A stretch of 62,137 nucleotides of DNA from a virus (Duplodnaviria; Caudoviricetes): the IMG/VR virus record IMGVR_UViG_3300016472_000394, positions 1-62,137 of that record. One strand, written 5' to 3'. Position 1 is the stretch's first letter, and every line of letters starts with the position of its first letter. Positions 1 to 62,137 of the stretch are shown here, one piece after another. A program made the position numbers and the translations under genes. Under the pieces are notes generated by a model. The model did not search any database and had not been told where the DNA came from. It saw only the letters and a program-made list of their open reading frames with translations.

Positions 1-1034
1 TTAGCAACTTTCTTAGGGTCTCCACCTGTTTTAACATCTTTAATAGTTTGGTCTAATCTCGTTTTAATACTACGAATTGCTTCATCGGGATTTACAGTTA
101 GTACTGAACTCATAAATGATAATACCTCAGAACCAACACCTAAAAATATATCCTCAAATGGTCGAATATTATCTTTTGATATTTTTTGATGGTCGTTTTT
201 ATCCACACCCAATGCCCATTGTAATACTTTTTCCGATTTAATTGTTTTACTACTTAATCCAAAACCTTTATTAAAGAATGCCCACCTTCTTACCAATCCA
301 TCTTTTGTTTCTTTATCTAACTTTTCAGGTGAATTTTTTTCTATGTAATCATCCCACCAAGCCTGATGATACTCTGCCATACCATCACTATCTTTTAACC
401 CAAATTTAGATTGTAATTTTTGCAACATCCCCAAAAACTTTGGTTGTAATTGTTTTAAGCTTTCCTCTTTTGGTAATTGAGTAACGGGTGGCCCTTGTAT
501 GGTATATTTGTCTTGAACATGCTGATTTACCTGTTTAATCATCCCAGCTAATATGGTAGCATCGGATTGTTCTGCTCCAATTGCCACACCACTATCATCG
601 TATTCAGTTGTGTTATGAAATACTAAAAGAGCCTGACCATAAGCTATTACATTTACGGAGGTTGGATAAATAACCTCTAAGTTCATAAATTTCTTACCCT
701 GCTTAAATATTTTGTCCCGTTGTGCTTTGGATAAACTACCCACCGCTTTTTCTAAATCTTTCATAGCAAAGTTGTAAGCATCGGTTAATCCACCTCTACC
801 AGCAAATTTAGTAGCAACATCCGTTATGGACATTGCATTTTCACCACTATTTGCTAAGTGCCCTTTATTTCTTGCAGCAATTAATCCCCTATCATCTCTC
901 CAACTAATAGCAAGTGCTTGGCCATCCGTATTATGAACCAATATTTTGTTTGCATAATAGCATGAGAAATTATCAACTTTTATATCGTATCTAGTCTGAA
1001 CTTTATTTATTCTTTTTATTGATTTAATTTTCAT
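1..1034 (-). CDS. C-terminal half of a fractured gene (3'-truncated by window): 35-aa C-intein followed by C-extein of a putative nucleotidyltransferase/ligase-like phage protein
   Basis: Not in the ORF track. Manual translation from ATG at 1034: MKIKSIKRINKVQTRYDIKVDNFSCYYANKILVHN|TDGQALAISWRDDRG..., apparently open to the window edge. Confidence 0.9.
   Translation of the reverse strand, partial: MKIKSIKRINKVQTRYDIKVDNFSCYYANKILVHNTDGQALAISWRDDRGLIAARNKGHLANSGENAMSITDVATKFAGRGGLTDAYNFAMKDLEKAVGSLSKAQRDKIFKQGKKFMNLEVIYPTSVNVIAYGQALLVFHNTTEYDDSGVAIGAEQSDATILAGMIKQVNQHVQDKYTIQGPPVTQLPKEESLKQLQPKFLGMLQKLQSKFGLKDSDGMAEYHQAWWDDYIEKNSPEKLDKETKDGLVRRWAFFNKGFGLSSKTIKSEKVLQWALGVDKNDHQKISKDNIRPFEDIFLGVGSEVLSFMSSVLTVNPDEAIRSIKTRLDQTIKDVKTGGDPKKVA
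930..1034 (-). mobile_element. Split intein, C-terminal part (IntC, 35 aa)
   Basis: Block F (YDIKVDN..CYYAN) and block G (ILVHN) followed by a Thr +1 nucleophile. Confidence 0.92.
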
Positions 1035-1938
1035 ATTTAATCCTTATAAAATTACAGCCTAATAATTTTTCTATTTCTTTTTGACGTATTATATCTTTAT
1101 TTTTAAGAGAACCATCTTTATTAAAATGGCTTTTTTCATCAATTTCAATTACAACATTTTTTTCTTTACTATAACCATCTACAAAATAACCAAGCTCTTT
1201 TATATAATATTCACCACCATTTTCAGCATGTCTTAAATCGGTTATACCAAGTTCTTTTGCTTTTTGCTCTAATATTGATATAGATTTAATATTGTATGAT
1301 GGTATAATTTGCCCACCATTGGATATTTGTTTTTGTATTTTTTGTAAAGTTATAAGCCTTTGTTTTTTTCTAATTTCATCATTTTTAGCAGGATTATCTA
1401 CACCATATTTTACATATATTTTTTTAACATAATCGTTGTGTAATACACTATCTTTACATAGATGACTATATGCACCATATTTTTCAATATTGGTATGTTG
1501 TATTTTTTCTTTCACTAACGGATGTTGGAATACATTATCAACCCCATATTTTTCTTTAACTGTTTTATTTCTTTTTTCATATGATACAGTACCTTTACTT
1601 AAAGGGTTTGTTGCACCATATTTTTTTAAATTAGTTTTTTCAATTTTTGATTTATACCCCTCCATATAATGAGATTGTTTAATATTTCTAATAGGTATAT
1701 TCAACCTTCTCAATTGTTTATTTATTATGGTAGATGAATCCCAACCATTATCATTTGCAATTTGCAGTGCTGATTTTCCTTTAACTATATATTCTTCATA
1801 TAAAAAATCATAATTAAAAGTATTATCTCTCCACTCTTTATATTTTTTACAACCCGTTATATGCCCATTCATACTGTTTTTTCCAACGATTTCAATTTTT
1901 TTTCCGCAATAGTTACATTCTTTTTTCATAATAGGCAT
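1024..1938 (-). CDS. Free-standing homing endonuclease (Vsr-like/EDxHD PD-(D/E)XK type) lying between the split-intein halves
   Basis: N-terminal CNYC...H...C, repeated T..EKYG..N DNA-binding-like repeats, C-terminal YFVDGY...VVIEIDEKSH...D..RQ nuclease motif. Confidence 0.8.
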   Translation of the reverse strand: MPIMKKECNYCGKKIEIVGKNSMNGHITGCKKYKEWRDNTFNYDFLYEEYIVKGKSALQIANDNGWDSSTIINKQLRRLNIPIRNIKQSHYMEGYKSKIEKTNLKKYGATNPLSKGTVSYEKRNKTVKEKYGVDNVFQHPLVKEKIQHTNIEKYGAYSHLCKDSVLHNDYVKKIYVKYGVDNPAKNDEIRKKQRLITLQKIQKQISNGGQIIPSYNIKSISILEQKAKELGITDLRHAENGGEYYIKELGYFVDGYSKEKNVVIEIDEKSHFNKDGSLKNKDIIRQKEIEKLLGCNFIRIKYEN

Positions 1939-1981
1939 TCTTTCATATAAATATAGAGATTGTGAAAAAACCGATGGGTGA

Positions 1982-2278
1982 TTACAGTATTTTTAACCTC
2001 ATATCCTCTGTTAAATCTTTGGCCTGAACATATCCAATATCTTCAACATACATTCTGTGATTTGGTGTTACTTGAATAGTTTTACCATCTTCTAATTCAA
2101 TCTCTAACCACTCATCACTATCATCGTTATTGAAACCCTCTATAACAGCCATATATTCGTTATTACCAGTTTCCGAATTGAATGATAATACATCATCCGT
2201 TATTTTATTATCCACAAAATGTGATATGGTCATATCGCCATTATTTTTAGTATGAATTATACTATCACCTGCTATACA
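1982..2278 (-). mobile_element. Split intein, N-terminal part (IntN, 98 aa)
   Basis: Block A CIAGDSII after ...TREK, block B IQVTPNHRMY, then GYVQAKDL, ending at a stop codon. Confidence 0.92.
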
Positions 2279-3544
2279 TTTTTCTCGAGTCAATTCAAGT
2301 TCACCATTTAGGGCTTTTGTTATTATGTTTTTTAAATCACCAAAGGTTAAATTTAATTCATTATCAAATGGATGATTCATATGACCGTATGCACCACCTT
2401 CGGTTAAAAAGTTAGAAAACCTTTTACCAATAGTTTCCAATAATTTATATTGTTTTTTATCTAATATTTCTAATTTTTTTCCAAGTATCCACTCAACAAC
2501 CTCATAACCCATTCCTCTATATACTTCTTTTAAATCAGTATCTTCTAATCCAGTTATTTCAACCTCCGGCGCATTTTGGGTAGTATCTAATGGAGATGTT
2601 GCCAGGTCAGCAGTTAAATAATTTTCCGTTTCAGGAATATCCAGCAAATCATCCATAGTGAATACCTTTCTCCTACTTACATATTGATAAAAATCACCAG
2701 TACCTTTTGCACTTTTTCTAACCATTACATCTGCTTTTGGAAAATGCATTTGGGTATATCCACCATTTACAAACCAATAATCATTTTTTTGCGCATCTTT
2801 TCCAAGTCCTAATATTCTTTTTTTATTATCTGGAACAAAAATTGCATCAGGTTCTCCTGCATCCGCACCATACCCACCACTCAATGTAGATTCAATTAGG
2901 GGGATTATACTATAATTTTGTAAGAAATTAGTAATTATTTCGTTTACACCACCCAACTTTTTGGAAATCATATCAAATATTTCCCGATTCCATTTGGGAT
3001 ATGCTTTCTTAAACCCTGCTTTCTTTTGCGATTCATCTCCCCTCGATAACCAATTACGAACATCCGTTCCACTTATTGCATTTTTTTGAGCAGGAGATAC
3101 ATACACATAACCATGATCTTTATAACCAAATGCGGGTTTGAAACCATCTCCTGAATGAAATTTCTTAAAATACTTTCCACCAAGTCTTGCAGCATCTTTC
3201 TCACCAACAACAGTTACAAATGCAGTTGTATCATCTGGAAACCCTTTTAGTATTTCAGTTGGTGCGTATGGGTTTTTTACTTGAACGATTTTGTCTGATG
3301 AAATACCAAACATTACCATCATTATTTTTTTCTTCTCCAAAAAATTAAAAGGGTCTTTCGGTCCACCACTTTTGTTGGATGTTCCAATGAATACATTTTC
3401 TTTACCGAATTTTGATACTAAATTTTTATATGTTGCGTAATGCCCTTTATGAAATGGTTGAAATCTACCTGCGTAAACTACAACGGTCTTATTTACTTCT
3501 TCAGTTAATACAGATTTAACCCATTCTTTTATTAAATTTCCCAT
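1982..3544 (-). CDS. N-terminal half of fractured gene: cytidylyltransferase-like (HxGH) domain + GGAYGHMNHPFD domain + IntN
   Basis: YAGRFQPFHKGH motif, ISGTDVR motif, EGGAYGHMNHPFD, then intein. Confidence 0.85.
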   Translation of the reverse strand: MGNLIKEWVKSVLTEEVNKTVVVYAGRFQPFHKGHYATYKNLVSKFGKENVFIGTSNKSGGPKDPFNFLEKKKIMMVMFGISSDKIVQVKNPYAPTEILKGFPDDTTAFVTVVGEKDAARLGGKYFKKFHSGDGFKPAFGYKDHGYVYVSPAQKNAISGTDVRNWLSRGDESQKKAGFKKAYPKWNREIFDMISKKLGGVNEIITNFLQNYSIIPLIESTLSGGYGADAGEPDAIFVPDNKKRILGLGKDAQKNDYWFVNGGYTQMHFPKADVMVRKSAKGTGDFYQYVSRRKVFTMDDLLDIPETENYLTADLATSPLDTTQNAPEVEITGLEDTDLKEVYRGMGYEVVEWILGKKLEILDKKQYKLLETIGKRFSNFLTEGGAYGHMNHPFDNELNLTFGDLKNIITKALNGELELTREKCIAGDSIIHTKNNGDMTISHFVDNKITDDVLSFNSETGNNEYMAVIEGFNNDDSDEWLEIELEDGKTIQVTPNHRMYVEDIGYVQAKDLTEDMRLKIL

Positions 3545-3549
3545 ATGAA

Positions 3550-3557
3550 TATAAATA
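3550..3557 (-). promoter_or_regulatory. Putative late promoter motif TATTTATA
   Basis: Same motif directly upstream of several genes (1946-1953, 19561-19568; variants near 29640 and 38460). Confidence 0.45.
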
Positions 3558-3577
3558 TAAGATTATTGATTAATCAA

Positions 3578-4555
3578 TTATGGTGTGTATGATGATGTAT
3601 AGTATGGTAAAAATAATATAACATTAGAAAATCCAGACGCTCCTCCTAAATCACTTTGTAATTTTATTTGTAAAAATCCATCCGGATCACCCAATACACC
3701 AAACACAGGTTGACCATCTCTATCAGAATTTCTTATTATTGGAATATTACCACTACTCCAATCGTTCTTTTGCTCTTCTGTTATCGTTGAACCCGATGGT
3801 GGTGTTGTATCATTCCAAGCAGTTGCTGTCAAATTTAATGTCAAAGCACCACCATTTGCATCTGGAATTATACTATTAAGATCTGATGCCAATGAATATG
3901 CGTTAGAAGCCGATATTGAGGTTGCTACCAAGCTACTACTTACCGAACTTAATTTGGTGTCGGTACTTATCAGGCTACTACTTACCGAACTTAATTTGGT
4001 GTTGGTACTTATCAGGCTACTACTTACATCAATAAGAACATCATTTCGGTCGGTTCTTTTATTTATAGTACTGCCTGTTACATAAACTTGCAATTCACCT
4101 AAAGAGCCCGTTGAAAATTGAAAATACTCTGATGCAGTATGGGGTGTTTGCGTAGATGATTGCGTGTAATATAAAATATTTAAATAACCATTTAAAGAAC
4201 TATTATTTTTAAAATAGTATGCAGAATTAGATGCCGTTGAAATTGTTGTATTACCACCCCCATATGATATGGTAAATGTCGATGATATAAATGGTGCTCC
4301 AATAGATTGTACATTGGGTTCTATTATAGATGCGGATGGGAACGATGCTGATATTATATATATTATTGGAGAATTAACTAAATCTCCAACCCAACTTATA
4401 CCATTTATTGATTCTATATCACCGGTATATTCACCACTTAATGTTAAACTACCAGATGTTATACCCGTAATTTGATAATTTGAAGAAGTTTGAATATTAA
4501 CGGTTTGATTAATATAACTATATTTTATTGGAACTTTATAAACAATATTACTCAT
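3578..4555 (-). CDS. Putative virion/tail-associated structural protein (Ser/Thr-rich)
   Basis: 325 aa, S/T/G-rich like neighbouring fibre genes, short coiled-coil repeat. Confidence 0.55.
   Translation of the reverse strand: MSNIVYKVPIKYSYINQTVNIQTSSNYQITGITSGSLTLSGEYTGDIESINGISWVGDLVNSPIIYIISASFPSASIIEPNVQSIGAPFISSTFTISYGGGNTTISTASNSAYYFKNNSSLNGYLNILYYTQSSTQTPHTASEYFQFSTGSLGELQVYVTGSTINKRTDRNDVLIDVSSSLISTNTKLSSVSSSLISTDTKLSSVSSSLVATSISASNAYSLASDLNSIIPDANGGALTLNLTATAWNDTTPPSGSTITEEQKNDWSSGNIPIIRNSDRDGQPVFGVLGDPDGFLQIKLQSDLGGASGFSNVILFLPYYTSSYTP
3932..4027. repeat. 42-bp in-frame tandem repeat, about 2.3 copies (VSSSLIST[N/D]TKLSS)
   Basis: gctactacttaccgaacttaatttggtgt(c/t)ggtacttatcag twice plus a partial copy. 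Confidence 0.9.
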
Positions 4556-4557
4556 AT

Positions 4558-7110
4558 TTAATTATTTCTTTTTTTTAAGTTGTTTATTTCTTCTTCAAGT
4601 TTTTCTACTTTATCTAATAAATACTCTATTACTTTTGATTGGTATGGTATTACTTTTAGATAATCAACACTTAATTGTTGTCCTTCATAAAATTTAATAT
4701 CACCGTCTATATATTCTTTTATTTCATCATTAGGTGTGGTAGAAACTATATGTTCAAATCCAGCTTTTACAAAATCTTGTGCAATAAATCCGCTTGAAAA
4801 ACTTTTATCATCTTTTATATCCCAATTATATGTTACGGGTTTTACTTCTTTGATTAATTTAGTAGCATCTTCTATCTTAATTTCATTTATATTTTTCTTA
4901 AATCTAATATCGGATAAATGTTTTATTCCACCAGAAAAAACAAGCAATTCTCTTGAAAGAATTTTACCTTCTGCGAATATAGAAACATCATTAATTACTG
5001 TGTTAGCATTTCCGGTTTGATAACCTGTCAATATACCTGTTGTAGCATCCTGAGTTGGGTCCTGATTTATCCATCCCCATGCAGTTGTTGGAGAATTACT
5101 ACCAACCTGAATTGTAGAATTTGGGGTATTAAAAACTGATAATACTGCAACACTACCACTTTCGGGTTTATTATACATACTTGGTGCTGTAGCATGAGTT
5201 CCGGTTACTATCACTCCACGAGAACCACTAATTATTACATTTGTATCAATCATTCTAATACCACCCGTTGCCCAGCCACTATTTTGATTAAGTGGAATTT
5301 GTGATATAGTTAATATATCATTTCGATTGGTTGTTATTCCATTACCAACCGTAAATAATCGACCACCATCACCAAAATCTTTATTGAACCTGCCAATAGT
5401 AGTTTCAAAGTCTGCATAAGAAATTGTTTCTTGTCCCGACGAATTAGAACCCTGACCGATAGCAATAGTGTTCCACCCTCTTGAATTAGAACCATCACCA
5501 ATAGATATACAACCACCGCCTTCAGCATGGGAAAATGAACCTGATGATATTGAACCCACACCCTCAGCATGGGAATAAGAACCGGATGCTGTTGTTAAAT
5601 AACCTTCAGCATGAGAAAAATCACCATATGCTATTGTGTTATATCCTTCAGCATGGGAACTATTACCATACGTTTTTGTAAAATTGCCTTCAGCGTGTGA
5701 ATTTTCACCATATGCTATTGTATCAATTCCTTCGGATCGTGAATATGAACCCGATGCAATTGTATTATTTCCCTCAGCATGAGAATAAGAACCGCTTGCT
5801 GTTGTGTTATAACCTTGAGCATGAGAATAAATACCAATTGCTTGTGTAAATATTCCTTGCTGAAAAGTCCCCTCTATATCTAATTTTGCGGATGGGGTTG
5901 ATGTTCCTATGCCAACTGCTCCATTTTCTCCTGCATTTGTGGTTGCATTATAATCATAAACAAAATCTAATGAGCCACTAAGTACTTCATTACCCGCACT
6001 TCCACTTGCGAATTGTATTGCTTTGTTCGGTTCTACATTGATAGTACCTCCACCGCCGATTGTTAAAGATGATGTAAAATATGTAACTTCACCACTCACA
6101 GTATCATACATTAATAGGTGTTGTTGGGAGATATTTCTTGATTCGGTTAAATAAAGTGAGCCTGTTATTTTAAAATGAGAACCAGATGTTTCTACTAAAT
6201 TTTTTCTATTTGAATTATCGGCTCCATTACCTATTATAAAAGAAGATGGTATAGATGATGGTATATTATATCGCCCTATAGTTAATTGGTAATTACCATT
6301 TGCTATTGTACCCAGCCCTTCGGCGTGGGAAGCTAAACCATATGTATGCGTTAAATAACCTTCGGCATGAGAATATATACCTGATGCTGTTGTATAACCC
6401 CCTTCAGCATGGGAATAAGAACCTGATGCTATTGTTGAGTGACCTTCAGCATGAGAGGCATCACCGTATGCATCTGTATAGTAACCTTCGGCATGGGAAT
6501 AATTACCGTATGCATCTGTACCATAACCTTCAGTATGGGAATGATTACCGTATGCCTCTGTTAATCCCCCTTCAGCATGGGAAGCAGTACCAAAAGCCCG
6601 TGATATCACACCTTCAGCGTGGGAATATGAACCTGATGCTGTTGTGTTACCTCCTTCAGCGTGGGAATACTCACCTTTTGCTTGTACATTTGTTCCTTGC
6701 TGAAAAGTACCCCGAACATCTAATTTTGCTGTTGGATTAGAAAGGCCCAATCCAACCCTTTGATTATTATAATCATAAACAAAATCTAATGAACCACTTA
6801 ATACTCCCGGACTACCACTTGCGAATTGAACTGCGGTGTTTGGGCTTACATTTAATTGTACATCCCCAAGAAATTCTTTCCAATCATTTGCGGTGTTTGT
6901 TCTTGTGTTAAAATTCCCCGTGTTTATGTATATATACATAGTTTCATTATCCTGCTGATAGCATAATAACCCATGATAACATATTGTTGGGTCGATAGCC
7001 AATCTTTCCGATTCATCTTCCGCTAACATTCGAAAGTCCAATGCCCATGATGGAAGAATTCCATCAAAATAAAGAGGAAAAGATAGTGGCGTAGGTGATG
7101 GTGTGGGCAT
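4558..7110 (-). CDS. Tail fibre protein with SHAEG (YadA/Hep_Hag-like) repeats and C-terminal intramolecular chaperone (peptidase S74)
   Basis: Many 14-aa SHAEG..T.A.G repeats; SDIRFKKNINEI...PVTYNW...GFIAQD...VDY; terminal coiled coil. Confidence 0.85.
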   Translation of the reverse strand: MPTPSPTPLSFPLYFDGILPSWALDFRMLAEDESERLAIDPTICYHGLLCYQQDNETMYIYINTGNFNTRTNTANDWKEFLGDVQLNVSPNTAVQFASGSPGVLSGSLDFVYDYNNQRVGLGLSNPTAKLDVRGTFQQGTNVQAKGEYSHAEGGNTTASGSYSHAEGVISRAFGTASHAEGGLTEAYGNHSHTEGYGTDAYGNYSHAEGYYTDAYGDASHAEGHSTIASGSYSHAEGGYTTASGIYSHAEGYLTHTYGLASHAEGLGTIANGNYQLTIGRYNIPSSIPSSFIIGNGADNSNRKNLVETSGSHFKITGSLYLTESRNISQQHLLMYDTVSGEVTYFTSSLTIGGGGTINVEPNKAIQFASGSAGNEVLSGSLDFVYDYNATTNAGENGAVGIGTSTPSAKLDIEGTFQQGIFTQAIGIYSHAQGYNTTASGSYSHAEGNNTIASGSYSRSEGIDTIAYGENSHAEGNFTKTYGNSSHAEGYNTIAYGDFSHAEGYLTTASGSYSHAEGVGSISSGSFSHAEGGGCISIGDGSNSRGWNTIAIGQGSNSSGQETISYADFETTIGRFNKDFGDGGRLFTVGNGITTNRNDILTISQIPLNQNSGWATGGIRMIDTNVIISGSRGVIVTGTHATAPSMYNKPESGSVAVLSVFNTPNSTIQVGSNSPTTAWGWINQDPTQDATTGILTGYQTGNANTVINDVSIFAEGKILSRELLVFSGGIKHLSDIRFKKNINEIKIEDATKLIKEVKPVTYNWDIKDDKSFSSGFIAQDFVKAGFEHIVSTTPNDEIKEYIDGDIKFYEGQQLSVDYLKVIPYQSKVIEYLLDKVEKLEEEINNLKKRNN

Positions 7111-7133
7111 AAATAATATATCCTATTTAATGA

Positions 7134-10100
7134 TTATCTTCTTTTACAATAAACGTAATATGTTTTCGGCTGACCACCAAGCTGATGGGTTGTGGGTATT
7201 TTTCTAACATAAGCCGCATAATGACCAATCAAATATTCTGCGAACCCTATAGTATTAGTTGGATTAATAAGATTGGTACCTGGAATGGTCGAATCCCATA
7301 TACCGGCAATTTCTATATTTCTATTTACAATAAAATACTCTCTTTTTTTGGAACTTCCCAAATAACCAATTGTGAATAGTGGGTTGCTTTGTGGTGTGCT
7401 ACTTCCATTTGGTGTTATTCCATTATTGTATGTTAAATCAAATCCAACTGAACCTGTTATTAAACTATTATTAGTAGTTCTTGTATCCCATCTCCTCAAA
7501 TCATAAATTGATTCGGTAGTCATAACCTGATTAAAATCGTCTTCAAAAAAAGAACCTGAACGGATACTTATCGTTTTAAACAATGTAAATACCTCAAGTT
7601 GATTATTACAAAATATTGGTGGGTCATTTAAATTAAAGTGTGGAACTCCGCTAGGATTTCTTGAAGAACTAAAAGATGATGATGCCCATATTCTTAAATA
7701 ACTTCTCTGTTGAAAATTAACACCCAACTCATCCCAGGGGTTATTCAATGGGCTAGTTGTAGGTATGCCAATATTTCTTTGTGTTTCATTAGAACTAACC
7801 ACAAAATTATCATTTCCCAAAGAACCACTTAATGATCCTGTTAATTGAAAAGTTAAATTTGCCGTTTGAATATTATTTTGAGTAGTTGTACTTGTCCAAC
7901 TTAAATCCTGATATATGTTTTGGTTATTATCCCTAAGATATCTGTATAGTGTTGGTTTCCCACCAATAAACTCCCAAGCCGGTTGTGATGTATTTATATT
8001 AACAGTTTCTATGGTTATACTACCACTATCACCCATTTCAGTTATTATAGTATTTAATTGATTTGCACTTTTAAATCCAAAGGCAAGACCTGATGTGGAA
8101 TTGGGTTGGGGTTTTTGACTTGGTATATATGTATTAGGGCAATCTCTTGGTGATGGGGAAAATGTTGCTGTCGAACTACACATTGCCCATGTTGTGGAAT
8201 CAAATCTGGACTCTGATATCGATGCCGTTACTCTAAATGTGTAAGATACTTGTCCAAAAGATGATGATGGTATTCCAAATGTTATTGATGTATTTGGAGA
8301 AGATGGTACATAATTTATACTTCCAGTTTTCCATAATTCCAAACTCCCCGAATGTAACGATGCGGAAATTAAAGTAACATTTAATTGTGGTGCAGGTGAA
8401 CATACACCATACGGGTTATTATGAGTAAAACCAACGTTAATGGCATATGAAGCGGTTTCCCTATTATGCCTTTTATCATTACCAGTAGTACCCAATAATG
8501 GGGTTGTTGTAATGGGTTGACATGTAACTATAAATGGATATGGTTGCGTTATGTTAAAAGATGTGGGATTACACTTTAACCGGGCCCATGCATTTGGGTT
8601 TCCATATTCGGATGTATAACTTGCAGTAACTACAAATGTATAATTAACATTACCAATAGATGATGTTGGTATTGTCCATGTTATTGGTAATGATGAACGT
8701 GACTCGTTATCAACCCCCCATATCTGCGAACTTCCCGAAAAAAGTGAAGCGGAAATTACAGTAATGTCGTTTGATATTGGTGATTGTACCGTAAATCCAA
8801 AAGTTAAATTATATTCATCGGATTCGTTTGGTAATCTACATGGATTAAATCCAGTTGCAGTTATTGTTTGGCAGTTTAATATGATTGTGGATGGGCCGGG
8901 TGGGCCTGTTGGTCCTGTTGCTCCGGAGGAAGTTCCGTATGTAAATAATCCACTTTGGGAATCGTATAAAATGGTCCAAGGTTGTTGTATTTTTGGTAAT
9001 CTTGCAATCACACCCCCCTCAACATGCAATCTTTCATTTGGATTAATCGTTCCTATACCAACATCGCCGGAATTTTTAATAATGAATGGGTTGTTACTTA
9101 TTTGTGGCCATAAAACTGATTCAGAGCCAATAAATGTACCCATAGATGAACTTATAAAAAATGGGTCTCTATTTCTTCTATCAAGATTAAAAAATTCATA
9201 ATATGAACCGGTACTTGGGTGTAGGGTTGGTATATCTAATATTATTATTTTATCCGAATTGATTAATCTTCCACCATTTGAAGTTTGTAACTTATACCCG
9301 GTTCTATATTGGTTAAAATTACCACCAATCATAACATTACTATCATCTAATTTTAATGATGTTAATACACCACCATCGTTTATTAGATTTCTACCGGAAA
9401 CATTAGAATCATATGGTTGCCCATCGGTTTCCGATAATAATACCAATCTTTTTATACGAGTATCCTCACCACCAGATAATGGATTGAAATAACCACCAAC
9501 CAAAACAAAATCATCATCTAATCGGTTTATTGTTCTTACACTATTTGTAAGACCGAAAAATAATCCACCAACAGTCCCTATCCAAGTATCATCTAAAGCA
9601 CCCGTATCTTTATCTATTTTTGCTATTTTATAAGCAGCAGAACCGGAATATTTATCAAACATACCACCAATCCATAAATCATCAGCATTTGGATTATGAA
9701 TGGTATAAACATTAGAACCTGATGTCCCACCATTTATAGAACCGCTTTGATTGAATTGAGAAATTATACTACCACTTTTATTTATTTTTAATATCCCACT
9801 ATTACCATACTGATAATCATTAGAACCTGAATATGCTATAAAATTTCCTGCTACAAATATACCATAATTTGCATCGAAACTTTCTATGGAAAAAATTTGA
9901 GTGTTACTACCAGTATCAAATTTTCCGGTAAAATATTTTATCAAACTCCCCGTCGGGTCTAATTTTAATATTCTAAGAGCAGAACCCGAATATTCAGTAA
10001 ACGCTCCCCCAATGTAAACTGAACCAGTATGAGGTGTTTCATTTGATACATAAATTGTATTTACAATATTATTTAATTTACCATGCTCACTAAAATTATT

Positions 10101-11918
10101 TTTTAATGTTCCATCAGAGCCAATTCTGGCAAAATAATTTACATCTTTTGAACCTGAATATTCAACAAAATTACCACCAACGTATATATCACTACTACCC
10201 GAAGCAAATTTAATAGAAGTTACATATGGTATTGAATTTCTAACAGATTTAAATCCACCACCGGGATTAAATGTTCTATCAATAGAACCTGTTAAATCTA
10301 ATCTTATAATTCCATTATATTTCTCACCCAAATACCGTTCAAACCTACCACCAACATATATGTGATTACTACCGGAACGTAATAATGTATAAATCTCACC
10401 ATCTACATTAAACCCAAGTTCATTAAAAATATCAAGCTTATGAGTTGGATTATATGTTCCAATACCCACATTTTCATAATTGTAATCGTATGCCAGATCA
10501 TAAGAACCCTCAAACGCATCCAAATTGTTGTATTGTATAGATTTATCAGGAGGAGCAGGGCTCCCCATAATAGCCTCTTGAATAAGAAAATCATATTTGT
10601 TAATAATTGTATCCGATGCGTTTTCTTCTATGTTCTCAAACTCAACCTTAAAATCATATGATGTATTTCTTCTAAAATTTTTTACATTTACATAAAAAGA
10701 TACTTCATCTTCATTATTGAATATTTCGGTAGAACCACCAAACTCATAATCGCTGACATTAAAAGAAGGTCTATAATAAACCACTACCTTATTAACATTA
10801 CCACCTATTGGATTTATGTTTTTAACATTCACAAAAACAGTTGGATTTTCAAATGGTGAGTCTGAATAACTACCTGTTGATACAAACTTTATAACCCATT
10901 CTGCATCTTTAAATTCCGTAAAATAAATACGATTTCGTTCCGTATCCCCAGCATATGAAGATGCTGTCATTGGAGATGTTATAGATAAATTAGAATAATC
11001 ATCAATTGTTAATATTGATGCGGTAAATTTTGTGGGTATGGTAATATCATTTGGAACATCCGATACATCGGGTCTTATAGAATTATAAGCAGTACTTGAT
11101 TGAGATAAGTTTATTTCAATCGTACCACCTGTCATTTTACCAAATAAATTTTCAGCAAATACCAAAGAAGCAGTAATAGGTGCATCCAATGTTGGTGCTA
11201 AATTCTTAATCTTTCTAAAAGTTAATTTTGGAAAAATTGTTTGATATGGTGAATATGTATTTGACCTTACATTTCCAGTTGTAGCCCTATTAGCATTATA
11301 ATCATAACTAACTAATATGGGTGATAAATCAAAAGAACCTGTATCTTTATAACTTTGGGTTGTTATTAAAATTGATTCACTTAATAACTCAACTTTTTTA
11401 TAAAAATTGGTTACTTCCTCAAAACTTACATTTGGAATATCATTTCCTAAAAATACTATTTTTGATGGTGATTTTTTTTCTCGAGTTATGTTTATATCCC
11501 GTGTCCACCTAACGTTTACATTATTTTTCCATTGGGTTGGTACGGGTACACCATCTCTCGTTGTTTGTGCTGTACCGCAAATTATAACTTTACCAATACC
11601 ATTTGGGGTATTAAACCGATTTAATTCATCATTATATACCCATGCAGATATATATCTTGTTAAATCTTTCTCGGAAAAATTTGGTAGTTCATAATAAAGA
11701 GTATCACCATTAGTATCTAATATTTCAACATATATGGGAGAATTTTGTAATAAATTTCCGGTATTTCCCTTTAATCTAATTAAATTTTTACCACTTCCAA
11801 AATAAGAAGGAAATTCGGTTATATTAAAATAACCCGTTGAATTTAATGAAGTATCTTCTATTAATACAGGTAACCGTAAAAGATTTAATTTGGATTTTCT
11901 TTTATATTCTAATGCCAT
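7134..11918 (-). CDS. Large tail/baseplate-associated fibre protein with beta-propeller (delta-60-like) repeats
   Basis: Repeated IYVGG.F..Y.G / RL..DG.D..F motifs, VGIGT.NP linkers, short collagen-like GPTGPPGP. Confidence 0.65.
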   Translation of the reverse strand: MALEYKRKSKLNLLRLPVLIEDTSLNSTGYFNITEFPSYFGSGKNLIRLKGNTGNLLQNSPIYVEILDTNGDTLYYELPNFSEKDLTRYISAWVYNDELNRFNTPNGIGKVIICGTAQTTRDGVPVPTQWKNNVNVRWTRDINITREKKSPSKIVFLGNDIPNVSFEEVTNFYKKVELLSESILITTQSYKDTGSFDLSPILVSYDYNANRATTGNVRSNTYSPYQTIFPKLTFRKIKNLAPTLDAPITASLVFAENLFGKMTGGTIEINLSQSSTAYNSIRPDVSDVPNDITIPTKFTASILTIDDYSNLSITSPMTASSYAGDTERNRIYFTEFKDAEWVIKFVSTGSYSDSPFENPTVFVNVKNINPIGGNVNKVVVYYRPSFNVSDYEFGGSTEIFNNEDEVSFYVNVKNFRRNTSYDFKVEFENIEENASDTIINKYDFLIQEAIMGSPAPPDKSIQYNNLDAFEGSYDLAYDYNYENVGIGTYNPTHKLDIFNELGFNVDGEIYTLLRSGSNHIYVGGRFERYLGEKYNGIIRLDLTGSIDRTFNPGGGFKSVRNSIPYVTSIKFASGSSDIYVGGNFVEYSGSKDVNYFARIGSDGTLKNNFSEHGKLNNIVNTIYVSNETPHTGSVYIGGAFTEYSGSALRILKLDPTGSLIKYFTGKFDTGSNTQIFSIESFDANYGIFVAGNFIAYSGSNDYQYGNSGILKINKSGSIISQFNQSGSINGGTSGSNVYTIHNPNADDLWIGGMFDKYSGSAAYKIAKIDKDTGALDDTWIGTVGGLFFGLTNSVRTINRLDDDFVLVGGYFNPLSGGEDTRIKRLVLLSETDGQPYDSNVSGRNLINDGGVLTSLKLDDSNVMIGGNFNQYRTGYKLQTSNGGRLINSDKIIILDIPTLHPSTGSYYEFFNLDRRNRDPFFISSSMGTFIGSESVLWPQISNNPFIIKNSGDVGIGTINPNERLHVEGGVIARLPKIQQPWTILYDSQSGLFTYGTSSGATGPTGPPGPSTIILNCQTITATGFNPCRLPNESDEYNLTFGFTVQSPISNDITVISASLFSGSSQIWGVDNESRSSLPITWTIPTSSIGNVNYTFVVTASYTSEYGNPNAWARLKCNPTSFNITQPYPFIVTCQPITTTPLLGTTGNDKRHNRETASYAINVGFTHNNPYGVCSPAPQLNVTLISASLHSGSLELWKTGSINYVPSSPNTSITFGIPSSSFGQVSYTFRVTASISESRFDSTTWAMCSSTATFSPSPRDCPNTYIPSQKPQPNSTSGLAFGFKSANQLNTIITEMGDSGSITIETVNINTSQPAWEFIGGKPTLYRYLRDNNQNIYQDLSWTSTTTQNNIQTANLTFQLTGSLSGSLGNDNFVVSSNETQRNIGIPTTSPLNNPWDELGVNFQQRSYLRIWASSSFSSSRNPSGVPHFNLNDPPIFCNNQLEVFTLFKTISIRSGSFFEDDFNQVMTTESIYDLRRWDTRTTNNSLITGSVGFDLTYNNGITPNGSSTPQSNPLFTIGYLGSSKKREYFIVNRNIEIAGIWDSTIPGTNLINPTNTIGFAEYLIGHYAAYVRKIPTTHQLGGQPKTYYVYCKRR

Positions 11919-11934
11919 TAAATACTCCCATATA

Positions 11935-14900
11935 TTATAAGTATTTTATATATGAAAAAGAGTTTATTTTACTTATATCAATTATTTCATCTACCATATC
12001 CCTCGTTTTATCTATATGGGAAATTGTAATAATAAAATCAAATTGAGTTTTTAAGTAATCAAATAACAAATACAATGAATTAAAATTATCAGTATCCAAA
12101 GAACCAAACCCTTCATCAATTGCGATAAAATTTGGACGGGGTAGATTGGATATATTAATTAGAGCAGTTCTAATTGCAATAGAACTTACAAACTTTTCCA
12201 TACCACTTGTCAATTCTAATGGCCAATACTTATCATCACCATAACAAATATATGAATTAATGTTTTTACCATCAGTATCCAATATAATTTGGAAATCTAC
12301 AATTGGCTGAAGTATATTATTTATTTCTATTTCTAACTTTGGTAATATTTCCGATATTAACCCATACGGAATACCATCCCGTTTTACGGCTGATAAATAA
12401 TATTCATATCCAGCATATTTTATTTCCATCAAATTTAATTTTTCAATGGATTGATTTGCCATTTCAATTATATTTTGTTGAACCCTCAAACCACCCAGCA
12501 AATCAATCAAATTATTTGTAGTATCAGTAAGATCGGATTGAACTTCTTTTCTCTTTTGTTTCAATAAACTAATTTCTTCATTTAATACCCTATTGAACTC
12601 AACGGATTTTTCTTGCTTTTTTGCTTTTTCAATATCATCAACTAATTTTTCATATCTTGTCTCAATCTTTGTATAATCGGATTTATAATCGTTTAATTGA
12701 GATAATAATGAGTAATATTTGCTATTGGTTTGTTGTTCTTTTCCTTTGATTTGGTTTACCTTTTCTAAATCGGATTTTACATCATACCCACGCTGGACTT
12801 CTATTTTTTCACTCAACTGGATTTTTAACTCATCTATTTTTGTATTTAACAAATTTATCTTTTTTTCTAATTCTAAACTTTGTTGTGCAAATGGAGTATT
12901 TTTATTATTTACACAATGTTCACAATTATCATCATATGTAAAAGAACCAATACCTTCTAAATGCCTTTTACTATGCGATAAATCAATTTCATATTTTGAT
13001 ATAGTTCCCCGTATTAAAGAAATATCCCTTTCTAAAATCCCCCATTCATTATCTTTTTGTTTTAATTCCTCAAAATTGTATTGAGCATAAAAATCGGAAA
13101 TCCTCAAAAGTTTTTCTTGCAACGGAACTAACTCTGCTTCCACATCTCTAATGTTGTATGATACTACCTTACTATCATTTTTACATTCATTTAATTCGTT
13201 ATTAAGTGAACCTAAATCCAACGAAGTATCCACTACAATTAATTTTGCAGATTTAGTTTCTATACTATGATTTAATCCATCTAATTTTGATTGAAGTTCA
13301 TATTTGTTTATTTGCATTTGAGAAATAGAACCAGTAATAGATTGAACATTCAATTCAGCGGATGCAAGTTTTGTTGGAAAATCCTGTCCCTTATAATCTT
13401 TCAATAAGGTTGATAATTCTTTTATTTCTTCACTTGCCACAGAATATAACTGCTCAAACACATCCATATCCAAAAATTGAGCAAGTAGTTCTTTTCTTTC
13501 TTTCTGCGATTTATCAATAAAACCTGAATTATTAAATTGTGTTGAAAGAGCAGTTAATATAAAATCATCGTATGTTCCGACATACTGCCTTATTACTGAA
13601 TTTGTATCCCTTCTTTCATCACCATTCAAACTTTCAATATCACCAACATCATTGTAAGTGTAAAACTGAGTATCAACTTTTACTGTTCCTTTTTTTGTAG
13701 ATTTATTTGCTTTTCTTTCAATAACATAATCCCTACCATTCAACTCAAAAATAAACTTACAATAAAAATTATTTTTAGAATAGTTCATTACATCAACTGC
13801 TTTTGATGTCCTCGAACACTTATCAAAAATACAAAACGATAAAGCATCCCATAATGATGATTTTCCCGATGCATTTGGTGCAAAGACACCATAAGCACCC
13901 TTCATATTTTGAAAGTTTATGTAATTATCCTCACCATACGAAAACATATTTGAAAACTGAAATACCTTTGGTATCCAAACCGAACTTCTTATTGAATGCG
14001 GATTTACAATTTTTGAGTTTATATCAGCGTTAATACCCTTTACAACTTCTAATGTTTCGGAATCAATTCCAATTTTTGCCGTTAAGTATTCTTCTAACAA
14101 TTTATTTTGAAACCCAACATCTCTAACATTTTGTAATGTTATTTGTTCTCTTTTACCAACATCATTCGTAGATAATACTTTTTGAATGCTTAATTCTTCT
14201 ATTTGGTATTTCTTTTTTAGTTGTGTTATAATTTTATTTAATTGAGATGTTGTAGTATCTTTAACCCGCAACCTTAATCTGGGTTTTGGTGGGATGTAAC
14301 CATTTGTAGTTATTTTACCACCATCAATGTCTACCGTTCCATACCCATACTCATTCTCAATATGAACGAATGTAGAGGACTTTGTTTCTATATCCCATAC
14401 CAACATACCATGTTCAGGATAAATTGATTCTGAGTGGTTCTGTGAAATCAGGGAGCCTGGATATTTAATTGTATTAATTCCCCCAACTGAATTGTTGGGT
14501 ACATGAATGTCTCCCAAAAGAACCAAGTCATAACCAGTAAAAGAGTCTACCGTAACTTTTTTATTATCAATCTTAAAACCATGCTCGGTTTGTATTCCAT
14601 CGACCGGCCCATGAAATAAACCTATCTTAAATTCACCATCAATTTCAGAGCCCGGTATAAACCCATCCGAACTATCAAAAACGGATTTGTGTGCAAAAGT
14701 AACACCACCAAATCGAAATGTTGTTGTGTTTTTATAGTAATGTAAGTTTGGATGATTTAACGCCTGAACAATTGGTGAAAGAGCATCTAATCGTGAAGGA
14801 TTATTTAAGTTTGCATCATGATTACCAGGAATCAAAATTGTAGGCATGATATTAGATAAACTCCTTAAAAAGTTTTGGGTCATATCTACCACCTCCGGTG

Positions 14901-15075
14901 TCATATCAGTTTTAGCATGAACAATATCACCCGCAATAAGGATAATTGAGTTATCATCCCTTACTGATTTTAGATAATCATATAAACGATTAAATACTAA
15001 ATTGTATTCTTTGTGTCGTTTTAGATTTCGTATATGAATATCCGCTATGTGATAAATCTTATTTAACTTCTTCAT
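11935..15075 (-). CDS. Fused SbcD/Mre11 nuclease - SbcC/Rad50 ATPase (T4 gp47-gp46-like)
   Basis: ADIH, AGDIVH, PGNHD, LGDIH; Walker A APNASGKSS; zinc hook CEHC; signature TSGMEK; Walker B IAIDEGFGSLD; ISH. Confidence 0.92.
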   Translation of the reverse strand: MKKLNKIYHIADIHIRNLKRHKEYNLVFNRLYDYLKSVRDDNSIILIAGDIVHAKTDMTPEVVDMTQNFLRSLSNIMPTILIPGNHDANLNNPSRLDALSPIVQALNHPNLHYYKNTTTFRFGGVTFAHKSVFDSSDGFIPGSEIDGEFKIGLFHGPVDGIQTEHGFKIDNKKVTVDSFTGYDLVLLGDIHVPNNSVGGINTIKYPGSLISQNHSESIYPEHGMLVWDIETKSSTFVHIENEYGYGTVDIDGGKITTNGYIPPKPRLRLRVKDTTTSQLNKIITQLKKKYQIEELSIQKVLSTNDVGKREQITLQNVRDVGFQNKLLEEYLTAKIGIDSETLEVVKGINADINSKIVNPHSIRSSVWIPKVFQFSNMFSYGEDNYINFQNMKGAYGVFAPNASGKSSLWDALSFCIFDKCSRTSKAVDVMNYSKNNFYCKFIFELNGRDYVIERKANKSTKKGTVKVDTQFYTYNDVGDIESLNGDERRDTNSVIRQYVGTYDDFILTALSTQFNNSGFIDKSQKERKELLAQFLDMDVFEQLYSVASEEIKELSTLLKDYKGQDFPTKLASAELNVQSITGSISQMQINKYELQSKLDGLNHSIETKSAKLIVVDTSLDLGSLNNELNECKNDSKVVSYNIRDVEAELVPLQEKLLRISDFYAQYNFEELKQKDNEWGILERDISLIRGTISKYEIDLSHSKRHLEGIGSFTYDDNCEHCVNNKNTPFAQQSLELEKKINLLNTKIDELKIQLSEKIEVQRGYDVKSDLEKVNQIKGKEQQTNSKYYSLLSQLNDYKSDYTKIETRYEKLVDDIEKAKKQEKSVEFNRVLNEEISLLKQKRKEVQSDLTDTTNNLIDLLGGLRVQQNIIEMANQSIEKLNLMEIKYAGYEYYLSAVKRDGIPYGLISEILPKLEIEINNILQPIVDFQIILDTDGKNINSYICYGDDKYWPLELTSGMEKFVSSIAIRTALINISNLPRPNFIAIDEGFGSLDTDNFNSLYLLFDYLKTQFDFIITISHIDKTRDMVDEIIDISKINSFSYIKYL

Positions 15076-16007
15076 TTTCTCCCAAACATTTTGTGCTCTA
15101 CCAACTTTAATAAATCAAGTGGAGGTGTATTATATATTTTAGTGTTTATTTTATCATACCCCAATTCAGATGCATCCTCACCATCTAATTTAACTAAATG
15201 TGATTGAATACCAAATCCCATAAGTTTTTCACATAGTTGAATTGAATTTTGGATTGCATCCTTATCAAGACACACATAAACTTTGGATACTTTTTTATCT
15301 AATATCTTTTTTTCCAACTTTTGCGGAATGGTTTTACCAAAAATTGGTATTGCATTCCTACGAATAGAAATAGCATCAAATACACCCTCACAAATTACAA
15401 TTGGTTCATCCCAATTTATAAATAAATCAAAACCAATAATATCCTTTGATACTTTTGGGTTTTTATGTTTATGCGGTGTATCGTAAAAAGCCCTGCTGAC
15501 AAAATAATTCAATATACCCTCTGAGTCATAAGATGGAATTATTATCCTATTGGAATATTCACCCCCCTCACAATAACCTATGTTGTATTTAACAATATCA
15601 CCCGGTCTTATACCCCGCCCCAAAAGGTAATTAATAGCATGATTATAAATTGGTGATTTTTTATTTTCCCATAATGGATGAAACTCTTTTGGCAATTCCA
15701 CCCTTTCTATAACATCAGTATATTCTCTTTGAGTTACAAATCTATCAACCTTACTTAAAATAGAGTTGTGTTCATCCCAAATTTCTTTTGATACACCCAG
15801 CTTCTTAAAAAGAGAACGAATTGTTTTTCCCTTCTCGTCGGAAATCCAACAGTGCCAACGATTTTCACCATTTTGGGTTTTAATATTTATTTCAAGCTTT
15901 GGTTTATAGTGGTCTGTAAATGGTGAGTAAAAAGCATAATTATCTCCAGTAGTTTTTTTACTCTTCCCCAATACCCGTTCTAAAAGCTCAAGCAATCTTT
16001 CTTCCAT
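15072..16007 (-). CDS. DNA primase (TOPRIM)
   Basis: Degenerate zinc-binding region, RIIIP, ICEGVFDA, CLDKDA, EDASELG. Confidence 0.85.
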   Translation of the reverse strand: MEERLLELLERVLGKSKKTTGDNYAFYSPFTDHYKPKLEINIKTQNGENRWHCWISDEKGKTIRSLFKKLGVSKEIWDEHNSILSKVDRFVTQREYTDVIERVELPKEFHPLWENKKSPIYNHAINYLLGRGIRPGDIVKYNIGYCEGGEYSNRIIIPSYDSEGILNYFVSRAFYDTPHKHKNPKVSKDIIGFDLFINWDEPIVICEGVFDAISIRRNAIPIFGKTIPQKLEKKILDKKVSKVYVCLDKDAIQNSIQLCEKLMGFGIQSHLVKLDGEDASELGYDKINTKIYNTPPLDLLKLVEHKMFGRK

Positions 16008-16608
16008 AACCCCTTAAATCATATGTATAAATATGTTTTGGTAAATTAGTAATTATTTTTATACCGGAATCACCAGCTTTATATCTCTTGTTTATTTCAA
16101 CACCATACGGCCTATCTAACATAGAAAGTGTTCTAATGTGAAATGATTTACCATCAACCTCCAAAGATTTTGATGGGGATGTTTCACCTAAATAATTAAA
16201 ATTAGAAGCACGATATATAACACCACTATGCCCTTGATTTTGGTCTGCATAACTTATAATATATTCCCAATCCGTATTTTTCTTTAACCACTTAATTGTT
16301 TTGGATATAAAATAGGACTCTGCGTTTTTGGGTGTATCATCAACCAAACATAATCTTCGTAACTCCAATACCTTATCAGGACGAGTAGGGTGATAAGTCT
16401 GCCCAGCAGTTGGGCCGGCAGGACGGGTGTAAATGCAGACACCAATTATTTCAGGCATTCCAAAATTTCCTTCACGCAATAAAATAAAAGCATGTTTTGT
16501 TTGTATATTGACATAATCCGAGTAGTGCCACCTTTTCAAGAAAGCACGGATGTTAGGATTAAATGTAGTATGCTCTACTACATATGTTTTTATTATACCC
16601 ATTCCCAC
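15988..16608 (-). CDS. Mom-like (GNAT-fold) DNA adenine modification protein
   Basis: RWHYS, ELRRLCL...PKNAESYFIS, ISYADQNQGHSGVIYRASNFNYLG motifs typical of Mom-family proteins. Confidence 0.75.
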   Translation of the reverse strand: MGMGIIKTYVVEHTTFNPNIRAFLKRWHYSDYVNIQTKHAFILLREGNFGMPEIIGVCIYTRPAGPTAGQTYHPTRPDKVLELRRLCLVDDTPKNAESYFISKTIKWLKKNTDWEYIISYADQNQGHSGVIYRASNFNYLGETSPSKSLEVDGKSFHIRTLSMLDRPYGVEINKRYKAGDSGIKIITNLPKHIYTYDLRGYGRKIA

Positions 16609-16631
16609 ACAATATACAACAGAAAATCTAA

Positions 16632-17051
16632 TTATCCAAATAAAAATGATTTTGGTTCTTCATTTATCCATTCATCTGGTATATCTTTATTAGACCACTT
16701 AAATCCATTTTTATCTGCCCACATACTATATGTGGTTTTTGATTTTTTAGTTAATTTTGCATTTGGATTTTGAAATACAAATCTAATATCTAAATCAGGT
16801 TTTTGTTGTTTTATCAAAAGATGTTTTTTTCTATCTTCTAATGTAAATCTTCCTTTTGTTTCTATGAATATTCCATTTGGTAATCTAAAATCAGGCTTAT
16901 ATGTGTGATTGGTAGCGGGTTTAGTATATTGTATTTGGTGTTTTTCATATTCACCATCAATACCCCTGCTTTTTAATTCATCCGAAACTTTATCCTCAAG
17001 ACCGGAACGATGTCCCTTACTCCTTTGGATATGACCCCAATTTTTTCCCAT
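16632..17051 (-). CDS. T7 endonuclease I-like Holliday junction resolvase
   Basis: RSGLEDKV...YKPDFRLPNGIFIETKGRF...DIRFVFQ...W. Confidence 0.9.
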   Translation of the reverse strand: MGKNWGHIQRSKGHRSGLEDKVSDELKSRGIDGEYEKHQIQYTKPATNHTYKPDFRLPNGIFIETKGRFTLEDRKKHLLIKQQKPDLDIRFVFQNPNAKLTKKSKTTYSMWADKNGFKWSNKDIPDEWINEEPKSFLFG

Positions 17052-17053
17052 AA

Positions 17054-17977
17054 CTAATCTATATCAAACTTTACATTTACAATAAATGTCGCCGTTCTAC
17101 TTTTTCTTAAAGGGGTGGATAATTTTGCAACTGCTAACAGCTGACTATCATCGTTATATAAGCCTATTTTTGTAAAATATGGAGTAAAATTAGATGATGT
17201 TGTAAATCCTGCTCTAATGCTTGATGATGGTGAAATTAAAGATGTTGTATTCGTAGTAACATTAAATTCACCCGTACCTATTTCACATAAAATACTATAT
17301 TCTTGAAATTCACGAGTTGATTTATATGAAAAATTAAACGGATGGGATGTATAATCCCAATTACCATCACCTAAAAATGGACTTGAATTACTATTTGATT
17401 GAGTACCATTCATTACAATTAACCCATGTTTATAAAAAACATACCCAGTGCTTGAACTATCAATTGTAGAACCAGTAAAATTATTAAGTAATGATTGTGA
17501 TACAATTATACCCAAATCTTTTCCTACAAATATATCATTATAAAAATATCCCGAATTGGTTATTTGTAATGAAGCAGGCTTTATTCCATCCCAATATCTA
17601 TATTGCGGTATTGATACTACGGATGCACTTTGTTTTAATATTAATTGACGAGATGATGTATCTTCCGTTGTAGATGAAAAAAACATCGTATTTAATGATT
17701 TCCAAAAAGAATCACGATTTATTGATTTAAATGGGTCAGATTGGTATAATGTACTGTTAATTGATACATTACTACCCATTCTTAAACCAGTAACACCTTT
17801 TTGAGCAGCCAAAACATATATGCCAAAACTACCTGTATTGGTATTATTAATATTAAAAGTTTTATGGGCTACAAATTTTTTTCTTTCTAAAAAAAATCCC
17901 TCTTTTAATGGTTTAAATCCAATATTTGTAACCGGTCTTATATCCGGATAAGATAATCTTATAGATTGTATTGCCAT
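17054..17977 (-). CDS. Virion structural protein (tail/baseplate-associated)
   Basis: C-terminal PYFTKIGLYNDDSQLLAVAKLSTP motif, paralogous to the next gene. Confidence 0.6.
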   Translation of the reverse strand: MAIQSIRLSYPDIRPVTNIGFKPLKEGFFLERKKFVAHKTFNINNTNTGSFGIYVLAAQKGVTGLRMGSNVSINSTLYQSDPFKSINRDSFWKSLNTMFFSSTTEDTSSRQLILKQSASVVSIPQYRYWDGIKPASLQITNSGYFYNDIFVGKDLGIIVSQSLLNNFTGSTIDSSSTGYVFYKHGLIVMNGTQSNSNSSPFLGDGNWDYTSHPFNFSYKSTREFQEYSILCEIGTGEFNVTTNTTSLISPSSSIRAGFTTSSNFTPYFTKIGLYNDDSQLLAVAKLSTPLRKSRTATFIVNVKFDID

Positions 17978-17980
17978 CCA

Positions 17981-18922
17981 TTAAAAATCTACTTTAACTT
18001 TTATAAGTGCCTCAGATGAATAACTTTTATAAATTGGATTTGATACTTTACCAACCGCCAAAAGTTCATTTTCATTATTATATAATCCAACTGTGGTTAT
18101 ATATGTTATAGGTGAATTATTATCAGCGTATCTTATAGATGGTCTAATATAATTCAACCCCGCAGATGCACTTACATACGATGGATTATTACTGTGATTA
18201 AATTTAGAATTTCTAACTCTAACAAAATAAATATAAGATTTACCTATTTCTTGTTTTCTAGCTATTATTTGCTCTATTTTATCTGCCGCAGAAGATGCTG
18301 ATGTTGGTGAATCAAATTGACTTCCAGTTATGACAACCATACCTTTTGATGGATAAAATCGTGTATTTGTATCAGTCGTTCCATTTCTTTTTAAATATAA
18401 CCAACTATCTAATGCATATATACTACTACTATCTATATTAGGCTTAAAATTATTACTCGCACCTGATGCGGTTATTTCAAATGATAATGGATCTAATCTA
18501 TCTCTAAATAATTCTCTATGAAAGGAAAGAGCAACTCCGTTTTGAACAGCGGATGGCCAAGAATCTAAATAATTCTTTAATGATAAATAGGCCCGCTTTG
18601 GCGCAGAGTCATTACCACCACTATTATTAAAATAAATTACATCGAAAAAAGATTGGCTTACAGGAGAATAATCTTTGTTATACATTGTAACATAAGATTG
18701 GCTTACCTGAGTATCGGTAGTGTAATCCTTAAGCTCATTATTCCCATCATTTAACGTTGTATCACCATTAAATAATCCCGTTGATACATTTCCAACATAC
18801 CCCGTTATAATATCATCCGCTGAAAAGGTTTCGAATGAACCACCTGCCAATACATTTCCTAATTGTCCAGCGGAAACTAATCCTGATGACCTCGTATTAA
18901 TTGCTATTGTTTGTCCTGCCAT
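17981..18922 (-). CDS. Virion structural protein (tail/baseplate-associated)
   Basis: C-terminal TYITTVGLYNNENELLAVGKVSNP motif. Confidence 0.6.
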   Translation of the reverse strand: MAGQTIAINTRSSGLVSAGQLGNVLAGGSFETFSADDIITGYVGNVSTGLFNGDTTLNDGNNELKDYTTDTQVSQSYVTMYNKDYSPVSQSFFDVIYFNNSGGNDSAPKRAYLSLKNYLDSWPSAVQNGVALSFHRELFRDRLDPLSFEITASGASNNFKPNIDSSSIYALDSWLYLKRNGTTDTNTRFYPSKGMVVITGSQFDSPTSASSAADKIEQIIARKQEIGKSYIYFVRVRNSKFNHSNNPSYVSASAGLNYIRPSIRYADNNSPITYITTVGLYNNENELLAVGKVSNPIYKSYSSEALIKVKVDF

Positions 18923-18943
18923 AATATTCTTATTATTTTATTA

Positions 18944-19543
18944 TTAACTTAATATTGCGTTTGCCGATGCAACGAATGTACCTGCGGATACTTCTTTCGA
19001 TATTTCTACCGGTATTTCAAGCCTTGCACCAGTTTCCTCGCCAACCACAATTATACGAGTGGTTACTTTGTTAGTGGAAATAGTATTAGCAGGAATAAAC
19101 ATAAATTGGTCAGTTCTACCAGTAACCATTCTTAATGTACCCGCCGTATCATCCAACAAAACAACAAAATAAGATGTGTTTGAATCAGTTGGATTTGATG
19201 TTAATGTAACTATTGTTTCTCTAACAATACCGGTGTTTGAAACGGGAATTTTTATTTCACGCGTATCTGCTATAATGGATGGTATTATATCAACATTTGG
19301 ATTTAATGTAAGTAGTTTACTTTTAAACGCATAATTCTCATCAATTATTGCTTCAAATACAGGCAATTTTTCAATATAAACACCTGGATTATTTTGGGTA
19401 GTATCCCATAACGAATAATCTATTTCATCATCACCCAATGCAAACTTAGTAATTTGAAATGGTTTTCCAGATGATATATATTGCCTACCCAATTTGGTAA
19501 GCACTGCATCAATTGTTGTTTCGGTTTTATCTAAATATCCCAT
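18944..19543 (-). CDS. Virion structural protein
   Basis: DAVLTKLGR...ITKFALGDDEIDY motif seen in large-phage baseplate/fibre-attachment proteins. Confidence 0.55.
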   Translation of the reverse strand: MGYLDKTETTIDAVLTKLGRQYISSGKPFQITKFALGDDEIDYSLWDTTQNNPGVYIEKLPVFEAIIDENYAFKSKLLTLNPNVDIIPSIIADTREIKIPVSNTGIVRETIVTLTSNPTDSNTSYFVVLLDDTAGTLRMVTGRTDQFMFIPANTISTNKVTTRIIVVGEETGARLEIPVEISKEVSAGTFVASANAILS

Positions 19544-19560
19544 AATACTTTCTTTTTATA

Positions 19561-19568
19561 TATAAATA
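19561..19568 (-). promoter_or_regulatory. Putative late promoter motif TATTTATA
   Basis: 17 nt upstream of a structural gene start. Confidence 0.45.
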
Positions 19569-19584
19569 CAATTAAATAATATTT

Positions 19585-22500
19585 TTAACTTTCCGGTGGA
19601 GTTGGTTCAGTTGCAGGTAGTGTACCAACAGATGGGTTTGTAGGTGTAACCCCGCCATCAGATGGTGATATTGGTCTTCTTGGTTCTTCTAATAAAACAT
19701 TACCAACTGCACTTATACCCTTTGGATTAGATGCTATTTGAGTTGATAATCCACCAAACACACCCGTAGTACTTGCAGCATTTAATGTAAATGGATCTGC
19801 AGTATATACTTCAACAACAGGAGTTCCATCAAATGATTTATTCCACTTACTACCCCTTGTCATCATATTATTAAGTCCTGGTTGTATTTCGGATGGTTGT
19901 AAAGCATCGTTTAGATTTGATTGGTCATACCTATAAATACTCTGCCCATTATTTAATACAACCGTTGGTGGTTGCCCTATATAACTAATACTTTTTGCAG
20001 ATTTAAATGTTCGAGATTTCATAAAATTATTCCCAGTAGGAACATATGGTACTATACTCAAATTAGCAGTTCGACTCTGAACAGTTGTTGTTATTTGAGG
20101 TGTATTACTACTTACAACAATAGTATTAGAAGTCGGTTGAAGAACTGCAGGTAATTGGGTTGCAACACCACTATAATTACTCATCATAGAAGAATATCCG
20201 GCATTTACCGCAGATGTTCCTGGTGGTGGTGCTGCCAATGCACTAATACCACCACCACTATGAATCGGTACTGATACCGTAAGTTTTTGATTACCTATTT
20301 CTATTTTTGCATCACCCGGCCAATGTAACTTATTTCTTTCTAATATATGGGGTTCAATCAATATACCAGAATAATAATTTGCTCTCGCAGGAATAAGTTG
20401 ATTTATTTGGCTGAATATACTATCATCATAATTGGATGCTAATTCTAAAAGTAAATTGGTAGGTGAAAGATTTTGATATGTAATTCCCTCACTTGAATTT
20501 AAATAATCAAAATATTTGGAAGATGTTATTCGTAATGATGGATAATATGTTTTTTTCCTATCAATAGGATCTCCAATCCAATCATCTATTATTGAGTAAT
20601 TACCCGTAGATTGAAAACTCCACGAATACATATGCGTATTTAATGTATCGGTTGTGGAAAAATAAACACCTAATAAATTAGAGTCTAATGGTGCATCATC
20701 AAATTGTCTACTAATTCTACTTTGGTCAATATCTAAATAATCCCCATTCATAGTAGAACTTTCAATTCTAATTTTATTATTGGTGTTGTTTTGTAACATC
20801 CCCCCAACAAAAAATTGATTATCATGAACTGATAAACTTGCCGTTATAATCGGCCCACCATATTCTTTAATCTTTAAGAACTTTTCAGATATACCATAGC
20901 AAGACATTATCGCTTCTATTGATTGGCGAGTACCCTTTGTTTTATAAATGTATGGTAAGTTGTTTATTATCCTTCGCCATATTTCATACTTTACTTTTTG
21001 TTTTGGTTTTACTACCGCTAAATTAGAAACCGCAGAAGATGCTGATGTTGGTGATAAACTACCTGATGTAGTAATACCAACCGAATAATCCCATAATGAT
21101 GAATCTCCATACCCATCCGCTAATTTCCACCCCAAAGAATTTGCTACACTATAAAGTAATTCATCAGGCATCCCATCTTCTGGGTGTTCCTCTCTATCAT
21201 TTGTAGATGTTATTTCTTTTGCGGCATTCCAAATCATATCAAAAAAGTGTCCTGTCATATCCACAAATTTGATATAATCATCATTTAATTTATCTTCCGC
21301 AATTGATACCGGAATTAATTTTGATAATTTAGAATCGTTTTGTGAATCAAATAAGGATGCAGAACTATATACCCCATTGTACCAACTTTCAACAATTGAA
21401 CCGGTCGGATGGTAAAAAATATATGGATTTGTTTGTGTTTTTGGATATGGAACAATACTATTATCAAATTTATAATGTGTATATAATGACTCAGATGTAT
21501 AATAATTTGATTCATATGAACCAGAACCATAATAATACAACCAATTTTCAAATGCATCAAAATTAGTAGTTATTTCATCTATTTTAGATAAAGATTGTGT
21601 TATATTTACTAATGAATATGGGCCAGGAATCCCTTTTAATTCAGTAATTCTATCTTCATAATTACGAAGTTTAATCATTTTATCCAAAAATACATCCAAT
21701 CTTTCTACCGCAGATGAATATTTAATAAAATTTGAAAAATTAGAATAATCTATATTTAGATTTTGAGGTTTTTGACTGAAATATTTATCTATAACACGAT
21801 TAGAAGAACTTATTGGAAGTAAATCCTTCCACGTTTTATAATCAGTATAAACAGATTTCCCCCAACCATCCAAAGGAATATTAAAGTTTGGTTCTGACCA
21901 AAATGGTTCTTCTAAATCTTGAAATACTCTCCACGCTATTATTTTTTCAATAAAAGATTTTTGTAGTCTACCATATATTCCTATTCTAGTTCCTATTTCA
22001 ACATCATCTGGAAGTGGTTTGTATAATTTCAGTATTAAACCCGTATAAGTTTGTGTTGCATTAGATGTTGTATTTATAACTCTATATGGTACACCACTTA
22101 ACCAAATTTGAACCCTATTTGCAAAATTTGGAATAGGTTTTAGGTCTAAATTTAATCCCAAAAAGTCATTTGTAATTGCATAAACTCCAAACTCAGAATT
22201 ATCAGGCGCAACAAGCGGTGCTGCACCATTCTCTTGTAACAATTTTTGTGCACGTATCCACGCTCTTACCTGTAAAGCTATTACGGAGTGAACCCTTAAA
22301 TATCTTTCAATTATTCTACCCTCTGCATTATTTTTTTTACGATTAGGTAATGCATCATACTCTCTATCTAATTGTTCTATATTTCTTTTACATTCATCTA
22401 TTAAAAAATTTGCAGCATTAATCGTATTTAATGATAATTCACCCAAAGCAACACCTCTCCGCCATTGAACTCCATTAAATTGCCTATTCAAAGAATTTCT

Positions 22501-24045
22501 ATGATAACCTATTATTTCTTCATACGCTCTTAATGTTCTTTCTAATTCACCTTCAAATGTTTCTTTATTACCAATTGCAATACCACCCGCCACTAATAAT
22601 GCCGCTATTACCACTATAGCTCCGATTCCGGTGGCAGATAATCCTCCTGCTGCACCGGTAAGGGCTGAGGTACTGGCGGCGCCTGTACTTACGGCACCTG
22701 TACCGGCAGCACCACCCACCGTTGTACCACCTAATATATTAGCAATACCCGCAAGTCCATATGTAGAGGTGCCCCCCATAACACCAGCGGATGAAGCTAA
22801 AAATGGTGTTACTGCCGGTACTATCGGTGCTGCTGCACCAGCAGTAAATACACCTGCCCCAAATGCAGCACCACCCGCTGCCCCTGCACCTAAAAAATAC
22901 CCTAATCCGGAGCCCGGTGGGTCATATTCTACACCCACCGAAATACCGGTGGCAAGTGCCAATCCTGCAATATATCTTTGTTCCCACTTTTCCTGTCTTT
23001 TATTTTTTTGATTTTCTATTAAAATATTAACCGTATTATTTATGGTGGCTAGTTGGGCATCTATAGATGGTCCTGAATTACTAAAGTTTGGTATTCCGTG
23101 CCAAAAATATAGTGGTGCTCCTATATAATCTTGTGAAAAATTGTGAGGTGGTAATGAAAATCCTTTTGTATAATCAGTTTCTGTCCATCGTTCTATATAC
23201 CAATTTAAATTCTCAAACTCATCTAATTGAGGGGGGGTTTCATTTACAGTAGAAAGTGATGGTGGTGCACCTAACCTCCAAAAAGCACCACGATTCGTTG
23301 GTTGATTACCATTAATATAATATTCTACAAAGTAAGAACCCCTCCTACCATCACCAGAAGTTATTTGTGTTTTAATCCAAATGGTTGGTAATCCTCTAAA
23401 ATTAGATGTAGGATATGGTGCTCTTTTAACTTTTGTTCCTTCAAAAAGTATGTGTGATATATCAGATATTTTATTTTCACCACAATTTAATACAAACTCC
23501 TCTAAACCAGTTGCAAATGTAGGTCTATTAAAATACGCTTCATCATCATAAAATTCTTTTAAGGTAATTACGGATTGTTGTAATCCAATTTGATCTTCAT
23601 ATTTTGAACGTATCTTAACCTTAACTTCAGTTCTATCGGATGATACCTGTTCAATAACCATCTGTCTATCTTCAACATCACCAGTAAATTTATACATAGT
23701 ATTATATACCATATTATAACTTCCCTGATCAAAACCCATTACTCGTAAATCTTGCTCCGGTTTAAAATAAAATGAACCAGATGCGTCCTGTATGGGTTCA
23801 TCGTATAAAGAATCTAAATATTCATCATCAGAATATACATGGATTTCTTTTAACAATCCGGCGGTTCTACCCACATAACCAGCACTACTAATTCTAACTT
23901 CTGCTTTTATTTGCCTGTCAACAGCAGGTGAAATTGAGGCACTTAAATTTTCTAGTAAATTTCTATCTTTTGATAAAAAAGTTTCACCATATGAAGGACT
24001 TAATCCTAAAACTTCATCTATATTTTCAAATCTATCTAATGCCAT
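19585..24045 (-). CDS. Large baseplate wedge-like structural protein with a Gly/Ala-rich hydrophobic insertion
   Basis: RIINNLPYIYKTKGTRQSIEAIMSCYG (tail protein I/gp7-like motif); located in the baseplate cluster. Confidence 0.6.
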   Translation of the reverse strand: MALDRFENIDEVLGLSPSYGETFLSKDRNLLENLSASISPAVDRQIKAEVRISSAGYVGRTAGLLKEIHVYSDDEYLDSLYDEPIQDASGSFYFKPEQDLRVMGFDQGSYNMVYNTMYKFTGDVEDRQMVIEQVSSDRTEVKVKIRSKYEDQIGLQQSVITLKEFYDDEAYFNRPTFATGLEEFVLNCGENKISDISHILFEGTKVKRAPYPTSNFRGLPTIWIKTQITSGDGRRGSYFVEYYINGNQPTNRGAFWRLGAPPSLSTVNETPPQLDEFENLNWYIERWTETDYTKGFSLPPHNFSQDYIGAPLYFWHGIPNFSNSGPSIDAQLATINNTVNILIENQKNKRQEKWEQRYIAGLALATGISVGVEYDPPGSGLGYFLGAGAAGGAAFGAGVFTAGAAAPIVPAVTPFLASSAGVMGGTSTYGLAGIANILGGTTVGGAAGTGAVSTGAASTSALTGAAGGLSATGIGAIVVIAALLVAGGIAIGNKETFEGELERTLRAYEEIIGYHRNSLNRQFNGVQWRRGVALGELSLNTINAANFLIDECKRNIEQLDREYDALPNRKKNNAEGRIIERYLRVHSVIALQVRAWIRAQKLLQENGAAPLVAPDNSEFGVYAITNDFLGLNLDLKPIPNFANRVQIWLSGVPYRVINTTSNATQTYTGLILKLYKPLPDDVEIGTRIGIYGRLQKSFIEKIIAWRVFQDLEEPFWSEPNFNIPLDGWGKSVYTDYKTWKDLLPISSSNRVIDKYFSQKPQNLNIDYSNFSNFIKYSSAVERLDVFLDKMIKLRNYEDRITELKGIPGPYSLVNITQSLSKIDEITTNFDAFENWLYYYGSGSYESNYYTSESLYTHYKFDNSIVPYPKTQTNPYIFYHPTGSIVESWYNGVYSSASLFDSQNDSKLSKLIPVSIAEDKLNDDYIKFVDMTGHFFDMIWNAAKEITSTNDREEHPEDGMPDELLYSVANSLGWKLADGYGDSSLWDYSVGITTSGSLSPTSASSAVSNLAVVKPKQKVKYEIWRRIINNLPYIYKTKGTRQSIEAIMSCYGISEKFLKIKEYGGPIITASLSVHDNQFFVGGMLQNNTNNKIRIESSTMNGDYLDIDQSRISRQFDDAPLDSNLLGVYFSTTDTLNTHMYSWSFQSTGNYSIIDDWIGDPIDRKKTYYPSLRITSSKYFDYLNSSEGITYQNLSPTNLLLELASNYDDSIFSQINQLIPARANYYSGILIEPHILERNKLHWPGDAKIEIGNQKLTVSVPIHSGGGISALAAPPPGTSAVNAGYSSMMSNYSGVATQLPAVLQPTSNTIVVSSNTPQITTTVQSRTANLSIVPYVPTGNNFMKSRTFKSAKSISYIGQPPTVVLNNGQSIYRYDQSNLNDALQPSEIQPGLNNMMTRGSKWNKSFDGTPVVEVYTADPFTLNAASTTGVFGGLSTQIASNPKGISAVGNVLLEEPRRPISPSDGGVTPTNPSVGTLPATEPTPPES

Positions 24046-24062
24046 TTTTCATCCAATAACCA

Positions 24063-25691
24063 TTAACAATTGTGTGTATCTATTATTCTACCAACACCTC
24101 TTTCAATTTTGAAAGCACGTTTTATACCACCTGCCTGAAAAGCAAACCATTTAGTATTAAAATTATTTGGTATAAAGGTGTTTAATGCATTTATATTCAT
24201 ATTATTTTTATATATAAAATCACCAACCGCCAATCTTCCAATTGGTTTATGTGTATAATATGTGTGAAACTGTCGCCATCTTCTACATGCTGCGCCACCC
24301 GTTTCTGCATCCCATTCCGTCGTTGCGTTGGGATTACCACCTATCATTTCAAACATAGATGAGCCGGTATTATAGGTTATGGCGGGGGTTGTAATATTTG
24401 AGCCGGGTATTGTTATACCTGATATAGTTATTCCTAATTGAGATGCCATAGGAATACCCAAAGAATTAGAACACACATCAATATCTAAAATTTTACCATC
24501 CAATTTATCAATTTTAAATCTACGTTTTACACCATCACTAACACCAATTCCATTAAAGGCTATCCATTTAGTATCATTCGGGTCTCTAATAGGTAATCCC
24601 CTTGAATCATATATTTTATCACCAATTGTAAGTTGGCCTATTTGTTTGTTTTGAGTGTAATAACTATAAGTACCTATACTATTACAATTACCAACCCCAT
24701 TTGTATTAGGATTCTGAGGTCCGTGTAAATTTATACTAACTGAAGAAGGAATTGGTGGTAAATTTGAATTTGGACAATATTTTATTTCCATTATTCTACC
24801 CGTATCTTTACTTAATTTAAATGCAATTTTATATCCCCCTGCTGAAAATGCTTTCCAATAATCTGTACCTGTTCCCAAAATAACAGTTTGCGCGCCACGA
24901 TGTCCATCATCGGAAAAATTATCTCTTGGACCGTATATACCCGCAGATATAGAATCATTTTCATATTTGTAAATATAATCACCTACGGTCAATTCATAAA
25001 TAATTTTTTGTGTCCAAAAATTGTATTCATCCCTCCATTCATCACATGCTCTACCATCACTAATACTCCTATAATTATTACCCTCATCAGAACCCCTCAT
25101 ATAGTATAATAGTGGCCCATTTGGTCTTGGGCCACCCGAATCCGCACATATATGAATATCTAATATTTTACCAGTACCTTTTTCAAGTTTAAAAGACCTT
25201 TTAACCCCCCCTGCCATAAAAGCCATTCGTTTATTATCATCCATAAAAACTAACACCGTTAATCCTTGTGGATCTTTATAAATATAATCACCAACCTGCA
25301 CATCCCATATAGGATTGATGGTGTAATATGATTGTTGGTCTTCCCACCTATTACACGCACCCGCATGAGAATTACCCGCACCAACGTTAGAAACAGATAA
25401 TCCCTTCATTTCCCACACAGGAAAACTCCCATTTGGTAATACTGAACTTGCGGTTTTATATCCAAACTCATAAAATGGGAATGAATTTTGTGTAATATCG
25501 AATGCCACTAAAACGGATTTAAATGGTAATTCAAAACCATTTAATTCTAATGGGTATTGTTCATAATAAGAATCTTCATCAAATTTAATTACACCGGATT
25601 CAAGATAAACCTTACCATATTCTTCATTAGAAGATGTTATTTCATACGAAACTATTTGTCCAAAATCATTTCTTTTTATTTCTCGTTCCAT
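24063..25691 (-). CDS. Structural protein with four Cys-bracketed tandem domains
   Basis: Four copies of C...YYT...L.VGD.IY...AF..GG.KR.FK...G.I.DI..C. Confidence 0.55.
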   Translation of the reverse strand: MEREIKRNDFGQIVSYEITSSNEEYGKVYLESGVIKFDEDSYYEQYPLELNGFELPFKSVLVAFDITQNSFPFYEFGYKTASSVLPNGSFPVWEMKGLSVSNVGAGNSHAGACNRWEDQQSYYTINPIWDVQVGDYIYKDPQGLTVLVFMDDNKRMAFMAGGVKRSFKLEKGTGKILDIHICADSGGPRPNGPLLYYMRGSDEGNNYRSISDGRACDEWRDEYNFWTQKIIYELTVGDYIYKYENDSISAGIYGPRDNFSDDGHRGAQTVILGTGTDYWKAFSAGGYKIAFKLSKDTGRIMEIKYCPNSNLPPIPSSVSINLHGPQNPNTNGVGNCNSIGTYSYYTQNKQIGQLTIGDKIYDSRGLPIRDPNDTKWIAFNGIGVSDGVKRRFKIDKLDGKILDIDVCSNSLGIPMASQLGITISGITIPGSNITTPAITYNTGSSMFEMIGGNPNATTEWDAETGGAACRRWRQFHTYYTHKPIGRLAVGDFIYKNNMNINALNTFIPNNFNTKWFAFQAGGIKRAFKIERGVGRIIDTHNC

Positions 25692-26788
25692 TATCTAACT
25701 ACTTTAAAATAAAAATTATCTATATAATAATTAGAAATAGAATCAGTATCTACTCTAATTAAAAACTCATAATATCTTTCAGGCTGTAATGTATTAAACC
25801 AAAAATCAAAATAATTACCTTCGGAATCACAACTTAACTTTGTATAAGTAGTATCAAACGGAATTATAAATGATTTACTTTCCGCATCGCGGAGAGACCA
25901 ATAAGATGATGATGGCAAGTATTTTATGGTAGATAATCCACCACTATTACCAAATGTTCTTTGCGGATATCTTTCTCTACCCACAACTCTAATCCTATCT
26001 TTTGAAGTATTTAAGTATTTAGATTTTAACTTTGGTAAATAAACAATAATATTATCCAAAGATAGGGAAGATAGTGAACCTGTTGTAAATATGGTATTAT
26101 CCCAGCGGGTTTCTAATATGGGGGAATAAATGGTAGTTGTATTTGAAGAAAAGTATTTTGCAGAACCAAAACTAATACTACCCGATTCCACTTCTTTAAT
26201 AGTTGGTAACTTAATAATAAATCCATTGTTGGGTCTACTACCACTTATAATATCAGTTACATAATTTGTTATATCCAAATTAATATCCGATACTGTCCTA
26301 CCAAAAGATTGTGAATACTTTGTATTGTTTACAGATGATGTGTACCAATTACCACCACCGCTAACTATTAAAAAAGAAGATGTTGCATCGCCCGATGCTA
26401 AACTCCAAGATACATTGGTTTGGCTATTAACCCAATTTACATCATTTTCATTTTTAGGATCATTTATATACCTACCAACACCATCCGTCCAACTTTGAGA
26501 TATTGGATAAACTTCTAATGAATAATTTGTTGGTATTTCCGTTTCTTCAGTGGATGTTAATCTTAAAAAATATTTAATATCACTTCCAGAAATAATTCCT
26601 GATGATAATGATTGTGATATGTGTTCTACATCAAATTGAATTAAAATTCTACTATTACCACCAAATGAGTTATATTGGTCATAATATTTTCTTACTTCAA
26701 GTATTTCATCATTACTTACATTTCGTAATTGATTATCACTATCTTCATATATTGTAGTATCTTTTTGAGGATATATTCTATAAATCAT
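25691..26788 (-). CDS. Virion protein with DNRLRE-like domain
   Basis: KDTTIYE...SRILIQFD...YPISQSW.DG.G...NNGFIIK...P.LE.RWD. Confidence 0.55.
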   Translation of the reverse strand: MIYRIYPQKDTTIYEDSDNQLRNVSNDEILEVRKYYDQYNSFGGNSRILIQFDVEHISQSLSSGIISGSDIKYFLRLTSTEETEIPTNYSLEVYPISQSWTDGVGRYINDPKNENDVNWVNSQTNVSWSLASGDATSSFLIVSGGGNWYTSSVNNTKYSQSFGRTVSDINLDITNYVTDIISGSRPNNGFIIKLPTIKEVESGSISFGSAKYFSSNTTTIYSPILETRWDNTIFTTGSLSSLSLDNIIVYLPKLKSKYLNTSKDRIRVVGRERYPQRTFGNSGGLSTIKYLPSSSYWSLRDAESKSFIIPFDTTYTKLSCDSEGNYFDFWFNTLQPERYYEFLIRVDTDSISNYYIDNFYFKVVR

Positions 26789-26798
26789 TTATTTCTCC

Positions 26799-28691
26799 CT
26801 AAAATAACGGAACTACTCTACCCTTAATATCCAAATCAGGATACTTAACCTCAAAAATTGCTGGGTCTTTTGCTGGATATATAATACCATTTCTTGTAGC
26901 ATTTTTTATATTATATCTTTTATTGGAATAATTTCCACCATATTTAGATACTATTTGTAATCCACCATCACCCCCAGTAGATGGCCTTACAACCGTTTGT
27001 ACACCATCGACCGAATCTAATAATACATATATATCAGATAATAATATAGGTTGATTTATTTGCCATTTATCTATATTAAAATAATTTTTTAATTCCGCAA
27101 TACATTTTAATAAAACCTCATTAGCATTATAATTTGGTAATGTAACAATTTCAAATTCAACACCAATATTAATTATATTAGCATCTAATATACTTACAGC
27201 ATCGGTTAAAATCCTATAATATGAAATATAATTTTTAAGATTTTGTTTTGTAGCAATATTTAATACATCCAAAGAACCAATATTATTTTTTCCCAATGTA
27301 AAAATATTTAATCCCAAAGAATTTAATGTTGCTATTTTAGATGTACTACGTGTTTTATAATCAGGAACAACATATACTTTAGAAATTGAACCAAATTGCG
27401 GCGGTAAAGAATATGCTCTTACTGTATAATCATTTAAAGTAACTGCCCTATTTTGTGTTGGAAAAAACGCCATAGTTTTCTGTCTAATTTCTTCGGTAGT
27501 TTCAGGAAATTTACCACCAGAAGATGGTTCTTCGTTTATAACCGCCAAAGAAGATTCTACTTCATTTGCTACAGCAGTTGTTACAGTTGTTAATGCTGAA
27601 AAATCATGTAAAAATACTCTATTAGTTATATTAGTTAAATCTTTTGCAGGTATATTATCACTAATACCCGTACCTACCCTATATACAACTGTCAAAGTAG
27701 TATTTGATGGTGTTAATCCATACTCCGATGTATATAAAAAATTTGATGGATCTATTGAATTAACTATATTATCTAATTTTAGATTCAGTTTTGGGTCAGG
27801 CACCAAATCTTCTAATGTAGTAGATACACCTGCCCCAAATTGAATTGATAGAGAACCATTGGGTTCTATTCTTGTAATATACCTTTTTGGAACTTTTTTT
27901 AATTTTAAAACATATGGTGTTTCTTGATTATAATCCTCTAATCCGGTATTATTACTACTTATATTTTTTATTTCTTCAAAAACAGTTTGTTGTGCAAGAA
28001 AATCCACTTTCGTCCACAAATCACCGGATGAATCAGTTATACTAACCACATCTATTATACCCTCATCAGATAAATTTATTTTATCATATGGTTTAGGACT
28101 AGAAAATGTAAATTGCTGTGTGATTAATCTACCACTAATTGCTTCTACTTTCTTTTTAAGTAAAAACCTTTCTGGATCATTACTACTATCAACCTGATAA
28201 ACGGATATTTCCATATTATCAAAAAATGATGATGAGTTTGAAAAATCCACTATTTTTTTAGTAGAAAACACAACATCATTATTTAATGTGGATGATATTT
28301 CCATACCTTCTTTAATCACCAACGCATAACGTAAATCTGGTATTTTACTACCAGCACCACCAATAGCAGGAACTAATTGATATACGCTTAAAACGGTAGT
28401 AGATGGCGAATATAATTTTGGTTTATATCCAAGAGATTGGGCTATTGATATTACATTATTTACTTCTTTCGCCTGCTCTAATATACTCTCTCTTAATTGT
28501 GTATCAGTATAATATGATAAAACATCCCCAATATATGCAGCCATTTCCATAAACATCATACCAGGAGATGATTCATTAAAATCATTGTAGGTATCTGGGT
28601 AATATTGTTTGGCAAAATCTATAAGATTTGACCTAAGTTGCCCAAAATCCCTACCTATTAAATTAACTTCTTTTTTTGAATCATTTAACAT
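26799..28691 (-). CDS. Baseplate wedge subunit (T4 gp6-like)
   Basis: RDFGQLRSNL...DFNESSPGMMFME..AYIGDVLSYY, IQFGAG, QNRAVT..DY. Confidence 0.88.
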   Translation of the reverse strand: MLNDSKKEVNLIGRDFGQLRSNLIDFAKQYYPDTYNDFNESSPGMMFMEMAAYIGDVLSYYTDTQLRESILEQAKEVNNVISIAQSLGYKPKLYSPSTTVLSVYQLVPAIGGAGSKIPDLRYALVIKEGMEISSTLNNDVVFSTKKIVDFSNSSSFFDNMEISVYQVDSSNDPERFLLKKKVEAISGRLITQQFTFSSPKPYDKINLSDEGIIDVVSITDSSGDLWTKVDFLAQQTVFEEIKNISSNNTGLEDYNQETPYVLKLKKVPKRYITRIEPNGSLSIQFGAGVSTTLEDLVPDPKLNLKLDNIVNSIDPSNFLYTSEYGLTPSNTTLTVVYRVGTGISDNIPAKDLTNITNRVFLHDFSALTTVTTAVANEVESSLAVINEEPSSGGKFPETTEEIRQKTMAFFPTQNRAVTLNDYTVRAYSLPPQFGSISKVYVVPDYKTRSTSKIATLNSLGLNIFTLGKNNIGSLDVLNIATKQNLKNYISYYRILTDAVSILDANIINIGVEFEIVTLPNYNANEVLLKCIAELKNYFNIDKWQINQPILLSDIYVLLDSVDGVQTVVRPSTGGDGGLQIVSKYGGNYSNKRYNIKNATRNGIIYPAKDPAIFEVKYPDLDIKGRVVPLF

Positions 28692-28700
28692 TTAATACTC

Positions 28701-29135
28701 CTACACTATTGATAATGAACCTTGATTATCAACTTCTAAAATTATTGTTTGATTAGAACCCTGCTCAGTAACTTTGAATGAAATTTTTATACTTACTTTA
28801 TTAAAATCCGGATCAGAATTAACTTCAACATTTTGTAATAAAATATAAGGTAGCCAAAAATTAATATCATTTGATAAAGATTCCTGTAAATCGCCTTCCA
28901 AATCAGTATCTATATTTTCAAAAAGAAGTGAATATATATCCGAACCAAAAAGTGGTTGAAACGGTCTTTCACCCTTTCTTGTTAATAAAAGATTTTTTAA
29001 GTTTGATATAGCCTGTTCTTCAGTTGTGTAACTAAGCTTAAACATCTGCCTACCACCCAATGGCAACATTACACCAACCGCTTTATTTGGTTTTAAGTCA
29101 ATTGGGTTATATCTATATTGGGTTCTAAAGGCCAC
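28701..29135 (-). CDS. Baseplate wedge subunit (gp25/GPW-like)
   Basis: NLKNLLLTRKGERPFQPLFGSDI. Confidence 0.9.
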   Translation of the reverse strand: MAFRTQYRYNPIDLKPNKAVGVMLPLGGRQMFKLSYTTEEQAISNLKNLLLTRKGERPFQPLFGSDIYSLLFENIDTDLEGDLQESLSNDINFWLPYILLQNVEVNSDPDFNKVSIKISFKVTEQGSNQTIILEVDNQGSLSIV

Positions 29136-29138
29136 TCA

Positions 29139-29636
29139 TTATCCTCTTTTTTTGTTGTTTATCGCTTGCATCAGTTGAGAATAATCTTTGGTCAAAGCAT
29201 TTACAACCGCTTCACCCTGAGGTGTCTGCGATAATCTATCTAATGATACTGCATTACCTTCAACATCTTGCACCACATTATTTGTGGTATTACCAACCCC
29301 ATTCATAGAACCAAACCCTCTTGCCATATCCGATGTAAATGAATTACCACCATTAATATCCCTCCACTCACCACTTTGATAAGTTTCATTTAATATAGAT
29401 GATAATGCTGAATTACCTCCGAACAATTTCTTTTGGGTTGGTTTTTGTTTTGTTTCAAAAATGTGTTCAACATCCAACGGATCTTTTTCTACAAAAGATG
29501 TTTTTGTAATATGAGTTCCCCTTCGCAATTCTTTTAAAATAGATTCTTTCAACTGCTTTCTCTCCAAAGTGATTTGTTTTTTAACTTCACTTTCAACAAT
29601 AAGCTTTATTGCTTGAATTAATTTTTTTGTGTTCAT
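29139..29636 (-). CDS. Hypothetical phage protein
   Basis: 165-aa ORF in the operon, TATTTAT motif upstream. Confidence 0.6.
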   Translation of the reverse strand: MNTKKLIQAIKLIVESEVKKQITLERKQLKESILKELRRGTHITKTSFVEKDPLDVEHIFETKQKPTQKKLFGGNSALSSILNETYQSGEWRDINGGNSFTSDMARGFGSMNGVGNTTNNVVQDVEGNAVSLDRLSQTPQGEAVVNALTKDYSQLMQAINNKKRG

Positions 29637-29653
29637 AATAATAAATACTATTT

Positions 29654-30691
29654 TTATACATTTTTAATTTTGGTCAATCTTGTCTGTAACCCAACTATTT
29701 GTGGTAAAACGGTAGATGTTAATTGAGTTGTTGCTAATAACGCAGGTGCTCCTATCGGTGTAAGAGGTGGTACTGTCAATGCAGAATATGTGGTTGTTAA
29801 ACCTATCAATGCCTGATTTATTGATTGTACCGTATTAAATAATGTTTCTACAATAGAAACCAATTCATTAACATCTGCTTTATATTGTGAAGTGGATAAA
29901 TAAATATTATTTTTACCACTTAAAATAATACTATCACTTTTACTATTAAAAACCAACCTATCTGAATTTATAATAACTTGTGAATTGGAATAAATACCGG
30001 GAAGTTTTCTAACATCTATAATTGATGTCTTATTTGATAATTTTATTTTTATTTGTTGCTTATCAGTAAGCCATATAGAACTTTTATCCTCATTAATATT
30101 TTCTATTATAAATTTATCATATCCTTTATTTTGGGATACACCATTTTTTATTATGGTAATTGGTGATTTTGGATTTGTAGAAATCCATGATGGTTTGTTT
30201 CTTGCTCTTGTCCCATTTGGGGTATATCCAAATCTAATTGATTGGCCAAATCTTCCCTCAAATATAACATCACCTATAAATGGTTGTATTTGTGATATAG
30301 TATCATCCGAAAAAAATCCCGCGCCAAATCCGGAAGTATTTACCGCCGATGGTGGTCTATTTACTTTTTGTGAAGTAAAATTATTTAATTTTGATGTTAA
30401 TTCTAATGTGTTTACATTTGCTTTTGGAAGTGGATTATTATTAATCGCCCTATGTAAAAAAGTTGGAGATATATAATAATAAGTTGAATCGCTTGCACTT
30501 TTTGTAGCGTTCACACCCATAGTTGATATTAAATACACATGTTCCCCAACAATAGGTATTGATTTAACATATGGATTTAATGGATACGCTATAACCTTAA
30601 TAGAAGTTCCAAAACCATCTCTTTTAGAGACCTCTATTTTATAAGTATCATTACCAGCATTTAAAAATACTTCAGTTACCTCACCAAGCAT
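29654..30691 (-). CDS. Baseplate hub/central spike protein (gp5-like OB-fold)
   Basis: IPIVGEHV, GDVIFEGRFGQSIRFG, QVIINSDRLVFNS; adjacent to gp25/gp6. Confidence 0.65.
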   Translation of the reverse strand: MLGEVTEVFLNAGNDTYKIEVSKRDGFGTSIKVIAYPLNPYVKSIPIVGEHVYLISTMGVNATKSASDSTYYYISPTFLHRAINNNPLPKANVNTLELTSKLNNFTSQKVNRPPSAVNTSGFGAGFFSDDTISQIQPFIGDVIFEGRFGQSIRFGYTPNGTRARNKPSWISTNPKSPITIIKNGVSQNKGYDKFIIENINEDKSSIWLTDKQQIKIKLSNKTSIIDVRKLPGIYSNSQVIINSDRLVFNSKSDSIILSGKNNIYLSTSQYKADVNELVSIVETLFNTVQSINQALIGLTTTYSALTVPPLTPIGAPALLATTQLTSTVLPQIVGLQTRLTKIKNV

Positions 30692-31050
30692 TATTCATCC
30701 TCATCCTTTTTTAGAGATTTTATCTTATTATCAATATCATCTTTTGCTTCCAACAATTGCCTCTTTTCCTCATCGGAAAGTAACAACCCACCATCACCAT
30801 CTGCTTTATCTAATAGTTTTTGAGCAATCGCTGCCATTCTAACTAATTGGTCATCATTCTTTACTGAAACTTCTAAATACTCTTTAATAAGTGGAACAAC
30901 GACTGATGCATCATTTAAGTTTTTTACCAATGGTTCTAATTGCGCAATTAATAGTTTAATCTGCCTATCTTTTTTACGGGAATTATCATATATATCTTTT
31001 AATAAAGATGAAAACGATGTCCCTTTAAATATATCATCATCCTTCGTCAT
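30691..31050 (-). CDS. Hypothetical phage protein
   Basis: 119-aa ORF coupled to neighbours. Confidence 0.6.
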   Translation of the reverse strand: MTKDDDIFKGTSFSSLLKDIYDNSRKKDRQIKLLIAQLEPLVKNLNDASVVVPLIKEYLEVSVKNDDQLVRMAAIAQKLLDKADGDGGLLLSDEEKRQLLEAKDDIDNKIKSLKKDEDE

Positions 31051-31771
31051 AATACCTTTCTACATTATGGTTTAATCTAAGAATACCATTTTTGGTATAA
31101 TCTTTATTTAATTCAACAAACATAATTTTCATTTTTCCTATAACTCGTGTAATGTATTGTGTACTCACACCCGTTCTATCTCTTATAAGTATATAAAGAG
31201 CCTTTTTATTATATGAGTATAAATCCGCTCTATTTCTAAATAATTCATTTACCGAATCGGCTATTCTTCTATCCCTATCTTTTACAAAAATTTTATTTAA
31301 ATTATTGTCGACATAATCAACAAAAAAATTCATAAAATCGGATTTTTCTGTAACATAATCATTTTGAGCAACCTCACGCAAAACATTCCTACTCAAATCA
31401 ACAGAATCTAACCCCTCATGAATTTTCATTTTCGTATAATTTGCATTATTTTCATTAAACAAAAAATTGCGGGCTATAACAGTAAAATAAGAAAATGCTT
31501 TTCCTTTCTCCCCCTTAAACTTATGCATTTTTTCGTTTAAAAACGCAATAACAGATGCCTTTGTATCTTCATACCCATCATCAAAATAATAAGTTTTATA
31601 AGTATGTATTACATTTTCAGTTAATTTATCAAATGGGTATTTTATAAATCTATTATAGATTTTATTTTTTAAGTGCATATCATCACAATTATTATAAGCA
31701 TTTATTGCTATTTCAGTTATATTTGTGAAATATCTATTACTAGTTGATGGGTTCTTCTTTCGTCTCACCAT
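31037..31771 (-). CDS. Phage RNA polymerase sigma factor (late, gp55-like)
   Basis: KF...KGKAFSYFTVIARNFL region-2-like motif, C-terminal HTH-like segment. Confidence 0.65.
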   Translation of the reverse strand: MVRRKKNPSTSNRYFTNITEIAINAYNNCDDMHLKNKIYNRFIKYPFDKLTENVIHTYKTYYFDDGYEDTKASVIAFLNEKMHKFKGEKGKAFSYFTVIARNFLFNENNANYTKMKIHEGLDSVDLSRNVLREVAQNDYVTEKSDFMNFFVDYVDNNLNKIFVKDRDRRIADSVNELFRNRADLYSYNKKALYILIRDRTGVSTQYITRVIGKMKIMFVELNKDYTKNGILRLNHNVERYYDEG

Positions 31772-32051
31772 AATATTTATCCAATTCTTCTATTATACTA
31801 TACATTTCTTTAAACACATAACCCGTCTCATCATCCGCCTGAAACGCTCCTATTCTATCTAATGATTTCATCTTTTCCATAGAATTTTGGATTTTTTCAT
31901 CCATTAACTGAATTACTTTTTGGGTTTCGGTGTATTGTTTTTCCATCTCTTCAAAATCATCATCTGCCATTTCTAATTTCCTCAAAAGATTCCAAACAAA
32001 AAACCCTAACCCAATATCAGTTAAAAATAATAAAATTAAAATTGTAACCAT
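31740..32051 (-). CDS. Small membrane-anchored coiled-coil protein
   Basis: N-terminal TM helix followed by coiled coil. Confidence 0.6.
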   Translation of the reverse strand: MVTILILLFLTDIGLGFFVWNLLRKLEMADDDFEEMEKQYTETQKVIQLMDEKIQNSMEKMKSLDRIGAFQADDETGYVFKEMYSIIEELDKYYGETKEEPIN

Positions 32052-32055
32052 AGTA

Positions 32056-32856
32056 TTAATCCTCCATTATATCTTTGAACGCATCAAACACCAAATCTAC
32101 TTTCGGTCTTTCGGCTTCAGTTTTATCAGACATTATTTTTTCAAATTTTGATAAATTTTTACCAGGTGTTTGAATTGTATTTCGTGTTCCCTTTAATTTC
32201 TTACCCTCATTAACCCACCTATTATATTCATACTTTGAAGCCATAAAATCAGCCTGATGTAGGATATAGGGTAAAAATGTTTTTAATTGATTTTCAGCCT
32301 GAAGTGTTTTATAATAACTTTCGGTGGTAGAATCGTATAATCCATCAGTTAATCTAATAGCAAGATATTCTTCTTCACTACAACTTATTCCAAAGTGATT
32401 TAACAAAAAGAAAGTTCTATCATGAAATTCCATCCAATGTAAATTTGGGTTTGATTTATAAATTTTTCCCTGATTTTTTACATGCCACTCGGAATCGTTC
32501 TTTTTATACCAATCCTCATTAACCGAACCAACTTTTCCTAAATCATGATGAATTGCCGAAAATACAATTGCTTCTCTTGTAACATCTTCAGTAACCATAT
32601 CCAACTCTTTCCACAAATCAAACACTTTCAAAGCGTTTCTTGTTACCCTTAAAATATGGTCAATATAACCACCAGGAAAAGCATTGTGAAAATGCTCAAA
32701 AGATGAAGCAGGGGTATAAATAATCCTTTCTTCTAAATGGTCATACATTTTGTTTAGGGCATCTAATCGTTCGCCACTAAATTCCTGATTCAATAGTTTT
32801 CTAAACTTTTTGTAGTTTTCCAGCAATTCTTCTGGAGTAAAAAAATCAAAATACAT
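32056..32856 (-). CDS. HD-domain phosphohydrolase (YhaM-like)
   Basis: PASS..HFHNAFPGGYIDH...IHHDLGK...HQAD. Confidence 0.85.
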   Translation of the reverse strand: MYFDFFTPEELLENYKKFRKLLNQEFSGERLDALNKMYDHLEERIIYTPASSFEHFHNAFPGGYIDHILRVTRNALKVFDLWKELDMVTEDVTREAIVFSAIHHDLGKVGSVNEDWYKKNDSEWHVKNQGKIYKSNPNLHWMEFHDRTFFLLNHFGISCSEEEYLAIRLTDGLYDSTTESYYKTLQAENQLKTFLPYILHQADFMASKYEYNRWVNEGKKLKGTRNTIQTPGKNLSKFEKIMSDKTEAERPKVDLVFDAFKDIMED

Positions 32857-32858
32857 AA

Positions 32859-33485
32859 TTAAATAATTTTATCAATAATACCCAATTCTAACGCTTCTTT
32901 GGATGATAGAAACAAATCCGATTGTTGATTTGATGTCCACCACTCTTTTGGTTTTTTTGTAAATTCACCCATTAAAGTATTACATTCATCCTCTAATTGG
33001 TCTGCAAACTTTGCATTTGATTTTACATCACTCAATTTACCGGAAGCGAATGTAGATAATTGATGAACCATAATTTTTGAATGCTTTGATGCGGTTCTAA
33101 CACCCGTACCTGCTGCTAATAATAGTGCTGCTGCGGACATTGCAATACCCCTACAAACAATATTAAATTTAATATCCGTTTGAGTTCTAATATAATCAAT
33201 TATTGCAAGTGTTTCTACAACATCACCACCACCTGAATTAAGTAAAATTGTAATTACTTTAAGTTCAGGGGTTATTTTTTTAAGTAATCTTACTTTAGAA
33301 ACAAAATCAGCCAACAAACCCATTTGAATTTCATCATGAATTATAATGATATTATCTTTAATATCAATACCATAATCAAACTCTCTAAAATGTTGTTTGT
33401 ATGGATCATCCGAATCAGTATTACTTTTAGTTTCATAACTCACATTCTTTATTTTTTCACTTGTGAGTGTGTATAATTCATCCAT
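32859..33485 (-). CDS. clpP: ClpP-like serine protease
   Basis: LNSGGGDV, GIAMSAAA (Ser), MVHQ (His), DLFLSSKEALELGIID. Confidence 0.88.
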   Translation of the reverse strand: MDELYTLTSEKIKNVSYETKSNTDSDDPYKQHFREFDYGIDIKDNIIIIHDEIQMGLLADFVSKVRLLKKITPELKVITILLNSGGGDVVETLAIIDYIRTQTDIKFNIVCRGIAMSAAALLLAAGTGVRTASKHSKIMVHQLSTFASGKLSDVKSNAKFADQLEDECNTLMGEFTKKPKEWWTSNQQSDLFLSSKEALELGIIDKII

Positions 33486-33544
33486 AGTATATAATTTAAT
33501 TAAATTTAATGTAATATATGAAAAAAAAGGTTATAATCCAAATT

Positions 33545-34591
33545 TTATCGCCTATATCTATCAGCACCAGTTACTTTATAAGTATGTGTTGGAGGTGGAG
33601 GTGGATTTGATTTTTCTTTTTCATTATATAAATCAATACCTTCTTCGGTTGTTGGTTCAAATACCACATCAGGCTTTTCTTCAATTGGAGTTTCAATTTT
33701 AGATTTAACCTCTTCTTCAACCACTTCCTCTTTTTCAATAAACTTTAAATCTTCTAATGAAGCAATTTCAAGTTCTTCATCTTTTACTGAAATAGTTTTT
33801 TGGATATTTTCTTTTAATTGTTTTACAAGTTTATTTAGAGCAATAACCATTGCGATTGCAAGTGGGTCAAATACCAATACAATTAATAAAGTAAACCAAT
33901 TTACAATTTTATCCATACCCCATCCAGTTAATTTATCCAAATATCTTAATGGACCTATTTCAGCAGAAACATCATTATTGGATTCCTTATCCAAAATAAC
34001 TAAATCCAAAGATGTCAATGAGTCATTCATCGCCTCTATTTTTAAGGTTAATTCATCCCTTTGATTAATAGCAGTTTTTAACTCAGAACTCAAAACCCTT
34101 CTTTGTGAAACCGCTCCTCGTTCTGTTAATGAGTTATTACTTGCCAACCCACCTCTAAGTGATGATATGGATGCTTCCAACATTCTTTTTTCTTGATTGT
34201 AATCCGCAAGTTGTTCTTTAAATCTGGTTCTTTTAATATCCACCACACCAACTTCTTTGTTTAGAATATTAAACTTATCACTCGTAGTTTGATATGCTGA
34301 TGTTAAAAAACCATATATACCCAATGATGTAATCAACATAAGAACTACAACTGCTGTTGTTAAATACCACTTTAACCAACCAATAGTTTTCCAATAATTA
34401 TGTAGGTAGGATGCTAAAATTAATTTAGCAAATTCCAAAGAACCTGCCATAATCATAACTTCAGTTTTGGCTCCAGCAAACAAAGAACTTAATCCAAAAA
34501 CAGAATAGTATGCAGCAGAGCCGGCAAGGCTGAATGTTGATAAAATCATTAAAGTTATAAACCCATTTTTTCTCGTAAAAAATTTTTTCAT
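33545..34591 (-). CDS. Multi-pass membrane protein with coiled coil
   Basis: Three N-terminal TM segments, coiled coil, EIGPL.Y...LVFDPLAI TM segment. Confidence 0.65.
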   Translation of the reverse strand: MKKFFTRKNGFITLMILSTFSLAGSAAYYSVFGLSSLFAGAKTEVMIMAGSLEFAKLILASYLHNYWKTIGWLKWYLTTAVVVLMLITSLGIYGFLTSAYQTTSDKFNILNKEVGVVDIKRTRFKEQLADYNQEKRMLEASISSLRGGLASNNSLTERGAVSQRRVLSSELKTAINQRDELTLKIEAMNDSLTSLDLVILDKESNNDVSAEIGPLRYLDKLTGWGMDKIVNWFTLLIVLVFDPLAIAMVIALNKLVKQLKENIQKTISVKDEELEIASLEDLKFIEKEEVVEEEVKSKIETPIEEKPDVVFEPTTEEGIDLYNEKEKSNPPPPPTHTYKVTGADRYRR

Positions 34592-34733
34592 ATTTTTCTC
34601 AAATTTTTAACTTTACTAACTTTCCCGTTTGTATTTATTATCAAAACCTATTTTGTTAAAAAGGTTACTTGGTTAAATAAGTAACTTGTTAATATGAAAT
34701 AAATATAAAAAAATGATAATAAGTACATAACGG

Positions 34734-35627
34734 TTAATTATGCCCATACTTATTCAAGTAATTAAGAACCGCTAATTCTTTCATTTTTGCTTCAACCTCA
34801 ATATCCAAATCATATCCATAAGTATTAATCTTATCAAAAATATAATCGGAATGGGCTTGTGGTATTTTACCAATTGCTGATTCGGAATAATGAACCACAG
34901 GCTTAATACCCTTCGGCCAAGTTGACATGGCCATTTCCAATGCTTCTTTCTCCGATAAATCTCCTGTACAAAACTTGTGGTGGTGATAATCAAATACAAT
35001 TGGAATTCCAATTTGTTTGTGTATATACATCAGGTCTTTTACTGAATACATACTACCCTTATCATCATTTTCTACTGTCAGCCTGGTTTTAACTGAATCA
35101 GGTAACCTATCAAAGTTTCGGCAGAATCTATCCATCGCTGAAATCTTATCCCCATAGACACCATTACAATGTATGTTAATTACATTATAAGGAGTTCTAC
35201 TCAAGCCCATAAGGTCAAACACCTCACCATGCAGAGAAAGGTCATTTATGGTGTTTAGAACTACCTTTTCGTTTGGTGAAACGAGTACATTAAAGGGGCC
35301 AGGATGAGACGTAATTCGTTGTCCATAGTTGGACACCAATACTCCAATATCTTTCAACAGATTCGATATAGTGGTGAAATGAGGCATGGTTGATAATTCG
35401 TACTCAGATGACCAGGGGAATAAATTAGAAGTGGTTCTAAATAGTTTTATACCCTGCTGCTCATTCCATTTAATTATTTCTAAAAGATCTTTGGTGTTTT
35501 GTAAACCCAACTCAGATGCTCTATTAATACCCTCTTTTAAGAAGGTCTTTTTAATCATACCCCTATTTGTGGTAATCTTTTTCTTGCCCAATGTCATATT
35601 GATGCAAGCGTATCCTAAATTTGTCAT
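34734..35627 (-). CDS. uvsE: UV damage endonuclease (UvsE/UVDE)
   Basis: LGYACIN, SHPGPF, NIHCNG, TVENDD, FDYHHH, HYSES, AHSD, EVEAKMKE. Confidence 0.93.
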   Translation of the reverse strand: MTNLGYACINMTLGKKKITTNRGMIKKTFLKEGINRASELGLQNTKDLLEIIKWNEQQGIKLFRTTSNLFPWSSEYELSTMPHFTTISNLLKDIGVLVSNYGQRITSHPGPFNVLVSPNEKVVLNTINDLSLHGEVFDLMGLSRTPYNVINIHCNGVYGDKISAMDRFCRNFDRLPDSVKTRLTVENDDKGSMYSVKDLMYIHKQIGIPIVFDYHHHKFCTGDLSEKEALEMAMSTWPKGIKPVVHYSESAIGKIPQAHSDYIFDKINTYGYDLDIEVEAKMKELAVLNYLNKYGHN

Positions 35628-35652
35628 AATAAGTTTTTAATTTTTATTTTTT

Positions 35653-35687
35653 AATCAAAGATAATTATAAAATCCCAAAGTTCCAAA
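35653..35687 (-). promoter_or_regulatory. Bacteroidota-type sigma70 promoter
   Basis: TTTGG...TATCTTTG upstream of uvsE. Confidence 0.55.
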
Positions 35688-35709
35688 TTATTTTGGGAGA
35701 AATAAATTT

Positions 35710-36711
35710 TTATATATCAAATGGGGTATAACTAAAAGTTATATTTAATACTGAAGAGCATTTAGTATTTACAATAGATTTTAAGTTTGCTTCAAATGTA
35801 CTCAAAGATTTAAACTTTCGTAGTTCACCACCATAAACGAAATTTAATTTACCGCATTTTTCTAATACATCAATTTTATTAAAAATCAAGTTGGTTACAC
35901 CATTTATATTGATTGCTTTAATAAGTAAATCTACATCTAACCAATTTATCTGCCTACTTCTACCGGTGGTAGCACCATATTCGTTTCCCAATTCTCTTAT
36001 TTTAGCAAATATTTCATCTTCTCCTTCAAATGTTTTAGCACCCACATAAGTTCTATATGCTTTTGCTACACCATACACTTTTCTAATTTTTTGTGGTGGA
36101 ACTCCATTTAATATAGCAGAACCAACTGTACAATGAGATGAGGTTACATATGGGTAATCTCCCCAATCAATATCTAATTCAAATCCTTGAGCACCTTCAA
36201 ATAAAATTTTAGATGGGTCTGAATTATGTAATTCCTCATAAATATCAATTATGAATTTAGAATCCAATTTATCACCAGCTCTAATTCCCTTTCTTGCATA
36301 CTTATCTCTATACGCAGGTCCATTACCGGTTTTGGTTGTTCCAATATCAGTATCTTTTTGGTCTTCCATCAGGTGTTCAAGCTGAATTAAATGAACTCTT
36401 TTATCAATATGCAGGTAATCGGACACATTAATACCATTATCTTCTAACTCCCCCCACTCTTTGCATAAATCTATAAAATTAACTACACAACCAGGACCTA
36501 TAATTGATTTTATTCCATAAAATACACCGACGGGTATGTAGTGGGTTACAAATTTTTTCCCTTTATGATAAACGGTATGACCGGCGTTTCCACCACCATT
36601 ATATCTAATCACATGAGTATATTCACCACTTTTACAAAGTGAATGAGCAACTTTACCTTTACCAGTATCACCTGCTTGTAAATCTACAACTACGTCGGCG
36701 TATTTTATCAT
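35710..36711 (-). CDS. purA: Adenylosuccinate synthetase (short form)
   Basis: QAGDTGKGK, GGGNAGHT, GTTKTGNGPAY, EGAQG...YPYVTSS, EYGATTGR, NKID; start moved to ATG 36711. Confidence 0.9.
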   Translation of the reverse strand: MIKYADVVVDLQAGDTGKGKVAHSLCKSGEYTHVIRYNGGGNAGHTVYHKGKKFVTHYIPVGVFYGIKSIIGPGCVVNFIDLCKEWGELEDNGINVSDYLHIDKRVHLIQLEHLMEDQKDTDIGTTKTGNGPAYRDKYARKGIRAGDKLDSKFIIDIYEELHNSDPSKILFEGAQGFELDIDWGDYPYVTSSHCTVGSAILNGVPPQKIRKVYGVAKAYRTYVGAKTFEGEDEIFAKIRELGNEYGATTGRSRQINWLDVDLLIKAININGVTNLIFNKIDVLEKCGKLNFVYGGELRKFKSLSTFEANLKSIVNTKCSSVLNITFSYTPFDI

Positions 36712-36724
36712 ACATAACTTATTT

Positions 36725-36750
36725 AAAAAATAACCCAAGGGCACGGGTTA
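36725..36750 (-). terminator. Intrinsic terminator-like hairpin after hsp20
   Basis: Minus strand TAACCC-GTGCCCTT-GGGTTA-TTTTTT. Confidence 0.5.
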
Positions 36751-36756
36751 CATAAC

Positions 36757-37173
36757 TTATTTAATTTTCAAACTCTTTGGTTTTGATTCTTCAGCAAATG
36801 GTATTACAATTTTAAGTAAACCATTTTCCATTGTTGCATCTGCTGAATTTAAATCATACTTTCGGGCAACTTTATATCCCAAATTAAAGGAACGTTTTGA
36901 AATACCTTTATGAATATAATTTACCTCATTATTGGTTTCTTCTTTTTTAGAATAGGAAATTCTTAATAGGTCTCCTTCGATATTGATATTAATATCTTCT
37001 TTGGTAAGACCTGTCCCCGCTACCTCAAAACATAAACCATCTTTAGTTTCGTATATATCTACGGGATGCCCAATTTTTACATCCATAGCAGGAGCGAAAT
37101 ACGAATCGCTTGTGAAAAAGTTTTTCACCAAAATATCAAATGGTGAAAATGGAAATTCTTTAATGTGTGTCAT
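36757..37173 (-). CDS. Small heat shock protein (Hsp20/alpha-crystallin)
   Basis: PVDIYET...YIHKGISKRSF...A.MENGLLKIVIP. Confidence 0.92.
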   Translation of the reverse strand: MTHIKEFPFSPFDILVKNFFTSDSYFAPAMDVKIGHPVDIYETKDGLCFEVAGTGLTKEDININIEGDLLRISYSKKEETNNEVNYIHKGISKRSFNLGYKVARKYDLNSADATMENGLLKIVIPFAEESKPKSLKIK

Positions 37174-37295
37174 AATAGTCCTTAAATCTATTTTTAATTG
37201 TTAAACATAATTTTAATTTTGACCCCTTTCGGTAGTCGGTTGTGCCCTCAGGTTATTTTTTTATATGTAATCAAATACCATACCAAATTAATTTT

Positions 37296-37646
37296 TTAGC
37301 TTAATGATATTGGTGGTAATTGTCCCATAACACGCAGAATACATACTATTTTTTTATCGGATTTAATCAAACTAATTTTTTTAAAAATAATGCCATCTAA
37401 CCAAATGGTATTTAAGGTTTCTTTCAAATCTTCCTCTTTGTCGCATTCTATTTTTATAGTATCTAATATTTGGTGCTTATCATTTATTTCATTTACATCA
37501 TCAATGTAATCATCATCCTCATCATCTCCAAACTTATTAAAGAATCCGGAATACATATCTGTAATATAAATTAACTTATCTTTGTTTGATAATGATTGAT
37601 AAAAATCAAAATCATCGATATTCCAAATTACTTTTTCCATATTCAT
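37296..37646 (-). CDS. Hypothetical protein
   Basis: 116-aa ORF in co-directional run. Confidence 0.55.
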   Translation of the reverse strand: MNMEKVIWNIDDFDFYQSLSNKDKLIYITDMYSGFFNKFGDDEDDDYIDDVNEINDKHQILDTIKIECDKEEDLKETLNTIWLDGIIFKKISLIKSDKKIVCILRVMGQLPPISLS

Positions 37647-37652
37647 AAATAG

Positions 37653-38123
37653 TTACATTTTTTTATATTCTTCATTTAACCAATTTAAAGTTTCAATCGA
37701 AATGGCCGTTTTTGTTTCTAACAAATATTCATCCAAAATACAAACAACTTCTTCTAATACTGAATTATTATTGAAATAAGTTTTATTTAGAATTAGTTGT
37801 AATTTATCCCGCATTTGTTTTTTATACAACTCATCAATAATTACATCAGTTTTAAAAAACTTTTTTTTAAGATTCTTTTTTATTAAAGTAAAATATGGTT
37901 CTTTTTTATTTTTTAAAATCTCACAACAATTTTCAATATATTCTGGAAAAGATACATCTTTATTAATTAATAAAGGTTCTTCGTTGGTTAGGTTTAATGC
38001 ACCCGTAGTGTTTTTTTCAGATATTTCAAACCCATTCTCATCAAATTGACCATATCCACCAAACAGCGCATGTTTTATTTTATCAAATTCAGGTGTTGAT
38101 TGGATTGATCCGGTAATATACAT
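37653..38123 (-). CDS. Hypothetical protein
   Basis: 156-aa ORF in co-directional run. Confidence 0.55.
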   Translation of the reverse strand: MYITGSIQSTPEFDKIKHALFGGYGQFDENGFEISEKNTTGALNLTNEEPLLINKDVSFPEYIENCCEILKNKKEPYFTLIKKNLKKKFFKTDVIIDELYKKQMRDKLQLILNKTYFNNNSVLEEVVCILDEYLLETKTAISIETLNWLNEEYKKM

Positions 38124-38127
38124 TTTA

Positions 38128-38436
38128 CTAATTAAAAATATTTAATCTATATTTTTTTTCAACAGTATGTAAAGCCTCTTGTAGTGTTTCTATAATTCTT
38201 TCAATTTCCGACTTAGTAACAATCAATTCGGCGTTACCTATTTTTAAACTACCAATTTCAGTAAATGGTTTTAGTGGATAATCAGTTGGTTTTAACTCTG
38301 GGTTAATTTGTAAATCTATTTGACTATAATTATTACCATTATATTTTTGAGTTTTAGCATCATGTTTTTGGGTGGTAGCAAATGAGTTATTTACAAAACT
38401 TTTAATAGGTGTATTTTTATACTTATTGTTATTCAT
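38128..38436 (-). CDS. Hypothetical protein
   Basis: 102-aa ORF. Confidence 0.55.
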   Translation of the reverse strand: MNNNKYKNTPIKSFVNNSFATTQKHDAKTQKYNGNNYSQIDLQINPELKPTDYPLKPFTEIGSLKIGNAELIVTKSEIERIIETLQEALHTVEKKYRLNIFN

Positions 38437-38483
38437 AACTTTTATATTTAGTTGTTATACATAAATAAGTATATAAAATAAAA

Positions 38484-38789
38484 TTAATTATTGTGTTTTT
38501 TTGACCTTTTATTTCTATTTGATATTCTATCAAATTTAGTTTCATCAAATTCCATAATAACCCTATCGGGATGCGTTCTATTTATATTTTGAGTTGTCCT
38601 AATAGATTCTTTAGCCCAAAACCATGCATCACTTTCATTTTTTTGTGGAGGCATTAGGTTTTCTTCACCAATATACCCATCAATACCATTATATATTTTA
38701 TACAAACCATCCGATGTAATTGTTAATTTGGCTTTTGGATATTTTTTCAATACAAAACTTTTATATAAATTAACTTTGTTGGGTTTCAT
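38484..38789 (-). CDS. Hypothetical protein
   Basis: ORF; start MKPNK preferred to reduce overlap. Confidence 0.55.
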   Translation of the reverse strand: MKPNKVNLYKSFVLKKYPKAKLTITSDGLYKIYNGIDGYIGEENLMPPQKNESDAWFWAKESIRTTQNINRTHPDRVIMEFDETKFDRISNRNKRSKKHNN

Positions 38790-39021
38790 TTTCAGTTGTT
38801 TTGGGATTATAACGTTCATTAAATAATTCGGTCAAACGTTTGTTAATTAAAAACCCATTTGCTACTTCTTTATTTAGAGAGCAATTTTCTATTAATCTGC
38901 CATCTTCAAGTTTTACATCGTATGCGTTACTATTTCTAATTTTGTTTTTAGCAATTATTTTACCAACACACGGTGTTCGGTAAACATTCACAACTATATT
39001 ATCACCAATATTATATACCAT
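38770..39021 (-). CDS. Hypothetical protein (SH3/KOW-like)
   Basis: YNIGDNIVV...GKII...YDVKLEDG. Confidence 0.5.
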   Translation of the reverse strand: MVYNIGDNIVVNVYRTPCVGKIIAKNKIRNSNAYDVKLEDGRLIENCSLNKEVANGFLINKRLTELFNERYNPKTTENETQQS

Positions 39022-39022
39022 A

Positions 39023-39226
39023 TTAATTTCCAATTACATTTAAGATTTTTGTTTGTGTGACTGAACTAACTTCAAACTCCAATGGAGAGCTTTGTAAGAA
39101 TGCCGTAATATGGGCTTCTGCATCAGTAACCGATACTGCTTTTACCAAATACTGCTCAGTATTCTTTTTAATTTTACCATTACCGCTATCAGTTTCAACT
39201 TTTACTTTTACTAAATAGTACATCAT
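39023..39226 (-). CDS. DUF4494-like protein
   Basis: KK.TEQYLVKAVSVTDAEA...FEVSSV..TKI. Confidence 0.7.
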   Translation of the reverse strand: MMYYLVKVKVETDSGNGKIKKNTEQYLVKAVSVTDAEAHITAFLQSSPLEFEVSSVTQTKILNVIGN

Positions 39227-39230
39227 AATT

Positions 39231-39500
39231 TTATTTTTTTAAATTGTTTACAACTTTTTCACATGCTTTATTAAAATTTTCTTTCCCCATCAGGTCTAAC
39301 TTTTTGTGTTGTTCGCTTGATACTTTACCACCATTAATGGCAGCAGAAGCATAAGCAAATCTTTTTAGTTTATAACCGGATAGTTCGGTAGTAAATTGTT
39401 CCATATATTTTGATTTACTATCCAAATATTCAAACAATTCATAATCATTTAATTTTTCTATATCCTCACCGGATAAAGGATTTTTAGGGTCATACATCAT
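39231..39500 (-). CDS. Hypothetical protein
   Basis: About 90-aa ORF. Confidence 0.5.
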   Translation of the reverse strand: MMYDPKNPLSGEDIEKLNDYELFEYLDSKSKYMEQFTTELSGYKLKRFAYASAAINGGKVSSEQHKKLDLMGKENFNKACEKVVNNLKK

Positions 39501-39516
39501 ACACAAATATACAAAA

Positions 39517-39942
39517 TTATTTTTTAAGTTCCAAACTTTTTTGATAGTAATAATTATATAATTCTTCTAAATCCATTGGTTCTTCATTCATCATCTCATC
39601 CCACATATCAACCCCAAATTTTTTGTGAAGTTCTGTGCGGAGAGAATTCAATATGCGAATTTCATCTAACTCACCCTCAAACTCAAGCTTTAAAGCACGA
39701 ACCCTATGCATTTTACCAGCATCAAGAGCACTTTGCCTTCTGGATGATTCATCACGCCCACCATACTTTTTATAAGCATTATCATATGCTTTTTTAGCAT
39801 TCTCTCTTGCTTTAATAGCATCTATAAAAAATTGTGATATATCAAAATCACCATTTTGTATCTTATCAAATAGGTGGGAGTTTTGAGAAAGAGGCCGTTT
39901 TTTCGGCCCCCGTCTCCACCACTTAAATTTATTATATCCCAT
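39517..39942 (-). CDS. Hypothetical protein
   Basis: Start MGYNKFKWW chosen just after the AAA gene stop. Confidence 0.55.
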   Translation of the reverse strand: MGYNKFKWWRRGPKKRPLSQNSHLFDKIQNGDFDISQFFIDAIKARENAKKAYDNAYKKYGGRDESSRRQSALDAGKMHRVRALKLEFEGELDEIRILNSLRTELHKKFGVDMWDEMMNEEPMDLEELYNYYYQKSLELKK

Positions 39943-39949
39943 ATTAATT

Positions 39950-41230
39950 TTAGAAAGGATTATCAACAGTAGTGTTTTCAGTATTGAAGAGATTTTCTTC
40001 ACCTACCTTAATAAACTTTTGAACATACTGCTTCATAAACACACGCTCCGATTGAGCACCACCCGTACTATCAAAGAAAGGATAGATAGCAATTTCAGCG
40101 GCCTCCTGTAAACTAAAACCATCATACAACAGCGAACCAATCTCCACCGCAGTTCGGGTAGATAATGAGTTGGTCAATTTTGGTGATTCCGATTTAACCT
40201 CATCACGGGTCATTGAAGTAATTTCCGCAACACCCTCAATTAAGGATTTTGATACAGAGGGGTACATCATAGAGAGCAATTCAGCCTCTTCATCTTTTGT
40301 AAGAGAATCCATCTCAATAACCGTAAATCGATCAAGTATCGCCCTATCAAGCAATCGTGTCGCCGTATATTCATTACCAATATTAGCGGAAGCGATAAAG
40401 GAAACACCATCTGCCACATTAATAGTTGGTGAATCGGCTGCCTCATCAAGTCGGAGATAACGTTGACCAGGATCGAGAACAGTCATCAAAATATTCCATG
40501 CTTCGGGGTGAGCCCTCGTAATCTCGTCAAGCACCACCACCGTATTTGGTGTTTGGATTGCTTTCACAAATGGTGATTGATTAAACACCGTACCTTTAGT
40601 GGTATCAAATTGAGTATTACCAATCAAAGTACTACGGGGGTCTTGTGTAGCTCCCAAGTTGATGATAAAGGTATTATAACCATCAATAGAACTTGCTGCT
40701 GCTTTAGCCGCCATAGTTTTACCACAACCAGCTGCACCTGTCATCATAATATTCTTACCACGAAGAATGTTTCGAATTAAATATTTCCACTTTAATTCCG
40801 GCATAAACAACATCTTTGGTTTTAAGGATGCTGCCTCGTTGTGGATAAAATTCAAAACATTTTCAGGCATAACAACCGGAGCAACTTCTACCTGATTACT
40901 AACAATAGGTGGGGTAGTAGGTACGGCATCCACAGAATATTGGGCCAATCCACCGTTTGGCTTATTGAAATTTAAGACCGGAGAATTATCCGTTACTTTG
41001 GAAATTGGAACACGACCAAAACAAAGTTCACCGGATGTAAACGAACCCTTCACCCTAATTTTGAAACTGAATTTATCAGGGTTTTTAGCGGCCTGTTTTG
41101 CCCTACGATTGAGCGAACTGCCCGGCTCATTAAGAGCAGGGATGTTGAACAAAGCCCCAGCGGAGTCTTTGAACAATAGTACACCATTATTTTCAACGAT
41201 AGTACCGAAAACGAATCTTTGATTTTTCAT
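39950..41230 (-). CDS. MoxR/CbbQ/CobS-like AAA+ ATPase
   Basis: Walker A GAAGCGKT, Walker B VVVLDEITRA, ASANIG, LDRAILDRF. Confidence 0.9.
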   Translation of the reverse strand: MKNQRFVFGTIVENNGVLLFKDSAGALFNIPALNEPGSSLNRRAKQAAKNPDKFSFKIRVKGSFTSGELCFGRVPISKVTDNSPVLNFNKPNGGLAQYSVDAVPTTPPIVSNQVEVAPVVMPENVLNFIHNEAASLKPKMLFMPELKWKYLIRNILRGKNIMMTGAAGCGKTMAAKAAASSIDGYNTFIINLGATQDPRSTLIGNTQFDTTKGTVFNQSPFVKAIQTPNTVVVLDEITRAHPEAWNILMTVLDPGQRYLRLDEAADSPTINVADGVSFIASANIGNEYTATRLLDRAILDRFTVIEMDSLTKDEEAELLSMMYPSVSKSLIEGVAEITSMTRDEVKSESPKLTNSLSTRTAVEIGSLLYDGFSLQEAAEIAIYPFFDSTGGAQSERVFMKQYVQKFIKVGEENLFNTENTTVDNPF

Positions 41231-41257
41231 AATAATTTGGGGGTTAAGTGATTTATT

Positions 41258-41321
41258 TTACAATGTAAAGATAATAAGTATTTGATTAATATCCAAGCTT
41301 TTAATGTTAAATTTATATTAA
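41258..41321 (-). promoter_or_regulatory. 64-bp early promoter cassette
   Basis: TTAA..ATTTAAC..TTGG-N19-TATCTTTAC-ATT-GTAA. Confidence 0.75.
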
Positions 41322-41353
41322 GTTTATTAAAAGTTTGGGGGTAAATGTCCATT

Positions 41354-43477
41354 TTATTGGACACCTACCTCAAACTTAGCGTTTAATGTTTTAGCCAATT
41401 CAATTACTTCGGTCACGTTCACAAATCTGGCATCTTTACCATACATCTCAGAGAACACATTCATATTATAATCACCACCACCCGAAGATACATAATAGGA
41501 TAAAACACTAACACCATTCATCTTCATTTTATTTATTTGGGAGGCGGTGTGCTTAACAGCAACATCTCCGGTGTACCTTATTTTATCATCACGAAATTGG
41601 GGCATCCCGTCGGAAAAGTTAATAAGATATTTTTCCGAATTATCTTTAGTGTTCAAAATCTCATTCATAATAGCCTCATAACACAACCCTTCAGGTGTTG
41701 TACCCGCTGGTGTCAGGTGGCAAAACAGTGTTTTAATTTTTGAGAAATTATCCACCCTACTATCATATGCAATAACAATAAGTGGTTTATCTTGTTGTGA
41801 TGTTGAATAAGTACTCCTATAACTAATAACCACATTTATATTTGATGTCATTGAAGCGGCCTTAGCGATAGCAACTACAGCCGTTTGTGTTTTATTCCAT
41901 TTATCTCCACCCATAGAGCCACTAGCATCAATTGAAATATGAAGAGTAACAGGTTTTACTGAATTAGATTGAATTTTATCAAAAATGTTAAAATTACCAA
42001 ACCCAATTTCGTGCAACATACGTGAGGATATTTTACCCGATTTAAGACGAGGAGTAATTAAACTACGATTTTCATCCCGCGTTTTAAGTTTTTTACCAAG
42101 CAACACACCCAAAGAAATACCCTTATCAACACTTCTTTGCCCCTCGTTCATCCACCACGAATACGTGGTAGTCATTTCAAACGCTCGAGATTCAATTAAT
42201 TGCTTTGTAAGTTTTTTTACAACATAACAATCGGTCCTCATAACACCACCATCATCATTTGTGACCGAAACATTCTTTAAATCAACATTGGATTCTTCTA
42301 ATGCGTTTACAGTATTCGAATCGGTTTTACTCATTTTCTTTTTAGAGATATTACCTCGTAAAAAATCTTTTTGTTTATTGATAGCCCTATCAAGCTTATT
42401 TTTATTATTCGGGCTAAGTTTATCAGTACCACCCGAAGTAGATTTACCACTATCATTAGGAGTGTCTAAATTACCATCACCACTATCAATATTCGAATCA
42501 TTATTTTCACCCTCATCATTATTTTCACCCTCATCACCTTCACCACCACCGGCAGAAGAATTCATGCTTTCATTACCCGTTTGTGGAGTGTCAAAATCAC
42601 CACTCATTGGCGATTGACCGGATGATGAACCATCACCACTATTATTATTTTGAGAATTATCATTGGAAGAACCGCCATTACCATCTTGCTTTTCATTAGC
42701 AACGGCATCATAGATAGTTAAGAAAATTTCGGAAGCCAAATCCATACTATCTTCAGTTGTTTTCAACCTACCAATATTATTCAAATCTAACAAATTCCAA
42801 ATGGTGGAAAGGGCTTTTAGAGCATCTATCCTGCGATTCTTATTAGTGATATTAATAAGGCGGAACATATAAGATTCCCAATCTTCTGTGGTGTATTCAT
42901 TCGATTTTAAACCCTTATCAATAATACTATCATTAAAGTATTTATCATACATAGAGTGATAATAACCACGATAGCCAGGCGCTGAATTATAAACATAACT
43001 ATCAATACGCCTATCCTCAACAATATTAAGAATATCTTTTAAATAACGGCTCATAGTGGAAAGTATATCCCATTTTATATCGGGATTACTATCAATTTTA
43101 TTTTGAATTTTTGTTGGGGTAACGGCACTATTACCGAAATATTTTTTAAGTAATGAGAAATCGGTCAACTTAATGTGTGAACCCTCGTGAAGAGCCAAAC
43201 CAACAATTGGGTCAAACTCAGCATCATCAAGTTTAGAGGAAATTACCACAGTATCACCATCTGTATAAGATTGGTCGCCGGTGGAAAATTTGACGGGAAT
43301 TGATTTGCCTGTTACAATATTCACAAAATTACCAATGGCCCGTTTGTAGGAGGCCAACTTAATAAGGTCGCTTTTGTGGGCAGATTCTCCATAATGACTA
43401 ACCCGATTGGGTTCGAACATAGATTTATCCAACCAGAAGTCAGAGTAATAAGATTTTCGATTTTTGTATTGTTTCAT
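41354..43477 (-). CDS. VWA-domain protein with N-terminal HExxH metallopeptidase-like domain (CobT-like partner of the MoxR ATPase)
   Basis: LALHEGSH, NIVEDRRID, acidic G/S/N linker, MIDAS IDASGSM...T...FSDG. Confidence 0.85.
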   Translation of the reverse strand: MKQYKNRKSYYSDFWLDKSMFEPNRVSHYGESAHKSDLIKLASYKRAIGNFVNIVTGKSIPVKFSTGDQSYTDGDTVVISSKLDDAEFDPIVGLALHEGSHIKLTDFSLLKKYFGNSAVTPTKIQNKIDSNPDIKWDILSTMSRYLKDILNIVEDRRIDSYVYNSAPGYRGYYHSMYDKYFNDSIIDKGLKSNEYTTEDWESYMFRLINITNKNRRIDALKALSTIWNLLDLNNIGRLKTTEDSMDLASEIFLTIYDAVANEKQDGNGGSSNDNSQNNNSGDGSSSGQSPMSGDFDTPQTGNESMNSSAGGGEGDEGENNDEGENNDSNIDSGDGNLDTPNDSGKSTSGGTDKLSPNNKNKLDRAINKQKDFLRGNISKKKMSKTDSNTVNALEESNVDLKNVSVTNDDGGVMRTDCYVVKKLTKQLIESRAFEMTTTYSWWMNEGQRSVDKGISLGVLLGKKLKTRDENRSLITPRLKSGKISSRMLHEIGFGNFNIFDKIQSNSVKPVTLHISIDASGSMGGDKWNKTQTAVVAIAKAASMTSNINVVISYRSTYSTSQQDKPLIVIAYDSRVDNFSKIKTLFCHLTPAGTTPEGLCYEAIMNEILNTKDNSEKYLINFSDGMPQFRDDKIRYTGDVAVKHTASQINKMKMNGVSVLSYYVSSGGGDYNMNVFSEMYGKDARFVNVTEVIELAKTLNAKFEVGVQ

Positions 43478-43492
43478 ATAATGGGGATTAAC

Positions 43493-43556
43493 TTACAATG
43501 TAAAGATAATAAAGAATTGGAATATATCCAAACTTTCAATGTTAAATTTGTGTTAA
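43493..43556 (-). promoter_or_regulatory. 64-bp early promoter cassette
   Basis: Same consensus as other copies. Confidence 0.75.
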
Positions 43557-43791
43557 ATCTTTTTTCCAAGATTTATTTTTTCGTGAATATACTTTTTCAG
43601 ACGGGACAACCTTTTCTGTCATTTTTTTACCAATTTGACGAGCGGCTTCACCGGAAGTCCAACCCCCATTAAAGTCAAGCACTTTTTTATCTCGATGTGT
43701 TTTACTCATATCAATAAATATTTAATACACAAAGATAAGTAATATTTTTTAATTCACCAAATTTTGAGATTAAAATGGGATTAAAAAATTA

Positions 43792-44190
43792 TTAAGTATT
43801 TTTAGAAAATCCGTATTTAATTTTAACTCGTTCTGATATGGGTATCGAATTACCCTCTTCATCAACTCTTACAAATGTAATGTAGGTAGATACTACCGTT
43901 GTTTGATTTCCGGTATATACATTATGGGCTCTAGCCTCAATGTATAATTTAACCGATGTATTTCCTATGCTATTAACACTCCCGTAAACTTTTAATAACT
44001 GCCCTTCTTTTGCAGGTTTTTTAAATAGACATTCTTCTATTTTAATAGTAACTACACGGGGTGTATCGCATACTTGCATGGCATAAGCAGCAGCAGAAGC
44101 ATCAATCCATGCTAATGCTTTTCCACCAAAAAGATTTCCGTGAAAACCTAAGTCGGATTTTTTGACGGGATATGTATTAATTAACTCCAT
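43792..44190 (-). CDS. Acyl-CoA thioesterase (hotdog fold, YciA-like)
   Basis: HGNLFGGKALAWID...VVT..I...F..P. Confidence 0.88.
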   Translation of the reverse strand: MELINTYPVKKSDLGFHGNLFGGKALAWIDASAAAYAMQVCDTPRVVTIKIEECLFKKPAKEGQLLKVYGSVNSIGNTSVKLYIEARAHNVYTGNQTTVVSTYITFVRVDEEGNSIPISERVKIKYGFSKNT

Positions 44191-44380
44191 CTTTTATTTC
44201 CTTAAATGGTATAGATACTATTTCTCTACAAAAATATAGCACCCCATCTTTTCTAAATGCGTGAGAACATTTCCAAAATTTTTTTATACCATCCACATTC
44301 AATACCCCTTCTTCCCGTATAATCCTATAAATTTGATAAATAGAATCATTTATTTGAATTACCTGTCCTAATTGACTCAT
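44177..44380 (-). CDS. Hypothetical protein
   Basis: 67-aa ORF overlapping the next start. Confidence 0.5.
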   Translation of the reverse strand: MSQLGQVIQINDSIYQIYRIIREEGVLNVDGIKKFWKCSHAFRKDGVLYFCREIVSIPFKEIKDGVN

Positions 44381-44392
44381 AATTTTTTATTG

Positions 44393-44463
44393 AGCGGATA
44401 GATGGAATCGAACCACCTTCATAGGCTTGGAAAGCGAATGTAATACCAATATACGATACCCGC
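44393..44463 (-). tRNA. tRNA-Gly(TCC), anticodon stem with two mismatches
   Basis: GCGGGTA/TATCCGC-U73, T-loop TTCGATT, anticodon loop TT-TCC-AA, stem TTCGC/GCCTA. Confidence 0.75.
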
Positions 44464-44490
44464 AAGATTTCCCCAATATGGGGAATTTAA

Positions 44491-44658
44491 TTACTGTGCA
44501 GCTTCTGGTGTAGAAGTGGTATCAGTAACAGTTGTGGTTGTATCACTAACCACTTCTTCTACCGGTGTCTCAACTACTTCTTCAGTAGTTTCGGTGTTAG
44601 AGCATGAAGTTAATGAAATCAAACCAGCAATCGCAATTAAAAAAAATGTGTTTTTCAT
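44491..44658 (-). CDS. Small acidic Thr/Glu-rich lipoprotein (55 aa)
   Basis: Not in ORF track: MKNTFFLIAIAGLISLTS-C-SNTETTEEVVETPVEEVVSDTTTTVTDTTSTPEAAQ; lipobox LTSC. Confidence 0.75.
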   Translation of the reverse strand: MKNTFFLIAIAGLISLTSCSNTETTEEVVETPVEEVVSDTTTTVTDTTSTPEAAQ

Positions 44659-44752
44659 AATTAAAGTGTTTTAAATTTTATACAATATACGAAACCTTTT
44701 TGGTATTTCCAAATTTACTATAAATAAATACAATTATTTTTTTTATAATTAG

Positions 44753-44824
44753 TAGGCCCACTTGGACTCGAACCAAGAATAACAGATTAGAAATCTGTGG
44801 GTATATCCCTTTACCTATGGGCCC
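44753..44824 (-). tRNA. tRNA-Arg(TCT)
   Basis: Cloverleaf with anticodon loop TT-TCT-AA, T-loop TTCGAGT. Confidence 0.9.
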
Positions 44825-44831
44825 AATATTG

Positions 44832-44903
44832 AGCGAGGGGGTGTTGCCACCACACCATCTCCGAGCTGGTAGCCCGGCGAGTTTCTTCCAATTCTTCCCT
44901 CGC
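44832..44903 (-). ncRNA. Non-canonical tRNA-Gly(ACC)-like RNA
   Basis: Acceptor GCGAGGG/CCCTCGC + U73, anticodon arm CCGGG-CTACCAG-CTCGG, T-stem GGTGT/ACACC with abnormal loop GGTGGCA, A8, weak D-stem. Confidence 0.7.
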
Positions 44904-44943
44904 ATATTATGTAAATATACAAAATTATTTTTAATAATCCAAA

Positions 44944-45393
44944 TTATGAGCAGTGATAATCTGCTGCTTTTGTTGCTATTTGAGCATTTGGTTTTATATT
45001 TACTTTATATCCCAATGAACTTGCCCAACCACATGTAGATGAAACTAATCTATTGGAGGGCCAATACCCATCATCATTATAATCCATATCCAACTCAACT
45101 TTTACATTTATTTGCTGGGTAAACCATTCTGCTAATTCAATTGTTCGTGAACATTCCTCAAATAATCTTTTAAATATATCTTTTATTATTGGTATTTTTT
45201 CTTTAGTATAAATGTAATGAACTCCTCTTATACCAAACCTATAAGCAATAGCAGTTACATATGTGGTTTCAATCCCCACATTTTGGGAATCAGTTCCAAT
45301 ATATATTTTTGTAGATGGGTATTTTTTTAATACCTCTAATGTATGTTGAATAGGGTCTACATACCCATTATCAACTGAACGAAATTTTTTCAT
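44944..45393 (-). CDS. RNase H-like YkuK (DUF458) family protein
   Basis: IYIGTDSQ...RLFEE...DYN...IKPNA.IA..AAD. Confidence 0.8.
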   Translation of the reverse strand: MKKFRSVDNGYVDPIQHTLEVLKKYPSTKIYIGTDSQNVGIETTYVTAIAYRFGIRGVHYIYTKEKIPIIKDIFKRLFEECSRTIELAEWFTQQINVKVELDMDYNDDGYWPSNRLVSSTCGWASSLGYKVNIKPNAQIATKAADYHCS

Positions 45394-45404
45394 TATATTT
45401 TATA

Positions 45405-46268
45405 TTATACAATTCTTACCAAATAATAAGATGAATTAAATACCCCATCTTCAAAATAGCATTTTAAAAATCTACCATATCGCTCTATTGAAAATCTTGC
45501 GTAAGTATTATCTTTGTTTGCATCCAATACATTTTTGAATTCATTAAATGAATATTTTGAACCACTTAAATTATTAACTTGTGCTACCGATAAACTACTC
45601 GTAATTAAATGATTGTGTAAATTAAATCGTATCTCATCATTAGTAATATAGTTATTAGAATTAAATGATGCAGAATTTATGGTTATATATTCTGCTCTAT
45701 TATTAGATAAATCAACCCCAATATCAAAACTTATTGTAGATGATGTAATCCATCCAGATGCACTTAAAAAACTATTGATAAAATTATTAGAGCCTGTACA
45801 ATCAAAATATATCTTATCAAAATCCAATGGTTCTGGTTCACCAACCTCACCCTCCGGTGCAGGTTGTAATGGTAAAAAACCACCTTCTTCAGGTAACCTT
45901 TCAATTTGTATTTCTTCTGGTAATTTTATTGGGTTTGGAAAAGCTAATGATGCCAATTCTAAATTTAAAACTAATGGCAAATCAGAGCCTATATCATATA
46001 TACTTAAATAATTTGAACCATATTGTGTTGCTATTTGCTCTGAAAAAGCATTTAATACATTAATAGTTTCGTTTATATTATTAATTACAATTGTAGATGT
46101 TGGTAATCCGGTTATACTACCTGCTACCTGACCATACATAACACTACCGGATGTGGTGAATGATGCAGATACAATTGAATCGTTATTTATAAATTGAATA
46201 GTTACATAATCGTTTATACCATTTAAATAAACCCGTTTTAATAACGATTGTAATTCAGATCGCATCAT
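45405..46268 (-). CDS. Hypothetical protein, possibly a diverged sliding-clamp-like paralogue
   Basis: Termini (..YLNG.. / FEDGVFNSSYYLV) recall jumbo-phage clamp proteins; Pro/Glu-rich central insert. Confidence 0.4.
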   Translation of the reverse strand: MMRSELQSLLKRVYLNGINDYVTIQFINNDSIVSASFTTSGSVMYGQVAGSITGLPTSTIVINNINETINVLNAFSEQIATQYGSNYLSIYDIGSDLPLVLNLELASLAFPNPIKLPEEIQIERLPEEGGFLPLQPAPEGEVGEPEPLDFDKIYFDCTGSNNFINSFLSASGWITSSTISFDIGVDLSNNRAEYITINSASFNSNNYITNDEIRFNLHNHLITSSLSVAQVNNLSGSKYSFNEFKNVLDANKDNTYARFSIERYGRFLKCYFEDGVFNSSYYLVRIV

Positions 46269-46271
46269 TTA

Positions 46272-46931
46272 TTATACCTTACTCAATACAAAAATACCAA
46301 TACCATTCCACCAATTATTATATGCGATATCATGTGGGGTATGTGTATTATCATCGGTTAATCTAATTTCTTTACTAAATAGTGTTTTCAATTTTAAATC
46401 CTGAATTGCTAAAAAAGTACCTGTTCTTACATCTCTCCAATTCCAATCATCAACAACATATATAAAGTAATCATCTAAATTATGAATATAGTATGTTAAT
46501 GCAGAATATTGTGATACAATACTGTGGTCTCCATCATACATATAAATATTAAATTTAGGTAATTTTGTTACATCCATTAAAAATGAATCCTCATCATACA
46601 CATCTATAGTATTATTACCCCTATATAATTCTAAATTATTTTGGAATTCTTTCTTACCACCAAATTCAGACCAATTATCTATGACGGATATATTACAGTT
46701 GTTTTTATAAGCAGCAGAAAATGTAGAGCAACCTTGCCAACAACCTATTTCTAAATAACGAGTATTATCTATTGATAATAGATTATTGTAAAAATGTTGT
46801 GTTTTTATTCCAATTAAACCATTAATTTTGTTGTTGGTTATTAATGGAGATTCATCGGAATCGTTTAATTTTGATTCCCCATTTTCGGCTTTTTCTAAAC
46901 AAGAAAGTATGTGTTCTTCGTAATCTATCAT
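46272..46931 (-). CDS. Class I SAM-dependent methyltransferase (Methyltransf_24-like)
   Basis: YLEIGCWQGCS, IDNW, YDGDHS, VVDDW; start moved out of the tRNA-Leu. Confidence 0.8.
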   Translation of the reverse strand: MIDYEEHILSCLEKAENGESKLNDSDESPLITNNKINGLIGIKTQHFYNNLLSIDNTRYLEIGCWQGCSTFSAAYKNNCNISVIDNWSEFGGKKEFQNNLELYRGNNTIDVYDEDSFLMDVTKLPKFNIYMYDGDHSIVSQYSALTYYIHNLDDYFIYVVDDWNWRDVRTGTFLAIQDLKLKTLFSKEIRLTDDNTHTPHDIAYNNWWNGIGIFVLSKV

Positions 46932-46949
46932 ATTAATTTTTATTTGTTG

Positions 46950-47034
46950 TACCAGAGATGGGACTCGAACCCACACGAGCGATTCTGCTCACGACATTTT
47001 AAGTGTCGCATGTCTACCATTTCATCACTCTGGC
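46950..47034 (-). tRNA. tRNA-Leu(TAA)
   Basis: Long variable arm, loop CT-TAA-AA. Confidence 0.92.
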
Positions 47035-47041
47035 GTTTATA

Positions 47042-47206
47042 CTAATTTTTTATTTTTTCAACCACAAATAACTTGTTAAATTCATCCAAACTTATTTGTT
47101 TGGTTTTTGCGAAAAATTTCAATGCTTCCTCAATAGAACCTGCTTTGGTTTTAGAAATTGCTTCCTTTTTAATATCGGTGGTGTTGTAAAAAAAATATTC
47201 ATTCAT
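47042..47206 (-). CDS. Hypothetical protein (54 aa)
   Basis: Manual translation MNEYFFYNTTDIKKEAISKT... Confidence 0.5.
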   Translation of the reverse strand: MNEYFFYNTTDIKKEAISKTKAGSIEEALKFFAKTKQISLDEFNKLFVVEKIKN

Positions 47207-47242
47207 AGTATCCTCCATTTTTATAAATATACAAAATAAAGT

Positions 47243-47689
47243 TTAACTCTCCAAATAATAATTTATTTTAATATCCGCTTCATTAAACATTTGAATACTT
47301 CTTTGAGCACTCTCTACCCACTTTTGTTCTTTAGAACCACCACCATCCTTAATCCATATTTCGGTAATACCTGCATTTATAATTGCTCTTGCACAATCTG
47401 TGCATGGTATTCCACATGTCATATACATTTTAGAACCATTTGTAGATACACCAATTCTTGCTGCATTATAGATAGAATTTCTTTCAGCATGTTCAAACCA
47501 AAAATACTTTTCAGGTCTTTCTTGTCTTTCATCTACACCATCATCAATACCTCGCGGAAATGAATTATAACCCGTAGAAATTATTTCATTACCCTTTCCT
47601 ACAAGAACAACACCTATTTGAGTATATTTATCTTTTGATTTTAACTTAACTTGTTCTGCTATATTAAAAAAGTATTCATCCCAATTCAT
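47243..47689 (-). CDS. dCMP deaminase
   Basis: STGYNSFPRG, HAERNSI, PCTDC. Confidence 0.92.
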   Translation of the reverse strand: MNWDEYFFNIAEQVKLKSKDKYTQIGVVLVGKGNEIISTGYNSFPRGIDDGVDERQERPEKYFWFEHAERNSIYNAARIGVSTNGSKMYMTCGIPCTDCARAIINAGITEIWIKDGGGSKEQKWVESAQRSIQMFNEADIKINYYLES

Positions 47690-47967
47690 AAAATTGTTAA
47701 TTTATACTCTTTATTATTTTCAGTTTTAAAGTAAATGCAATTTTTAGAACCATTCGTGTTTATTTCGGTAATTTTTTTAGATTGAAATTTTGAGAATGAT
47801 CCCAAAAAATCAGACCATTCAAAATCTAAAACCAAAACATTTCCAATGGTAGGTTTACCATGAACTAATTCAGTAATTTTACCAAACATATCAACATTAC
47901 CCCATCTAGCAGAATATGCTTCTATATTGAGATTACCGGTTATTTCTTCTAATTTATAATTTTTCAC
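47686..47967 (-). CDS. Hypothetical protein
   Basis: 93-aa coupled ORF. Confidence 0.55.
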   Translation of the reverse strand: MKNYKLEEITGNLNIEAYSARWGNVDMFGKITELVHGKPTIGNVLVLDFEWSDFLGSFSKFQSKKITEINTNGSKNCIYFKTENNKEYKLTIL

Positions 47968-48652
47968 ATTTTTTTAAATTAAATTTTCCATCATTATATA
48001 ATATATATGAATTACTCTCAATCCAATCACCACAATTAATATACGAAATTTTTTTACTATTGTCAATTATTGGTGTATGAATATGTCCACAAATTACACC
48101 AACACAACTTCTTCTTTCAGCCTGATATTCTAATTGTTCTTCAAATCGGGTTATAAACTTAACTGCTTCTTTTACTTTTAATTTTAAATATGTACTTAAT
48201 GATTTTTTATATCCCATTTTTTTAAGTGTTCTATCAATCCAAATTGCTAATTCATATCCCCAACTACCTAAATGACCTAACCACTTTAATTGAACAACAC
48301 CATCGTATAAATCGCCATGAGTAATATAATAATCATTCCATATCATATCATTTTTAATTTCAATATTACCCAAACTCAATGGGGTGTAATTTCGTAAATA
48401 CTCATCATGATTACCGGTGATATAATGAACCATCGTTCCATTTTTAGAATATGAAAGTATTTTTCGTATAACATTAGTATGGGATTGTGGCCAATGAAAT
48501 CGTTTTTTAAGTAACCACCCATCTATAAAATCACCCACAATTATTAATTCCTTTGGTTCATATTCTTTTAATACCCCCAATAACTTTTCAGCATTACATC
48601 CCTTTGAACCCAAATGGATATCCGATATTAATAAAGCATCTACCTTTTTCAT
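47954..48652 (-). CDS. Calcineurin-like metallophosphoesterase (UDP-2,3-diacylglucosamine hydrolase-like)
   Basis: ISDIHLG, VGDFIDGW, TGNHD, THGD, CGHIH, NCGDWIES. Confidence 0.85.
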   Translation of the reverse strand: MKKVDALLISDIHLGSKGCNAEKLLGVLKEYEPKELIIVGDFIDGWLLKKRFHWPQSHTNVIRKILSYSKNGTMVHYITGNHDEYLRNYTPLSLGNIEIKNDMIWNDYYITHGDLYDGVVQLKWLGHLGSWGYELAIWIDRTLKKMGYKKSLSTYLKLKVKEAVKFITRFEEQLEYQAERRSCVGVICGHIHTPIIDNSKKISYINCGDWIESNSYILYNDGKFNLKKCEKL

Positions 48653-49002
48653 TCTACATTTTTTGTAACTAAAAATAAACCCTTATCCAATATAAACCCA
48701 TTATTCAAAAAGTGCTTTAAGCTTGATACATTACAATGGGCTATAAGCGGTTTTCCTAATTCTTTTACTTTCATATTTCGATATTCCCATAATAATTTAT
48801 AAATACCCTTTCCTCTATGCTCTTCAATTACAAAAGCATGTCCTAAATAAATATGATTGGGGTGTTCCACATATGAAACAACCCCAACCAATTTATCTTT
48901 GAAATAAGCACCTTGATATGTTGCGGATTTATCTAATAAATCAGGTTTTACTTCACCTAATTCTTTTTCAACCTCATCGTATTTTGTGGTTCTTATTTCC
49001 AT
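48649..49002 (-). CDS. GNAT N-acetyltransferase
   Basis: FVIEEHRGKGI motif A; NGF. Confidence 0.8.
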   Translation of the reverse strand: MEIRTTKYDEVEKELGEVKPDLLDKSATYQGAYFKDKLVGVVSYVEHPNHIYLGHAFVIEEHRGKGIYKLLWEYRNMKVKELGKPLIAHCNVSSLKHFLNNGFILDKGLFLVTKNVE

Positions 49003-49020
49003 TTTTTAAAAGATTAAAAT

Positions 49021-49359
49021 TTATTTCCAAAATAGTTGAATTAGTATAAGTATGATAGCAACACCCAATGATACTATAGTTTTTATATTAAGTGTTTCTC
49101 TAAACACCGAAGTTGCCATTACTGCAAAAACAATAATACCAATACCAAACCCAATAATTCTGCTTGGCCAGATTAATCCATTATAGTGAGTGATTATTTG
49201 ACGAACTGATTCTATGTACATCATAGAAATAGGAATACTCATCAAAACTACCAACCAATAATTTTCTCTAAACCAAGAAAACTTTAAATGACCTTGAAGT
49301 TGCAAAAAAGTAAATATTTGTGCAAAAAACATCAAAACCATTCCTATAACTAATCTCAT
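49021..49359 (-). CDS. Small four-TM membrane protein (SMR/EamA-like)
   Basis: Four hydrophobic helices. Confidence 0.55.
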   Translation of the reverse strand: MRLVIGMVLMFFAQIFTFLQLQGHLKFSWFRENYWLVVLMSIPISMMYIESVRQIITHYNGLIWPSRIIGFGIGIIVFAVMATSVFRETLNIKTIVSLGVAIILILIQLFWK

Positions 49360-49414
49360 ATATAATAAGTATTACATCAATGTTATTGAAGTGTTAATAA
49401 ATTGTTAATATTTG

Positions 49415-49488
49415 TAGGGGAAGCGGGACTCGAACCCACAACCTCGTGCTCCCAAAGCACGTAATCTAACCAATTGATATATTCCCCT
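49415..49488 (-). tRNA. tRNA-Pro(TGG)
   Basis: CGTGC-TTTGGGA-GCACG. Confidence 0.9.
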
Positions 49489-49493
49489 GAATG

Positions 49494-49567
49494 CGGTTCG
49501 TATGGGAATCGAACCCATGACCTTCGCAGTGACAGTGCGATATTGTACCCAACTCTACTAACGAACC
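49494..49567 (-). tRNA. tRNA-Asp(GTC)
   Basis: TCGCA-CTGTCAC-TGCGA. Confidence 0.9.
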
Positions 49568-49572
49568 ATTTG

Positions 49573-49645
49573 AGCTTCCTGTCGGATTCGAACCAACGAC
49601 CATCCGCTTACAAAACGGGAGCTCTACCAACTGAGCTAAGGAAGC
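49573..49645 (-). tRNA. tRNA-Thr(TGT)
   Basis: Loop TT-TGT-AA. Confidence 0.9.
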
Positions 49646-49653
49646 ATTTTTTG

Positions 49654-49727
49654 TGGACCGTACCAGAGTCGAACCGATGACCTTCTGAGTGCAAATCAGA
49701 CGTTCTAGCCAACTGAACTAACAGCCC
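49654..49727 (-). tRNA. tRNA-Ala(TGC)
   Basis: Loop TT-TGC-AC, G3:U70. Confidence 0.88.
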
Positions 49728-49729
49728 TT

Positions 49730-49807
49730 TGGTTGCGGGGGAGGGAATCGAACCCTCGTAGTTGGGCTTATGAGACCCAGCTGGCACCATCTCCAGTCTA
49801 CCCCGCG
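49730..49807 (-). tRNA. tRNA-fMet(CAT), initiator-like
   Basis: C1:A72 mismatch, loop CT-CAT-AA, encoded CCA. Confidence 0.85.
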
Positions 49808-49831
49808 ATGTTGTAAAGTATAATACTTTTG

Positions 49832-49906
49832 TACTCCGTACGGGACTCGAACCCGTAAGCTTTCCCGTGAAAGGGGAATGTCCTAAACCAATTAGACGAA
49901 CGGAGC
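49832..49906 (-). tRNA. tRNA-Glu(TTC)
   Basis: TTCCC-CTTTCAC-GGGAA. Confidence 0.9.
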
Positions 49907-49915
49907 GTCTTTTTG

Positions 49916-49987
49916 CGTCCTGAAAAGGATTCGAACCGATGACCTAACGCTTAACAGGCGTTTGCTCTACCTCTGAGCTATCAAGAC
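49916..49987 (-). tRNA. tRNA-Asn(GTT), T-stem with two mismatches
   Basis: AACGC-CTGTTAA-GCGTT; T-stem ATCGG/CCTTT. Confidence 0.78.
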
Positions 49988-49995
49988 AAATAATG

Positions 49996-50078
49996 TATCG
50001 AAGGTGGGACTCGAACCCACATTGCTGTTTAGCGCTGGTTTCTAAAACCAGTATGTCTGCCAATTCCATCACTTCGAT
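49996..50078 (-). tRNA. tRNA-Leu(TAG)
   Basis: CTGGT-TTTAGAA-ACCAG, long variable arm. Confidence 0.9.
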
Positions 50079-50116
50079 ATAAATATACGAAATATTTTTT
50101 ATATTTCCAAATTTTG

Positions 50117-50205
50117 TGGAAGATATTGGATTCGAACCAATGAACCGGTTTTACCGATTAACACCTTAGCAGGGTGCCGCTTTAGACCTACTCAGCCAAT
50201 CTTCC
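50117..50205 (-). tRNA. tRNA-Ser(GCT)
   Basis: Loop CT-GCT-AA, long variable arm. Confidence 0.9.
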
Positions 50206-50209
50206 TTTG

Positions 50210-50281
50210 GGTGATTAATGGGTTTCGAACCCATACTAACAGAATCACAATCTGTCGTGCTACCATTACACTATAAACACC
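50210..50281 (-). tRNA. tRNA-His(GTG)
   Basis: Loop TT-GTG-AT, G-1:C73. Confidence 0.88.
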
Positions 50282-50296
50282 ATAGATAAAATTTAG

Positions 50297-50370
50297 TAGC
50301 GAGAAGCATAATTGAACTGCCGACCTTAGGGTTATGAATCCTACGCTCTAACCATCTGAGATATCTCGCC
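50297..50370 (-). tRNA. tRNA-Met(CAT), elongator-type
   Basis: GGCGAGA/TCTCGCT-A, loop TT-CAT-AA. Confidence 0.82.
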
Positions 50371-50374
50371 ATTT

Positions 50375-50448
50375 TGGCGCGGGTGCAAGGATTCGAACCA
50401 TGATACTACCTTTGTAGTAAAGTGTGATATCCATTACACTAAGAAACT
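50375..50448 (-). pseudogene. Chimeric pseudo-tRNA (5' half and 3' half from different tRNAs)
   Basis: Intact D- and T-loops and encoded CCA, but acceptor strands AGTTTCT / CACCCGC do not pair and the anticodon stem is broken. Confidence 0.65.
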
Positions 50449-50453
50449 ATTTG

Positions 50454-50526
50454 CACACCGTCAGGGAATCGAACCCATGTCCATGCGAGGTTTTGGAGAC
50501 CTGCTGCTTCCTTAAGCTACGGTGTA
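50454..50526 (-). tRNA. tRNA-Trp(CCA), atypical (short D-loop, bulged arms)
   Basis: AGGT-CTCCAAA-ACCT; D-arm GCTT-AAGG-AAGC. Confidence 0.7.
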
Positions 50527-50573
50527 TGTATTCTCCACTACTAGTTAGGTTTCAACACACCCACTTTTTTTTG

Positions 50574-50644
50574 AGGTACTGGTTGGATTTGAACCAACAT
50601 AAGAGCTTTTGCAGAGCTCCACCTTGCCAATCGGACACAGTACC
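50574..50644 (-). tRNA. tRNA-Cys(GCA)
   Basis: GAGCT-CTGCAAA-AGCTC, U73. Confidence 0.9.
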
Positions 50645-50650
50645 GAAATG

Positions 50651-50722
50651 TGGTTCTTAAACGATTCGAACGTTTAATTCTTCGTCCGTAGCGAAGTGGT
50701 TTATCCGTTAGCCTAAAGAACC
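50651..50722 (-). tRNA. tRNA-Arg(ACG)
   Basis: CTTCG-CTACGGA-CGAAG. Confidence 0.88.
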
Positions 50723-50728
50723 CAAATG

Positions 50729-50802
50729 TTGGAATAGCCGGATTCGAACCAGCGACCTTTTGAATATCAGTCAAATGCTCTAACCTGCTGAGCTATATTC
50801 CA
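50729..50802 (-). tRNA. tRNA-Ile(GAT)
   Basis: TTTGA-CTGATAT-TCAAA. Confidence 0.9.
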
Positions 50803-50807
50803 ATGTG

Positions 50808-50880
50808 TGACCCCGAGCAGGATCGAACTGCTACTCCCCTGATTAAAAGTCAGGTGCTTTACCAATTAAGCTACGAGGTC
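50808..50880 (-). tRNA. tRNA-Lys(TTT)
   Basis: CCTGA-CTTTTAA-TCAGG. Confidence 0.92.
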
Positions 50881-50885
50881 ATTTG

Positions 50886-50958
50886 TACTCTCGACAGGAT
50901 TTGAACCTGTAACCTCGATGGTATAAGCATCTTGCGCTAACCGTTGCGCCACGAGAGC
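50886..50958 (-). tRNA. tRNA-Ile(TAT)
   Basis: GATG-CTTATAC-CATC; GCTCTCG/CGAGAGT-A. Confidence 0.85.
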
Positions 50959-50967
50959 ATTTTTTAT

Positions 50968-51144
50968 TTATTTATTTTGTTTTTCACTCCTTTGTTCTCG
51001 TTCCCACAATAAGTTCCCTATAATTACACCGGATGCAATTGATGAACCAATTTTTAAAAGGATATTAGGTACAAATATAGAACAGATTAATAAAACGGCT
51101 GATAATATCCACAATAGGATAGGCGATTCTAGAAAGTTTTTCAT
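50968..51144 (-). CDS. Small two-TM membrane protein (58 aa)
   Basis: Manual translation MKNFLESPILLWILSAVLLICSIFVPNILLKIGSSIASGVIIGNLLWERE... Confidence 0.55.
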   Translation of the reverse strand: MKNFLESPILLWILSAVLLICSIFVPNILLKIGSSIASGVIIGNLLWEREQRSEKQNK

Positions 51145-51224
51145 AATGTAAATTTAGTAAGTGGTTTATTTTTAATCTTGTTTTTGTACTTTAAGTATAA
51201 TTCTTTATTTTTATTTAAACTTAT

Positions 51225-51428
51225 TTAGGACTTAATTTGCTGAATGATATGAGAGTTACTTTTCTTATCATAAGAAACATTCTCTTTTGGTATTATTTCC
51301 ACTTCGCTGATTAAAATTTTACAAGGTTCATCTAAATACCAGATATGCTCCGGGTCACTTTCGTGAATTATCCCAACTTCACAATATTTTGGGTCGATTC
51401 CCGGTGGTTGAAAATAGATTGTTTCCAT
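51225..51428 (-). CDS. Hypothetical protein (cassette ORF after tRNA-like element 1)
   Basis: A-rich leader AAAAAATAAAGTT-ATG. Confidence 0.65.
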   Translation of the reverse strand: METIYFQPPGIDPKYCEVGIIHESDPEHIWYLDEPCKILISEVEIIPKENVSYDKKSNSHIIQQIKS

Positions 51429-51443
51429 AACTTTATTTTTTAG

Positions 51444-51551
51444 TAGTCAGTACAGGATTCGAACCTGTGGTGAGTTTGTTTTTTCATGCTACTGCGGATT
51501 GTCTACTCACTTACCGCAATTTGTCAGCGAAAACCATTTCGCCACCTGACT
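51444..51551 (-). ncRNA. tRNA-like element 1 (anticodon arm replaced by a pseudoknot-capable insert)
   Basis: AGTCAGG-TG-GCGAAATGGTTTTCGC ... ACAGG-TTCGAAT-CCTGT-ACTGACT-A. Confidence 0.75.
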
Positions 51552-51558
51552 ATATGTA

Positions 51559-51810
51559 TTATTTTTCCAAATATTCTTTTACCAAACGAAGAATTATTTC
51601 GATTCTATCTTCGGTTACTTCATATTCCCAAAACAAAAACTTCTTTTTAGTTTTTTGAGCATAATCTGCAAGTCCGTTATTCTTACTCTCTATCACACCG
51701 AAATGCACAAGGCATGCTTCCATGTAACCTAAGTAAATTGCATCATGTAGATGTCTTTTAGGGTTGTGATATTGTTTGTAACAATTTTCTAAGTGTCCTT
51801 TTTTCAACAT
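51559..51810 (-). CDS. Hypothetical protein (cassette ORF between tRNA-like elements 2 and 1)
   Basis: 83-aa ORF, leader AAAATAAAAGTT-ATG. Confidence 0.65.
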   Translation of the reverse strand: MLKKGHLENCYKQYHNPKRHLHDAIYLGYMEACLVHFGVIESKNNGLADYAQKTKKKFLFWEYEVTEDRIEIILRLVKEYLEK

Positions 51811-51824
51811 AACTTTTATTTTAG

Positions 51825-51853
51825 TAGTCAGGACAGGATTTTGCCACCTGACT
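51825..51853 (-). repeat. tRNA-like element 2 (collapsed: only the 5' and 3' ends remain)
   Basis: AGTCAGGTGGCAAAATCCTGTCCTGACTA. Confidence 0.75.
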
Positions 51854-51858
51854 ATTTT

Positions 51859-51978
51859 TTATGTAAACAAATATAATAGGATTAATATACAAGATATTAG
51901 AACGTAGAATCCAACTGGGTCGAAAGGATAAAGTACTTCTTCTATTTTTTTATGTGCATTAATAAACATTTTTTTCAT
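51859..51978 (-). CDS. Small TM protein (39 aa; cassette ORF between elements 3 and 2)
   Basis: Manual translation MKKMFINAHKKIEEVLYPFDPVGFYVLISCILILLYLFT. Confidence 0.55.
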   Translation of the reverse strand: MKKMFINAHKKIEEVLYPFDPVGFYVLISCILILLYLFT

Positions 51979-51993
51979 AACATATATTTTAAG

Positions 51994-52066
51994 TAGTCAG
52001 GACAGGATTCGAACCTATACAATAGAGCAACCGCTCATAGCGTTTAACCAATTTCGCCACCTGACT
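51994..52066 (-). ncRNA. tRNA-like element 3 (anticodon arm replaced by a tetraloop hairpin)
   Basis: AGTCAGG-TG-GCGAAATTGGTTAAACGC-TAT-GAGC-GGTT-GCTC-...-ATAGG-TTCGAAT-CCTGT-CCTGACT-A. Confidence 0.75.
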
Positions 52067-52072
52067 ATTTGT

Positions 52073-52150
52073 GCTCCTTATTCTCTTACCCTTTTATTTC
52101 GGAGCTGACCTGCTTATCTTTAAATACGAGTTTCTCAAGGGTACAGGTCA
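52073..52150 (-). ncRNA. Putative structured RNA with two hairpins and complementary (kissing) loops
   Basis: TGACCTG/CAGGTCA, GCTCC/GGAGC, ACCCTT/AAGGGT; directly downstream of a promoter-like motif. Confidence 0.5.
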
Positions 52151-52160
52151 TCTTTTTATA

Positions 52161-52195
52161 GTATAAATATACAAAAAGATTTTTAATTATCCAAA
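52161..52195 (-). promoter_or_regulatory. Promoter (TTTGG...TATATTTA) driving the ncRNA/tRNA-like array
   Basis: Same architecture also near 44683-44713, 44910-44943, 50079-50111, 57705-57735. Confidence 0.55.
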
Positions 52196-52312
52196 TAAAT
52201 TCATCATAATAATCGCAAAAAGAAATCCAAATAAAACAACCACAATAGAACCCCAAAAATCAATAGGTTCTTCTTTCATAAAATCACGCAATTCATTAAA
52301 CATAGTTTTCAT
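52187..52312 (-). CDS. Small TM protein (41 aa)
   Basis: Manual translation MKTMFNELRDFMKEEPIDFWGSIVVVLFGFLFAIIMMNLFG. Confidence 0.45.
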   Translation of the reverse strand: MKTMFNELRDFMKEEPIDFWGSIVVVLFGFLFAIIMMNLFG

Positions 52313-52315
52313 AAT

Positions 52316-52657
52316 TTATCGGTTTATATAAACAGGTCCATATACATCATAGGTACATCCTTCAACAACATTACCACGAGGAATGGGAGCGGGAGAACGC
52401 CAAGAAGCTGCTTTCATCAAATCTGCTCGTCGATATGGACGACCACCTAATGAACCATCCCTTCGGGCGATAAATCCCCATGCACTACCATTAACATCAA
52501 TTTTGTAAAATTTAGAACCCTTTGTTAAGTTGATTACAGGTTCATTTAATAATTCAAATCTTTCTTTATAATACCCCTTTAATTGTCCGGTCAAAATTTC
52601 CATAAACTCTTCAATGGTTTGACATGGGGGGGATGTTAATTGTGTAACTGATGACAT
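52316..52657 (-). CDS. Conserved hypothetical phage protein
   Basis: KFYKI...AWGFIA...DLMKAASWRSPA...RGNV motif common in phage early proteins. Confidence 0.7.
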   Translation of the reverse strand: MSSVTQLTSPPCQTIEEFMEILTGQLKGYYKERFELLNEPVINLTKGSKFYKIDVNGSAWGFIARRDGSLGGRPYRRADLMKAASWRSPAPIPRGNVVEGCTYDVYGPVYINR

Positions 52658-52662
52658 ATTTT

Positions 52663-52914
52663 TTATATTAAAGAATTTACCATACTTTGTGCTCGATATA
52701 TTTGAGCGTATTTAACTGCAATCCAATTGGGAACTCCACCCTGAGTAAATTGAAATTCAAAATTTGAAATTAACTCTTTAACTAACGTTAAATTCTCATT
52801 GTCAATTTCTTTAAATATTCGTTCTAATTCCACATCCATTCGTTTACCATATTCAACCCAATATAAAGAACGAATCTCAATATAGGCAGGTATTAGTTTT
52901 TTGATAAAATTCAT
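52663..52914 (-). CDS. Hypothetical early protein
   Basis: Follows a promoter cassette. Confidence 0.6.
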   Translation of the reverse strand: MNFIKKLIPAYIEIRSLYWVEYGKRMDVELERIFKEIDNENLTLVKELISNFEFQFTQGGVPNWIAVKYAQIYRAQSMVNSLI

Positions 52915-52943
52915 ATTTTTAGGGGGTTTAGTTTCTCTCTCAA

Positions 52944-53007
52944 TTACAAAGTAAAGATAAGTATAAATCGGTTAATAACCAAACTTTTGGTGTTAAATAA
53001 TTGTTAA
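52944..53007 (-). promoter_or_regulatory. 64-bp early promoter cassette
   Basis: Consensus match; overlaps upstream gene stop. Confidence 0.78.
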
Positions 53008-53279
53008 GTTTTTGAATCACCTTCATCAAACCATTCTACATCACCACCAACCATAAGTTGGTTATCTTCCAATAATGTCCAATACCGCTCTTTCCACTTA
53101 TCTAATTCAACACCATCTATGAGTTGAACCTGTCCGGTTTTTTTAGCAAGATATGCAATACCCCAATTAAGCAGTTCATCTGCCTGATTTAATAACCCAT
53201 CTTCTAGCAACATCAATATCCGCTTATAATTTTCGGTTATGGTATCTAATTTTTTTGGTTTTCTTCCTCGCTTTTTCAT
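53004..53279 (-). CDS. Hypothetical protein
   Basis: 91 aa; N-terminal basic KKRGRKPKK. Confidence 0.6.
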   Translation of the reverse strand: MKKRGRKPKKLDTITENYKRILMLLEDGLLNQADELLNWGIAYLAKKTGQVQLIDGVELDKWKERYWTLLEDNQLMVGGDVEWFDEGDSKT

Positions 53280-53291
53280 ATGTATAGAATT

Positions 53292-53510
53292 TTATCGGTA
53301 TAAAGTTACAATTGACCCAAAATTAGAGTCAAATACCCTAATCAAATTTTCGTAATCACCACTCATCATTTCTTTTACGATTTCTTTGGAATTAAATCCT
53401 AATTGTTTGGAAAGATTTTGAGCAAGACCGATGAGATAAAACGCATTTCCCTGAGGACCTGTTAAATCAACTTCAATAGCTGAATTTTTTACTTTTTGTT
53501 TGATTGCCAT
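53292..53510 (-). CDS. Conserved hypothetical phage protein
   Basis: IEVDLTGPQGNAFYLIG...MMSGDYENL. Confidence 0.7.
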   Translation of the reverse strand: MAIKQKVKNSAIEVDLTGPQGNAFYLIGLAQNLSKQLGFNSKEIVKEMMSGDYENLIRVFDSNFGSIVTLYR

Positions 53511-53610
53511 AATTTTTATTTTTTATTATTGATACGATTAGAAACTTTTAGATTTTCGTTGATAGCTATTAGTAGGAAAATACCCACAATTGATAAAAAT
53601 ACCATAACTT

Positions 53611-54165
53611 TTATTTTGAAAGGGATTGAATTACACTTAATGCTTTACTAACCACTTTTTGGTCAGATATATATTGTACGGTTTCATTGAATTCCCGTCC
53701 CGCATTCATCACCTCATTCACTACCCATTCAACTTTACCAAATGGAGCACGATTATCAACAAACACATACTTAACCCAAGCTTCCAACACCATACCCGTC
53801 AAACCACAAACCGAACCTGAATTTTCGTAATCCTCATAAATATCATACATACCATTCCACTTACCATACTCCCAAAGGTTGGCAAATTTTTCTACCTCAT
53901 ACGCAATTTGTGAGTCAACGGGAGCACCCATTTTGGTGTAGAGATTAATTCGAAGAGAATTACCACCGGAGAAAGAGTCCGATTTTACGGAACACATAAC
54001 CCCACTATAATTCATTTTAACAAATTGCTTTACCAATGAACCAGCGATGGGGGCATTGATATAAATGTATTTTTCACCCGAATTTGAACCATAGGTTTTA
54101 GTACGGATAGCTGTGGTGGGAACTTCAAAGTTCTGACCGTTGATTTGAATTACCATTTTTTTCAT
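53611..54165 (-). CDS. LPD29-like domain protein
   Basis: SVKSDSFSGGNSLRI...G.WNGMYDIYEDY...KYVFV. Confidence 0.55.
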   Translation of the reverse strand: MKKMVIQINGQNFEVPTTAIRTKTYGSNSGEKYIYINAPIAGSLVKQFVKMNYSGVMCSVKSDSFSGGNSLRINLYTKMGAPVDSQIAYEVEKFANLWEYGKWNGMYDIYEDYENSGSVCGLTGMVLEAWVKYVFVDNRAPFGKVEWVVNEVMNAGREFNETVQYISDQKVVSKALSVIQSLSK

Positions 54166-54183
54166 AGTGTTTGTTTTTTTAAC

Positions 54184-54247
54184 TTACAATGTAAAGATAG
54201 GGAAGAAATAGCAAATATCCAAGCTTTCAATATTAAATTTGTGTTAA
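54184..54247 (-). promoter_or_regulatory. 64-bp early promoter cassette
   Basis: Consensus match. Confidence 0.78.
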
Positions 54248-54259
54248 GTTTTTATTGGG

Positions 54260-54532
54260 TTATTTTGTTTTAAAAAACCGGAATTCAGTAATACCCCGCT
54301 TCTTATCCAAAAACATAGAGTATTGAATTTCTTTTTGAGTATTTTGATAAGCGTACCAACCGCTGTTACGCTTTTCAGTTACTTTTGTCCAAAATTCACC
54401 ATTCTTTAATAAAGCATTCATAACCATTCGATAGGGTAATTTTCCTATGAACCCCCACTCAACACAATCACCATAATCCCTTATAGGTTTGGAATTTTCG
54501 ATTAACCAATTCAACTCATTAGATCTTTTCAT
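54260..54532 (-). CDS. Hypothetical early protein
   Basis: Follows a promoter cassette. Confidence 0.6.
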   Translation of the reverse strand: MKRSNELNWLIENSKPIRDYGDCVEWGFIGKLPYRMVMNALLKNGEFWTKVTEKRNSGWYAYQNTQKEIQYSMFLDKKRGITEFRFFKTK

Positions 54533-54542
54533 ATCTCAATTA

Positions 54543-54606
54543 TTACGATGTAAAGATCGTAATACTTTATTTAATATCCAAACTCACAATATTAAATAAT
54601 TGTTAA
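54543..54606 (-). promoter_or_regulatory. 64-bp early promoter cassette
   Basis: Consensus match; overlaps upstream gene stop. Confidence 0.75.
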
Positions 54607-55397
54607 ATTTTAAAGTCAAAAAACTCATTTACCTTATTATCAAATTTTTGATAATTATGATTAAATACATTCATATTAAATTCCGGCTTATTTATCCTTT
54701 CATACCCACCAAGCCCTGTCCTTCGCTCAAATATTAGGTCTGCTTCTTTTGGGTTTTTTAAACCCGAATACTCATCATACTTTTTTAAGATTTTTTTAGA
54801 TTCTTTTGATAGTGGATACATATATCTAAACATCAAACCACGAATCCTATCTATCTTTTTATATTCGCAAAAAGAGTGTGTCAACCAAAATATTCGATCC
54901 ACCCCCGCCCACTGTGCATTTTCTTTACATAATTGTTTAGCACTGCGGGGATGTATTTTTTCACCTGTAACCCGATCCATATAAACATCGGTTTTAAAAC
55001 TACCTATATACTTAAAATTTGCAGCCTGATATACAATACCACATTTACCCATAATACCATCAGCAAGTGTATATATAAATTTAACATTCGTATTTTCCCT
55101 AACCCAACTCAACAATAATTTAATAGCTTGAGAACCAAAGTTCCCACCATTTTTATCAGACCGGAAACACATTTTACCTATTTCAAAATAATCGGTAGTA
55201 ATCATATTATCTTTATAAAAGATCTTCTGTATAGTTTGTAGTGGTTGCGTTCCCCACCCCAATGTAATAATACCAACCAATTCATCATTCTCATAATACC
55301 CTAAATACCATTTAGTTAATCTTGGCAGGATCTTACTATAATGATATTTATGTATGAATAAAATTGCAGTATTTTTATGTATCGGTTTTATTTCCAC
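54603..55397 (-). CDS. Second Mom-like (GNAT-fold) DNA modification protein
   Basis: KYHYS, LVGIITLG, FEIGKMC, YTLADG..GKCGIVYQAANFKYIG. Confidence 0.7.
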   Translation of the reverse strand: MEIKPIHKNTAILFIHKYHYSKILPRLTKWYLGYYENDELVGIITLGWGTQPLQTIQKIFYKDNMITTDYFEIGKMCFRSDKNGGNFGSQAIKLLLSWVRENTNVKFIYTLADGIMGKCGIVYQAANFKYIGSFKTDVYMDRVTGEKIHPRSAKQLCKENAQWAGVDRIFWLTHSFCEYKKIDRIRGLMFRYMYPLSKESKKILKKYDEYSGLKNPKEADLIFERRTGLGGYERINKPEFNMNVFNHNYQKFDNKVNEFFDFKI

Positions 55398-55520
55398 TAT
55401 ATTTTGTTAAAATTTATCCACATTTTATAAAAAAAGTGTCCACTAAATTGTGGAGTTCTTATTGACCTTGGGTTTGTAAATCCACAAAGCCATAAATGTA
55501 TTCTAATCTTATCATATATT

Positions 55521-56090
55521 TTATTTGTTAAATAATTCTTTTAAATTTTCTCGTTCTATAATCAATTTAAGCCGCTGCGAATAAGTATCACCTGACTCGG
55601 AATAAGTTTCATCTAACGCATTAAAATAATCGGATTCAGTATTTATATCACCTAAATAACGGCATTGATAAAATGCGTAATCATAAACTGATTCCTGCCA
55701 ACTATTATAATAAGCATGATTTAGTTGAGTTCTTTGAGCTGTTTTAATTCTACTACCCGCCATCTTCATACCAAACAAATTATTGTTTTTTTTGAATACG
55801 ATTGAACTCCAATGACCTGTTTCTAAAATGGATTGAGCAAGAACAATATGTGGGTGTTTTATATTCAAGCTTTTTATCATAGTAATGAGAGCATCTTTAG
55901 AAAAAGGTTCTTCCTCCTTATGGATAATATATACACCTCTTTCTAAATATATACCATTAGATTTACCACCCCACCAATATCCACCCCAAAAAATAACTAT
56001 ACTGAATAAACATATTAAAAACGATAATATTATAATTTGTGGTGTATAATATTTGTACATCATTTTTTTTCTATCATACTTATAGAACAT
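55521..56090 (-). CDS. GH73 glucosaminidase-family peptidoglycan hydrolase with N-terminal TM anchor
   Basis: LAQSILETG...NNLFGMK...YNSWQESV...YSES..Y. Confidence 0.8.
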   Translation of the reverse strand: MFYKYDRKKMMYKYYTPQIIILSFLICLFSIVIFWGGYWWGGKSNGIYLERGVYIIHKEEEPFSKDALITMIKSLNIKHPHIVLAQSILETGHWSSIVFKKNNNLFGMKMAGSRIKTAQRTQLNHAYYNSWQESVYDYAFYQCRYLGDINTESDYFNALDETYSESGDTYSQRLKLIIERENLKELFNK

Positions 56091-56106
56091 ATATTCTTAT
56101 TTATTA

Positions 56107-57273
56107 TTACCAAAAATTATTCACTACTGCTTCAATTCTCCGCTCTGCTATTTTACAATATTCTTCTTCTCGTTCAATACCAATAAAATCGAACCCTTCT
56201 AATATCGCACCTTTTCCCGTACTACCACTACCCATAAATGGGTCTAAAACAATTCCTTTTGGTGGAGTTACAAGTCGGCACAAGTAACGCATTAAATCGG
56301 TGGGCTTAACGGTTGGGTGGTTGTTGCGAGCTGGAGCTTTCTCACTTCCATATTTTCCGCTTGCACTGTTGATGTCATCTGCATAATCGCCAATGCCTCC
56401 GCCGCCACCTGTCGTTTGTTTTATCTCCATCCCCTCGCACCCCTCATCCCTGTCGCGTTTGCTTGCCTTGGCGCAGTAGAAGAACCGCGCGGCTGAGCCA
56501 AGCAGGTCGGTCACCTCCTCGCTCCCATCGTGGATGAAGTTGGCAGGCCATCTTCCAGTTGGATTATAGTTCTTAGGTTCAATCATAGAATAATCCCCAT
56601 AGACATTATTTCCTGTCAGGGGCGGTGTTCCAAAATCAGCGTGTTGATTTTTTTGAGTGCTTTCTTTTCTATCTTCCTCTGATATAAAATCCACCCTACA
56701 CCCATCCACGTTATTCGCACCCCCGCCGTGTTGCAGGACGTTCTCCGCTACCGTGCCAATCAGCGGCTTCCGTGCCACCGTTATCGGTTCAAGTGCGGGT
56801 TTCAGTGCAGTCCCCCAGCCTTCCCATTGCTTCGCTTCGGAGGTGGCGGGGGTGGTGATAATCGCTTGATTTTCTTGTTGTGGACAGGCAATTTCGCTTT
56901 TGGATGTTCTCCAATTTTCATTAAAACCCACCACCTCCCTCTCCGCACCCGCCGCCTTGTCAATCGCCTTGCTCACATCCAACGACTTCGGAAACCCCGA
57001 CCCGTACACCCAAGCAATCATATCCCTAATCTCAAAGCCCGCGTCCTCAATCCGCACCGCCATCCTGTGTTGCGTCCCTGCAAAACAAAGCAGGTGACCG
57101 CCCGGTTTTAATACCCTTAAACATTCTTTCCAAATATCGACACCAGGTACATCATAATCCCATCGTTTACCCATAAAGGATAAACCATAAGGTGGGTCAG
57201 TAACAATACTATCTACGGAATTATCTTCTAATTCTTTAAGTACATCTAAGCAATCTCCATTGATTATCCTCAT
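56107..57273 (-). CDS. DNA N6-adenine/N4-cytosine methyltransferase (beta class)
   Basis: TDPPY near N-terminus; HPTVKP; LDPFMGSGSTG near C-terminus. Confidence 0.92.
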   Translation of the reverse strand: MRIINGDCLDVLKELEDNSVDSIVTDPPYGLSFMGKRWDYDVPGVDIWKECLRVLKPGGHLLCFAGTQHRMAVRIEDAGFEIRDMIAWVYGSGFPKSLDVSKAIDKAAGAEREVVGFNENWRTSKSEIACPQQENQAIITTPATSEAKQWEGWGTALKPALEPITVARKPLIGTVAENVLQHGGGANNVDGCRVDFISEEDRKESTQKNQHADFGTPPLTGNNVYGDYSMIEPKNYNPTGRWPANFIHDGSEEVTDLLGSAARFFYCAKASKRDRDEGCEGMEIKQTTGGGGGIGDYADDINSASGKYGSEKAPARNNHPTVKPTDLMRYLCRLVTPPKGIVLDPFMGSGSTGKGAILEGFDFIGIEREEEYCKIAERRIEAVVNNFW

Positions 57274-57287
57274 CCCACACCTACTTA

Positions 57288-57683
57288 TTATCTACCAGAA
57301 AATGATATTTGAACTTCTTTTAATAGTTTCCTACCCAATTTTTTATCAGTACGCAAGGTAGATTTGTTTTTTACACTCAATAATGTATTAGCCCTCACCA
57401 ACTTTTCGATTTCACTTTCGTTGTAACCCATACTTTCCCATGTCCCAATTAATTTACTTTCAATCTTCTGAAGTTGTTCACTAATATCATTTTCCATATG
57501 AGACCGGTTTACCTTATAAAATACATTACTACGCCTTATTTTATCCAAAAAAGAATAACCCATACGGGACATGCAAAAGGTTTGGTAGAACTGCCTACGC
57601 TGGTTATAATTCATACCTACCATCATCTTTTCCATAGTTTCTACCGTTTCTTCGAAACCCAACTTTTCATTAATTGTACACAT
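57288..57683 (-). CDS. Hypothetical protein
   Basis: Start MCTINEK placed after the promoter-like motif at 57705-57735. Confidence 0.55.
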   Translation of the reverse strand: MCTINEKLGFEETVETMEKMMVGMNYNQRRQFYQTFCMSRMGYSFLDKIRRSNVFYKVNRSHMENDISEQLQKIESKLIGTWESMGYNESEIEKLVRANTLLSVKNKSTLRTDKKLGRKLLKEVQISFSGR

Positions 57684-57921
57684 AATTTTTGTTTTTTTAA
57701 TTGTTAATATACGAAATCTTTTTGATATTTCCAAATATTTTGTTGGAAAATAGTGCTTATCAAGCAAGGGATAATTAAGTTTGTGTTAAGAGCTGTGATT
57801 GTCAAGCAAGGGGAGAAGCTATGGTCGAAAACCTGACCTCTCGATGGGGATGAGTCCCCCGCCATAACACAACATAAAATATTTTTGGGTTTACACTAAA
57901 ATGCCTCCCCCCCCTGTCTAA

Positions 57922-57998
57922 GCTCTCCATCCCGCTTTTTAGCAAAAATTGCTCATCAACCCGCTTTTTAGCAAAAATTGCTCTCCACCCCGCTTTTT
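57922..57998. repeat. 29-bp tandem repeat, about 2.7 copies, in a non-coding gap
   Basis: gctc(tccat/atcaa)cccgctttttagcaaaaatt. Confidence 0.85.
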
Positions 57999-58055
57999 GG
58001 GTTGTGTTATATAATTTGTGATATATACTATATGCTATATGTTATATACTATGTG

Positions 58056-58340
58056 TTATAAACCCACCCATTTACCTTCTGCTTTTATACCTAATAGTAT
58101 ATGTTGCTTTCTACACCATTCCGTTGGTGATATATCGCTTTCAACGGTGCTTCTAATTTTTGGGTTGTGTTCTAAGCTTAAGCGCTTTGGGTTACTATCT
58201 ATGGGTTCATACTTAAAGTCCATTGGTCCCAATTTTGTTTTGTTATTTACTCGCTTTATATTGAATAGGGTTAGCATAGTGGTTAGGTAGTTAATGATTT
58301 TATTTTTGTTTATTTCTCGCTCGCTATTACCCATTTCCAA
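58056..58340 (-). CDS. Hypothetical protein
   Basis: ORF in the early region; start uncertain. Confidence 0.45.
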   Translation of the reverse strand: MEMGNSEREINKNKIINYLTTMLTLFNIKRVNNKTKLGPMDFKYEPIDSNPKRLSLEHNPKIRSTVESDISPTEWCRKQHILLGIKAEGKWVGL

Positions 58341-58596
58341 AAGGAGACTCTTCAGTTAATAGGTTGCTCATCACGGATGTGAAAGGAAAGTCACTATATC
58401 TACTAACTCCGGCGACCTCTCTAATCTCATTTATGCTTGCCAAACTAAGTACGGTATCTAATGTTAAATCACCCATCCAATACTTTTCGTTTAATTCATC
58501 AACGATTTTATTCGTTGTGGTGGGAAAAATGGTGGCTTCATTTTGTAAAGCAAGAACCACTTCGGGTTTTAGGCGGGAATAAAGGGAGTTTCTCAT
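58327..58596 (-). CDS. Hypothetical protein
   Basis: 89-aa ORF. Confidence 0.6.
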   Translation of the reverse strand: MRNSLYSRLKPEVVLALQNEATIFPTTTNKIVDELNEKYWMGDLTLDTVLSLASINEIREVAGVSRYSDFPFTSVMSNLLTEESPFGNG

Positions 58597-58733
58597 ATGT
58601 TATTTGGTTAAAATTTCAGTATTAGGTTTATAATAAACACACTGTTTAATAATATCCAAACGGGCAGGTTTATCAACCATTAGAAGGTAAAAAATCAAAA
58701 TACTCATCAATTTCGTTTTCATCTCTCAATCAA

Positions 58734-58797
58734 TTACAAAGTAAAGATAGGGATAAATTGGTTAATTTCCAAGCTTTTTATATTATCTTTATGTTAA
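58734..58797 (-). promoter_or_regulatory. 64-bp early promoter cassette
   Basis: Consensus match. Confidence 0.75.
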
Positions 58798-58833
58798 ATT
58801 TTGGGGGGAATTTAACAAAAAACCCGCAACCAG

Positions 58834-59055
58834 TTAGGATACCGCCATACACTCTTCGGCGTATGTGGAGGATGAACTCATAATCATACAATCTGTCTCT
58901 ACCTCTACCATATACTCACTCCATACCGCACGGGCCTCTTCATACAACTCTTTGAGTTCCTGCGGAGAGGAATATTCAAGCTGATAAGTGGCTTCGGGTT
59001 CGGTAGTGTTAGGGAAGTTACCGGTGGGGAAATAAACTCTGAAAGTGGCGTTCAT
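58834..59055 (-). CDS. Hypothetical early protein
   Basis: Start MNATFRVY after a promoter cassette. Confidence 0.55.
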   Translation of the reverse strand: MNATFRVYFPTGNFPNTTEPEATYQLEYSSPQELKELYEEARAVWSEYMVEVETDCMIMSSSSTYAEECMAVS

Positions 59056-59081
59056 AAAAAGGGGGTTTAGTTTCTCAATCA

Positions 59082-59145
59082 TTACAGTATAAAGATAAGG
59101 ATAAATTGGTTAATTTCCAAGCATTTGGTGTTAAATAATTGTTAA
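59082..59145 (-). promoter_or_regulatory. 64-bp early promoter cassette
   Basis: Consensus match. Confidence 0.8.
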
Positions 59146-59466
59146 ATTTTCTTCAATTAGTTCTCCATCTTTCCATACACGGATTTCGGTAATATTTCCA
59201 TCTTCATCATAGAACATTTCCTGCCCATGAAATAATCCCGCTTTGTATGGGGTCCTGGCCCGAACATTTCCATTTTCCCAAAACCATTCTTCTAACCCAT
59301 CAGGCTTACCCTCTTTCCAGGTGGTTTTACATTGGATACTCCCATCCTCCCAAAACCATTCTTCTAACCCATCAATCCTGTCTCCTTTATAGGGAATTCT
59401 ACGATAGATATTTCCATTAGGATAATATTTAATCACATAAGTTAATTCGTTATTCATATTTATCAT
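59131..59466 (-). CDS. YwqK-antitoxin-like / MORN-variant repeat protein (paralogue 1)
   Basis: Repeats YYPNGN...YK...DGLEEWFWE.G. Confidence 0.75.
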   Translation of the reverse strand: MINMNNELTYVIKYYPNGNIYRRIPYKGDRIDGLEEWFWEDGSIQCKTTWKEGKPDGLEEWFWENGNVRARTPYKAGLFHGQEMFYDEDGNITEIRVWKDGELIEENLTII

Positions 59467-59471
59467 TTTTA

Positions 59472-59535
59472 TTACAGTATAAAGATAGGGATAAATTGGT
59501 TAATAACCAAACTTTTGGTGTTAAATAATTGTTAA
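59472..59535 (-). promoter_or_regulatory. 64-bp early promoter cassette
   Basis: Consensus match; contains upstream stop codon. Confidence 0.8.
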
Positions 59536-59777
59536 TTTTCTTCAATAAGTTCTCCATCTTTCCATACACGGGTTTCGGTGATGTTTCCCTGTTCATCAAA
59601 TTCCTCCTCAATACCATCTATCTCATTATTTTTATATGGGGTTCTCACACGGATATTTCCGTTTTCATAGAACCACTCCCAAAGACCTTCTTCTTGTTCT
59701 TTTGAGTTCTTTTGTCCTTTGAACTTTACATTTCCGTTGTCAAAGTATTCAATGTGGAGTGTTAATTCGTTATTCAT
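59532..59777 (-). CDS. YwqK-like / MORN-variant repeat protein (paralogue 2)
   Basis: MNNELT...EGLWEWFYENGN...WKDGELIEEN. Confidence 0.75.
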   Translation of the reverse strand: MNNELTLHIEYFDNGNVKFKGQKNSKEQEEGLWEWFYENGNIRVRTPYKNNEIDGIEEEFDEQGNITETRVWKDGELIEEN

Positions 59778-59788
59778 ATTTTTTGGGT

Positions 59789-60100
59789 TTAATCGAACAT
59801 ACAATAAAGCGAGTTAAGTTCCTTTTTGGTAGCCGGCCGGAAAGAACTTTTGTCAATTTTAGAGCCATTTTTCTCATACTCTGCAACCGCTTTCTCAATA
59901 GCGACCGTCACATCATAAGCCCATACGGTGTTATATCCGCCTCCAACAAAATTAAAGATAAACTCAACATTCTTACGGGCTGAAGATTTGCGTCTTTTAA
60001 TTTCGGCTAAGAAAGCATCAGCGTACATCCGAAGTTCGTCGGCTGAAGCCATCACAATTACATCTTCAATGGCTTCTGGGAGGGTGGTTTTGTTTTTCAT
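59789..60100 (-). CDS. Hypothetical protein
   Basis: 103-aa ORF. Confidence 0.6.
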   Translation of the reverse strand: MKNKTTLPEAIEDVIVMASADELRMYADAFLAEIKRRKSSARKNVEFIFNFVGGGYNTVWAYDVTVAIEKAVAEYEKNGSKIDKSSFRPATKKELNSLYCMFD

Positions 60101-60158
60101 TGGTTTGTGGGGGTTAATTTCAATTTTATCTTATACTCGCTCTTTTATAAATGAATAA

Positions 60159-60398
60159 TTATTCATAGGTTGTAACAATATTATCTATCAGATCATCAAT
60201 GTTATTCTGCTTAAATTCTCGCTCTGAAATTTGATAACGGATATCTTTATAACAAATGATGAAAATGTATTTTGAACCTTCCTTAATGTAATCAAACACA
60301 TAACTCCTATTTTTTGGAGTTATAAATGTCCGCCCACGTTTACCATCAAGCTTATCTTGCTTTTTAGTGTATTTACCGATTTGATTAATTTGTTTCAT
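60159..60398 (-). CDS. Hypothetical early protein
   Basis: Follows a promoter cassette. Confidence 0.55.
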   Translation of the reverse strand: MKQINQIGKYTKKQDKLDGKRGRTFITPKNRSYVFDYIKEGSKYIFIICYKDIRYQISEREFKQNNIDDLIDNIVTTYE

Positions 60399-60409
60399 TT
60401 CTATCTCAA

Positions 60410-60473
60410 TTACATAGTAAAGATAAGAATATTTTTTATATCCACCAAACTTTTGGTATTAAATTTATGTTAA
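60410..60473 (-). promoter_or_regulatory. 64-bp early promoter cassette
   Basis: Consensus match. Confidence 0.75.
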
Positions 60474-60593
60474 ATTTATAAAAGCCCTCCAGAACAAATC
60501 TTTTGCACCTATCGATTTGCAGACCGATGGTAGTGTTGCCGTTATTAGAATGTTAAATCACCATTGGGTGGGTGTAAAACGAATACAAAATTC

Positions 60594-60872
60594 TTATATT
60601 CGGTCGAGCGCCTTTTCCCAATCCATAACGCTTTTATACTCATCGGCGGCATCCTGCATCGCATAGATTAGCGTGTAGTCATCGCTGTTCAGCGATTCAA
60701 TTTGCTGTTTGATTAAGCGGGTCTGCCTTTCATCGTAATCCATATCGATGTAATTCAACTCAGGAATTTGACCTTCGCCCTCGAACCAGTCGCGGGCATC
60801 GAAGTGAAACATTACAACAAAGCCTCCGGAGGGGGTGTCGATGTTGTGGTTGAAATAGATTTGGTTGCTCAT
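60594..60872 (-). CDS. Hypothetical acidic protein (GC-richer than flanks)
   Basis: 92-aa ORF, A-rich leader. Confidence 0.6.
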   Translation of the reverse strand: MSNQIYFNHNIDTPSGGFVVMFHFDARDWFEGEGQIPELNYIDMDYDERQTRLIKQQIESLNSDDYTLIYAMQDAADEYKSVMDWEKALDRI

Positions 60873-61121
60873 ATTTTATTTTTTAATTTATATTAAGTTT
60901 TATTACCCTTAAAAAAAGAATGCGTTGTGTGAGTAGGAGATTGGTCGGTTGTAGCGTTTGCCGATTACTGCCTGTGGAGCTTTTACCCATTCGGATTGTA
61001 CGGCTTCCCAGACGCAGTGGTCTGCATTGACTGCGATGAGTCGAGCCCTGCCAGTGGGTGAAAAGTTTTCTCCTTACCAACTATCTGTTCTTTACATTGT
61101 TTCATAATTTTGGGGGTTAAT

Positions 61122-61256
61122 TCATTTTTTTTCACGAAGAATTTTGGCATAGCGATGGTATTTCCTTAGACAATTTCCAAATGTGCTTGAACAATTGTGG
61201 GCCAATTTTATCTTATGCTCTGTCCAAGCTCGTTTAAAAATGAATGATTTGGTCAT
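61122..61256 (-). CDS. Small basic hypothetical protein
   Basis: MTKSFIFKRAW...FGNCLRK. Confidence 0.45.
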   Translation of the reverse strand: MTKSFIFKRAWTEHKIKLAHNCSSTFGNCLRKYHRYAKILREKK

Positions 61257-61257
61257 A

Positions 61258-61446
61258 TTATTTACAATTTTGTTCTTTGATGGAGTAAAGGTTGGCAAAG
61301 TAATTAAACTTTTCAACAGCCTCAAACACCGATACAGTAACTGCTTTAATCAACATATCCGTTTTTAATTCACTCAACATAATAGTGTCATCACACAATT
61401 TAAGTGAGATGTTCAATTTTGGGAAGTTCTTTTTCATATCTATCAT
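61258..61446 (-). CDS. Hypothetical early protein
   Basis: Follows a promoter cassette. Confidence 0.55.
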   Translation of the reverse strand: MIDMKKNFPKLNISLKLCDDTIMLSELKTDMLIKAVTVSVFEAVEKFNYFANLYSIKEQNCK

Positions 61447-61451
61447 TTTTA

Positions 61452-61515
61452 TTACATAGTAAAGATAAGGATAAATGGGTTTATTTCCAAGCTTTTGGTG
61501 TTAAATAATTATTAA
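61452..61515 (-). promoter_or_regulatory. 64-bp early promoter cassette
   Basis: Consensus match; contains upstream stop codon. Confidence 0.8.
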
Positions 61516-61829
61516 TTTTCTTCAATTATTTCCCCATCTTTCCATAGAGTGGTTGTGGTGATGTTTCTCCATTCATCAAACCACTCATGAATTCCATCCT
61601 TCTTACCCTCTTTGTAAGGGATTCTACTACGGATATTTCCGTTTGGATAGAACCATTCTTCTATTCCATCCCACTTACCCTCTTTGAATGTGGCTCTCCT
61701 ACGGATATTTCCATTTTCATAGAACCACTCCCAAATACCTTCTTCTTGTCCTTTGGAGTTCCATTGTCCTTTAATCCACACATTTCCGTTGGAGTAGTAT
61801 TTAATGTGGGGTGTGAGTTCGTTGGTCAT
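61512..61829 (-). CDS. YwqK-like / MORN-variant repeat protein (paralogue 3)
   Basis: MTNELT...EGIWEWFYENGN...WKDGEIIEEN. Confidence 0.75.
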   Translation of the reverse strand: MTNELTPHIKYYSNGNVWIKGQWNSKGQEEGIWEWFYENGNIRRRATFKEGKWDGIEEWFYPNGNIRSRIPYKEGKKDGIHEWFDEWRNITTTTLWKDGEIIEEN

Positions 61830-61850
61830 AACTTTTATTTTAGTAGTTTA

Positions 61851-62093
61851 TTATTTAATTCCAACCATTAAAGTAGAAACCTTACATTCCATCTCCCTAT
61901 ATAATGGGGGATATATATAAGAACGAAGTTGTTCACACGAATAGTATGTATCACCACCCACATTATGGGGAATACAAAGAGTTTCAATTATCGAACTAAT
62001 AGTTGGTTTGCAAATAGTTGCAGTAAGATATCTAAGAACATCATTACGCAACATCCAATCACCGGCCGGAAGAGAATTTTTCATATTTATCAT
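61851..62093 (-). CDS. Hypothetical early protein
   Basis: Start MINMKNSLP after a truncated promoter cassette. Confidence 0.5.
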   Translation of the reverse strand: MINMKNSLPAGDWMLRNDVLRYLTATICKPTISSIIETLCIPHNVGGDTYYSCEQLRSYIYPPLYREMECKVSTLMVGIK

Positions 62094-62098
62094 TTTTA

Positions 62099-62137
62099 TT
62101 ACATAGTAAAGATAGGTATAAAACCCCACTTTTCCAA
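62099..62137 (-). promoter_or_regulatory. Early promoter cassette (truncated by window end)
   Basis: TTGG-N19-TATCTTTAC-TAT-GTAA. Confidence 0.7.

Follow-up and report, generated by a model that had tools for sequence, protein, structure and literature searches.

The window is the whole stretch of DNA analysed here, 62,137 nt of a viral record (Duplodnaviria; Caudoviricetes; IMG/VR IMGVR_UViG_3300016472_000394). It carries a non-canonical tRNAGly-like RNA gene, hereafter the element, and encodes two Mom-family proteins. The features considered are listed below.

15988..16608, minus strand: Mom-A, the second Mom-family protein, 206 aa; PF25680 at 119.8 bits; adjoins the primase gene
44392..44463, minus strand: canonical tRNA-Gly(UCC); called by ARAGORN; Rfam 50.5 bits
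44752..44824, minus strand: canonical tRNA-Arg(UCU); called by ARAGORN; Rfam 59 bits; 7 nt downstream of the element
44832..44903, minus strand: the element, a non-canonical tRNAGly-like RNA gene of 72 nt with an ACC 'anticodon', A8 and U73; member of family alignment A8
44906..44944, minus strand: repeated, promoter-like intergenic motif immediately 5' of the element
44944..45393, minus strand: RNaseH-like gene (PF04308, Pfam match) upstream of the element; used as a synteny anchor
54603..55397, minus strand: Mom-B, a Mom-family GNAT protein of 264 aa; PF25680 at 173.4 bits; PHROG 1384 match

The original prediction described a 72-nt minus-strand cloverleaf, and every stem and loop it listed was found again on re-reading 44903..44832. 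The acceptor stem has 7 bp (GCGAGGG/CCCTCGC) and is followed by A8 and A9. The D-stem (GAAT/ACTC) has a single A12.C23 mismatch, the 5-bp anticodon stem includes one G.U pair and closes the loop CUACCAG, and the variable region is 4 nt long. The T-stem (GGUGU/ACACC) includes U51-A63 and carries the loop GGUGGCA. The element ends at U73, and CCA is not encoded. In its minimum free energy fold (-30.8 kcal/mol, z = -2.64) three arms are retained, those of the acceptor, the anticodon and the T loop; 4/200 shuffles fold equally well.

Standard searches do not recognise this RNA. ARAGORN called 20 tRNAs in the window, and the element is not among them. The Rfam tRNA model (RF00005) did not match it at the gathering threshold, nor at E <= 10 over 801 bases. 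In five loci with other family members RF00005 gave no match at E <= 0.1, and ARAGORN called none of the family members examined. A megablast search against cultured phages returned no close relative, and the sole match in a distant blastn search was the neighbouring canonical tRNA-Gly. An exact scan for the anticodon arm returned three true and three chance matches.

A covariance model, proposed earlier as a check on the RNA, was built from the element and recovered 59 relatives with covarying stems, 53 of them distinct. For the window element, model R1 gives 102.3 bits and model R2 gives 96.9. An origin from initiator tRNA was considered: outside the family, R1 matched best two initiator-like tRNA-Met genes, one at 35.3 bits and one, which occupies the syntenic site in L009, at 28.7 bits; a tRNA-Gly(UCC) scored 30.1 bits. 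For Melnitz, a 22.9-bit R2 match (L146, 1997-2067) falls within the score range of ordinary tRNAs. For G037, R2 with default filters found no match in L304/L305, and the pattern matched L252 on the same contig. The family is absent from Rfam 15. No description of it was found in the open-access literature searched, and the terms 'tRNA-like', 'genomic context' and 'neighborhood' never occur in the main text of the Mom paper (PMC13219725). The RNA family is widespread and apparently undescribed.

Family members hold the fold by covariation. In the alignment of the 53 distinct members, 91.6% of cells are paired, compared with 33–47% in slid controls, and 17 of the 25 pairs have changed on both sides. 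Four clades aligned with MAFFT have 96.8% of cells paired (45–52% in slid controls), and 7/21 pairs change on both sides, a number reached by 0/500 shuffles. The four-arm cloverleaf, with stems of 7/4/5/5 bp, is retained by covariation with 91.6–99.1% of cells paired, alignments A5–A8 being fitted to the model structure. Compensatory changes between clades are seen in the acceptor stem. The element is a real, selected RNA and not a decaying tRNA, in agreement with the earlier argument that intact stems with altered loops speak against random decay. Compared with the other members, the window copy is a little degraded, with U56 in place of the C found in 52/53 distinct members and with the A12.C23 mismatch. 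Near-identical copies of it occur in several metagenome and viral records. Free-standing family members often lie in tandem arrays of 2–3 inside tRNA islands.

The RNaseH-like gene has 74 related viral loci, and the element follows it in the closest clade only. Between the window and L006, the element differs at 9/72 positions and the canonical tRNA-Gly(UCC) at 1/72; a 39-nt core of the element is unchanged, and the flanking DNA is 82–86% identical. Relatives of the window carry a Gly(GCC) tRNA that is absent from the window. Both the window and L140 have a conventional glycine tRNA in addition to the element, tRNA-Gly(UCC) and Gly(GCC) respectively. Replacement of tRNA-Gly(GCC) by the element was rejected as an explanation because L140 has both.

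The element had been credited with its own promoter-like motif. The motif is present: a 33-nt version recurs in the window at 52164-52196, 39505-39535 and 47224-47259, and a conserved core, GTATATTT(A/G), stands upstream of the element in L006 and L140, which represent two further phage lineages. Its promoter character is less secure. A sigma-70-like match, TTAAAA-17-CATAAT, lies upstream of the element at 44934-44906, but the AT-rich stretch holds 7 such matches compared with 3.2 +/- 1.7 expected, which is not clearly above chance. The tRNA-Arg(UCU) gene and the element probably share one transcription unit. Three RNA-library runs provided contigs only, which cover parts of the stretch and from which ends, strand and level are not readable; uncovered stretches prove nothing about expression. 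One of these contigs (343 nt, depth 4.5) spans 44780-45122, comprising the 3' end of the RNaseH-like gene, the element and part of tRNA-Arg, and may reflect carried-over DNA or a transcript before processing.

Conserved bases of the family fall at the positions that specify glycine. G1, G3, C35, C36, C70, G71, C72 and U73 are invariant in the 53 distinct members, and C2 is present in 52/53. Position 4 is always a purine and position 69 always a pyrimidine. The published determinants of bacterial GlyRS are G1-C72, C2-G71, U73, C35 and C36, with purine 4 and pyrimidine 69 preferred (PMC10464925). This set is complete in the window copy. The invariant bases of the family match the published determinants, and its members are predicted substrates for glycylation. 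CCA is encoded directly after U73 in 16/56 entries, where about one is expected by chance. Anticodons in the family are ACC, UCC or CCC. ACC had been regarded as a defining feature, which it is not, as position 34 varies (C in 30, U in 15 and A in 8 of the 53). The rarity ascribed earlier to this anticodon is borne out; tRNAGly-ACC, said to be essentially absent from bacteria, is listed as one of the universally missing tRNA genes (PMC8007984). Editing of A34 to inosine by a phage enzyme was considered and dropped because the window deaminase (47243-47689) is of the dCMP-deaminase/ComEB type, not TadA.

Features that serve translation are not conserved. A8 is found in 53/53 members, with U or C at position 14, and A18 and G55 replace G18 and Psi55 in 53/53. 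G54 and G58 each occur in 50/53. U33 is retained in just 29/53, and a Watson-Crick 32-38 pair closes the anticodon loop in 50/53. The universal tRNA set of U8-A14, G18-Psi55, T54-A58, U33 and an open 7-nt anticodon loop is therefore not found in the family, and the G19-C56 elbow pair is retained in 53/53 members. The absence of translation hallmarks, first noted from the T-loop and A8 of the window copy, extends to the family, whose specific bases are A8, A18 and G55.

Two Mom-like proteins had been proposed for the window, and both open reading frames are Pfam Mom proteins, above the PF25680 cut-off of 27.1 bits. They match the Mu Mom structure 8bv8 with E = 1.3e-11 (Mom-B) and 5.4e-14 (Mom-A). 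In phage Mu, Mom takes glycine from Gly-tRNAGly and attaches it to N6 of adenine (Silva et al. 2026, PMC13219725), in line with the original prediction. Mu Mom accepts all three E. coli Gly isoacceptors and does not use Gly-tRNAAla, and according to its authors Mom probably recognises the acceptor end of the tRNA (PMC13219725). Activity of Mu Mom depends on H58, Y59, R111, S124, D149, R151 and Y159, and changes at R151, and at R111, abolish or strongly reduce it (PMC13219725). Mapped from the alignment, with Mu numbers equal to 8bv8 chain positions + 9, Mom-B keeps H58, Y59, S124, D149 and Y159 and has K for R111 and I for R151. Mom-A keeps R111, S124, D149 and Y159 and has N for R151; H58 and Y59 lie outside its aligned stretch. 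Mom-B lies 9.7 kb away from the element and Mom-A 28 kb; Mom-B is the candidate user of the RNA.

Scans with patterns of the RNA only were used to relate the family to Mom. Mom lies over or beside the element in 27/27 bacterial-genome loci, 21 of them from Planctomycetota, and within 300 nt on the same strand in 59/80 viral loci; the patterns derive partly from Mom-fused members, so this sample is biased towards them. Viral loci divide by base composition, with Mom in 54/55 at GC >= 0.45 and in 5/25 at GC < 0.45, and PF25680 was confirmed in those five. The distribution of the element is not independent of Mom genes, which answers the co-occurrence question raised by the original prediction, and these scans are the decisive link between the two. 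In one Mom clade the element is present in 19/20 loci, and the sequence of the 20th ends short of the position. In 16/16 loci checked, the Mom reading frame continues without a shift across the element, and its stop codon comes 98–158 nt beyond the first base of the element; in L198 the Mom stop codon lies inside the element. The complete 34-kb genome of phage G036 contains just one family member, directly adjoining Mom, and no ARAGORN tRNA. In L121/L123, contigs of 29–35 kb without an ARAGORN tRNA, the element lies 147 nt upstream of a Mom-B homologue that is 66% identical to window Mom-B. The element is upstream of Mom in both L121 and L241, the two being separated by a terminator-like hairpin in L121.

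The tie between element and Mom is not obligatory. It is weak within the AT-rich large-phage group to which the window belongs, where 18/25 loci have no Mom within the locus. Mom was not found in 11/13 records searched, 12 of the 13 being AT-rich fragments that bear the element, nor in G021; these records from the AT-rich group are fragments, 5–58% complete, and the negative results for Mom as a whole come from records 5–74% complete, which do not prove absence. Conversely, no family member was found in the 3.2 kb searched at the right end of phage Mu, in three complete cultured phages with Mom-B-like genes or in the 76%-complete G011. Proteins of the Mom-A type also occur in relatives without the RNA (G003–G005). 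Mom in general does not need the RNA, since the E. coli isoacceptors suffice for Mu Mom and since the Mu right end and cultured Mom phages lack a family member.

We consider it fairly likely that the element is expressed as a structured RNA resembling tRNA, acts in trans as a private glycyl carrier for Mom and has lost its decoding features. The family consists of glycine-tRNA look-alikes that usually lie at Mom genes, and Mom uses glycine-charged tRNA; therefore the element is probably Mom's own glycine carrier. Genomic linkage suggests Mom as the partner transferase, and the proposed co-substrate follows from the Mu enzyme (PMC13219725). The element would be expressed and its RNA excised from the tRNA-cluster transcript, and CCA would be added. 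Host glycyl-tRNA synthetase would charge it via G1-C72, C2-G71, U73, C35 and C36, and the charged RNA would pass glycine to the phage Mom-family GNAT enzyme or enzymes. Mom would then set glycine on adenine N6 of double-stranded DNA, where it would rearrange to N6-carbamoylmethyl-adenine, and this base would shield phage DNA from restriction. The altered elbow (A18, G55; A8 with pyrimidine 14), the 32-38 pair and the non-conserved U33 may let the RNA avoid the ribosome, and the sequence suggests weak binding to EF-Tu and exclusion from translation. If the elbow and anticodon loop do keep the element out of translation, DNA modification would not compete with late protein synthesis.

A more elaborate form of this proposal, which we put forward only tentatively, is that Mom and the element form a two-part hypermodification module. 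In most prophage versions the putative carrier gene overlaps the final ~20–50 codons of mom. Excision of the carrier from the transcript at its 5' end would remove the mom stop codon, so that each mRNA would give either enzyme or carrier. Such a choice would inherently restrain a toxic enzyme and would fix the coupling of the two parts. Large AT-rich phages, including the window, would have moved the carrier to tRNA islands and amplified it there to arrays with ACC and UCC variants.

The same overlap could indicate that the element is chiefly a cis-acting structure of the mom transcript, such as a 3' stabiliser, processing site or switch, and not an amino-acid carrier; RNase P cleavage, for example, might truncate mom mRNA before its stop codon. 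Mu mom is tightly regulated, and the single-frame passage of Mom through the element at all 16 loci, the stop codon within it in L198 and the overlap or abutment in the GC-rich viral and the bacterial-genome loci would all suit such a role. Free-standing copies would then be derived or have another role, but they lie far from any Mom and often in tandem arrays. The element also precedes Mom in L121 and L241, with the terminator-like hairpin between them in L121, and a cis-acting structure accounts neither for invariant bases that are exactly the GlyRS determinants nor for the encoded CCA. We judge this explanation unlikely as a replacement for the glycyl carrier, although the two roles are mutually compatible.

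It is also quite unlikely that the element is an odd tRNA-Gly that is still competent in translation and supplements GGN decoding in an AT-rich phage, A34 reading GGU or becoming inosine. Its place in a tRNA island with a promoter-like motif, the full cloverleaf with glycine anticodons, the retained G19-C56 pair and the Gly(GCC) tRNA that relatives have and the window lacks are as expected of such a tRNA. Against this stand the anticodon loop, with U33 in little more than half of the members and positions 32 and 38 paired in most, the universal replacement of G18 and Psi55, and the failure of tRNA models to recognise the element. A canonical tRNA-Gly is present beside it in the window, as is Gly(GCC) in L140, and the window deaminase is not TadA. 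In small phages the element is the only tRNA-like gene, and it abuts Mom.

Phage tRNA islands are a usual place for anti-defence countermeasures, and the element might be a decoy or substitute against host defences that act on tRNAGly (GNAT toxins acetylating Gly-tRNAGly, anticodon nucleases) or be linked to the GOLLD cage. TacT-type toxins target Gly-tRNAGly, as mentioned in PMC13219725, and GOLLD RNAs are described near tRNA islands, sometimes with tRNAs (bioRxiv 2024.12.08.627333). The element of L121/L123 follows a GOLLD RNA (RF02032, 174 bits) at a distance of 8 nt and lies outside the GOLLD model. This adjacency was observed in a single lineage, GOLLD was not found in the window or in the Mom-fused loci tested, and the near-constant physical fusion with Mom is left unexplained, which makes a decoy very unlikely. 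That the window copy is a decaying, functionless tRNA pseudogene is hardly credible: tRNA finders miss it, it has the A12.C23 mismatch and a unique U56, and its divergence from L006 equals the background and far exceeds that of the neighbouring tRNA-Gly, but the acceptor stem changes in a compensatory way, the 39-nt core is invariant between clades, family covariation is strong and near-identical copies recur in several records.

As a glycyl carrier, the element most resembles the staphylococcal tRNAGly that feed FemX/A/B. The non-proteinogenic species NP1, NP2 and NEW have lost G18/G19 and U55/C56 and are weak binders of EF-Tu (PMC4574755), in agreement with the lost T-loop consensus and weak EF-Tu binding named in the original prediction. 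They too are glycine-specific species beside normal isoacceptors, and are thought to escape EF-Tu and donate glycine to an extra-ribosomal transferase (PMC4574755). FemX is treated as a GNAT-type enzyme (PMC13219725), and by analogy a dedicated carrier with a charged-tRNA transferase may be the logic common to both systems. The element differs in coming from phages and prophages rather than from the cell, in a partner that would modify DNA rather than peptidoglycan, and in a gene that is often fused to the enzyme reading frame. Its elbow has A18 and G55 with G19-C56 kept, whereas the Staphylococcus species have U18/C18-U19, and the 32-38 pair and free U33 are not described for staphylococcal tRNAs in the available text of PMC4574755. 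The likeness to phage Mu Mom extends to the enzyme family (PF25680), the proposed chemistry and the class of co-substrate; Mu Mom uses host tRNAs, whereas here the element would supply the phage's own carrier RNA. Ordinary phage tRNAs share its island location, size, cloverleaf and clustering with tRNA genes, but the element fails tRNA models, does not conserve decoding features and is linked to one enzyme family. Plant RNA viruses have tRNA-like structures (TLS), aminoacylatable tRNA mimics with synthetase identity elements at the 3' end of a coding RNA. The element is likewise such a mimic at the 3' end of a coding RNA, but it belongs to DNA phages and prophages, has glycine identity and a complete four-arm cloverleaf, occurs as free-standing genes too and would donate its amino acid to an enzyme.

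Through the window copy, the 'forbidden' tRNAGly-ACC is seen to occur naturally, in a putative non-decoding role. A protein reading frame that runs into the gene of its own putative RNA co-substrate would be a new arrangement and bears on RNase P processing and on mom regulation. The element is a natural probe of what Mom recognises on tRNA, a point left open in the text of PMC13219725. Some orphan tRNA-like genes that phages carry in their tRNA islands could be accounted for by the element, which is also a marker of Mom-type hypermodification in phages and prophages that Rfam 15 and ARAGORN miss. The staphylococcal tRNAGly for Fem enzymes are, to our knowledge, the sole well-studied dedicated carriers to date. 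If the proposed role is correct, the element would be the second dedicated carrier tRNA, the first from a virus and also the first to serve the modification of DNA instead of cell-wall synthesis.

The 72-nt tRNA-Gly(ACC)-like RNA gene (the element) has the parts below, and the cloverleaf of the original prediction matches the sequence exactly, part by part.

44903..44832, minus strand: 72-nt cloverleaf read from the sequence
Acceptor stem: GCGAGGG/CCCTCGC, then A8 and A9
D-arm: stem GAAT/ACTC with an A12.C23 mismatch, D-loop of 8 nt, G26 after it
Anticodon arm: stem CCGGG/CUCGG, loop CUACCAG
Variable region: AGAU
T-arm: stem GGUGU/ACACC, T-loop GGUGGCA
Discriminator: U73

The minimum-free-energy fold is -30.8 kcal/mol (z = -2.64) and retains three of the four arms. 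The window carries a large tRNA island (20 tRNAs by ARAGORN, 19 by Rfam). Neither ARAGORN nor Rfam called the element in the whole window, and searching 801 bases with the Rfam tRNA model, relaxed to E ≤ 10, also left it unmatched. The record is from IMG/VR, is ~32% complete and is of freshwater origin. One contig of 343 nt from an RNA library spans the element at a depth of 4.5, which indicates neither transcription nor processing with certainty. An AT-rich motif of ~33 nt with the core TTTGTATATTTA is found on the minus strand at 44912-44944, 52164-52196, 39505-39535 and 47224-47259. Its copies precede gene or tRNA blocks, and the repeat is likely a phage promoter; its 12-mer by itself has 8 matches vs 4.4 expected, not above chance. 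Other features of the window are as follows.

49730-49807, minus strand: initiator-type tRNA with a C1.A72 mismatch, CCA encoded
50297-50370, minus strand: tRNA-Met(CAT), Rfam only, 44.9 bits
51444-51551, minus strand: 108-nt stretch barely at the tRNA threshold, 29.6 bits
51993-52066, minus strand: ARAGORN tRNA His(atg) with an oddly placed anticodon, Rfam 41.8 bits; anticodon arm a GAGC/GCUC hairpin with a 4-nt loop; motif copy 52164-52196 upstream
47243-49002, minus strand: genes in the tRNA region, which also encodes dCMP deaminase, a metallophosphoesterase and a small GNAT acetyltransferase
55521-57273, minus strand: genes around the Mom-B gene, whose neighbors are an endolysin-like glucosaminidase and an N6/N4 DNA methylase

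The RNaseH-like gene upstream of the element served as an anchor and yielded 74 related viral loci. Among these, the element is at the anchor site only in the closest clade (L006-L008); metagenome scanning added four element-bearing relatives (L095-L098). The window and L006 differ at 9 of 72 element positions. Compensatory changes in two acceptor pairs account for four of these, a fifth is C2 to U2 across from G71, and the central 39 nt are unchanged. The DNA on either side has 82-86% identity, and the canonical tRNA-Gly(UCC) beside the element differs at 1 of 72 positions. An initiator-like tRNA-Met occupies the site in L009 (2700-2772) and L010 (3414-3486), where the anchor protein is 89% identical to the window's. 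This tRNA combines a C1.U72 mismatch with a GGG/CCC anticodon-stem run and A11-U24; its score of 28.7 bits with the model of the element makes a shared ancestry possible. A 123-nt stretch in another locus (L079 11378-11500, minus strand) matches the tRNA model over its full length at 38.3 bits and is possibly a tRNA interrupted by an intron or other insertion.

Contigs L121 and L123 both carry a diverged copy, which a covariance model built from window-clade elements (R1) detected at 64.6 bits. The first pattern scan found L140, with one ACC and one UCC copy. With a looser pattern and a second model (R2), 18 more viral loci were scanned, and 16 of them contained a total of 30 strong matches (64-95 bits), often as tandem arrays of 2-3 copies at 77-nt spacing inside tRNA islands; ARAGORN calls none of the 30. 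Arrays in AT-rich phages (L156-L172, e.g., L168 6943-7091 and L157 4887-5176; also L140 6278-6908) have 5-nt spacers, mixed UCC and ACC types, and A33 in some copies. Rfam 15, tRNA family included, has no match at E ≤ 0.1 to members in five member-bearing loci. In an alignment made with MAFFT, four clades show 96.8% pairing, with 7/21 pairs changed on both sides; none of 500 shuffles reaches this result, and slid partners are 45-52% paired. The pooled alignment of 59 matches (53 distinct), which was fitted to the model and so favors the structure, is 91.6% paired vs 33-47% for slid partners. Changes on both sides occur in 17 of its 25 pairs.

Invariant in all 53 distinct members are G1, G3, A8, G10, U13, A18, G19, A22, C35, C36, G55, C70, G71, C72 and U73. 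C2 is present in 52, as is C56, the sole exception being U in the window copy, which also has the D-stem mismatch. Position 4 is a purine and position 69 a pyrimidine throughout. U33 is found in 29, and position 34 is C in 30, U in 15 and A in 8. Positions 32 and 38 form a standard pair in 50/53 and covary, closing the anticodon loop down to five bases. The elbow retains G19-C56 and has A18/G55 in place of G18/Psi55; judged from these bases, it is rebuilt, not lost. CCA directly follows U73 in 16/56 family entries. Bacterial GlyRS is reported to read G1-C72, C2-G71, C35, C36 and U73 and to prefer purine 4 and pyrimidine 69 (PMC10464925). The family therefore keeps features read by the synthetase and not those needed by the ribosome.

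The two ORFs proposed as Mom-like are indeed Pfam Mom (PF25680), at 119.8 bits for Mom-A (15988-16608, minus strand, 206 aa) and 173.4 bits for Mom-B (54603-55397, minus strand, 264 aa), and each also matches 8bv8, the solved structure of Mu Mom. R151 is missing from both, and R111 is K in Mom-B. A Mom-B homolog 66% identical to the window's follows the element on L121 and L123, 147 nt downstream on the same strand; ARAGORN finds no tRNA on these contigs (29 and 35 kb). A GOLLD RNA (RF02032) that scores 174.3 bits, over the gathering cutoff, stops 8 nt short of the element and embeds a tRNA-like stretch (RF00005, 40 bits). Its positions are equivalent across three loci.

L150 5451-5910, minus strand: GOLLD RNA
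L121 1317-1776, plus strand: GOLLD RNA
L151 2300-2759, plus strand: GOLLD RNA

After GOLLD and the element come a terminator-like hairpin, the Mom-B gene and a dCMP deaminase gene; L151 also carries a tmRNA (10963-11316, plus strand, RF00023, 60.3 bits) on the same contig.

On the GC-rich contig L165, the element lies within the 3′ end of the Mom ORF. Homologs of this Mom have the element in 19/20 loci, and the 20th ends before the site. The set is 94.8% paired, with 8/21 pairs changed on both sides. The ORF passes through the element in a single frame in all 16 loci checked and stops 98-158 nt past the element's first base; the tail past the element is unconserved. In L198, the stop codon is inside the element, in the anticodon stem. 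Mom ORFs cross the RNA gene in a fixed frame in L176-L195 and L197-L223 (e.g., L165 67-819), and share a peptide of the type ...AEEGSRES...GSGRFRHSA before a tail of variable length.

An RNA-only pattern (D-loop, C35-C36, T-arm and acceptor 3′ strand) matched 27 stretches in bacterial genomes, 21 of them Planctomycetota; R2 confirms 26. In viral contigs, 90 stretches matched and 80 loci were examined. The predicted co-occurrence with Mom was borne out: Mom is on or beside the element in 27/27 genome stretches (two matches short, 39 and 68 aa) and within 300 nt on the same strand in 59/80 viral loci (three partial, 64-158 aa), counts that carry a sampling bias because the patterns derive partly from Mom-fused members and do not sample the window's own T-loop type. 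At GC ≥ 0.45, Mom is adjacent in 54/55 viral loci, the lone miss being at the edge of a contig. Below GC 0.45, Mom is adjacent in 5/25 (PF25680 confirmed in all five), at 2-5 kb in 2, and absent from the locus in 18; 12 of the 25 have tandem arrays. The complete 34-kb phage G036, with terminal repeats, has exactly one member, of ACC type, abutting Mom, and no tRNA by ARAGORN.

The tie to Mom is not obligatory. No family member was found at the Mu right end, in G011 (76% complete), or in Edwardsiella ET-ABTNL-9, Psychrobacter Y8A and Methylophilales Melnitz, cultured phages with complete genomes and Mom-B-like genes. The window's own phage group supports the link weakly: no Mom is seen in 11 of 13 records searched (12 AT-rich and element-bearing; all fragments) or in the G021 fragment, Mom-A also occurs in relatives without the RNA, and five more distant relatives show no Mom (fragment records in both cases). 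In the window itself, 9.7 kb separate element and Mom-B, and the R151 and R111 changes in its Mom proteins, like U56 and the D-stem mismatch of its element, also count against the link.

Three background statements in the prediction agree with the literature. Mu Mom takes glycine from Gly-tRNAGly and places it on N6 of adenine in dsDNA; it accepts all three E. coli tRNAGly isoacceptors, not Gly-tRNAAla, and the authors suspect the acceptor end as the recognition site (Silva et al. 2026, PMC13219725). The gene for tRNAGly-ACC is one of eight tRNA genes described as missing universally (PMC8007984). Staphylococcal non-proteinogenic tRNAGly are described as lacking G18/G19 and U55/C56 and binding EF-Tu weakly (PMC4574755).

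The most economical explanation is that of the prediction, a dedicated glycyl carrier for Mom, and the window copy is probably one. Host GlyRS would charge the RNA with glycine, Mom would use the charged RNA, and the altered elbow and anticodon loop would hold it away from translation. The main rival, compatible with this role, is that the RNA acts in cis on the processing or control of mom mRNA, as its overlap with the Mom ORF suggests; the multiplied copies that stand free in tRNA islands speak against this being its sole role. An ordinary decoding tRNA, a decoy and a pseudogene fit the data poorly.

No description of a Mom-linked tRNA-like RNA was found in Rfam, in the open-access literature searched, or in the main text of PMC13219725, the paper on Mom. 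The staphylococcal Fem system is a precedent for the same logic as the proposed RNA and Mom. New here would be the host (phages), the target (DNA), and a gene arrangement in which the RNA gene overlaps the enzyme's ORF.
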